From NCBI RefSeq assembly GCF_009914755.1, contig NC_060935.1: 64,000 nt of DNA; one strand, given 5' to 3'. Of the stretch, positions 1-64,000 are shown piece by piece. This DNA comes from the human T2T-CHM13v2.0 reference genome, Homo sapiens. Both the position numbers and the translations under genes were made by a program. The notes beneath the pieces were generated by a model. The model worked only from the letters and a program-made list of their open reading frames with translations, was not told the origin of the DNA and searched no databases. Position 1 is the stretch's first letter. Each line of letters begins with the position of its first letter.

Positions 1-140
1 GTCCTCTTTTCTGCTTATCACTAGACACGGAAAATAAAAACTATGGCTTCAGGCTGCTAAAAGCCTAAAACAAAACAAAACAACAACAACAACAACAATG
101 ACGACAACAACAAAAAAATAAGGTGGGTTGGACAAGCTTG
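1..140. mobile_element. hAT-Charlie MITE end (MER30B-like) with (AAC)n run
   Basis: Ends in GGTTGGACAAGCTTG, typical of the MER30 family terminus; family assignment from memory. Confidence 0.55.
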
Positions 141-702
141 ATAGAGTTCAGACCTAGGCTCGCTCACCACCCTGAACCTGACCTTCACAATCTCCTTGCA
201 ATAGAAGCCCTCTAATTTTCTAAGCAGAGGTTTCCAAGACAGTCTCCCCATGAATTCCTGTTGGGAATATAACTTCTTTATTTAGTCATCTGCTTTAGGA
301 TTCATAAAGTGTTTTCCATCCATTATGTCATTTGATCCTTACACTGTCCTTAAGAGATAGATGTGCATGGACTATTCTTATTTACAAATGAGGAGACTAA
401 GAGTTCAATATAGGGGTGTCAAATAGGGTTAAATTCACAATTACTTCCTGAAACATTATATTAAGTATTCTGGGGTCAAGTCCAGGGGTTTAGCAAAAGC
501 TAGTACTGTGGCCAATTAGCAATGTCTTCCTCGGGCACAGAAAAGGAGGATAATGGCACACACTCTGGCAAGTTAAGGGACTCAGTTCTCTGATTCCCTG
601 CCCAGGGTCTTTTTCTCGCTGCATGTTCCTCACAGAAGGCTTGTGGGAGGAGGCACAGGTATGTAGATCAAGCTGAGGAAATGGCACAGAGTAAATGCTC
701 AG

Positions 703-1198
703 TGTGGTGGATTGAAAAATGGCCCTCCAAAATACCTCCATGTTTTTATCCTAGAATCTGAGCATTGCTTTATATGGCAAAAGAAAGGGGATAAGTCTTT
801 GCGGATGTGGTTAAATTAAGATTCTTGAGGTGGGGAGATGATTCTGGATTATCCAAGTGGGCCCTAAACACAATCACATGTATACATAGAAGAAGGAGGC
901 AGAGAGGGATTTCACACACAGAGAAGCTGATTTGATTTGAAGATGGAGCAGAGAGATTTGGAGATGCATCCATAAGCTAAGGAATACTGACAGCCACTAA
1001 CTAAAAGTAGGAAAAGACAAGGAACAGAGTTACCCCAGAACTTTTGGCGGGTGCACAACCCTGCTGACACCTTAATCTTGGCCCAGTGCTACTGATATCT
1101 GACTTCTAGATGCCAGAGCTGTGAGGGAATATATTTCTGTTGTTTTAAGTCACCAACTTTGTGGTTATTTGTTATAGCAGCCACGAGAAACTAATACA
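703..1198 (+). mobile_element. MaLR solo LTR (MLT1D-like)
   Basis: TG...AACTAATACA termini; GGATTATCCAAGTGGGCCC motif; perfect 5-bp TSD CTCAG. Confidence 0.85.
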
Positions 1199-1274
1199 CT
1201 CAGTAAATATTAATTTTCCCTCCTTTCACAATCTTTCTGAGTTCCGTAAAACACACACTCATACACAAACATGT

Positions 1275-1675
1275 TGTATTAAGCCGTTCTTGCATTGCTA
1301 CAAAGAAATACCTAAGACTGGGTAATTTACAAAGAAAAGGGGTTTAATTGGCTTATAGTTCTGCAGGCTGTATAGGAAGCTGGCATCTGCCTGGCTTCTA
1401 GTGAGACCTCAGGAAGCTTACAGTCATGACATAGGGCAAGGGGGAGCAGGCATATTGCACAGCAAAAACAGGAGCAAGCAAGAGAGTGGGGCGGGGTGCA
1501 TACACTTATAAATAACCAGATCTTGCGAAAACTCACTCAACACCAAGAAGACAGCATTAAACCATGAAGAATCTGCCCCCATGACCCAAACACCTTCCAT
1601 CAGGCCCCATCTCCAGCACTGGGGATTACAATTCAACATGAGATTTGGGTGGGGACAAATATCTAAACTCTATCA
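1275..1675 (-). mobile_element. MaLR solo LTR (MST family)
   Basis: TGTATTAAGCCGTTCTTGCATTGCT...GGGGATTACAATTCAACATGAGATTTGG...TATCA; TSD CATGT/CACGT. Confidence 0.85.
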
Positions 1676-2734
1676 CACGTTATATAACAAATAATATGTA
1701 TTTCCATATATATTCCATTAATAATAGGAAAAACCTCTATGATGAGTTGAAATGTTTTAAGTAGAAACAAATGCTTACTAAGAATGTGCTTAGATGCTTG
1801 CTACATGAAGCTGTTTACTCTATGTGGGTACTAATTAAGAATCAATCTGTCTGCTCCATTTCCTACAAGTACAGTTATTTGTCCGATGCTTTCTTCAGTC
1901 CATTTTCAAGCCCACAGATAGAATAGCAGCATCATGAACAAATGTGAGCCTTTCATTCTAAGAGAAAGGCTTTGCCTCCACAACCTGGAGGAGGTTTTTT
2001 GTTTGTTCATTTGCTTGTTTTCATTTTGAAGGTGTCAGGGCTGCAGTTTTCTTCCTCTAGGAAGAAGCTGGTAAATAAGCAGAAGTTTAGTGTGCCATAA
2101 AATTAGTACACAGGCAGAACAGTCCAAGGCCGACAAACTGAAAGCAATAAATCATGTAATCTCAGCTCATTACCTATGGAGCCTGAGTTAGAAAAGAAAA
2201 TCCATTATGAAAATGACATTCTTAATAATGAAATCTTATTCATGGATGGATGGATGTTGGGGAAGCTGTGAAATGTGGCTTCGGAGAGGTTTGGAATGTT
2301 AATATCTGAGGATTCGGGAGATGGATGTTGTAGATAATCACAATGTAAATATTAGAATGTGAGTCACTGAGCCACTTGAAAAAAAATATTCTACATACAC
2401 GTTACTCAGTAGAAAACACCTGTTGCAAGAAGTCACAGAAGACATGGAGCTGTCAGAAAAAAAATCATCGTCAGAAGAGCTTCAGTGAAGATTTTTACCA
2501 GTCTAGACATGCTTGGTAGCTGGTAGTTCTTGGTGCTCTATTTGGACTGGAGGAGATTTTGAAATCTATTTAACCCAACTCTTCCCCACCCCCCATGCCA
2601 CTTCACAGATGAAGAGCCTGAGGCTCAGAGAACCTCAGTTCAGCAGTGTGTAATGAATTAGTGTGTGGTAGAAACTTTACTCCTGGGCCCATGCCTCTTC
2701 CCATTCACCATGTTGCCTCCTAGGACACCCCTCA

Positions 2735-2765
<31 letters not shown>

Positions 2766-2788
2766 CACACACACACACACACACACAC
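2735..2788. repeat. (CA)n microsatellite, interrupted
   Basis: Direct reading. Confidence 0.95.
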
Positions 2789-4245
2789 CTGCTCACCTTG
2801 TCAGAGCCAGTATGGGCCTTATCTCCAGCCTTCCTTGTGTACTTGCTGAATCAAGTTAATCTATAACAGGTGTTTATTGTGTGGAATTGAGAATCTAGCC
2901 ACTTTACACTTGGCTGGATAAGAAAAAAGTGCCATTTAGAATGTGTTTATCTGGTTTATTAGACTCTACCCATTACTCTTGGGAAACAAGATTCAAGTTG
3001 AATTGGGGCACCAGAACATCTGGAAATGAGAGGACTTCAACAGTCCTTTGGTTGAACCAAGTCTTTTCTGGTCTAATGTAACTTCAAATCACTCTTGTCT
3101 TTATATACAGAAACCCTAAAGGAACCTCACTTGAACTGAAGCATCACACACCTTCATTACTACCTCAACCTCAACATGATCAAACTCCTCAATCCTAAGT
3201 AAATGCAATATTATATCCAACACGTGGGTGGGTATCCTGTTTTTGAGACAGGGTGACTTATTTCAGTAGCTGCAAAGTCCTGAAAACAATGATGGCTACT
3301 GTTTCAGTGTGGTTCTGGCAAGTCCTGGGGTAAGTACAGCTGATGAAGTCCCTCAGGTGGGTACAGAGCAAGTGCTTAGCAAGGATCTCATGTAATCAAA
3401 TCAACAACTGGAGGGTCAGTATCTCAGCAAGTGGTCACCAGTGTCCTCCCTGCACTAGATGGTGGGCCTGGTGGTGATGCTTATAGTGGAGAGCCTCTAC
3501 CTTGCTGCAGCTCCAGACTCCCCAGTAAATGATCAAATGGTAGAGGAAGAATGAGCAGCATTAATGAATATTTATTTGTTGATTCATTCATTCAACCAAT
3601 CCTCCTGGGAATTCTCCTTTCTCCTGGCTTTGTGTTTTTTTGTGGAGGCAGTTTGAAGTAACACTTCTCTCCACTCTCTACTTCCCCCTCCCCCTCTCCA
3701 CTCTCTACCTACCCCTCCCTCACCCCAAAAAGAGGAGAAAAGACTTATAAGAGAGTTTGGAAGACAAGCTTTCATACTCAAATGAGCCTGCTGTTTTTAC
3801 CTCTGAGATCTGCCTACCTTTTGCTCCATTCCACGCACTCGGACACTCAGATGCTTACAGTGGTCCAAGACTGCCAGAAATTGTGATTGGGTAAGTCTCT
3901 AATTAAGGGGGTGAAGTATCAGAAGCCTATTGGCTAAAAGACCTAAGACCCTTCCCTGATATCAGTTTTCATCACTAATGAAGCTGGTATTTTTATCTCT
4001 TTGTGTCTGACTTTTGTGTGTGTGTATCCTAATGGGTTCTGAACTTGGATGGAGAAAAGAAGGTATTATTTATTGACCCCCACAACTCTGAAAACAATGA
4101 AGCATATACTTCATGTATGAACTGTGCAAGAACAAACATCAGATTGAGTAGGACAGGATCCCATATTTCCATCTCTCACTGGGGGACAAAGAAAAATAGG
4201 GTGACCATCTCGCTTTGGTTTTATCATTGAAAGTCTGGTGTCCCA

Positions 4246-4561
4246 GCCAGGTGTAGCAGCTCACGCCTGTAATCCTAGCACTCTGGGAAGTTGAGAGGAG
4301 TGGATTGTCTGAGCCCAGGAGTTTGACACCAGCCTGGCCAACATGGAGAAACCCCATCTCTACTAAAAATACAAAAAATTAGCTAAGCATGGTGGCGTGT
4401 GCCTATAATTCCAGCTACTCGGGAGGCTGAGGCACGAGAATTGCTTGAATCCAGGAGGTGGAGATTGTGCCACTGCACTCCAGCCTGGATGCCAGAGTGA
4501 GACTCTGTCTCGAACAAACAAACAAACAAGAACAACAACCAAAAAAAAAAAAAAAAAAAAA
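4246..4561 (+). mobile_element. Alu (old J/S type) inserted in a short TIR DNA element (4197-4626, hAT-Blackjack-like)
   Basis: Alu dimer and poly(A); TSD GAAAGT(C/T)TGGTGTCCCA; host termini TAGGGTGACCA...TGGCCACCTA. Confidence 0.85.
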
Positions 4562-5289
4562 TCAAGAAAGTTTGGTGTCCCAGGATACCCCTCAGTTTCA
4601 GGAAAACTGTGATAGTTGGCCACCTACAAGGTAAAGAGTTCATTACAGAAAAATGCAATAATGTAATAAAGGAGCATGCAGAACCCTAAAGGGGGAACAA
4701 AGAAGGAAGTCATGACTTCTTGGAGAGATCAGGGAAGCTTCCAGAGGAAGTGCTATTTGCCAGGGCAGGATGTGGGGGTGTAAGTGGGAGAACTGGATCG
4801 AGTAGAACTAGTTACTACCCTGGCTAGCTCTCTGGTATACCCAGGAGGTAAAGTTCAAAGAAGGTGGCCACTTTTTTTTAAGGTCACATGATGAGTTAGC
4901 CAACCTGGAAACGAAATCCACAGTGCTAATTCCTTAAGCCAAGCCCTGTAACTCTCAAGTTTTCTAATTAAAGAAATTCCTTCTAATTTGTCAGTGGATG
5001 ATGAAGAAATCATACTTTATTCCTGTTATTCCTTCCAGGAGTATCTCTGACCCCCTGGAATTAAAATACCATAGCCTTGAAAAAACAGAAAAAAGAAATT
5101 CCCGATAGTCAAAGTATGTGTATAACCTGCCCAGGGACTGACTGGTACAGATGCATGAAGCTCACCTCCTTTGCCTCAAGAAATGGCAAACTCTATGGTG
5201 CAGTTTACAATCCAGAGCTTCCAGTGGCATCAGACTGAGAGGATTTGGCCTGAAATCACATCCCTTTTTTTTGGTTTTTCCCCCTTCCC

Positions 5290-5692
5290 TGTATTAGTCA
5301 TGATTCTACAGAAAAACAGAACCAACAGGAAAGATAACAGATTTATTTTCAGAAATTTGTTCATGCAATTGTCAGGACTGGCAAGTCTGAAAGCCATAGG
5401 GTAAGTCAGTGGGCTGGAGGCTGAATGTTCGGGTAAGAGTTGATGTTGCAGTCTTGAATATGAATGCTGGAATTTCTATGGTGCCCTCTGAAGGCAGAAT
5501 TCATTTTTCTCTGGGAAACCTCAGCCTTTGCTGTTAAGGCGGTTGGCTGATTGGATGAGGCCCATCCACACCATATAAAGTAATCTGCTTCACTTTAAGT
5601 CGACTGGTTTTAAACATTGACTAAGTCTCAACTAGTGTTTGACCAGGCAGCTGGTCACCATAATGTAGCCAAAGTGACATAAAATTAACCAT
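5290..5692 (-). mobile_element. ERVL LTR (MLT2-like)
   Basis: TGTATTAGTCA...GATTGGATGAGGCCCA...GACATAAAATTAACCATC motifs. Confidence 0.75.
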
Positions 5693-5959
5693 CCCATTTC
5701 CTCACTTCCTAGCAGGTGTTCCTGAGAGCACTTCCTTAATAAGGCGTTTGCATAATAATCCTCATCTGGTGCTCAGCTTCTAGGGAGTCTGCACTGAGAC
5801 AAATGGTGCTTGGTATCCTTGTTTGTACCTTGCTTGCCTATAGGCTTGCTTTTGTATTATCTCTCATTCTCTCCAGAAGCAAGCCATTGGGGAGTGGATT
5901 TTTGTCTGTCTTGCTTACTACTATTCCTCCAGTCCCTAGAATGAGACCTAGCACATTGC

Positions 5960-6590
5960 ACACGGGCTGTCTTTTGCCTGATTGCTCTCAAATTTCATTT
6001 CCACTGCTTTGTTCTGCTATGGGTTTTAAGGAGGCTTGGACACTGGAATTACATTCCCTGGATTCTCTTGCCAATCGGCTTTCAGATAGAAAGCCAGTGA
6101 GGCCTTCTATAAGCCTAATAAGGCACTGGTGGGAAATTGGAAGACAAGAGGAAGAGAGAAGAGGCTCTTTTCCTGCTTCAGACTTCTGTTAGCAACCTTC
6201 CAACAGGCACGGAGAACAACGGGTGTTTTGGGCACTTCTAGCACCCACTAATGGAGCTACTTCCTCAGAGCCTAAGCAGCTCTCCAATCAGCGTGCACAG
6301 TGCCCACCATGGTCTTGGCACCAGCCACCTGTGGTCAAAGCACCAGCCCAGGCCTCCCCATCTCCTGGGTTCTAGATCTGGTAACAACACCTCTACTCTT
6401 TTGTTCCCACAACCTTAGGAATGGAAGCTTCTTTTGGCAGTTACTAAGCTCTGAGTCCATTTAAAATCGCTCTTTGCTCTCTCAACCCTTCCAACACTGT
6501 GTAAGCACTTTCTTATGTTAAATTCCCTCATTTAAAATATCTAGAGAGATATGTGTTCTCATGACTGGACCCTGTGAACCCTGGCTGATA
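5960..6590 (+). mobile_element. Old ERVL LTR (LTR33-like)
   Basis: 3' motif ATGTTAAATTCCCTC...TGACTGGACCCTG...CTGATA; boundaries approximate. Confidence 0.5.
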
Positions 6591-7726
6591 TTTAGGCTCT
6601 CAATAAATACTTGTTGAATACGCAGAATTTAGCCCCAAGTTTATATTCTTAGAATTCATAGTTCAAAAGAAAGAAACTTGGCTTTTACAGCATCAATAGA
6701 TCAAATTATATGAAAGTACTCTTATTGGCCCTGTTTTGGGCACATGCTCCCCCCCACCTCACCCCGACAATCCCCCTGGGCAAAATGATGGTGTACCTTG
6801 ATTGGTCAGGCCTGGCTCAGGGACTCAGCCCTATGGCTCATAGCAGGCAGGATACTGAAATTGACAATCCCACCTAAACCACTTAGGGTAAGGGAGAGGC
6901 ACTTCCCCAGTGGAAGATGGGCAGACAAAAAAGAAATTTTCCTACCACAATGAACTTATAGTCTTGGGGGATATGATTTAAAAATTGTCCTAATATAATG
7001 TGGTAAAGCACCAGGTGTTCTGGGAGCAGGGGGGAGCATTTATTCTACAAAGTCCTTTCATATACATGAAACAATTTGTTCCTCACAATGCCAACCACTA
7101 TGAAGTTGGCATCCTCATCCTCACTATATAGAATCTTTGGCCTCCTATGATCTGTCTCTTCTCTTTTTGACTTCAAGTCCCTCTTTGTCAAGCTCCCTTA
7201 GCCAGGCCACCCCACCCTCAGCTTTCTTTTCATTCCCAGATATCTCAACCTCATTCCTTTTTTTAATGTAGAATTCTTCTGACTTGATGGCAAATAAGTT
7301 GTCCTTGGTCCCATAACAATATTGGCACCTATCACTATACAAAACACCCACCCTAAGGCAAACACCATACCATATGCTTTACACACATTCTCTCATTTAG
7401 TCTTCTTAACAGCCTTACAAAATAGTAGTAGAATTGCAGAAAGATTGTGTGACTTAGCCAAGGCTACTTGGCAAGAGCTGGGATATAAAGCTAGCTCTGT
7501 CTGGCTCCCACAACAGCAGCATCTCCTCCACTTGGTTTCCACACCAACTGAGGGATGGTTGAAAGAGCTGGGGATGTTTAATCAGGGGGACAACACACTT
7601 AGGGGTACCATTATCCATTCAAGTATCTAATGGGCGGTGAAGTAGAAGAGAGAATTCACTGGAATTTTTGTGGCGCCATAACCAAGGAAAAAGGACCGAT
7701 TATAAACATAAAAGTGAGGGATAGTT

Positions 7727-8099
<373 letters not shown>

Positions 8100-8314
8100 T
8101 CAAGGAGATAGTGCCAACAGCTTTTAAGGGATGTGGGAGAGTGAGAGAACTCTGACTCAGGGAGCATATTGGGTAGAGGATTTCTAAAGATCCTACAACT
8201 ATGAAATTACTCCTTGTTTTCTGCTAACCCCATTTCCTCAAGTTAGAATCCTTGCAAGTCTGACTCAAGATTCTGGATCAATTCCAGAGGGTAAACTGTT
8301 TTGTTTTTAAGTTA

Positions 8315-8603
<289 letters not shown>

Positions 8604-11600
8604 AGTTAAGCCAAAAGACACGTTCGTTGGAAACAAAACAAAACACGTTGATAATATGAACATACCATAGGGACACGTTGTACATTTTTATGCGTCTTTA
8701 AGCATTTTAATCTGTCTCAGACTTTTCCAGAGTTTTTAGTTTCATGTTTATCATTTTAAAAATACTCCATTTTTATCCAATTAAGATGACTGTGCTTGTT
8801 TGAAAATAGTTTTACTGATTTTAATATTCCGCCTCAGACTCTAAGAGAATTACAACAGGAGCTGAGCTTGTGTTCGGCACGTGGGATCAAGCCCTAACAG
8901 CACCACTTTGTTTGCCGTATGTGGCCTTGCCCTGCATGCAGCTCTGAGGCTGAGCTCTTAACATGAAATGGGAAATAGAGCCCTTCCTCCTTCCTCCGAG
9001 GTTGTCCTGGGAGAGCTTGGCTGGTGGGAGTGCTGCATGAAAGAAAGGACCCGGCTGGGGCATGAGGTGAAGGGCTGACAAATGGGCGGAGTGCCCACAC
9101 TCTGAGAGGCATCTTGGAGGCATTTCCTTCTGTCTCCCTTTACCTCGCCCATGGGTCTATCACCCCAGGCTTTGTGCTAAGGGGAAGATGTGGGACTGTT
9201 TCTCTCGTCCTGAGGCAGGAGTCCAACTGTCCAACAGGACAATCTGCTATAAGTGTCCATAGATGTTTGGAATTGGGATCAAACTAACTTGGCCTTGGAG
9301 CTGAGGACTCATTTCTTTCTCATCTGTGGCATACGTGGAGCTACTGTTTCCCAAGCTCCATTTTGCAGGTGAGGAAACCAAGACCCAGAGAGGTTCCCTG
9401 TCTTGCCAGAGGTCAGGCAGCTGGTCACGCTGTGTAAAGACTTGAAAGCTGGGCCTCCTGATGCCCAGCCCGGTGCTCCTTTCACTGCTTGCACAGTTCT
9501 TCCTCCATGTGCAACTTCCCGTCAGGCTGGTAGAGGAAGAAGCTGAGCCAAGGAAGGGTGGGATCTTGCCATAGGCCTTCTGTGGGTCTGTAATGTGGCC
9601 CAGCTGTGATCACAGCTGGAGGCCTGGCCTCTAGTGCCCTGGATCCAGGTCCCTAGTGACACTGTGTCTTGAACCTCCTTTCTAATTTGCCCCATCCTGG
9701 GGACATGCCAGCCTGAGAGCTCTTCCTGTTGGGGTCAGGTGTGGCCCCCACAGCCTTAAGACACTTGAGTTTCTGATACGGCTGGTGTCAGCGCCTGTGC
9801 CATGAGCACCACCGTTGCTCCTCCAGCTTCCCACAGAAAGGGTAACTGGTGGGCCATCTTTCTCCTGAACCAACTCTGAGTGGGGGCAGGACGTGTGAAA
9901 TTTGAAAATGAGTCATATGACTAACTGAAATTAGGAGGCACCATGCCCCGATTAACCTCAAATTTAGTGCTTCCTTCCCCGTTCCTACCCAACCATGTCC
10001 TAATAATGAGTTTCCTGACAATTTTTATCCCTCACTCAACAAGTATTTATAAAATACCTACCTGTGTATGTTCTGTACTAGGCTCTGGGGATGCAACGAT
10101 GAACAGAAAGAACCCTTAACTCACAGACAAGCTGGAGGCAGAGGCAGAGGCAGAGGAGTAAACAGGCAGTTACAATATAGCAAGACAAGCACCATGCCAG
10201 AATGCTGAGGGGCTGTAGAGGATATCAGTCACCACAGTCCCGGGGATAATGGGACGTTTTGTACAAGGGGTAACATCCGATTCTTCTCCTCCTCCTCTTC
10301 CTGCAGAATTCCAATCTATCATTTTATTCAGTGTTCTGCCTCTCCTGCCATCATGCCTATTGCCCTTGCTTGCAACAATCCACATGTCCAGAAATCAGAT
10401 ACATTAGCAACTCAGTAGCCTTGGGAATGATCCCAGCGCCTTCAGCTTGGGAAATCCTGATTTTGCCATGTTTCACCATCTATGCAAAGCACAATGCAGA
10501 ATTATTTTATATAGAAACTGAGATGAAAGGTAACCATTTGGCCTCAGATGGTGCCACCTTCTGTATCTTGAACAACTTGCAACACAGCTGGCCAGCTTGG
10601 CCCATTACCAGGGACACCACTCTATCACTATAATTAGAGCAGCAGTCAACAAGAGATTAAACCAGCGCTTGTTCTTCCATGAAAGCAGAGCTGAGGGGAA
10701 TGCAGCTTTTCTCATGAGCACAAGTAATTTAGTGTGTAGGGCAGGCTGGTGATGGAAGGAGAACAATTACTTGTTTAATGTCACCTGTTGAAACTAGAAA
10801 TGAATTTTGGCGAGTGGATCCTTGGTCATTGTATTTCCTGTAAAGTCATGAATATTCCGGAGCTAGGCTCTGGATTAAATTGGTCATGAGGATCAATGTT
10901 AAGGCCAAGTCTTCCCTAAGATTTCAGTTTTTCTCAGCCGCCTTTATAACAGCCAACATTTGTAGAGCACTTACTGTACTGCATATCATATACATTTTTT
11001 TTTTTTTTGTTTAACACTTTTATTGAATCCTCTATGAAGTGGGTACTATTACTATTCCCATTTTATAGATGAGAACATGAAAGCTCAAAGTGGTACAGTC
11101 TCTTCCTGGGAAGATGCAGAAAATGAGCCTCTAAAACCTATGACCCACCTTGATTTCCCCAAGTGGGCATATTTGAAAATATCTTTGAAAAAGTAGCTGT
11201 ATGAAGTTTTGAAAGGCCCTGAACCTGTGGCTAGTTCCTGGGCTCTGAACTTAATTTTTGTCAGTGGTGATATTGACAAGGAAACATCGCTGCCCTTGTC
11301 ATTGAATGTTTTTGGCCTCAGCTCTTCAGTATTCTCTAGCCTGATATTGTCAGCCAATTGCTTAAACTTCCTGAGCCATGTCTACAAAGTGGGATGCTAA
11401 TCCCTGTTCTGACTACTTCACAAGGCTGTTACAAATCTCAATCTCAGCGGAAGCAAAAGTGTTTTGCAAACTGTATAGAGACAGAAATGAGATTTTTAAA
11501 TGCAAGTCAACATTTTTGAGCACTTAGCTTGTGTTAGGAACTGTGCTAGGTGCTAGAAATGCAAATAAAAATGAATGACATATGTTTGTTTACTCATTCA

Positions 11601-13852
11601 ACAACTGAATATTGAGCAGCTCCCATGGGCCACATACCGTGCCATGCACTGGCAATGCATCTGTGTCTGAGACAGGCCCAGGTTCTGTGTTCACGGCTTA
11701 TGGTATGCAGAGAAGATAAATGTTCTCAACCTGAATGCAGCAAAGTAATAATGTTCCACAGGCGCTGTGATAGTAGCATTTCAAAGTGCTGTGGGGCACC
11801 TAACAGGGCATCCTAACCTGGTCTAGGAGTCCAGGAAGACCTTCCTTGGGAAGTAATACTTAAATGTCTGCTGTGAGCACAGAGACTATGGGGAGATGGG
11901 TATATAAACCAATAAATACAAACTATGATAGCAGGATATAGAAGGTGGAGAAGGGAGTCTTGCCACATCTGTATCAGAGTCAAGGTAGATTTATTACCCA
12001 ATTCTGAGTGTTGCTGTGACAATTTGGACATAGCCATAAAAAATTTCCATAGATGTTTAAATGTATCACTGCAAGAAGATGACTAAGACTCAAAATAGTA
12101 ACTACTGAAAGTAGTAGGAATACTTCCTGCTTCACCTTCTCCCTCTCTACACCTCCCTTGCATACACACACTGGCACACACAGACACACACACACCTCAC
12201 CATATAAATCTGGTTAATCTGGCAAGTAAAATATACAATGCACACCATGGGCTCCTAACCCAGATAATAATTGTGGTTCTTAAAATATGTCATGACTAGA
12301 TCTTGGTGATCTGTATATAAAATGAGTTTTTAACTTTTCATTGTTGAAGCTTTTTCATGAGTAGAAGACAAGAGATTGAGCAAGACTCGTAAGTAATCCC
12401 TGTCCATCTCCCAATCCCTAGCCTGGAGCATCTGTGAGTTGGGTTACAGTTAGAAAGCTGAGGCTGCCCAAGCGCTGGCAAGAGAGCCATACAGGGTCAG
12501 AAGAGTTGTCCTAGCCCTATATTCACTGCTACTTTGGAAAGTGCATTGTTCAAGTCATTTTCCCTCCCTGAGCCTCAGTTTCTCCATGGGTGAATGAAGT
12601 TGGGAAAGTCCTTTTGAGCTGGTGTTATGACTTTCTGAAGAGGACTCTCTACCCCACCTATCGCCCCAGGCTAAAGTGGGTTCCTGTATTATATTCTTGG
12701 CACTTTTCCTGTTTAGCATTTGCCATTGTCTCTATTTCTTTTTATCTATTTATTTATCTCTATCAGTATTTGCCTCCCTTGGACTGAATTCCAGAAGAGC
12801 AGAGGCTGTGGTGTCCACCACTTTACTCATATGTTTAGCCTGGACCTGGTGTATGTTCAGAGCTCAACAAACGTTCACTACCTAAAGTACAGCAAGCACT
12901 CACCCCCCCCAGCCCCTCTGGCTTGGTACCACAGAGCATCAGGATTTCCTACCTGGTGTTTGTGAGAAGCCCTCTGCTGACAGATGTGTGGGGTTTTTGG
13001 ACATTCCAAAGGGTCATTTTGTTGCAGCCATCAGAATGATTACAACCATAAGTCCCTGGTTCAAAAACCATTCCTGTCCTTTCCACAGGTATGGAAGAAG
13101 CGAGGCCAGAATCAAAAGTTTAGTCAGAACAAAGTCAGCTGATGCTCATATTGTGACAAGGAGGATTAGCAAACCTTAATATGGGACTTTTTAAATCCAA
13201 TAGTGGTTAAACTTTGTGAAATCAGCACATCTTAGAGTGATTTATGGAATTGAGCTGCCTTTAATGTCGTCTTATAAACCATTTTTTTTTCAACTGGGCT
13301 CATTTGTTTCTTCATTTATTTAAAAAACACGTCTTTTTAGCCTTTAGCATGTGCCAGACCTTGTGCAAAACATAATGCAGACAAATGGATGTCAACCGGC
13401 AGCCAAGTGGAGGCTGAGTGGAGGAAAGAGGTGGCCAAGTGGAGGAAAGAGGATCTACTTAAGAACTACAAGGCTGACTATAAAAAGTAAATATTTGTGA
13501 CCCCATTTGATTAAAGTCTGTCTCTTACTGCTAGACAGTAGAGTAAGTCCCAGGAAGCCACAAAACAGTTTTCTCTGTCTTTCTCAATACCGAATCCCCA
13601 ATGCTGAACAGTGCCTGGTCCATAGAAGGAACTCAATATATGTTTGTAGAATGAGAGAAATAGTGTCACCTAAAAGAGACTTAAAAGTGCTGGGGGGACT
13701 GGAAAGGTAAAGCTTAGTCTCAGCTGGGAAATGACATGATCAGAGCTGAGAGAACTGTAGAGTTACTGCTTCCAGCCTCTGTTCTCATCCCTATTTTACA
13801 AACAAATGAACTGTCATTAGAGAGCGAAAGTGATTTGCCCAGGGTCACACAG

Positions 13853-14237
13853 TGTAATGAGCTGAATTTTGTCCCCCTTAAATTCATATGTTGAAGTTGT
13901 AACCCCCAGTACCTCAGAATGTAACTTTATTTGGAAATAGAGTCTTTAAAGAGGTAATAGTGTTAAAATGGGTCATCAGGGTGGGCTCTTATCCAATATA
14001 ACTGGTATCTTTATAAAAAGAGGAAGTTAAGATATGGCTACACAAAGAAGGAGGCTATGTGAAGACACAGGGAGAAGATGGCCATCTACAAGCCAAGGAG
14101 AGAGGCCTCAGAAAAAACCAACCCTGTCAACACCTTCATCTCAGGCTTTTAGTCTCCAGAACTGTGGAACAAATTTCTTTTGTTTAGGCCACTCAGTCTG
14201 TGGTACTTTCTTATGGCGGTGCTACCAAACTAATACA
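13853..14237 (+). mobile_element. MaLR solo LTR (MLT1A/B-like) inserted in a MIR
   Basis: TG...AAACTAATACA; TSD CACAG; ACCTCAGAATGTAAC motif; MIR core upstream. Confidence 0.85.
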
Positions 14238-14652
14238 CACAGAAAGTGATGGCAAATCTTGAATTAGAAGTTGAGCCTGCTGAATCTCTATCGTTGGCCC
14301 TTGGCATGACAGTACCCATCTGGTACAGTCAATGCCCTCCCCAACACCCACTCCCAAGGATGACAATGGCAATGGTGAGAATAGTTAACATATACATTGT
14401 GCCTAGTATGTACCAGACCTTCCTCTAAGTACTTTACATACATTAGCTCACTTAATTCTCTTGACAGCACTGTGAAGTAAGTACTGTACTGTTATTATCT
14501 CATTTTTACAGATGAGGAAACCGAAGCACAAGTGACTTCGTAACTTGCCCAAGGGCATGCAGATACTAAGTGCTGGAGCTGGGCTCCAGGAGCCTGCTTC
14601 TTCTACCATCATACTATTCTAGTGGGCTATGTCTACCAGCAAAGGTATTTTC

Positions 14653-15048
14653 TTTTTTTTTTTTTTATTATACTTTAAGTTCTAGGGTACATGTGCACAA
14701 CGTGCAGGTTTGTTACATATGTATACATGTGCCATGTTGGTGCTGCACCCATTAACTCGTCATTTACATTAGGTATATCTCCTAATGCTATCCCTCCCCC
14801 AGCCCCCCACCCCACAACAGGCCCCAGTGTATGATGTCCCCCTTCCTGTGTCCAAGTGTTCTCATTGTTCAATTCCCACCTATGAGTGAGAACATGCGAT
14901 GTTTGGTTTTTTGTCCTTGCGATAGTTTGCTGAGAATGATGGTTTCCAGCTTCATCCATGTCCTTACAAAGGACATGAACTCATATTTTTTATGGCTGCA
15001 TAGTATTCCATGGTGTATATGTGCCACATTTTCTTAATCCAGTCTATC
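14653..15048 (-). mobile_element. 5'-truncated L1PA 3' end
   Basis: Poly(T) then reverse L1 3'UTR; perfect 17-bp TSD CCAGCAAAGGTATTTTC (14636-14652 / 15049-15065). Confidence 0.93.
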
Positions 15049-15550
15049 CCAGCAAAGGTATTTTCAAAGTTGAGAGGTATTGGGGGCAGTTAGAGGCTAT
15101 CACTGCGTTTGGTTTCATATAGCCATTAGACATGGATATGCTTAATCTGAAATAGCTCACTGGAAGCATAAAACATGAGCAGAGGGAAACCAGGAGCCTG
15201 ACTAAGGAGTGGGGTGTTCGGATTTAGTTGCTCCAAAATCTTCCAATGTGTTAGGATATTAGTGCAGACGCATTGAAACAGATTTTAAGCCTCCCTCAAG
15301 TTCAGCATCTTCTAAATCAGACTTTGAAAATGAAAGAAACAAACTACTTCAGCCAAAATGCTTGCAGTAAGAAACCTGGGTTTGAATACTCTCTTTACTA
15401 CTTACTTGCTGAGTGACTTGGGGTTTATGGAATCAGCCTGAACCTCAGTTTCTCCTCCCAGGAGATGAGGAAAATACCACCCATCTCGTGGATGAGACAT
15501 AATGTATGAAAACACTAGCACAGTGCCAACACATAGTAAGTGATGAATAA

Positions 15551-15876
<326 letters not shown>

Positions 15877-17029
15877 AGAAAGCTCTTATTAGTTAAGCAA
15901 AATGACCAAACCCAAACATTCCTTCCTGTATGAATCCTCACCCAATGCCTCATCCTAACTTGTCGGAATTAATTGCTTTTTCCTCTGGCTTTCGGTGGGA
16001 GTTGCTTGCACTTCTACTTGTCACTCCATTTGTCCGTGTATTAATGACACGCCTGTACATCCATCCATCCATCATTCATTAAAATTGTGCTGAGCATTTT
16101 CCATGTCCCAGTGCTGTGTTAGACACTGGGAGTTCAGAGATGGATCTGACATGGTTCCTATCCTCAAAGGGTTTGGGCTTTTGGGGGCAAGCCAGGGCTG
16201 ACGTGCCCAAAGGACACAGACACTAAAGCAATAGTAATACATCTACGATTTTATTGTATCATAGCAATATTTTCCATGGAAAACCCAGCACTTTGTTGGA
16301 TTTCTATTTATTTATTTTATGATTTAGTATTATTTTTATAAAATAAGGAAGTCATAATGTTTTCAGATCGTTTTCAAATTAGCTTCTAAAGGTCTTAATC
16401 TGGTTCCACTTGGCAACAGACACATCTAAGGAACCATTACAAAGAACTGTGTTAAGTGCTGGGCTAGAAAAACCCCAGTGTTTACTCGGGGCTGAAGTAG
16501 GAGAGCCCCACTGCCCCACTGGAAAGCCCCAAGGGAAGGAGCCATCCCTAATGCTTGCTTCATAGACCTTCAAGCTGGACAGGGCTTAAATGCCAGCTCC
16601 TCCAGTGCCCTCCACAAAGGGTCGTGGAGGTCAGGGGGGAGGTGCACTTCAAGTGGGAGGCTCTCGCCCACTCCCCCTCTAGCCTGCGCCGTAGAACTCA
16701 TTTTTTGTTTCATTTGAGGAAACAGAACCTCAGGCGGTAGAGGTGACTTGCCCAAGATCACGCAAATGGAGTGGAAAACATTTAAATAGCTAACATCTAT
16801 TGATTCCTTTTTATATGTAACGCACGGGCTGAGGGGCTTTACATGCGTTTTCTCATTTAATCCTCCTGATAATTCCATGAAGTAGGTACCCTTATTTTCC
16901 TCATTTCACAGATGAGAAAATTGAGGTAAAATAAGAGACTTTCACAAGGTCATTTAGCAATTAAGTAGCCAAGTCCAGATTTGCTCTCAATAGATGGTGG
17001 TTGACGTTGGAATAACAGTCTGATCCTGA

Positions 17030-17830
17030 CCCTGGACGCACATCTGGGGCCCGTGGCACCTGGGGCAGGGAGGGGCGCTCGGTCCTGGCCTGGGGCTGGG
17101 GGAGCGACCGGCACGGGCGGGCCGGGGGTGGAGCCTCTGGCGAGCTGTTCACAGCGGGCTTCCCAGGAGGTGAGAAAGTCCCGCCCCTAGCCGATGGAGG
17201 GCTGGGATTGGTTCTCCGGGACCGATTGACGGCTCAGGGCACGAGCGGGGACCGCAGCGGCGGAGGTGAGGGCGCCAGCAGGAAGTGGGAGAAGAGGCGA
17301 CCCAAGGCGGGCTGGCGGGCTGGCGGCAGTCGCTACTTGCCTAGTAGCCTCAGCCGCTGTGGGCTCCTGGGGAGATGGAGGGGCCGGGGCTGGGCTCGCA
17401 GGTGAGTGCGGCCGGGCGGTGGCTGTCCTGGGGGCCGGGAGAGCGGCTGCAGCTGTGGAGGAAAGGATGGTGTGGGTGAGAGGCCGCTCGATGAGGGGGT
17501 TTCGGGAGCGGCGGGGCCTAGGTCTGGGAAGCGGGAGCCTGGAAACACCACGAACGATGCTGGAAATTGTCTCTGAGGCGACTGGGAAGAAAAGGCGAGG
17601 ACTGAGGGGTGAGGGCCCGAGCCGGCCCCTCCAGCCTCCATCCCTGGCCAGGGCGCCCCCTGGGGCCGGTACCCGGAGCCCGGCGGGGACCTCTGTGGGC
17701 CTGGGGAGGGGACGATGGCCCTTCCCGGGAGAGGTGTCAGGTGACACACCTGATTCGGACCCGCCCGACTTGACGTTGGCCCGGAGTCGGAGCGGTTCTG
17801 TTGATTTCTTTTTCAGCCCTGGCGTCTTAG
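17030..17830 (+). promoter_or_regulatory. ZDHHC13: CpG island promoter of ZDHHC13
   Basis: Sharp rise in GC and CpG around exon 1; GC boxes (GGGCGG 17115-17120, CCGCCC 17181-17186), inverted CCAAT (ATTGG ~17207), ETS core CAGGAAGTG 17279-17287; no obvious TATA. Boundaries approximate. Confidence 0.88.
17375..17401 (+). CDS. ZDHHC13: ZDHHC13 exon 1 coding part (MEGPGLGSQ)
   Basis: GAGATGG good Kozak context; 27 nt; donor CAG|GTGAGT at 17402; phase 0. Confidence 0.95.
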
Positions 17831-19161
17831 CACCCGCCTTCACCCCACCCAGTCCAGTTTTCGCTCCTGTTTCCGCATCCTTGCTTACTCCTTGAAATAA
17901 TTAAGGCTGCTTGTTTAGGATGGAGGAAAGGGGCGTGGAGAGGGGAGGTACACCACAGCGATCTGCAGAATCTCAAAGGACAATATTCCGTGGAGGAGGT
18001 GTTATATAAAAGCCAGACGGAGGTCCAAAGAAGCCAGGCGGGCCAGTCGGAGAAGTTACAGGAGGTAGATGTTGTCTCCAAGAAAACAAGATTTTTGTGC
18101 TTTTTGCTTATGGCCCTTTCCTAGTGCCTAGAGTACTGACTAGTATATTGTAGACGTTCACTTAATATTTATTGAATAAATGCAGAATTTCCAGGTTCAC
18201 CCAGTTTTAGTGAGTGCATAACCCATGTCAGATGCTTTCATATGCATTATTTTATTCCAGAATTGAAGCATCCTTAAGAAGATATTATCCCCATATACAG
18301 ATGAGAACGAACACTAAAGCTGTCTTCAGCTGGAATCAGTTAGGCGGTAGATTCTCAGTTTGGGATGATTGGATTACCTGATCTCTAAAAACGTTTTTCC
18401 AGTCCCGAGAGTGTTCCTCATGCTTTCCCTTTCCCTTCTTTCAGCACGATCTTGTGTAGGTTTAAGTGAGGGACAAGATGTCTGGGGAAATGTCAAGGTG
18501 TTCTTATTGGTTATTCTTGAATTTTAACAGAAAAAAAATAGTTCTCAGGCAGACTGGATTTTACCAAAGGGTGTTGAATCTTCACATGGAAACAGCGCCT
18601 CATTCTTTTTCTCAGAGAGGCTCAAAGAAAAGTTGGTAGGAGTAACTATTATGTCTTAATTACTGCCACTCATTTACAGAAGGCTTCAAGTGCTTAAAGT
18701 TCACTCTCTCATGCTGAAGGGAAGATTAGCCTTGTCCCAGTTCCATGGCCTATAGAGAGGGAGAGAATGATTTGGTGGTTGAATTTAGTAGGGAAAGGTA
18801 GAGAGATCATTGTCGTTGTTAATAATAATTGCTCTTGTTCACTTTTTCAGTAATGTGAAGACCTCACCTATATATACTGCTTTGCAGTTTGCAAAATACT
18901 TCCCCATTTTTGATCCTCACTATAATCCTATGAGGTGGGGAGAAATGATTATTCTGATTTTAAAAATGAGAACAGAGGCTCAGAAAACTGGAATCACTTG
19001 CTACAAGTCAAATAGCTGCTAAGTGATAGAGCCAAGACTTCAGTCGTTCATTCAGCAAATGTGTTTTGAATGTCTGCCAGGCACCGTTTTAGGTGCTGTG
19101 ATAAATTAGTGAACAAAACAGACAAAAACATTACTGCTCTCATTGAATTTGGTTCTTTTGA

Positions 19162-19529
<368 letters not shown>

Positions 19530-19539
19530 TGACCTCATC

Positions 19540-19965
19540 TTTTACTGTCTTGCTTGCCCGGTCATCCCCAGCCACACCAGCCTCAGAGTCTTTCATACTT
19601 ACTTCTGGAATGCTCTTTCCTTGTGTGCCCACTTGGCTTATTCCCCCACCTCTTTAAAGTCTTGACACAAATGTCACCTCTGTGTGGCATTCTGTGACCC
19701 CCGTATTTAAAATTGCAAGCCTTTTCCATCATCAGCACTACCAGCAACACTCCCTGGCCTCCTTCCTTGCTTTAGATTTCTCCTCAGTATTTAACACCAT
19801 TTAACGTACTTATTGGTCTTGTTTATTGTTTCTTTCTCCTCCACTGAATGTTAGTACTATAGGGACAGTGATTTTTGTCTGTTATGTTCACTGCTGTGTG
19901 CCTGGCATCTGGAACAATGCCTAGCACTGGTGAGTACTCTGTAAATACTTGTCAATGAATGAACT
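19540..19965 (+). mobile_element. L2 3' fragment
   Basis: ...CTGGAACAATGCCTAGCAC...TAAATACTTGTCAATGAATGAA terminus; other L2 pieces at ~45380-46050, 53740-54400, 56760-57370. Confidence 0.65.
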
Positions 19966-20269
19966 TGGAAACTAAACTCTGGTACTTCTGTTAATGAGAA
20001 CTTTAATGACATGAGAACTTTTAATGAGTGTCACATATTTCTCTCTCACTCGCTCCTTCTCTCTCACTCTCTTTTTATTCGATAATCTGGCAGGATAATG
20101 CCTGTCATTGGAGTTTAAGTGTGGTTTTCTAAATCTTGATTTTGGCTTAAATTAATGCCCACTGTAACTTTAACAATTCTTATATACAATTTAGAAAAAT
20201 AATCTCATTCATGACATCTCTGTGTGAGAAGTATTACATGATCCCTCAGAGCTTAAAGATGCCCTAGTT

Positions 20270-20757
20270 ATTTATTGTGTAAGAAACCACCTCAAAACCT
20301 AGTGGTATAAAACATGGCTTTGTCATGCTCATGGACTCTGTGTGTCAGGGACTTGGAGAGACTGCAGCAGGGTTGGTTTGTTTCTGTTCCACCATGTCTA
20401 GAGCCTCAGCTGCAAAGACTCATAAGCTGGAGATGAATTGAGAGCTGGGGCCAGTATCTATGAGTGTCTTCACTTACATCTGGCAGTTAACTTTCAGTAG
20501 AGACACCTACACGTGACCTGGGCCTCTGCACAGTATAGTGGCTGAGTTCCATTAGTGACCATCTAATGAAAGAGCCAGGAAGAAGAAGCTGCCAGTTTCT
20601 AGGGCCTGAGCCTGCAAACTGGCACAGCATCACTTCTGAAATATATTATTTGTGAGGTAGTCACAAAGCTCAGAGTCAAGAGGAAGGGACATAGACCTTT
20701 ACCTCTTGATGGAGAAGTAGCAAATAATTTTGAGGCTATGTTGTAAAAATTACCACA
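20270..20757 (-). mobile_element. Old MaLR LTR (MLT1 family)
   Basis: GTAAGAAACCACCTCAAAACCTAGTGG...CCTCTTGATGGAG...TACCACA. Confidence 0.65.
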
Positions 20758-23467
20758 CATGTATTCATATGTCTGTTAGATAATTTTCATAATATCTTGT
20801 TCTGCTTTTCACTCTTCTGTGGAGGACAGTGAGCTAGCTACATATTTCTTTCTTGGTATCTCTCTTTTTTCCCTCTTTAAATTTTTTTTCCCTTTGTATC
20901 TTAATTAAAACAAAAACAACAAAAAAACCATTTTATTCTAGTATCTTGAGGTAGTTGTAGACTGGAATCCTAGGAAGACGAGAGGAAGTAAAATGGAATA
21001 GAATCATAGAATACTTGGAGCTGGAAGGCTTTTCAGTGAATTACCTAGTTGAGAGATTCTTAAACTGGCATATAGGATAAGCTTCAGGGCGTTAGTGAAC
21101 ATCTTGAAATTAGTGAACATCTTGAAAAGTTAGTTTACATGTGCAGTTGTGCATTTCTCTTAAGTAGAGAGGCCTTAATTTTGGTAACATTTTCAAAAAG
21201 GTCCATGACATTTGGAAGGTTTGAGAACCATTTATCTAGTCTAGCCCTTTAACTTTTCCCATGAATTCAAGACGCAAAAATAATAACTTACTTTCCAAAG
21301 GTTCATGGCAAGTTAGCAGAGCCCAGGTGTCAGGGCTCCTGATGCAGTGCATTTTCATTGCTAGTCAGGTGGTCCAGTCATGATACGATCTTGTTTGATT
21401 GTTTGCTGCCACTTGGAGTCCACCCATTCTTTAGGTCAAGGTCTGAGGAGTAGTCTGTATTTTACTCTGCTCTGAAAATGGGGAAGGGAGTATATCCCTA
21501 ACTAGAATATAAGTTCCTTGAAAACCAAGGACCTTGTCTGTTGTTCATTGCCATGTTGCTGTGTCTACAATAGTGCCCAGCACGTAGTAGGCATTCAGTA
21601 AATGTCTAGAATGAATGTATTATGGAAGGAACTGTGTCTTATTCATCTTTTATCCCTGATTACCTACTTCTGTGATTTGTATAGGTGGTCTTTATATTTC
21701 CCTGAATGAATAATTGATGAAAACTCTTGGGAGTTGGCTGGCATCATGAGAATTTGCTTAGTCTGTTCTGTTACCTTAACATTGTAGGCAGCCATGTAGC
21801 AGTTAAGCTTCTTTATCCATGTAGTGTGTTTGTTCATACAGTAAATTCTTTACCAGTTCACAAGTCAATAGTGACTATTGTAATAGCTCACCTTAGGACC
21901 ATGCAACATGAGACTTAGAAGGAGCTTTATGGGTGTATTGATATGTCCCTTTCACTTTACAAACGTAGAAATGAGCCAAAAATAGAGTAGATGATTCACC
22001 ACTATCATACAGTCAATGTGGCAGTACCAGGAATTTGGTTATTTGGCCCGTGTCATCAGTGCAATCAGGAGAGATTAGGCTGAGAGAATACTGTGGAAGC
22101 AGGGACTCAATGTGTCTTCTTCCCTATCTTTTGAGACTCAAGGTTACCTGTCTTCTTCTCTGTTGTGTCCTTGCCCTCCTTTTCCTGACCTTGCTTCACA
22201 GAAAACTTCACAGAAAATAAAAATTTCAGCTCTCTTCTGTTTGAACATGGGGATAGGAGCTGGCGGCCAATTTCATATTGTCGTGGGTCATGTTATTGTA
22301 GGATTTGACATGTATTTCTAAATTATATTCATTAACTAATAGCTCAGTATATGTTCATGGCAAGATTTGAATTAAAGATGGTGGTTATAAATCTGCCTCA
22401 ATTTAGCCTCTTGACAATTTTGAATTTTTTCCAAGGGGGTACTGACTTGTCAGATTGGATTAGATCATCTTTGTTTATACTTCATGTGTCTGATAAAGAG
22501 TTCCTGATCTGCTATTTTCTTATTTGCTTGTGCTTATTATTATTATTATTATTACCTCAATTCATGGCTTCTTTGTAGAAATCAGCTTAAGCTACTTGCT
22601 CATTTTGGGAGAGGTAATTTAGTTAAAATTTAACAATATAATTTGAAAATAATCTAATATATATTGTAAAATGCTGAAGGTCCTACTGTCAACTCTCTGT
22701 TTGTGGAAGCTTTCTCTGCCCCTAGGTTACCTTGTAAACAGAGTATAAGGAGTGACCTGCTTGGCATATCAATAAATGAGACTGCCATCGTTAAAAATTA
22801 GTAAAGCTTTCCTGCCAGCAGAGGTGTGCTAAAAAGAAAAAATAAATTTGGTAAAGCTTTAAAAACTCAAATTTGTAAATTTTATTTTTCCTTTTTAAGT
22901 AAAAAGATAAAAAATTATTATAATAGAAGCTTTAACATTTTCTCACATTACCTAGTGGGTCACTGCATATATGGCTTTGAGTGTACTTTCCTCACTTTGT
23001 AGATGATTGACTTCAAACACAAGCTTTGAATATAGTCATTTTTAGGTTTTACTTTGATCTGCATGCGGGTAAACAATGATGACATGAACGGAAGATATCT
23101 TCTGTTTTCTAGTTTCTTAAAGTTGCCATTTAATCATATATAATCACATATTGCCTACTATTATTATTTCACTCTGTCTCTGACATATCTCCCTTATTAG
23201 ACTTAAATTCCTGGAGGATAGACACCCATGTCTTATATGCCCTTAGCGTAATTGTACATCATAAATACACAGTAATTAATTGCCGACTAAACAAATATTC
23301 TTAATTGTGGATATTCTTCACATTAAAACATGTAAACCTCCTCAACTTTATACATGAAAAATAAAGCTGATGTCCTTAATGCCTTAAAATAGTATAAGAA
23401 GCAACAAATTTGTATCTAGAATGAGTCAGTTTTCTGTGATGAAAAATCTGTGTATAAACAAAGGGTC

Positions 23468-23788
23468 AGGGTGGGGTGTGGTGGCTCATGCCTGTAACCC
23501 TAGTGCTTTGGGAGGCCAAGACGGAAGGATAACTTGAGGTCAGGAGTTTAAGACCAGTCTGGGCAACATAACGAGACCAGTCTGGGCAACATAACGAGAC
23601 CTATCTACAGAAGAATAAAAAAATCAGCAGGGTGTGGTAGTGCTTGCTTATAGTCCTACCTACTACGGTGGGTCAGGTGGTAGAATCACTTGAGCCCAGC
23701 AGATAGGGCTGTAGTGAGATTTGATGGTGCCACTGCACTCCAGCCTGGGTGACGGAGTAATACCCCATCTCAAAAACAAAACAAAAAA
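23468..23788 (+). mobile_element. AluJ with internal 23-bp tandem duplication
   Basis: Diverged Alu; AGACCAGTCTGGGCAACATAACG repeated at 23551-23596. Confidence 0.88.
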
Positions 23789-25189
23789 GGCTTAATCTTT
23801 CTAACCTACAAAGAGAAACAGATATGTGCAATTCATTAGAAAAACAAGTAGACTATGAAAAGGCAGTCCACAAAAGAGAAAATATGGAGAGCCAGTATAC
23901 CTAACAACAACAACAACAACAAACAAAACACTCAGACTCATTAGCAACTAGGGGAGTACAGGTGAAAGATAGGATGCCATTTTTAGCCATCAAAGTGTCA
24001 AGGTTGTAAAAAGATTGATAATATTCAGTTCTGGGAAGGTTTGTAGGGAGAAAGAACACGTATATACTTTGCTATTGGGACTGTGAATTGGGGAGAGTAT
24101 TTGGTCAGAATCTATTTATGTTTAAAATGCACGTTTTTTGACTCAACAGTCCTACTTTGAGGAATCAATCCTATAGAATTAGAATGCCCAGGGTGTTGAT
24201 TGTGTATAGATATGAAAGGCTGAAATCAACCTGTGTCTCTAACCAAAGGGGAGTGTTGAATGAATTATACTAGATCTATATACAATGGAACAATAGTGAA
24301 ATATTACTGAACTGCAGGACTGTACATGATATATTGTTACATGAGAAAAGCAAGTTGAAGAATAATGTATATAATGTGATACTATTCTTTGTTCAATAAG
24401 TATAAGAAGAAAATGATTAAAAATATGGATGTATGTATGTATATAGCACAATATTATATATGTTAAAATATATATACATAATGAGGGAAGATGCACCCAA
24501 TTGTTAATAATGGTTATCTCTGGTGGTACAGTATTGAAGAGGAAAGAGTCCAGATTGTTAACCCTGTATTCACTTCTGTATTGCTAGATCTTTAAAATTA
24601 ATATGTTATCATTTTATGGTTTTAAAATTCTAGTAAAAATTTTTTATATAAAAATACACTGATTTTTTTTGTCAATCTTAGCTGCACTTTTTGTTATACC
24701 TGTTACTTATTGAGATTCTAGAAATTTTTAGTATAGTTCAACTCTTTTCCTCAACCCTTTGCCTTCTTCCAATTGAATATAATTACTGTGATATCAGGAA
24801 AAGCATCCTAAAGTAATGTTTTTATTTACATTTTAATCTAACTACCTACATGTTTATTTTTAGCTGTGTGTGATTCTGCGTGTGTGTGGGGGGGTACTGA
24901 TTATTTACCAGATAAATCAGAATTTACCTATTCAGAAAAGCAGGTGGACTGAAGAAGAAAAAGACCGGAATTCAAAAACCACCAAATCAGTAGCTGATTT
25001 ACCTTTTTTCTCTCTGATTTGCCCCCAGCCTTGACTTGAGCCCTGGAAATAAGCATCAGTGCAGACGAGTGCTCTATGAGAAGCTATCTAGTTAAAGCTC
25101 AAGGAGCCGCAAAGGGATTTCCTGGCAGCACAGTCACCAGAAACACTGAGGGAGAACTCTCTGAACAGAGGAATTGTGACCCCAAGACA

Positions 25190-26172
25190 GTAGTTTTTAG
25201 ACGTGACACCAAAAGCACAATCCATAAAAGAACAAATTGATAAATTGGACTTTTTTAAAATTTAAAACTTCTGCTCTATGAAACAGACTTTTAAGAGATG
25301 GGAAGGTAAGGTACAGACCAGGAGAAAATATCTGCAAATCACATATCTGACAAAAGACTTGTATCTAGAATATATAATATAAAGAACTCTCAAAACTTAA
25401 CAGTAAGAAAACAAACAGCTCAATTAAAAAATGGACAAAAGACTTGAACAGACACTTCACCAGAGAAGATATACAGGTGGCAAATAAGCATGTGAAAAGA
25501 TGCTCAACTTCATTAGCCGTTAAGGATATGCAAATTAAGACCATGATGAGATGCCCCTATACATCTATTAGACTGACAATCCCAAGTGCTGGTGAGAATG
25601 CAGAACAATTGTAACTCTCATAGTTGTTAGTGGCAATGCAAGGTGATATAGCCAGTCTGGAAAATAGTTTAGCAGTTTCTCATAAATTTAAATATACCTA
25701 ACATATGGCCAAGCAGTCTTATTCTTAGAGAAATGAAAGGATGTTCACACAAAAGTTTGTCCACGAATATTTTTAGCAGCTCTGTTTATGATTGCCAAAA
25801 GCTGGAAAACAACCCACGCAGACTGTTTGGATAGATTATCTGTGATGCACCCATATAGTGGGATACTACACAGCAGTAAAAAAGAAGGAATTATTGATAA
25901 CATATAACAACTTGGTTAAATCTCAGCACCATTGTGCTGAGTGGAGGAAGCCCCTCCTAAAAGATTGTGTACTGTATGATTCCATTATATGACATTCTGG
26001 GAAAGACAGAATTAATGACAACAGATCAGTGGTTGCCAAGAGTTGGTTGGGGTTACAGGAGGGTATGACTGCAAAGGATGATGGTGGCGGTTACGTGACT
26101 CCATACATACATGTGTTAAAATTCATACAGCTGTATACCCAAGTTAATTTTACTGTAAATTAACTTTTTAAA
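25190..26172 (+). mobile_element. Old L1M 3' fragment
   Basis: Degenerate ORF2 3' end (ACACCAAAAGCACAA, AAATCACATATCTGACAAA, AGACACTTCACCAGAGAAGATATAC) plus 3'UTR. Confidence 0.8.
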
Positions 26173-26221
26173 AACAGTGCCCCTTCAAAATAATCCCTTG
26201 AGGGATTATGGACTCATTTAA

Positions 26222-28650
<2,429 letters not shown>

Positions 28651-28970
28651 AAAAACTTTCTTTAAAATTAAAAATTTCTAAAAAATATTTAAAAACTGTC
28701 TTTTAAAAATGAAATTTAAGAAACTTTCATTCTTAAAACTTTTTGGAACTCTTGGAGAATTGACTTTGGCACATTATTTCAAATGTCTTCAATTTTTTAT
28801 TCTCAATTGTGTATTCATCCTTAGAGAATGATTTTCTTTTTAAACTGAAAAGTTCATGGAAATAGGTTTGGTGATAAGGTAGGTGAAAGCTAGGTAACTT
28901 TATTGATGGTAAAAAGCAAGATGAGATTAAAAAATAATGTCAGTTTTCATTTATAGCAATTTTCTAGGGA

Positions 28971-29180
28971 CAGTTATATATCCCACAATGTTTCGATCAA
29001 CGCCAGACCACACATATGATGTTGATCAGAGCAGTAGTTTATATCATCTAGCCTAAGTGTGTAATATGCTATACTGCCCAGGTCTGTGTAAATACACATT
29101 GTGATGTTTGCACAAGAATGAAATAGCCTAATGATATGTTTCTCAGAATATATCCTCATTGTTAATGAAAGCATGGCTAT
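28971..29180 (+). mobile_element. Tigger-family (Tigger3/MER7-like) MITE
   Basis: AATGTTTCGATCAACGCCAGACCACACATATGA and GTTTCTCAGAATATATCCTCATTGTTAA motifs; degenerate TIRs. Confidence 0.65.
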
Positions 29181-29937
29181 ATTTGATGTAACCCTCCCAC
29201 TGAACACACCAAAAAATGCAGGGTACAGTATAAAAGCATTTGAAGTATTTTACCTTTTTGATGCTAGTGTAAACATTTTTTTAAAGATTCCTTAGGATTT
29301 TCTATGCATATGATCATGTTTTTGCAAGTAAAAATGGATTTACTTCTTTTCTAATCTGTATGCATTTTTATTCTTTTTCCTATTTTATTATGCTGTCTGG
29401 TACTTTAGTACAGTGTTAATTAGAAGTGGTGATAATGAGCATATTTGCTTTGTTTCCAGTCTTGGAGTAAAAATGGTCTTGTACCATTCAGTGTGATGGT
29501 AGCTGTAGATTTCTTGTAAATGTTCTTTATTCGATTGAGGAGGTTCCCTTCTTTTCCCTTGTGTTGAAAGATTTTACAAATTTTGTCATATGCTTTACAT
29601 AAAGAATTTTCATATAAAGAATTTTGTTAAATGCTTTATTCTACTGTGATGAATATATATTTTTTACTGTTTTATATTTGAATATATATTTTATTCTGTT
29701 AATATGAATATTCACCTTATTTATTAATATGGTGGGTTACATTGATTTATTTTGAAATGTTTAAGCTGGGTTTGATGTATAGTCTTTTTTATATATTACT
29801 GGATTCACCTTACTAATATTTTGTTTAGGATTTTTGTATCTGTGTTCATGAGGGATACTGGGCCTATAGTTTTCTTTACTTGTAATGTCTTTGTTGGTTT
29901 TGGTATGTAGTGATTCTGCCTCATAAAATGAGCTGGG

Positions 29938-30279
<342 letters not shown>

Positions 30280-30940
30280 TTAGATATTTGATAGGGTTAA
30301 CTAATTAAGTTATAGGGGTCTGAAATTTTTTATGAGAAAGATTTTCATTATGAATCAAATTTATTTAATAGATATTATGTTATTTATTACTTTTAAGATC
30401 CATTTTGATAATGTGTGTCTTTTAAGGTGTTTGTATATTTCACTTAAGTTGCTAATTTATTGACATAAAGTTGTTCAAAATATTCCCTTTTTATCCTTTC
30501 AAAATTTGTAGGCTTTTGGAGTGATGTCTCTTTTTTAAACCTGATATTCGTCATTGATACTTTTTCATTTTTCTTGATCAAACTGATCAAAGGTTTATCA
30601 CTTTTATTGACTTATTCTTTCTAGAGAGCCAGATTTCGGCTTCAATGATTTTCTGTATTGTTTCTCTGTTTTATAGTTAACGAATTCCTTCTATTTTTAT
30701 ATTCTTCTTCTTGTATCCACTTCGAGTTTAATTTTCTTTCTCTAGGTTATTAACGTGAAAGCTTAGATAACTTACTGTAGGCCCCCTTTTTTTGGTAATA
30801 TAAGCATTTAAAGCTACAAATTCCCTGTAAACACTGCTTAGGCTGCATACTAAGCTCTTTAAAACTGTTGTGCTGTTGCTTTCTGGCTTGCCTTATGTCT
30901 GATGAGAAGTCTGAGTGTATTCTTATCTTTGCTGCTTTGA

Positions 30941-31440
<500 letters not shown>

Positions 31441-31763
31441 TGATTTTTAGTGATTTGATTATGATATGTCTTGGTGTAGGATTTCGGGGCTTATCCTACT
31501 TGGGATCCATTAAACTTGTAGTTACTGTGAGTTTATAATTTTCGCCAACTTTGGAAGATTTTTGGTATAATTTCTTCAAATATTAAAAAAAACTTTTTTC
31601 CTTGTCTTCTGGAACTGCAATTATACATCTTCAGTCGTCTTCTCTCTGTGCTGCATTTTGGATACTTTTCCTTGTTGTTTCTTCAATTTAAATGGTCTCT
31701 TCTTCTATACTGTTTAATCTGCTGTTAATCTAATCTGGTGTAATTTGTATTTTAGAGATTGAT

Positions 31764-32039
31764 TTTTTTTTTTTCTCTTTTGAGACAGAGTCTCACTCTG
31801 GTGCCCAGGCTGGTGTGCAGTGGTGTGATCTTGGCTCACTGCAACTGCCTCCCAGGTTCAAGTGATTCTCCTGCCTCAGTCTCTCGAGCAGCTGAGATTA
31901 CAGGCATGGGCCACCATGCCCAGCTAATTTTTGTATTTTTAGTAGAGACGGGGTTTCACCACATTGGTCAGGGTGGTCTTGAACTCCTGACCTCAGGTGA
32001 TCTGCCTGCCTCGGCCTCCCAAAGTGCTGGGATTACAAG
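31764..32039 (-). mobile_element. AluSx-like, slightly 5'-truncated
   Basis: Reverse Alu; TSD GAGATTGA(T/C)TTTT. Confidence 0.9.
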
Positions 32040-33479
32040 GAGATTGACTTTTATCCGCAGATACTCTAACCTGATCTTTTGTCATATCTTCAATTTCTTT
32101 GCTCATTTTGTTAATGTTTTCCTTTAAATACTTATACATACTTATATTAGCTGTTTTAATGTCTTTTTCAGCTAATTTTGTCATCTTTATAGTTTCAAGA
32201 TCTGGTTCTTTTCTTCTGGCTATGGATCGCATTTTTCTTGCTTCTTGGCATGTTTAGTGAGTTTTGATTTGATAGTGGACTTTGTGAATGCACGTTGATG
32301 AGTATCTGGTATTTGTTGCCTGTCTTTAAAGACTATTGGATATTGTTTGGCAGGCGGTAAAGTTAATGTTGCTCAATTTGAGTCCTTTGAAGTCTGATTT
32401 TAGGCTTCTCTAGAGTGGTTCTGGTGTAGTCTTTATTCCAGATATAGTTCATCCCTACTTCTAAGGTGTGGCCCTCTGATATCTCCACTGAATAACCCAA
32501 GGGATCATCAAAGAGTCTCCGCTTTGGCTGATCAGAGTTTGAACATCTTCCTGCTACGTATAAACTCCAGTAATTGTTCAGTTTACAAATCTCCATTTTT
32601 TGCCTATCCTTGTCAAGTTTCCCTGTATACATTACTTGTCCTAGTACTCTGCAAAGACTCAGTGGGCCTCCTGTACAGATTTTTTGGAGCCCCCTTTTTT
32701 CTGGTTGGCTCACTTCTCTCTTGAAATGTGCCCACAACTGCCAGCTATCTCAGCCTCTCTGATCTCAAATTTCTGTCTCCTCAATTTAGCAAGGCTGCTG
32801 GGCTCTAAAACAAAGTGTTTTCCTCTCAGTGCCCATGATTGCAAAATTGCTGGGGTGATGGTGGGGCTCACCTTGTGTATTTGTTTTGTTTTGTTTTTTT
32901 CTCATATCTTGGCAATCACAGTCTTACTGTTCTCATTGTCCAAAGTCTGAGTACAGGTTACTTCATATATTTTGTTCACTTTTCTAGGTTTCTTTATTAT
33001 AGCAAGAAAGCAAGAGGTTAAGTGCAATCCTACTTATCCCATCATGCACAGAAGTAGAAGGCTCTACTTCATTTTTAACTTAACATATAGCCAACAAGGA
33101 GTAACCAGAATTTATAAGGGCTACCATTCAAGAAGAAAAAGAGAGAAACCCAGTAAAAACACAAAAATGGACAAATTGCTTAAACATGTACTTTATAAAA
33201 GAAGAACTCAAAATGGCCAGTAAACATGAAGAAATACACAACTTGATAATTATAGGGAAATACAAATTATTATCACTACAAGATATGTTTACACATTCAT
33301 CAGATTGGCAAAAGTTATGGAGTCTGATGATACCAAGTATTAGTAAGGATTAGAGCAACAGAAGCACTCATACCCTTCAGGGGAAAGTTTAACTGGTACA
33401 ACCATTTTGAAGATGAGTTAAGCATATCTTCAAAGCCAACAGTTCCACTTCCAGATATATGCTTTTGAGAATTGTTTAC

Positions 33480-33544
33480 ATATATATATATATATATACC
33501 CACACACATATATATACACACACACACACATATATATATATATA
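33480..33544. repeat. Compound (TA)n/(CA)n microsatellite in an old L1M 3' end (~33100-34030)
   Basis: Direct reading; a second (TA)n lies at 34044-34072. Confidence 0.9.
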
Positions 33545-34041
33545 CCTAGAGACATGTACAAGAATACTCATAGCAATATGTTTTTTTATAATAGCCCCAA
33601 ACTGGGAACAATCCAAATATCCAGCCATAGTAAAATAGATAAATTAATTGTAGTATGTTACTGTATTGGAATGTTATACAGCAATGAAAATGAACCTGTT
33701 GTAGCTTTCATAACAACATGGATGAAGCTTGTAAGTCTAATGTTAAGCAAAACAAATGATAGAGAATACGTATGATAGATTCCATTTGTACAAAGATTAA
33801 AAAATGTAAAGCTGAACTGTACTTTTTAGGGTTGCATACATTAGAGATAAAACTATAAAGAAAAGCAAAAAGTAATTATAACTGAAGTCAGGAAACTGTT
33901 CTTTTAGTGTGGGGATGTGGTGGAGCATAGCATGTGTCCGGGCAGTCTTCTAAGGTGCTGGCTCAGTTCTATATCTTGACTTAGGTAGTGGTTTCATGGA
34001 GGTTCATTTTATATTTATTCTTTACTCTTTACGAAAGAAGT

Positions 34042-34080
<39 letters not shown>

Positions 34081-34346
34081 TATGTGTTTTATATACTTCA
34101 GTCTTTATAATAAATCATAATATTTTCAGATATTCAGAGTTTAAAAATATGAGTCTCTTTTATATGGCTCTGAGGACAGTTTCAGAAAGGAAATTCTGAA
34201 AACATTTCAAGGCAATGCTATTGGAATAACTAATAATCTCCTGAGGAGACTATTTTGAAGATATAATTTCTGATACATTTATTTAAAAATCAGCTTTTTA
34301 AAAATTGTAGATAGGTAACTAAATTTGCTTATTAAGCACTAATTCA

Positions 34347-35176
<830 letters not shown>

Positions 35177-36098
35177 CATCTTTTAAAAAAAGTGGTAGGA
35201 GCCAAGATGGCCGAATAGGAACAGCTCTGGTCTACAGCTCCCAGCGCGAGCGACGCAGAAGACGGGTGATTTCTGCATCTCCATCTGAGGTAACGGGTTC
35301 ATCTCACTAGGGAGTGCCAGACAGTGGGCACAGGTCAGTGGGTGCACGCACCGTGTGCGAGCCGAAGCAGGGCGAGGCGTTGCCTCACTTGGGAAGCACA
35401 AGGGGTCAGGGAGTTCCCTTTCCTAGTCAAAGAAAGGGATGACAGATGGCACCTGGAAAATCGGGTCACTCCCACCCGAATACTGCGCTTTTCCGACGGG
35501 CTTAAAAAACGGCGCACCAGGAGATTATATCCCGCACCTGGCTCGGAGGGTCCTACGCCCATGGAGTCTCGCTGGATTGCTAGCACAGCAGTCTGAGATC
35601 AAACTGCAAGGCGGCAGCGAGGCTGGGGAGGGGCGCCCGCCATTGCCCAGGCTTGCTGAGGTAAACAAAGCAGCCGGGAAGCTCGAACTGGGTGGAGCCC
35701 ACCACAGCTCAAGGAGGCCTGCCTGCCTCTGTAGGCTCCACCTCTGGGGGCAGGGCACAGACAAACAAAAAGACAGCAGTAACCTCTGCAGAGTTAAATG
35801 TCCCTGTCTGACAGCTTTGAAGAGAGCAGTGGTTCTCCCAGCATGCAGCTGGAGATCTGAGAACGGGCAGACTGCCTCCTCAAGTGGGTCCCTGACCTCT
35901 GACCCTTGAGCAGCCTAACTGGGAGGCACCCCCCAGCAGGGGTAGACTGACACCTCACATGGCCGGGTACTCCAACAGACCTGCAGCTGAGGGTCCTGTC
36001 TGTTAGAAGGAAAACTAACAAACAGAAAGGACATCCACACCAAAAACCCATCTGTACATCACCATCATCAAAGACCAAAAGTAGATAAAACCACAAAG

Positions 36099-37108
36099 AT
36101 GGGGAAAAAACAGAGCAGAAAAACTGGAAACTCTGAAAAGCAGAGCGCCTCTCCTCCTCCAAAGGAACGCAGTTCCTCACCAGCAACGGAACAAAGCTGG
36201 ACAGAGAATGACTTTGACGAGCTGAGAGAAGAAGGCTTCAGACGATCAAATTACTCTGAGCTACGGGAGGACATTCAAACCAAAGGCAAAGAAGTTGAAA
36301 ACTTTGAAAAAAGTTTAGAAGAATGTATGACTAGAATAACCAATACAGAGGAGTGCTTAAAGGAGCTGATGGAGCTGAAAACCAAGGCTCGAGAACTACA
36401 TGAAGAATGCAGAAGCCTCAGGAGCCGATGCGATCAACTGGAAGAAAGGGTATCAGTGATGGAAGATGAAGTGAATGAAATGAAGCGAGAAGGGAAGTTT
36501 AGAGAAAAAAGAATAAAAAGAAACGAGCAAAGCCTCCAAGAAATATGGGACTATGTGAAAAGACCAAATCTACGTCTGATTGGTGTACCTGAAAGTGACG
36601 GGGAGAATGGAACCAAGTTGGAAAACACTCTGCAGGCTATTATCCAGGAGAACTTCCCCAATGTAGCAAGGCCAACATTCAGATTCAGGAAATACAGAGA
36701 ATGCCACAAAGATACTCCTCGAGAAGAGCAACTCCAAGACACATAATTGTCAGATTCACCAAAGTTGAAATGAAGGAAAAAATGTTAAGGGCAGCCAGAG
36801 AGAAAGGTCGGGTTACCCACAAAGGGAAGCCCATCAGACTAACAGCAGATCTCTCGGCAGAAACTCTACAAGCCAGAAGATAGTGGGGGCCAATATTCAA
36901 CATTCTTAAAGAAAAGAATTTTCAACCCAGAATTTCATATCCAGCCAAACTAAGCTTCATAAGTGAAGGAGAAATAAAATACTTTACAGACAAGCAAATG
37001 CTGAGAGATTTTGTCACCACCAGGCCTGCCCTAAAAGAGCTCCTGAAAGCGCTAAACATGGAAAGGAACAACAGATACCAGCCGCTGCAAAATCATGCCA
37101 AAATGTAA
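36099..37108 (+). pseudogene. L1 ORF1p, disrupted
   Basis: MGKKQSRKTGNS... start; frameshift near 36670 (short deletion) and premature TAG at 36881-36883; split between ORFs 36099..36746 and 36701..36883. Confidence 0.92.
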
Positions 37109-37156
37109 AGACCATCGAGACTAGGAAGAAACTGCATGAACTAACGAGCAAAATAA

Positions 37157-40994
<3,838 letters not shown>

Positions 40995-42061
40995 ACAATG
41001 AGAACACATGGACACAGGAAGGGGAACATCATACTCTGGGGACTGTTGTGGGGTGGGGGGAGGGGGGAGGGATAGCATTGGGAGATATACCTAATGTAGA
41101 TGATGAGTTAGTGGGTGCAGCGCACCGGCATGGCACATGTATACATATGTAACTAACCTGCACATTGTGCACATGTACCCTAAAACTTTAAAGTAGTATA
41201 ATAATAAAAAAAAAAAAGAAAAAAAAGTACTGATTCAGGGAGGTTTCTCTTTAAGGTATCATTTCTTTAGAGAATGCAATATACTATGTTTTATTAAAGT
41301 TGATTACTTTAACAGGAATCTATTTCTACTTGGAAATCTGAATAGCCTATGAGATTAGAGGATTGGTTATTATGTAAATGAGTAGTCAAAGATATCACTG
41401 TGATTAGGGTCACACTGTAGAGTCTTTTTAAAATGTATTTAGAATATATGTAAATAATATGTACATTTGGTGTATTTGTGCTTTTAGGAAACAGAAACTT
41501 TGATCATCCCACATCTTTAGCTGAAGGAGTCCTTCTCTCAAGTAAAACTAAGTCTTTGTTTAGGGGTATTAAAGTGATTTAGTGAGCATCATTTGTGCTA
41601 AAGATTTTAACTCCCTCTGCCTGCCTGCTTGTCCACCAAATATTTTAGCAAAGTTGTCAACAAGTGTCAAAATTGCTCATCTTAATTGATCATCTACCCA
41701 TCTGCCCTAGAAGTGATAATGAACCCAAAAGGCTGTAGTAATGGAAAGGAGAAATAAAATGTATTCATAATCCACAGAACGGATAATTGATCTTAGATTT
41801 TTGTGGGCTTTTTTTTTTTTTTTTTAACATTAGCGAACCCCGTATTGGTTTTCTGCTAAGGTCTAAGCTCAGTGTTTGAGATTAGAAACACTCAAATTAG
41901 TTTGAATGACAAATCTAAGATAATTGTTTAAAGAAAAATTTTTTAGCTTGCCATGTGCTGCTGCTTCTAATAGGTGATCCGAATGTAACATTTGTTGATT
42001 CAGCTAGTGGGACTATCTTGGCAGTCATTCTTTTTACCCTCCCAAATTATGCAGTCACTTC

Positions 42062-42664
42062 TGTATTAGTTACCCATTACTGTATAACAAATTACCACGC
42101 ATTTAGTGGGTTAAAACAACACCTACTTATTAGCACTATGCTTTAACCAACTGAGCTAGCACGCCACCCGTAACACCTATTTATTATGTCATAGTTTCTG
42201 TTTGTCAGGAGTCTAGGCATGGCTTAGCTGGATCCTCTGCTAAGGGTCTCTCACAGTTGACATCAAGGCTGAGCTTGGGGTCCTCTTTCTAGTTCATTTG
42301 GTTATTAGCAGAATTCAGTTTCTTGCTGTTGTATGATCAAAGTCTCATTTTCTTACTGGTTGTCAGCAAGGACTGTTTTCACTCCTGAAGACTGCCCACA
42401 GTTCCTTGTTATGTGGCTCTCTCACAGGCCCTCGCATATCATGGCAGCTTACTTTTTCAAGGCCAGCAGAAGAATCTCTTGCTTCAGTTGGCTAAGACAG
42501 AGTCTGATATAACATGACCATGGGAGTAATTGTCTCATCACCTTTGCCATATTCCATTGCCTAGAAACAAGTCACAAGTTCTGCCTGTGCTCAAGAGGAA
42601 GGAATTATATGAGAACTTGATTAATTGGGGGGTTCGAGGATATTCTTAGGGTATGTCCACCACA
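42062..42664 (-). mobile_element. MaLR solo LTR (MLT1 family) hosting the tRNA-half insertion
   Basis: TGTATTAGTT...TAACAAATTACCAC...TTAGTGGGTTAAAACAACA...CCACCACA; TSD ACTTC/ACTCC. Confidence 0.8.
42127..42165 (-). pseudogene. 5'-half tRNA-Ile(AAT) tailless retropseudogene
   Basis: Reverse complement GGCGTGCTAGCTCAGTTGGTTAAAGCATAGTGCTAATAA matches 33/39 of the tRNA-Ile(AAT) 5' half as I recall it; flanked by 15-bp TSD AACACCTA(C/T)TTATTA (42118-42132 / 42172-42186). Confidence 0.82.
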
Positions 42665-42869
42665 ACTCCAAAAAGTAGAGGCCTGGCAAACTTCTTACCA
42701 AGTCAGTAGCAATGGTCCTCTGCCCACTACAAGTAACAAGGTCCATTTGTGCCTTTTCAGATGACCTTTGTTTTATGAACAAAATATGTAATTTGGATTT
42801 TTTGTAATAGTAAGCATCTTTTCTACTGAACAGAATTAAGATAAAGAAAATCTTCCTTAGGATACACTT

Positions 42870-42979
42870 TTTTTTTCTTTTTTTTTTGAGACAGAGTCTC
42901 ACTCTGTCACCCAGGCTGGAATGCAATGGTGTGATCTCAGCTTACTACAACCTCCGCCTCCTGGGTTCAAGTCATTCTC
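42870..42979 (-). mobile_element. 5'-truncated Alu (3' ~110 bp)
   Basis: Poly(T) plus partial right arm; perfect TSD AGGATACACTT (42859-42869 / 42980-42990). Confidence 0.9.
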
Positions 42980-43112
42980 AGGATACACTTCTAAAACTCC
43001 AAAAAATGTAATTTATTAATATAGATATTGTTGATAGTAGCAAATGCTTCATTATGTAATTGAGTGTGACATTAATTCTCTCATGCTTTGTCAAATGACT
43101 CTTACTCTTCAG

Positions 43113-43258
43113 TGCAGGAATCACAGCCATGGCCCCCACCCTCCAGGATTTGGTCGATATGGCATCTGTGCACATGAAAACAAAGAACTTGCCAATGCAA
43201 GAGAAGCTCTTCCTCTTATAGAGGACTCTAGTAACTGTGACATTGTCAAAGCTACTCA
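43113..43258 (+). CDS. ZDHHC13: ZDHHC13 exon 2 ([11 protein letters not shown]...DIVKATQ)
   Basis: Acceptor ctcttcAG|TGC; 146 nt; donor CA|GTAAGT; overlaps ORF 43044..43262. Confidence 0.96.
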
Positions 43259-44565
43259 GTAAGTCTTCCAAATGCTTTGGTTTATCCTTATGTTCTCTAG
43301 AATTAATAGTAATATATGTGTAGTTCATGGAGCTTCATATGTTTACCTCTCTTAACTTCATAATAGTAGTTAACACCAGCACCAGTATATTTGTCATACC
43401 AACACCACAGTACTTAGTACAGTGTACCTGAGCTGTTTATGTACCAGGACGTCCCATTAGATTGTAGGCAGGTTCTTAGCAAAAGCATGTCTTCATCTTT
43501 GTAGCTCCAGTGCTTTTGCACAGTTCCTTCTTGTGTAAGGTACCCAATAAATGTTCCTTGAATGAATGGATGATTTTAAATGACACTAAGCCAAACTCTT
43601 TATTTGAAACACAAATCTAAGTCTTTTAAAATATACTACAACCTGAATAGGTAGATGGAATGAAAAATACTGACTTACACATTTATAGATATTTTTAAAA
43701 ATCATTTATTTCTTGAGTACTTTCCATGTGCTTGTTGTGCTGGACTAACTAGAAGAAATACGGTAAGGTAAGGTGGAAATATGTTCTCTGACCACTTGAA
43801 ACACATAGTGTGTTGTTTTGCTTGCACTGGATATGGAAGTACATTTTGAAAGTTTCCCCTTAAGATCTCCATATGTGGGTATTTGCATTAAGTCAATTAT
43901 TTCCAACATTTTCACCTTCATGGATCTTGTTGATTATTAACATCTATCACACCTCTTGACATTGAGCAAATTTTGAAGTATTTTGTACATCAGACTACAT
44001 CAAGTATTAATCCATTTTTGTAGTAATCAAACATAAATCTGCCCAGCAGATTGCCCATCAAATAAAAATCATGCCAATCTAATCAGCCTGAGGGGAACTA
44101 ATGTTACCATACTAACTTGATATAATTTCTATCAGAAGCAAAGATGTTTGGAGATTAATTAGCCTGTTTGGCCTTGATATGGACTAATGTATTGTCTATG
44201 TTAATTAAAAAATATATTGACAATTATTTGAGTATTCTAATTACCAATTTATATTAACTCTAGAGGCCTTGGGAACCACTCTTTTAGTTGAATATTATTT
44301 GATATTGTTTATATTTTATTTGTACAAAGATGAGCATATTCTTAAGGTAAATATTTGCTTTAATTAGGATGCAAACATTTAAATCTTTCCCTGTTGCCCA
44401 TAAAACTCTTAAGATAAATGTCAGAAATTAGGCTCTTTTTAGAGGGAATCTCAGTAAAAACTCGCATTTTATGTCTTTCCTAAAATTTTCTTCAGGTCCT
44501 GGACCTTCTCAAGTGGTTGTCGGGGGACCTGTAGGTAGTATCTGGGAAGGGCATAGAGAGCTATG

Positions 44566-44567
<2 letters not shown>

Positions 44568-44600
<33 letters not shown>
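44568..44600. repeat. (TG)n microsatellite
   Basis: Direct reading. Confidence 0.95.
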
Positions 44601-44606
<6 letters not shown>

Positions 44607-44930
44607 AAACCAGCAAAACCTGAATGTATATTCTATTATGTTTCTAAAATAAAGGGAGTATTTATTTTCCAGTAAAATGTTAAAGTTGACATTTAAAAGA
44701 TGGAGAGTGTAAATGTATGTGTGTCATTTTCAAAAATTTACTCTTTTAAAAATGCCAAAAAGACACACACACGCACACACACACGCGTGTATTTTGGTAA
44801 GGCAGAAATTATTCTAATTTACAGTGTGAGAAACAGACAATTCTGCCATTTGGTTTGATTTTTGATCCTTGCGGGCTTATTGGAACTTTCAGGTAGTTTT
44901 AAGTAGAAATAAGTTTTAAAGAAAGTGCTA

Positions 44931-45260
<330 letters not shown>

Positions 45261-46314
45261 CTAATAAATGATTTGCCTCTTTATTCTCTATGAAATATGT
45301 CTTTTTAATGCTATAATTTCTCTATGAAATACCTCTTTTTAATGCTATACTATTTAACTGATTAACTAGTAGTTAAATCTCTCTCAAGCCCATCATTCCT
45401 TTTCTGTTCCTATTGCTTCACTCTTACTTTAGGCTCTCATTGTCTCTCACCTGTATTTATTGCAATAATCTCTAAATTGGTATTTCACTCTCTGTCCTCA
45501 CCCTGCTCTAAGCAGCTTCCATACTGCCTCCAATGCGATCTTTCTTAAAACTCAAAGTCTGAGTGCTTTCCTCTTTAAAACCCTTTATTGGTTTCCCATT
45601 GAACTGTACATAAAGCTAAACTTCATAGCATAGCACAGAAGGCCCATGTGATCTTTGCCTATTGCGTCTGACCTCATGTCTCACCATTCCCTCTCATGCT
45701 TTATGCTTTAGCAATGTTAAATTGCTTTTATTTCTCTGAACATCCATGTAGTTTCACATTGCTGATTTTTGTACATGCTGCTTCCTCTGCCTGAAATGCC
45801 TTTTGTCAACCTATAAAATATAGCTTAGTTTCATCTCCTTCAGGAAGGGCTAATCATTTGTTCCTCTGCTATACCTATATTCTTTCCATATTTCGTTGTG
45901 GAATTTATCCCATTCTAAGTTTGCTTTTAGTCTTTATCCCTTATTGTGAGATTATTGCATGGGCTTGGTTTGATTCAGGGGTAAGATTATTGTCAGGAAT
46001 TGGCACCAGGTGTTTCTGGCACATAGTGGAGATCAGATGAAACTTATTGAAGGAAGGCAATGTAAGTTTAAAGTTTACTTAAGAAAGTCAAGTTCAACTC
46101 CAAAGAGATTAATCTGATCAGTACATAAACCAGGTTTCCTTTTGCTGTTTGGCTTTATACTGTGTCCTCTCTATGCATGTCTTTGTTAATTATTATATTT
46201 CTGTATTGACTGAAAGGCAGTTTGGATAGTGAAAAGATATAGTAAAGTGAAGAAATTTTGATATTTGAAATGATTTTAATTGTATCAATTATGCTTTTTT
46301 TTTTCTTCTTTGAG

Positions 46315-46437
46315 ATACGGAATTTTTGAACGATGTAAAGAGTTGGTAGAAGCAGGATATGATGTCAGGCAACCAGATAAAGAAAATGTGTCGCTTCTTC
46401 ATTGGGCTGCTATTAACAACAGACTGGATCTTGTAAG
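46315..46437 (+). CDS. ZDHHC13: ZDHHC13 exon 3 ([40 protein letters not shown]), ankyrin repeats
   Basis: Long T tract then GAG| acceptor; 123 nt; donor AG|GTAAGA; phase 2-2. Confidence 0.95.
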
Positions 46438-47729
46438 GTAAGATGGGATATGTGTGTTAATTGTGTATTTATAATTTTAGACCTCTCCTTCATTTATCTT
46501 TTTCTTTAAGTATGGGTATTGAACCATGTGTAATCCTCGTGTAAAAGAACACCCGAAACTTTTTCTGCCACACACGTTGGTTATTATAAAGTTGAAAGGG
46601 ACCTTAGAGACCATGCCTGGTTGATCCAAAAGGGAAAATTAGAGATAAAGCCAAGGGGGCCAATCATAAAGTTTAGAAAGTAAAAGTGAACATTTTTTAA
46701 AAAAGGAAAAGTATAATAAACTTTTTCAGAAGAGAATGGGAAGTCTCATCTAGTTTAGAAGAAGCATTGAAATATTTTACATTTTAATACCACGAAGAAT
46801 AGATAGGTAGGAGATTTAACCTTTTAAAAAAACTAAATATGGAATATACTTTTAAGTGGGCATGTATTGGATTGTATAAAATATTTCCCCTTCATAAAGC
46901 ACTACTGCCTACCCATTGTTTCTTTTAAACAGCTTAACATGTAAAATGTACATGTGTATGTGAATGTGTGTATATTTTGTGTTATAGGATTAGATATTTA
47001 AAATCCTCAAAGTTTAAGAAATTTATTAAGGTTTAAAATGTTCTAACACACATGAATACTCACAGGCAAACTCCTCTTCTGTGGAAATAAACTGGCATGG
47101 TATTTAGATAATATGATGTATGAAGCTCAACTTTGAAGTAATGAGACTAATTCCTATAAACCATAGAAGAAAATCAGTCTTATTACCTTATATGTCCACC
47201 TTATACAGTGCCTCTCATCTCCGTACCCTAAATACAGGGCAAAACACTCAAAATGTCTAACTTTTCCAAAAGGATTTTAAATTAATTCTTTACTACTTAC
47301 TTTTAAAATTCATTCCCACATAGTAATTCTACTTTTAAACTGTTGAAGGTGACATAACTTTACCTTTCTCCTTCCAGTCAAGTAAGAATATCTGTCTGAT
47401 CCTAAACCTTTTGAATATAAACAATTTCAAGAGTGCTGCGGTAGTTAGACTATGCAGAGAGTAGTTATGATGTATTTGATATGTAAGTTATAATGGAATG
47501 CTAATTACAGCAGGACTAATTACTTACATCCTAAGGATGTTTCATCAGGGATTTGTCTGATTCTGCCATGTGAACCTTTCATATTTCTATAGATCTGGGT
47601 GTTTTAGGGATTATTACTATCATAATTTGTTCTCCAACATATTTATTACTATGAAAAAATTAGTATTTTCTTTCTCAATATGAAGCTTAAGTTTCAAATC
47701 TTACTTTCATTTGTGTCTGCTTTTAACAG

Positions 47730-47807
47730 GTTTTATATTTCAAAAGGTGCTGTTGTAGATCAGTTGGGTGGAGATTTAAATTCAACTCCTCTTCACTGGG
47801 CCATCCG
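47730..47807 (+). CDS. ZDHHC13: ZDHHC13 exon 4 ([26 protein letters not shown])
   Basis: Acceptor ttttaacAG|G; 78 nt; donor CG|GTAAGG; ankyrin TPLH motif. Confidence 0.96.
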
Positions 47808-48820
47808 GTAAGGTTTCTTTGAACACTGAAATTAAATAGCCACATATAGCTAGTGGTCACCATATAAAAAATCAGTTATAGACGATTTGAAAGGCTGTCT
47901 TTTCTTCCCCCCCCCCCCCTTTATTTAAAAATAAATTTCAGCTTTAAAGAGTTTGCAGAAAGGATGTTTTCGATATTTAATTTAGGGCTTCATTATGATT
48001 ATCCAACTCAAATATGTGTTTTATAGTTTCTTTTTTGTAATTAGAATAAATAATTTTCATACTTGGTAACATAAATAAAAATAGTAGTTCAGTGAACTGC
48101 AAACTCATTCAGTTCAGGCTTATGACAGATGTCTATTTAGAAATTTACGATTTTATTTCAGAGGTGAGTTTCCTCTTAAATGTGAAGTATATCTCTATAT
48201 CTTAGGGCCAATTGAGTCAACTCTTTTAAAAGTTGTTGCAGGATTAACAAGAAATTTTGAGTATATCAACTTAGAACATTTATATTGTGTGGTCACTCTC
48301 CTTTTTTCTCTGTTGTATATTGGCCATCTGAAACTGAAGTTAGTAAGTCTTGAATACTTATCAGTTTCTTTTATTAATTTAAACTCCACTCTCGGTGGTT
48401 GGTGGGGTTGACAGGAATCTGAAACTGAAGTGAATAATTGTTCATGTAAGTCAAGGAGTTGAATCTTTTCTCCATAGCTAAGAGTTTTGAAACTCTAGGG
48501 TTACTTCATGCCCTTTAAGCTACTGAGGTACAGTACTTTACATGAAAAATGAACCATAGTCAAGCATAAGAAAAGCATATGAATATATAGCTCTTAATAT
48601 TATCACAGTAAACCCATAGTTTATGAATATTATATTTCTGTATATCTGGCTTATGATTTTTTGATTTTAAAATGACAGTGACATCTAAGTGGTCTTAGAA
48701 TCTTCATTGTTACCATGTCATAAAGAATTATTATTCACGTATGGTAATGTGTGAAGGTCAGGTTTAGGGTAGATTGGGAAGTTATCAAGTTTATCACTTG
48801 CACTCAAGAATGATTATCCA

Positions 48821-49157
<337 letters not shown>

Positions 49158-49318
49158 TTAAAAACGTTTGGACAATCACCATTGTTTCAAAAATCTTACT
49201 GTTAGGAAATATTTTTTATATGTAACCAAAATCCCTCATGTCTTAGGAATATCAGTCTCTCCCTGACTTTTTGCTTTTTCTGCATGCTACAGAATGGCTT
49301 TTTGTCTTCTATTTGCAG

Positions 49319-49463
49319 ACAAGGACATTTACCTATGGTCATATTATTACTCCAGCATGGTGCAGACCCCACTCTTATTGATGGAGAGGGATTCAGCAGC
49401 ATCCACCTGGCAGTATTGTTTCAACACATGCCTATTATAGCATATCTCATCTCAAAGGGACAG
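49319..49463 (+). CDS. ZDHHC13: ZDHHC13 exon 5 ([21 protein letters not shown]...ISKGQ)
   Basis: Acceptor tttgcAG|A; 145 nt; donor CAG|GTATGT; within ORF 49284..49589. Confidence 0.96.
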
Positions 49464-50858
49464 GTATGTTCTGAAATGTGTCTTATACTCCAGTTTTTAT
49501 CATCTGAAGAGGTTGGGGAAATTATTAGTAGTAGTCTCTTCTCATTTTTAAAGTGGAGGTTAATGGATATCCAGATATTCAGATATTAGCCTCAGTACGT
49601 TTAGCTATTGAATACTGCTTTTCAGCTTCATTGGAGGGAAAAGGACAGGTCATTTAGCTCAGTAACGTATAATAGATGTTTCTGAAACTTGTAAGCTGGT
49701 AATAGTTTTTCTTATGAACCCAGTAATTTGCAGAGTTTCTCAAAAACATGACTTCAAAGCCTGTATTTTTCTTCTAGTTGAATATAAAAATGGTAGTCAA
49801 ATCACTAAATTAACCCATCATTTGCTTTCATTATTTGAGCCCAAATGGGAGGCCAATTTGAATATATGTTTCTTATTGTTCTCTAAAGTAATTCCATGAA
49901 AATTGACTTGCCTTGAGAGGCACAGGTTAAATTATAGGTTATTGTAAGTTTCACTGTCAATTATACTTGCCTGGAATATGTTTTCTGGTAGCAAAGTAGT
50001 TTATGTATTAGCAGACTTGCCTGTAAAAGGCATGAAAACGTGTTTGCACAAATGCTGTTGGAATGATTGTGCTCCCTTTAAATAAGCACTTTCTCTCAGA
50101 CTTAGCTGATTGAAGTAGAATTATAACCTCCTAGGTTTCATTGTTGGAAAAATATAAATATATGAGGAAGAGTCCTGTCTGCTTCTCTTTGGGTGCCTTC
50201 CCAAGTCCTGTTCCTCCAAGGCCCATAAGAATCTTCAGAAGCTGAAACTGTTTTTCTTTGGCTTAGCTGAAACCATTGCTGTATACCTTAAACCTAGACC
50301 TGTCTTATTAAAAGGACTGTATCCTCATGGAAATATGATTTCCTTTTTTTTTCTGTGTTCCAGAAAATAGAAAGGAAATTTTCATATTTTACTATTTAAA
50401 ACTTAATATGATAAGTCCAGAAAGACAAGTTGCCTCAGAAGATAGGGAGTTCACTATTTACTGGAAGTGTTTGAGTAGGTACTGAATGACTTTGTATAAG
50501 AAATGATAATGCGAATTAATGTGTCAACTAAGGTCTCAACTAGGTGACTTTTAAGGTCTCTACCATCTCTTGTATTTGATGGTAGCTATCAACATTTTAC
50601 TCTTTCCCTTAACTGTGTTCACATCATATAACACTTTACATTATATATTCAGATTTTCTTTTTAAAAATATTCTGTGGAAATCCATGGATTTTTACCCTA
50701 TGGAAGTGAGCAAAACATTCTTTTTATCAAATGATATTTGAGCCCTTTATGTAGAAATAATGGTAGTATTGAATGTATTAAAGAGATATTTCTATTAAGA
50801 GAACAAATAGACTTTTGAGTGTATTTACAGTTATGCTAATTGTCTTCTTTTTGAATAG

Positions 50859-50923
50859 AGTGTGAATATGACAGATGTAAATGGGCAGACACCTCTCATG
50901 TTATCAGCTCACAAAGTAATTGG
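50859..50923 (+). CDS. ZDHHC13: ZDHHC13 exon 6 (SVNMTDVNGQTPLMLSAHKVIG)
   Basis: Acceptor gaatAG|AGT; 65 nt; donor GG|GTGAGT; frame continuous. Confidence 0.95.
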
Positions 50924-52289
50924 GTGAGTTTAATTTAGTCCACTCAATCTCATTCTTGGTTCCAACTATTTCTTTTCTGTGTATGTAATTTTAAGTATCT
51001 GTGTCTATGTGAGATGATAGTACATTGAAGAAAATAAGATTTTTCACACAGAGACTGTGATAATTGACTTTTAAGGTAGTTATAGTTAGAAAAGCAGCCT
51101 TGAAATACATTTTCTCTTTTCTGATAGCTTTGGCAAAAAGTTTGAAAGCTACTAATAAGAAAAAAATTTCCTTACCTATCAAGTAGATATACCTTGAAAT
51201 ATACTTGTTAACATGACTTGTATTTCTTCCTTTGGCTTTAAAAAAATGGCTATAATTTTAAATGTTCTCATAATTTGAAATCTAAGTGATAAATCTGCTT
51301 TCTGGAAAATATTAAATTTTGAGATTCTCTGACATCATTCTTGACTACTTTGAAAATATCATTAACTGAAAAGAGTCTGTATGTTCAGATCAGGCACTTA
51401 CATATTCAAGTTTTTCTGTGTATTTATTTCTATAAACACATGATTAATGACCACTGTATAGTTCAACTTCTGGTATTTATCTAGGCAGATACTTATGACA
51501 GTTCTCACTTTAGCAGTTTGTTTCTATGTTGTATTGAATCTCTGATTTTGCTTGTACTTAGGACTTCTAGGAACTGTGTTAGTTCTAATGCTATTTCCTT
51601 TTTGTTCATGGAATGGTAGGACTGGAGGTAGAATTTTATTAAAAAGCATTTTCTCTTCTGTGCTGGTAAATCTGAAGTCAGGTATAATCTCTATAAAGAT
51701 ATTGATAGAATAAATAAAGTAGAATATTGTTTTATTAAAAGAATCTCTTCAGTGGTCATGAAGGAAGGAAAGGTATTGGTAAAGTAAAAATATTTTACTG
51801 AATTCTGTCTTCTAGTCCGTAACTTTCTAAGATATACAAATATTTTAGGGCATAATTTATACCTGCTTTATTTAACAGTTGATTTGATGGAGAGTATGAA
51901 GTTAGCTCCTCAACTAAGACATACATTTAGTCTTTAATTGAATAAATAGCATAGCATTTAATATTGGCTAAAGTTAAATCTATATTCAAAGAAAAGTGTT
52001 AGCCAATAGAACAACAATATGAAAGGAAAAGTTTGAAAAACAAAAGCAGTTATTCCACTGCATTGTTAAAATTATCTATCTGTATAGCAGTCGTCATTTA
52101 ATAGATGTCTTTTTTTTTAATCTCCTATTAGTACCTAGAATAGAACTCAGTACAAAGAAGTTTCTCAGTTCTGAATACTTAACTGAATGGTTAATTGATG
52201 GCATTATCTTAAAAGATTCATAATTTGCATTTACTCCTTAAGTCATCATCTCTGTTAATGCCTCTTGGTATTTTATTATTTTGAGACAG

Positions 52290-52452
52290 GCCAGAACCAA
52301 CTGGATTTCTTTTAAAGTTTAATCCTTCTCTCAATGTGGTTGATAAAATACACCAAAACACTCCACTTCACTGGGCAGTTGCAGCAGGAAATGTTAATGC
52401 AGTTGATAAGCTTTTGGAAGCTGGTTCTAGCCTGGATATCCAGAATGTTAAG
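52290..52452 (+). CDS. ZDHHC13: ZDHHC13 exon 7 ([10 protein letters not shown]...[12 protein letters not shown]...IQNVK)
   Basis: Acceptor gacAG|G; 163 nt; donor AAG|GTATGG; ankyrin repeat. Confidence 0.96.
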
Positions 52453-52690
52453 GTATGGCCAGATATTTATCTCCCTTAGTTTATTATATCTTGAGTTAGA
52501 AGATTGATAAATTAACGTAAAGATAAGCTATATAATTGTTTTCAGTTACCCCAAGATAGATATAAATGATAATAGCTGGCTATCCTTGGAATAATGTGTT
52601 GAGTCTATGATTCTGGTGTTTTTAAAAAAAGTTTAGCACTCATAATATATTAAAAATACTTTTAAACTTTTTACCCTACTCTTTTTTAAG

Positions 52691-52816
52691 GGAGAAACAC
52701 CTCTTGATATGGCTCTACAAAACAAAAATCAGCTCATTATTCATATGCTAAAAACAGAAGCCAAAATGAGAGCCAACCAAAAGTTCAGACTTTGGAGGTG
52801 GCTGCAGAAATGCGAG
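52691..52816 (+). CDS. ZDHHC13: ZDHHC13 exon 8 ([14 protein letters not shown]...WLQKCE)
   Basis: Acceptor ttttttaAG|GGA; 126 nt; donor GAG|GTATTT; last ankyrin repeat. Confidence 0.96.
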
Positions 52817-55464
52817 GTATTTTCATATGGGGTCTTTTCTATGGGATAGATGACTTTTTTTGTTCATTTGGTTTTGTTTATTAAGGCATCAGAGGAAACC
52901 AGAGAGTTGGCTTTTTGCTGCATTATATCTGCTGACTATATCTTTCCCCCGCATCCTATTACCCAAAGTTGGAAATTTGGCACTTTCATTGGCTATTTAT
53001 TGTTGGTCCTCAACTAGATGCTCTAAAAGTGCTTGTTACCTTATGAATATCATTGTGTACTTCCACATTTATTTAATGAATGTATTGAAATGCAAAAGGT
53101 TTTGATTTTTAGAGACACAATGGGAAAAACACCTTGTTGCAAGGAGTTTTATAGAAGCTTGTAGGAATAGTTTATTCCTTACTAAAATTTTATTTCTTGA
53201 AAAGAAAATAATAACATTTACAATGTTTCCTTAGAATCATAAGGACTTTAAAAATGATAGTGTTGAAAATTTTAGGCATATGATGTCACTTCATAAAAGA
53301 AAACACTGGAATTTTGAGAGATTAAATCCAAATTTTATTCATTTTTTTTAGCTTAGCAATTCTGTGTGGTGTTCCTCTAAACTTTAAAATGAACTGAATA
53401 ATGGAAAACTTTAGAAACTTCAGGTTATTCTCATGAATGTCTAAGAAAATCTAAGTCATAGAAGTGAATACTATTTAAATTGTTAAAATGGAATATTGGA
53501 TTGATTCCACTGTTTCTAGTGTTTTCAAATATGATACCATCATCTTATTAATAATAATTAGTAATTGTACTTTCAGAGTGATTCTAAATTAACAGACACT
53601 GTATTCTTATGTAGAGGATCATCATGAATGCTACACTGCTTTTGCATTAGGCATGTGGAGTGGGGAGAGAAAGAAATAGTGGTTATTCCTCAGTCTCCTT
53701 TGCCAGCTCCTCCACTTCTCCCCCATCTCTTGTTGGTAGGGTGCCCCAGGATTTTGTTATTGAGCTTCCTTGCTATCTATTCATTCCCTAAATGCCATCT
53801 ATATGTTGATAACTCCCATATTTGTCTCTCTAGTCTAGACCTTTCCATGCTCATATATCCAATTACCTACTTTACTCATCCGCTTTGATGTCTAATAGGC
53901 ATCTCCTGATACCCTCCCCACCCTTCCCCTGACTAAGCCAAGCCTTCCCCATCTCAGTAGCTGGTAACTCCAGCATTCCTCTGTCTTCGCCTTTTTTTTT
54001 TTTGTCATACCACATATGCAGTCCATTAGAAAGACGGGTTAACTAGTTCAGCCTTCAGTTTATGTCCAGAATCTGACCCCTTCTTACCACTCTACCACTG
54101 CCATGTTGGTTCAGCAGATGAATCTTCTAAAATGTAAGTCGGGTCATGTCACTTATCAGCTCACATTCCTATGATGTCTCCTCATTTCTCCCAGAGTAAA
54201 AGCAAAGTCTTTATGATGGCCTATAGGGCCCTTTGTCATCCAGGTTTTTATATACTATAAAATTCACTTAGTATATTTATTTGTCTATCTTCCCCAGCTA
54301 GAATTTAAGTGAGAAAAAGATCTTAAGTTCATTGATGTGTCCCAAGTGCCTAGAATAGTACCTTGCATATAATATGCCCTCAAGTATTTGTTGAATGAAT
54401 AGGGCAGCTTGTCTGTAAGAGTGTTATATCTAGGATTTAGAATTTTGAGATCCATATTTAATTCTTATCTCTGTTCTGAGATTATGTTGCTAGGAGATTC
54501 TAAATTTACATTAAAAAAAATCTAAACTAGCCCATTTTGTGTCATCATGCCAATTGGAATAGGAAACATTTTAAAGACTTAATGTCATTTGAAATTATCC
54601 ACTCCTAGATATGGCGTAGAGAGGTGAAAATGGAGGAAGAAAGAAGGAAGCCCTGCTTACTTTCAAGGTCTCATATCTTGTCATTAAAGACTGCATTGCA
54701 CAAACATGGGGCCCAGCTTCAATTCAGTCAGACCATTGTTTCATAGAAGTTTCATTCTTTTAACTTTGCCAAAATAAACCTGAATTAGTAGCATCACGAG
54801 GACATATTTCAGTCTTTGATCTCCATGTGACATTTGACACTGAGAACATCCCCCTTCTCGAAACTCTCTTCCCTGGATTCCCTGAAACCTTTCTTTCTGC
54901 CGGTTCTCATCCTGCCTTTCTGGTCAGTTGTTCTTGGTTATTTTTGGTGACTTTGCTTTTTTCCCCTTAAGTGTTTGTTTTGGCTAAGATTCTGCCCCCT
55001 TTCTACCTGCACACAGTCTTTGGGATGTTATTCACTCACGGCTTTACCACCTATGTACTGATAAATTTCAAGTCTTCCAGAATGCTAGACCTACTTTTGA
55101 CTGCCAGCTGGTTGTCTCCTAGATGTCCATAGGCATTTAAAATTCTACGTTCTCCAAACATAGCTCATCTTTTCTGCAGACCTATTGCATCTGACCTTCT
55201 GCATTAGGGATGGCATGGTGCAGTGCCCAGGTTGGAGCTCTTATAGTTCCCTCATTGAGTCTTTTGTATTAATTTCTATGTAGTCCCTTGAGCTTGCTTT
55301 ATGCTTTCCAATATAGAATACTGTTTGCAAGAAGTAATTTTGAAAAATCTTAGCTCTCATTAACAGTTTTCTAAAAGACCACCATTTCTTGTAGAGAAGA
55401 AAACAAAACAAAATATGTTTAAGTAACATTTTATAAAATGTAGGGTTTTTAAAAGGTTGTTTCC

Positions 55465-55734
<270 letters not shown>

Positions 55735-55927
55735 GATTGTTTCCAAGATGTACAATCTCTCAAACCTCAAATTTATCAATCAGCAATTTTAGAGGAAAAC
55801 TTTGTGTTAGCTTTGTTGTTGTATTAATTGTTATTATATACTTTGGAAGTAGTTCTTATATTGCACTATTATTAGATACTTAAGAGGTAAAATCCATAAA
55901 GTTCTAAAATTCTGAATCTCTTAATAG

Positions 55928-56061
55928 CTCTTCCTGCTGCTGATGCTTTCTGTGATTACCATGTGGGCTATTGGATACATATTGGACTTCAATTCAGATT
56001 CTTGGCTTTTAAAAGGATGTCTTCTAGTAACACTGTTTTTTCTGACATCTTTGTTTCCAAG
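55928..56061 (+). CDS. ZDHHC13: ZDHHC13 exon 9 ([19 protein letters not shown]...TSLFPR), transmembrane helices
   Basis: Acceptor ttaatAG|CTC; 134 nt; donor AG|GTGTGT; hydrophobic translation. Confidence 0.95.
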
Positions 56062-59000
56062 GTGTGTATGTTAATTTTTGCAAGGCTGGTTATTGTGTTT
56101 CTGATTTTATTTCTTATTTCTGTTGTTGGTTAGCTGGAGTCACAGATTTTTATCATGCTGTAAATATTACTTACCATATAACAGCATCCTGCGGGTGGAT
56201 GGGAGGAAAGGGCTCTGGTAGCATATTATTTGGCTGAAAGCAAGTTGCTCAACCCAGTAACTTGGTTGACTTGACAACTGGTGGAAAATAAATATCCTGG
56301 GTCACGTTTTAATTGTTATTTTTGGTGAATGATGGGGAGATTTTTGTAATCATTTCATAATTATTCAAGATTTTGTAATCATCTTGAAGCATTTTTGCTC
56401 ATTTTTCAGAAATTTTTTCCTTTTTCTAAATTTATTTTAAGCTAGTTATTTTTGCTGTCAGTCATTTTTAGTTGAGTTAAATTGTGAGAGATTATAAAAT
56501 AGTAAATATGGTATGGTTTTATTTTTAGGACAGTATTTATACATGATTATATATAGTTAATGGTTAAGAGTCAGACTGCTTGAATTCAAGTCAAGCTTTA
56601 CCACATGACAGTCTGACATTGAACAAGTTGCTATAAAATGAGGGTTAACTTGTGATAATGCCTGCCTCATGGTTAACACATATAAACACATAGAACTATA
56701 GCTGACACATAGTACTCAATAATCATATCACCCCCCATCTCTTCTTCTCTCTTTCCTTTCTCAGTCAAATGGCATCCAGTTCCTCAAATGAATATGGGTG
56801 TCATGCTTGGATTACTGTCATCCTCTCCTCACCTCCCACGTCCAACCCATTACCAAGTGTTCCCTACCTGCCTGTCTCCATCTCCACAACTCGCATCCTA
56901 GACCAAGTCTCCTCACTGGTCTCCTGACTTCTTATCCCCCTGGAGTTTACCCCCACTTAGCAATCAAGGGAGTCTTTTAAAAAGCAGATAAGTTCTTTCT
57001 TTTCTCCCTGCTTAAAGTGCTTTAGTAACTTTTTCTTGTACTCAGAACAAAATCCAGACTCCTTGCCTATGGGGTATGATGTGATTCATTCCCTCCCCAG
57101 CGACTTCCTCTCTTTCCCTTCTCCTCATTGCACTGTACCTTCTTTCTCACACATCAGGCTCATTCCCACCTGGGGCCTTGGCCCTTGCTTGGGTCTTTGT
57201 CTGAAGTGTTGTGACACCTTATCTTTTCATAGTTGGATATGTCATTCAGGCCTCAGTTCAGCTGTCACCTGCTTAGTGAGGCCGTTCCTGACTGATGCTG
57301 CTGCATCCCTGTTTTATTTTCTTGTAGCACTTAATCACTTTCCTGCAATGTAAAGCCCATAAAAGCAGGAAACTTGTCTCTGCTGTTAAACATTTTCATT
57401 CACTGAATGAAAGAAAAATGTAATGATGATGATCCATAGAAAAGAATCTAAAGGGAAATACAGGGTTGCTCTTTGCAGATTATGATTATGAGTATTCCTC
57501 TGTCTTTCTGTCGCTTGCCAGCATTCTCTGGCATAAGCATGCCCTGCTTTTGTCATAAGAGCAAATGAAGTATTAGAGGAATCTTACTACTGTATCACCC
57601 AAGAGCAGGACAATTGGCTGGAAATGAATTAGAATTTAAATGTAATGTGAAAACTCAAATTTCTGAAAAATAGCAAAATGCCTAAAATTGTCTGCTATTC
57701 AGACAACTTGTGACTTAGAGATATTTATTCACTTTCCACTAATTGGATTAACTTGGGCTCTAAATAAATTTTAAGCCAAATCACCAGGGATCAGAGTCAT
57801 CACTCCTTTTTCAGAGAGGAAGCAAGGGCTGGTAATATCTACTCCCCTAGGATAGGAACATTTGAGATTATGTTTGGTTGTTCGTTTATTGTAGTTGAAG
57901 CCTACATTATAAAAATGGACGCAATTCAAATGTGAGTCAAATGCATATGACAACTTTATTCATACATCCCTTATTTCTCATATTCCTCTATAGGGTCCCA
58001 ATTTCATGGAGGAAAGCAACTGTAAACTACTATTATTACAGGGCAGTTGCTTATTGATCTGGGCTGTTAACCTGACACCTGTCAGGAGTGGACATGTAGT
58101 GGTAGCAGGCTCTTGTAAATTAGTAGTTCATTGCATTACCTAATTGGTCAAATGCATTTTTTGCTGCAAGATCTCCGACAGACCATACCCTGGAGGTTGC
58201 AAGGGTTTCATTTGGCCTATTTTGGCAGCATGTTGAGCATCTAAAGTTTGGATTCTTTAGTTCTTCTCAAATATGAACTTACCATTATTATGGTTATGAT
58301 CCTGGTAGCTAATTTTTTTTAACCCTTCATACCTACTGTTAATCATTGTTTTTTCCTGGAATAAATTTTAAAATATATTCAGGTAAACTATATTCATGCA
58401 TAAGATGACTGTGGTGAGTATTTAGTGTAAAAGACATTTTCTTTTGAAACTGCAGTATTTTGGATAAATTACATGTGAACCTCAAGTCGCCTGTGACCCA
58501 AGTGAGATTGTTAGTGTTCTGAATACTAGTATCATTTTTAGCCTTTGTGTATCTTTTTATATGAAGTGTCTACTTCTCAAGCTGATTATAGGATGAATGT
58601 GCTTAAGGTTGTGTGCATCAGTATGCTTAACAAATATCATTTTAGTCTCTGGAAGAAAGCTTGCTAAATGTAAAGGTGAATCTCAAGTATATAAATTTTT
58701 GCATTATAGTGTATTTAAAAATATATGCCAAAAAAGAAATAAAAATATATATCTCATTAGAAATACAAAAGATCCATTGAAAACATATATTAAATCGTTG
58801 TGAATTAAATATTGTATGAGTTGGTTAGAAGAACTAGAACATACACTTCTTGAGAGTCGTTGTGCTTTAGTTTTCTCCTGTGTAAAATGGGGGGATGATG
58901 TTGCATAACTCTATTACCACATGGAAAGTGACACATAGTAAGCACTCAGTATGTGAAAGCTATTACTGTTGCTGCTGGTATTATTATTACTACCATTATT

Positions 59001-59071
59001 ATTTAGGGAAATTTAGAACTAAAATTAATACAAGTCATACTAATAACTTATATTTATCTTTTTTCTTTTAG

Positions 59072-59172
59072 GTTCTTGGTTGGGTATAAGAACCTTGTAT
59101 ACTTACCAACAGCCTTTCTGCTAAGTTCTGTTTTTTGGATATTTATGACTTGGTTCATCTTATTTTTTCCTG
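59072..59172 (+). CDS. ZDHHC13: ZDHHC13 exon 10 ([15 protein letters not shown]...FILFFP-D)
   Basis: Acceptor cttttAG|G; 101 nt; ends at the U12-type donor G|ATATCCTTT. Confidence 0.94.
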
Positions 59173-62100
59173 ATATCCTTTAAGCATCAATTTTGATGTG
59201 TATCTCATTTTGCCTTTAAAAGAGTAATGTTATTGTTAGGAATTTAGGTATTGGAAAAGGCCCAGGGAATGCAACTTATATTTGCATTCATTTAATGGTT
59301 CTGGATGAAGACGTTTAATGTTGAAAATCTACTTGATTCTAAAAGTAGTCTCAGAGTACATTATGGAAACAGTAAGTATCTAGTATTTATTACTCATAGG
59401 AGGGGAACAGTAGAATGTATTATTGTTTTACTTGTACCATAATTTGTTGGATTGTCTTGAGATTCCTTCAAGGTCAGATGGTTCTCATAATTTGGTCAGC
59501 AGTTACAGTTAATTAATACATTTTCTGAGTACTAAGACGGACTGCATGAAAGGGATATTGGGGAAAATATGGCTTCCTCAGTAACGGTAAGTGTTAGTGA
59601 TATTATCTAAGGCAATGATTCTCAATCCACGGTGAAAATAAATTTACTTTGCCACTCAACATATATGTAAAACAAAGACTGTACTCCTAATATATGCTTT
59701 ACTCTATGGTGTTATTTCATCCCATTTCCTTTTTAAAAAATTTTAATCATGGCCCATTTAATTCTTTCATGACTCACTAATGAATAGCAGCCTGAGATTA
59801 AAACAAAAACAAACAAACAAAAAAACTCATCCAAGGAATAGGTTTATTACTTAAGGATCAGGGCCCAGGACCAAGTCCAGCTTAGGGGTGTGTTGTTCTC
59901 TTAGTGTTGGCCAAGTCCTGTCACCTAGAAATGGGGAGAGGGGTTACTTGGGCTCTAACCATTTGTGACTTCAGGTAGGTGGAAGGCATTTTCAATCTTC
60001 CCACCTCTTGCCAGACTCCCTTCTCCCCTTCCAAGGACCCTGGGAAGCCCTGATGGCCTTGCTTTGCTTATGGAGTAGGAGAAGAAGGAATGTTGTAGAT
60101 AGAAATATACCTTTCAGTGTGTTCATTTAAACTTCCACATTACTTCTCTTTCTGGTAATAGCATTTCCGAAAAGGAAGAACAGAATGTTTATGGGAGACA
60201 TGCATAAACTGAATTCAAGAATATTTTTTCCATAGGAATAAATGTGAAATGAGATGGCCATAGGAGTTCTCAAAGTACATATGTCCACATCCATTATAGC
60301 ATGTTTTTCCTTTATGCTCCTTTTTATTTCTGAGCATTATCTCTAATTTAATTTTTCAGATTTCTTTAAATGAATGGCACAGCATACATTGGGGCCATTT
60401 GGCTTTTTTCAAAAGATTTTATTATCTCTTCTTTGTCTCATAATTACTGATTTGGTGGCAGTTTTTTAAGCACTAGCCTTATTACCACCACTTAATGAAG
60501 GCTTGGATGATATTATTATTATGATAGAAAAATACATGATTTTATAAGTAGTCATGAGTGCATCAAATAACAGCACAGGATACAACAAAATCACTTGCAG
60601 AAGACCTAACGCTCATAAATTCTAGGGTAATTGACATGACACTGAGGAAGGAAAGTTAGCTGATATTTTTGTTTACCAATCCATATGGCAGTGGAATAAA
60701 ACAGTTTTAAAAATGTGTTTTTTGATAAATTTTTAAAATTTGAGAAACATGTCAGATTTTGCACAAATATTGAATTATTTCAAATTTGTAGAATCAAAGT
60801 CATAAATGGTTACAACCCAAGTAACCCCTCTCCCCATTTCTAGGTGACAGGACTCGGCCAACACTAAGAGAACAACACACCCCTAAGCTGGACTTGGTCC
60901 TGGGCCCTGATCCTTAAGTAATAAACCTATTTTTTGGATGAGTTTTTTTTGTTTGTTTTTGTTTTAATCTCAGACTGCTATTCGTTAGTGGGTCGTGGAA
61001 GAATTAAATGGGCCGTGATTAAAATTAACAAAAGAGAACTGATTTCCATAGCTAGACAGAATCTTAAGATGTTGGAATCAACAAGATGGATGATTTTATT
61101 TGCTTGTACAACCTAAAGCCCTTTGTTCTAGGCAACCATATGAACCTGCTACTTGTGAGGGCATATAAGTCAGTAGGTGGCATACTTCACCATCAGAATA
61201 ATGTTCTTCAAACTAAATTTTAAATCTTGGAACTGCCTTGTGGATGAACTGAGATGCCGCCCTGGGTTTTAGGCTAGCTTTGTCTCAGGCTGCCGTCTGG
61301 ATTGAATAAGGGCATCTGCTTCCGCAGATACTGGCCTATTAGGGGAAGACATTCTGGGGCACTATGGAAGAAGACAAAACGATTTTGAGTTTTAGCTCTT
61401 TTCAGACTAGTTATGCACCATTGGGGCAAGGTACATAATTTCACCAAGCCTTAGTTTTTCTGTAAATTGGAGATAACAGAAACAAGCTCATGGTGTGGCT
61501 GCAAGGATTACTATAAAGTGCTCACCACAGTCCCCATGGCAAAATTGGCATTCTATAAATATACCTAATATTTTATTATTAATTATTCTTATGAATAAAA
61601 TTGATGTGGAAGGCTGCATGTTTAAACTAATTTCAAGGGCAATTCTAGGTTGGCTTCTCAGATGATCAGTTTCTTTTGGTACCTTTTATAAGTTCAGCAA
61701 GTAATGTCTGGCTTGTGCGAGGGGGGATTGAATACAATAAAATGGAACCTTATTGATGAGTTTGAAGGTAAAATTCAAACTCAGGAGAGAAATGGTGAAT
61801 CACTGAATATTACATTTGTGATATTGGCTGTAACTAACTGAGTTAAGTTTAAGAGGGATAAATACATGTAAAGTCCCATACTGAGTTTCAGAAAATCAGT
61901 TATACAAGTGCATGTTATGGTGAGCTATGACATAGCTTCTGGTCAAGTGCAAAGGAACGAGGCGCTGTGACTAAATGCTCAGTGTGGCTAGTGATGCAGC
62001 TGTCAAGAAAGCAAGTATATTCTCACATAGTATTACAAGGATTTGAGTGTCCAAGCAAAAGACAACAGCAGCTTCTCTGTCCTCTACACTGGTGTTTGCT

Positions 62101-63434
62101 CTGTTTTGAATTATATCCTTTTAAAAGAGAGAATGACAAATGGGAGCATGAACAGAGGAACATGACCAGGAAAATGTTATATAAGGACAGTGTTGCTGTT
62201 TATCTTGGAGGTATGATCACTGTCTTCCAATTTCAAGTGTTTGGAAGTCTATCATTTGGAAGCCAATGCACTATGTAGAATGGGCACTCAGTAAAAATGT
62301 ATTGAACCAATGAGGGGATAAGCTTATGTAGGTTAGATCTAAAAGACAGCTACTGTGCAGATCTAAAGGATCTAATGAATGAAAATCAGTTGGTTGAAGT
62401 TATAGAAAGGCAAATTTTAGCTCCATATTGAGAGACTTAACTGCAAAAGTGTTACCAGCTTACTGGGAAGGCTGTGTGTCTATAAACTATAGTCCACATC
62501 TGAGTGCCATAGATAAAGCATTCTTAAATTCAGGGAAGGGAGAGTATGATTCTCTCCAGGGAATCAGAAAAGATTGCAAGGAAGGAGGGAAAATATAAGT
62601 TAGGTTTTAATCGCAGTTAAGACTTGGACACCCTAAAAGTGTGGTTTTAGAAGAAAATGAGAGGAAGTAGGGGACATTTTAGGTCAGTGAACCACACAGG
62701 CAAGAGCACCAAAGCAAGGAGTGTCTTCAGCTTCTATGTGAGGTGATAGGGTGTAATTCACTTTACTTGGAGAGTGGTGATCCAATGATTCCCCTGCCAT
62801 TTGTTTTGTAAGTTAATCAAAATAGGAGCCGAAAATTCAGTCAGCTCAGCGTGCAGGATCATTGCATTATGAAACTGAACGTATTTTTGAGAACTGAACG
62901 TATATATTTTGAGTCGTGTGTCGATCAGGATTTCATAAAGAAATTATGATGTGATTCTTTCACAAAGGATCTTGCCCTATGTACCTTTAATAGTGTCTTT
63001 CTGCAAACATGTATCTAATATATAGGGAAATACTTTTATTTGGAATCTCTGAATCAAGAGGGTTGTTTCTTTGAATGATTTTGTTAAAATGATCAAAGAA
63101 TATTTTTCTAGATGCTCACAGGAGAGCCACAATTACACCATTAGAGATAAATTTATTTGGTCTTGAGTGTCACTTTTCAGGATGTTCCTCATAAGTTGCA
63201 ACTATTCCTATCAAGTATTTAATATGAGCTTCAACTAATAAGGAAACATTAATTATTAGCCAAGTGGGAACAAATTCCAGTAGGATTAGAACATAGGATG
63301 GGAAGAGATTTAGGGGCAGGGACATGTGTGCATAAGGAAGGTGAGATTCTTAGGTGCCAATGATGAAATTTGCTTACATCATAATTACATTATTTTTAAA
63401 GGAAGTTTGGTGTATTCCTTAACTTGGCTTTAAC
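59173..63434 (+). other. ZDHHC13: U12-type (minor spliceosome) AT-AC intron 10
   Basis: 5'ss ATATCCTTT at 59173; branch point TTCCTTAAC at 63415-63423; terminal AC at 63433-63434; joining gives in-frame G|AT (Asp) followed by LAGAPFYF. Confidence 0.95.
59739..61026. repeat. Inverted duplication: arms 59739-59971 and 60797-61026, 825-bp spacer
   Basis: Manual reverse-complement alignment: 12 substitutions plus one small indel in an (AAAC)n run over ~230 bp; 76-bp perfect core at 59837-59912. Confidence 0.95.
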
Positions 63435-63559
63435 ATTTAGCAGGAGCCCCTTTCTATTTCAGTTTCATTTTCAGCATAGTAGCCTTTCTATACTTTTTCT
63501 ATAAGACTTGGGCAACTGATCCAGGCTTCACTAAGGCTTCTGAAGAAGAAAAGAAAGTG
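63435..63559 (+). CDS. ZDHHC13: ZDHHC13 exon 11 ([18 protein letters not shown]...[15 protein letters not shown])
   Basis: Begins after the AC acceptor; 125 nt; DPG motif typical of DHHC proteins; donor GTG|GTGAGA. Confidence 0.95.
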
Positions 63560-64000
63560 GTGAGATTTCTTCGTTACTGATATTTTTAATAGGAGGGTTT
63601 GTAAACTTTAGAAAGTTTATATGCACATATGCAGATGTGTTGCTTTTTGTTACGGCTGCATGACATGTGGGGTGATATAGCAAAAATTAGATTTCCACTC
63701 TTACAGTTTTTTCATTTATGTATATGAAAGTTTTAACACATATTTTTATTTTCTGTTGAAATAATACCCCACCAAGACTTTTTCAGATGTGATTCCTTTT
63801 AGGAATATGATCTCCTACTTCCTTGTAATAACATTTTCATAATGGTCATTTAGCTTACATTTCCCCACTAAATAAATGGAGAGTAACTAGTCAGTGACCA
63901 GGGAGAGTCCTTCTGCTTATTGGCTGAGGAGATGCCCCTCCTCCTCCTCAAATGTGAAGTTGTCAGATGACATGGCATGTTTTCCGTTGCTCATGAATGT

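What the first reader, a model, noticed from the sequence alone, without database searches (positions are those of the whole stretch)
59739..61026. Non-Alu ~230-bp inverted duplication inside the minor (U12) intron: long pre-mRNA dsRNA stem or inversion substrate
Seen: 59739-59971 is the reverse complement of 60797-61026 (825-bp loop), with 12 substitutions, one small microsatellite indel, and perfect runs of 76 and 39 bp. In the sense transcript 8 of the 12 substitutions become G.U pairs, 3 are A.C and 1 is C.C, so the stem is almost unbroken. The arms are not Alu or L1. They appear to span the end of an old DNA-transposon remnant and flanking unique sequence, which suggests a local inverted duplication rather than transposon TIRs. 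Established: minor introns are excised slowly and often retained, and long stems are ADAR substrates. Inference: the stem could be a persistent editing or nuclear-retention element, could modulate intron 10 splicing by looping out ~1.3 kb, or the arms could be homogenised by gene conversion or recurrent inversion of the spacer. Caveat: several G.U-compatible changes are simple CpG decay and 8 of 11 transitions is not statistically compelling.
Basis: partly seen in the sequence, partly recalled or inferred. Interest (0 to 1): 0.8.

Follow-up and report, generated by a model that had tools for sequence, protein, structure and literature searches.

The report
Local inverted duplication in ZDHHC13 intron
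About 230 bases of otherwise single-copy DNA were copied backwards some 800 bases away inside a slowly spliced intron of the human ZDHHC13 gene, so the RNA can fold into a long double-stranded stem, but nothing found here shows that the stem has a job.

Summary
Window 59739-59971 is the reverse complement of 60797-61026, with an 825-nt spacer, 12 substitutions, one 3-bp microsatellite indel and perfect runs of 76 and 39 bp. It lies in a genuine AT-AC U12 intron.

Whole-genome searches find each arm only as the two arms, while two control repeats from the same window gave 6,174 and 7,775 candidates. An old dispersed repeat lies in the spacer, but its other copies have no arm-like flanks and no inverted repeats. 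So the arms are neither TIRs nor independent copies of a repeat family. The structure is a local inverted duplication of unique intronic DNA. If there was no gene conversion, it is roughly 12-41 My old.

The sense RNA is predicted to form a stem of about 225 bp (-404 kcal/mol), but the antisense stem is nearly as stable (-390). The G.U excess (8 of 11, p=0.23) and the mismatch clustering (p=0.06-0.10) are not significant.

Editing, splicing effects and spacer inversion could not be tested here, and no paper found mentions this structure. Non-repetitive intronic dsRNAs are a catalogued class. The most likely reading is a neutral relic and a probable nuclear ADAR substrate. It is real but ordinary.

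The parts
59739..59971 (+). Left arm of the inverted repeat (233 nt); contains no CpG
60797..61026 (-). Right arm (230 nt), reverse complement of the left arm; keeps 4 CpGs where the left arm has TG or CA
59972..60796 (.). 825-nt spacer (the loop of the predicted RNA hairpin)
60212..60690 (.). Old dispersed repeat inside the spacer: 61-64% identity over 409-490 bp to loci on contigs C18 and C4. It does not reach either arm.
59800..59825 (+). A-rich (AAAC)n-type microsatellite inside the left arm. Its partner in the right arm is 60943-60965, and the single 3-bp indel lies here. It is the only part of the arm that matches elsewhere in the genome.
59173..63434 (+). ZDHHC13 intron 10, an AT-AC U12-type intron of 4262 nt. 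5' splice site ATATCCTTT at 59173-59181, branch site TTCCTTAAC at 63415-63423, terminal AC at 63433-63434. The left arm starts 566 nt after the 5' splice site and the right arm ends 2408 nt before the 3' splice site.
   Evidence: hub annotation for the exon ends

Best explanation
This is a single, local, non-transposon inverted duplication. About 230 bp of otherwise single-copy intronic DNA was copied in reverse orientation about 0.8 kb away. The most likely cause is a replication- or repair-associated switch to the opposite strand as template, which is a larger version of the template-switch events known to create inverted repeats in one step. The event happened in the primate lineage. The arm divergence (K2P 0.055) gives about 23-27 My at an assumed 1.0-1.2e-9 per site per year, with a Poisson range of 12-41 My, if no gene conversion occurred. 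Since then the arms have decayed as neutral DNA does: 11 transitions (4 of them at CpG), 1 transversion and 1 microsatellite slip. Because ZDHHC13 is read from the + strand, the pre-mRNA should fold the arms into a stem of about 225 bp as soon as the right arm is transcribed, about 2.4 kb before the 3' splice site exists. Such a stem is expected to be promiscuously A-to-I edited by nuclear ADARs and discarded with the intron. Shown here: the repeat, its uniqueness in the genome, the lack of family or TIR features, the predicted fold and the U12 nature of the intron. Inferred: the mechanism of origin, the age, the editing and the lack of a selected function.
For: Exact anatomy. Uniqueness in the whole 3.1-Gb assembly: the left arm gave 7 candidates, all 7 scored, of which 2 are the arms and 5 cover only the A-rich tract (query 56-118). 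The inner 146 nt gave 2 of 2 candidates, both arms. The right arm gave 2 of 2. The flanks 59200-59805 and 60960-61700 matched only themselves and the other arm's outer end. Positive controls with the same tool: masked repeats 27382-27661 and 25317-25515 gave 6,174 and 7,775 first-look candidates, with the 40 scored in each case at 87-100% and 79-100% identity including the self-match. The tool also picked up 71% matches for the spacer. The homology ends sharply at both arm ends. Other copies of the spacer repeat (L011, L012) score at the shuffled-null level against the arm parts (12-16 against null means of 13.7-14.5), while the spacer repeat itself scores 120 and 90 against a null of about 23. 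They also contain 0 inverted repeats of 25 nt or more. The substitution pattern fits neutral decay: G.U 8 of 11 p=0.23, longest perfect run of 76 or more p=0.064, 6 or more events in a terminal 53 columns p=0.10. The minimum-free-energy fold of 59700-61070 pairs the arms end to end (-601.6 kcal/mol), and the sense duplex is -404.0 kcal/mol with 225 pairs. Literature: template switching creates new inverted repeats and hairpins in one step in human and chimp genomes (PMC5453318, passages). Non-repetitive predicted dsRNAs occur at about 2 per Mb, and 96% of dsRNAs in protein-coding genes are intronic (PMC11838218, section 9).
Against: No outgroup genome could be searched, so the derived state, the age and which arm is the copy are not shown. 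The template-switch events documented in PMC5453318 are short (the filter mentioned is 14 bp or more, and the examples are tens of bp), whereas this copy is 230 bp and lies 825 bp from its source. No microhomology is readable at the junctions (read), although that is expected after about 25 My. The genome search skips very common words and scores only the best candidates, so a very old family more than about 35% diverged could be missed. The outer 53 columns carry 6 of the 12 substitutions (post-hoc Fisher p=0.034; p=0.10 when either end is allowed). That leaves room for partial homogenisation of the inner part. A lack of function is inferred from the absence of evidence for one, not shown.
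Confidence: 0.7

Rival explanations
1. The inverted repeat is older than its 5% divergence suggests, and its arms are kept alike by gene conversion, template switching between the arms, or recurrent inversion of the spacer.
For: There is a 76-bp perfect run and a lower difference density in the inner 177 columns (6 substitutions) than in the outer 53 (6 substitutions); post-hoc Fisher p=0.034. All 4 CpG differences are retained in the right arm and lost in the left. Template switching is reported to convert near-perfect inverted repeats into perfect ones and to invert spacers (PMC5453318, passages).
Against: Corrected for the choice of partition, the clustering is not significant (p=0.064 and p=0.10). 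Three of the 6 outer differences are CpG transitions. The longest perfect tract is 76 bp, which is short for efficient homologous exchange (recalled knowledge). The strand-composition skew of the spacer is unremarkable (45th-47th percentile of 354 background windows), though that test has almost no power at 825 bp. Four of 4 CpG losses in one arm has a chance of 1 in 8.
Confidence: 0.12
2. The stem is a selected RNA element of the minor intron. It could be an ADAR-dependent editing or retention signal, a device that shortens the effective intron, or a mask for the splice-site-like pair inside the left arm.
For: The stem is predicted to be very stable, with up to 92 uninterrupted pairs in the sense RNA. 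It lies in a U12 intron, and retention of the U12-dependent intron in mouse Zdhhc13 was validated as increased in SMA mice (PMC5224493, passages). A donor-like CAG|GTAGGT sits at 59972-59980, directly at the inner edge of the left arm. It is 1 of only 2 strict matches in 46 kb and has an acceptor-like site 70 nt upstream inside the arm.
Against: There is no strand-specific signal of maintained pairing: G.U against A.C is 8 of 11 (p=0.23) and the antisense duplex is only 14 kcal/mol weaker out of about 400. The arms are 566 nt and 2408 nt from the splice sites and do not touch the branch site. No RefSeq transcript has an exon here (hub annotation). About 1.4 strict donor matches are expected by chance in 46 kb (own arithmetic on the pattern). 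No paper links ZDHHC13 to editing or dsRNA. If the repeat is primate-specific, the mouse intron-retention data cannot involve it.
Confidence: 0.1
3. The 1,288-bp structure is one insertion of a non-autonomous DNA transposon with about 230-bp TIRs, of which this is the only surviving or recognisable copy.
For: The architecture looks like a MITE, with long terminal inverted repeats and sharp outer ends. A TTAA (which contains TA) sits just inside each outer end (59743-59746 and 61019-61022), so a TTAA or TA target-site duplication cannot be excluded.
Against: No other copy of the arms exists in the genome, although the same search recovers thousands of candidates for real repeats (against 25, 26). 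The copies of the spacer repeat elsewhere lack arm-like flanks and inverted repeats. TTAA is palindromic and is simply part of the inverted repeat, which runs 4 bases further out. The 8-bp flanks outside the repeat match at only 3 of 8 positions (read). Arm divergence of 5% would date an insertion at about 25 My, whereas earlier work found no DNA-transposon activity in anthropoids in the last 37 Myr (abstract of PMC2997546 in the listing; the primary paper was not held).
Confidence: 0.06

Closest known systems
Non-repetitive intronic dsRNAs predicted genome-wide (dsRNAscan; Andrews and Bass, PMC11838218)
   Same: It is an intramolecular, intronic, highly paired stem formed by sequence that is not an interspersed repeat. 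That class is reported at about 2 per Mb, and 96% of the genic dsRNAs are intronic (section 9).
   Different: I could not see their tables or the web resource, so I do not know whether this stem is listed. At about 225 bp it is below their 'long' cut-off of 300 bp (section 10).
Long, nearly perfect inverted duplicated sequences in pre-mRNAs (Barak et al. 2020, PMC7006430)
   Same: It is a plus/minus self-match within one pre-mRNA, is intronic, and is expected to be edited if expressed (passages).
   Different: Their critical class is over 300 bp and over 96% identity (197 human cases). This one is 233 bp at 94.8% identity, so it falls in the more common, less constrained class.
Inverted Alu pairs, the main human ADAR substrates
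   Same: Two inverted copies within about 1 kb in an intron are predicted to form a dsRNA of 200-300 bp.
   Different: The arms are not Alu, since there is no dispersed family. They are much more alike (about 95%) than the other inverted pairs in this window (72-83%).
Template-switch ('four-point model') inverted repeats (Loytynoja and Goldman 2017, PMC5453318)
   Same: A reverse-complement copy of nearby unique sequence creates a hairpin in one mutational step (passages).
   Different: The scale differs, at 230 bp copied across 825 bp against tens of bp at short range. The event itself cannot be reconstructed without an outgroup.
MITE or DNA-transposon terminal inverted repeats
   Same: Long inverted termini bracket about 0.8 kb.
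   Different: It is single-copy, has no demonstrable target-site duplication, and is younger than the reported end of DNA-transposon activity in anthropoids.

Membership tests
DNA transposon or MITE with TIRs | Terminal inverted repeats with sharp outer ends | tested here: met
   Arms 59739-59971 and 60797-61026; no homology beyond them. This feature is shared with any inverted duplication.
DNA transposon or MITE with TIRs | Target-site duplication directly flanking the TIRs | tested here: inconclusive
   The 8-bp flanks outside the repeat match at 3 of 8 positions. A TTAA (and the TA inside it) lies within each end, but it is palindromic and so cannot be told apart from the inverted repeat itself (read).
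DNA transposon or MITE with TIRs | Other copies of the element or its TIRs in the genome | tested here: not met
   Only the two arms match. The controls gave 6,174 and 7,775 candidates. Copies of the spacer repeat lack arm-like flanks and inverted repeats.
Inverted Alu (IRAlu) dsRNA | Both arms are Alu elements | tested here: not met
   There is no dispersed family for the arms. One short match to an Alu tail covers only the A-rich tract. No repeat library (Dfam) was available.
Local template-switch inverted duplication | Reverse-complement copy of nearby, otherwise unique sequence | tested here: met
Local template-switch inverted duplication | Derived state: one arm absent in outgroup species | not testable with these tools
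   No other eukaryotic genome is held; the genome search states that G000 has no relatives here.
Local template-switch inverted duplication | Short range and short copied fragment (tens of bp), as in the documented events | tested here: not met
   230 bp copied 825 bp away, against events of tens of bp in PMC5453318. The mechanism is therefore an analogy, not a shown membership.
U12-type AT-AC intron | 5' splice site /ATATCCTT, branch site TCCTTAAC 10-15 nt from the 3' end, terminal AC | tested here: met
   59173 ATATCCTTT; 63415-63423 TTCCTTAAC, 11 nt before the end; AC at 63433-63434. The consensus motifs are recalled knowledge. PMC5224493 treats the mouse Zdhhc13 intron as U12-dependent.
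Long, near-perfect, potentially immunogenic dsRNA (over 300 bp, over 96%) | Stem longer than 300 bp | tested here: not met
   233 and 230 nt arms; thresholds from PMC7006430 and PMC11838218.
Long, near-perfect, potentially immunogenic dsRNA (over 300 bp, over 96%) | Over 96% identity or pairing | tested here: inconclusive
   DNA identity is 94.8% without the gap columns and 93.6% with them, both below 96%. Counting G.U pairs, 225 pairs over 233 nt is about 96.6%.
ADAR-edited dsRNA | A-to-G clusters in RNA reads on both arms | not testable with these tools
   No RNA-seq or REDIportal access. Literature searches found nothing on this locus.

The most novel reading that the evidence does not exclude
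The stem is a primate-specific regulatory dsRNA of a minor intron. Intron 10 is spliced slowly and its 3' splice site is transcribed 2.4 kb after the stem, so the roughly 225-bp helix would persist on the nascent RNA. There it could recruit ADAR or other dsRNA-binding proteins and hide the 70-nt out-of-frame pseudoexon (59905-59974) whose near-consensus donor sits at the foot of the helix. When minor splicing fails, as in SMN, RNU4ATAC or ZRSR2 defects, the retained intron would carry one of the rare non-Alu long dsRNAs into the pool seen by PKR, OAS or MDA5, linking minor-intron retention to innate immune signalling.
Probability: 0.05. Interest if true: 0.6.

Novelty: new member of a known kind. 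Interest (0 to 1): 0.25.

Why it matters
If the ordinary reading is right, this is one well-characterised example of how a long RNA hairpin arises in a single mutational step from unique DNA, without any transposon. It can serve as a clean, non-Alu, uniquely mappable probe for ADAR activity on a slowly spliced transcript. If it had a function, it would be a rare case of RNA structure acting on a minor intron. Nothing seen here raises that above speculation.

Tried and rejected
- Rfam on 59000-62000 at E up to 1 gave 3 matches, all far below their gathering scores (17.6-21.9 bits against 38-115). There is no known RNA family or miRNA here.
I ran the right arm as a single DNA query instead.
- The short chr3, chr19, chr6 and chr2 matches were aligned. 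They rest on the A-rich microsatellite, and one is an Alu tail, so they are not relatives of the arms.
- The G.U bias, the longest perfect run and the terminal clustering are all non-significant. A post-hoc Fisher test gives p=0.034, which I discount because the partition was chosen after seeing the data.
- The strand-skew test for a past spacer inversion was uninformative.
- I looked for microhomology and target-site duplications by eye and found none that is usable.
- Literature searches for ZDHHC13 with RNA editing or inverted repeat (where the 20 listed papers do not contain ZDHHC13), A-to-I (1 unrelated paper), ADAR (9 papers unrelated by title), minor intron and U12 with intron retention gave only PMC5224493, which does not mention the repeat.
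- Pace and Feschotte 2007 was not held.
- Which arm is the original could not be decided.

Full report
**1. The observation**

The inverted repeat exists exactly as described. The repeat finder reports two overlapping inverted pairs. A gapped alignment joins them into one repeat, 59739-59971 against 61026-60797. It has 12 mismatches (11 transitions and 1 transversion), one 3-bp gap in an (AAAC)n-type tract, and perfect runs of 76 and 39 bp, with 825 nt between the arms. In the + strand RNA the mismatches are 8 G.U, 3 A.C and 1 C.C.

A sensitive self-BLAST of 58500-62500 scores the pair at E=1e-80 and finds no weaker homology beyond either end of the arms. Among all inverted pairs of 120 nt or more within 5 kb in the 64-kb window it is the best of 6. 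The other 5 are 72-83% complementary.

The host intron, 59173-63434 by the hub's exon table, begins ATATCCTTT. It carries TTCCTTAAC 11 nt before its end and ends in AC. These are the hallmarks of an AT-AC U12-type intron; the consensus motifs are recalled knowledge. One paper treats the mouse Zdhhc13 intron as U12-dependent (PMC5224493, passages).

**2. What the arms are**

The window's own assembly (3.1 Gb, 24 contigs) could be searched. The results were:

| Query | First-look candidates (scored) | What matched |
|---|---|---|
| Left arm, 59739-59971 | 7 (7) | The 2 arms, plus 5 hits confined to query 56-118, the A-rich tract |
| Inner 146 nt, 59826-59971 | 2 (2) | The 2 arms |
| Right arm, 60797-61026 | 2 (2) | The 2 arms |
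| Left flank and outer arm end, 59200-59805 | 2 (2) | Itself and the other arm's outer end |
| Right flank and outer arm end, 60960-61700 | 2 (2) | Itself and the other arm's outer end |
| Spacer, 59972-60796 | 3 (3) | Itself and two 71% matches |
| Control repeat, 27382-27661 | 6,174 (40) | Copies at 87-100% identity, self-match included |
| Control repeat, 25317-25515 | 7,775 (40) | Copies at 79-100% identity, self-match included |

Aligned in full, the five short hits rest on the A-rich microsatellite, and one is an Alu tail.

The tool warns that it skips very common words, so I ran the two controls from masked stretches of the same window. They show that a family with copies at about 75% identity or more would have been seen. 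Because the arms are about 95% identical to each other, two independent copies of a repeat could only come from a young family. That possibility is now excluded.

**3. Is the whole 1.29 kb one old transposon?**

The spacer does contain an old dispersed repeat. Window 60212-60690 aligns at 61-64% over 409-490 bp to loci on contigs C18 and C4. Those two loci show no similarity to the outer or inner arm parts. Local alignment scores are 12-16 against shuffled-null means of 13.7-14.5, whereas the spacer repeat scores 120 and 90 against a null of about 23. Neither locus contains an inverted repeat of 25 nt or more (0 pairs each).

No target-site duplication is demonstrable. The 8-bp flanks match at 3 of 8 positions. 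The TTAA just inside each end is palindromic and is part of the inverted repeat (read).

The arm divergence would date an insertion to about 25 My. An abstract seen in a search listing states that earlier work found no DNA-transposon activity in anthropoids in the last 37 Myr (PMC2997546). The primary paper was not held. I therefore reject TIRs, with a residual probability of 0.06.

**4. Origin and age**

What remains is a local inverted duplication of unique intronic sequence. Löytynoja and Goldman describe template switching during replication as a one-step source of new inverted repeats and hairpins in human and chimp (PMC5453318, passages). Their events are tens of bp long, so I use this as a mechanistic analogy rather than a membership.

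The K2P distance between the arms is 0.055. At an assumed 1.0-1.2e-9 substitutions per site per year (recalled) this gives 23-27 My. The Poisson range for 12 substitutions gives about 12-41 My. This assumes no gene conversion and cannot be checked without outgroups, which the tools do not hold.

**5. Any sign of selection or homogenisation?**

None is significant.
- **G.U bias:** G.U against A.C among transitions is 8 of 11 (two-sided p=0.23). Without the 4 CpG sites it is 5 of 7 (p=0.45).
- **Strand preference:** the antisense duplex is almost as stable as the sense one, at -390.1 against -404.0 kcal/mol with 221 against 225 pairs. Perfect duplexes would be -442 to -448 kcal/mol.
- **Perfect run:** a run of 76 or more arises in 6.4% of random placements of the 13 events.
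- **Terminal clustering:** 6 or more events in either terminal 53 columns arises in 10% of random placements. The post-hoc Fisher test of the outer 53 columns against the rest gives p=0.034. I note this but discount it. Three of the six outer differences are CpG transitions.
- **CpG asymmetry:** all four CpG differences keep the CpG in the right arm (0 CpGs in the left arm, 4 in the right). The chance of such one-sidedness is 1 in 8.
- **Spacer inversion:** a strand-skew test for a past inversion had no power.

**6. What it probably does**

The minimum-free-energy fold of 59700-61070 pairs the arms from end to end (-601.6 kcal/mol). The sense stem has up to 92 uninterrupted pairs. The left arm starts 566 nt after the 5' splice site and the right arm ends 2408 nt before the 3' splice site. 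The helix can therefore form on the nascent RNA well before the intron can be removed.

By established knowledge of ADARs (recalled), a helix of this length is a promiscuous editing substrate. That is an inference here, because no RNA data could be consulted.

The stem does not touch the U12 5' splice site or the branch site. Looping out 1,288 of 4,262 nt is not an obvious regulatory device.

**7. Context**

Andrews and Bass predict about 5 million human dsRNAs. The non-repetitive ones are sparse, at about 2 per Mb, and 96% of those in protein-coding genes are intronic (PMC11838218, abstract and section 9). Their 'long, highly paired' class needs more than 300 bp and more than 96% pairing (section 10).

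Barak et al. count 197 human inverted duplicates over 300 bp and over 96% identity in RefSeq transcripts. They find that depletion of dsRNA is much weaker in pre-mRNA than in mRNA (PMC7006430, passages).

This stem, at 233 bp and 94.8% identity, falls below both thresholds. It belongs to a known and catalogued kind. Their supplementary tables and web resource, which I did not see, may already list it.

No paper found links ZDHHC13 to editing, dsRNA or this repeat.

**8. Verdict**

The arms are non-Alu and non-TIR, and the structure is a local inverted duplication. The functional ideas remain untested and have no support in the sequence statistics. The most likely reading is a neutral, primate-age relic that is probably edited and discarded with the intron. 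Interest is 0.25, and the novelty class is a new member of a known kind.

Noticed in passing
window 59905-59980: A splice-site-like pair lies inside the left arm. A pyrimidine-rich tract ending in TAG sits at 59904, and a near-consensus donor CAG|GTAGGT sits at 59972-59980, directly at the inner foot of the stem. Together they bound a 70-nt, out-of-frame pseudoexon. The donor is 1 of only 2 strict matches in 46 kb of the gene's + strand, where about 1.4 are expected by chance. No RefSeq exon is annotated here.
   Followed up: partly
window 60212-60690: An old dispersed repeat lies in the spacer, 61-64% identical over 409-490 bp to loci on contigs C18 (about 49.29 Mb) and C4 (about 60.11 Mb). 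The family is not named, because no repeat library was available.
   Followed up: partly
window 59739-59971 vs 60797-61026: There is a CpG asymmetry. The right arm keeps 4 CpGs and the left arm has none. All 4 CpG-type differences go the same way, which has a chance of 1 in 8.
   Followed up: yes
window 26472-35174: Five further inverted pairs of 149-184 nt at 72-83% complementarity lie in stretches that the hub lists as masked repeats. They are probably inverted SINE pairs that could also form dsRNA in ZDHHC13 intron 1.
   Followed up: no
L003 and L006 (contig C3, about 96.58 Mb and 90.28 Mb): These two loci were fetched only because of an A-rich match. They are 96% identical to each other over about 3 kb, which suggests a segmental duplication on that chromosome.
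   Followed up: no
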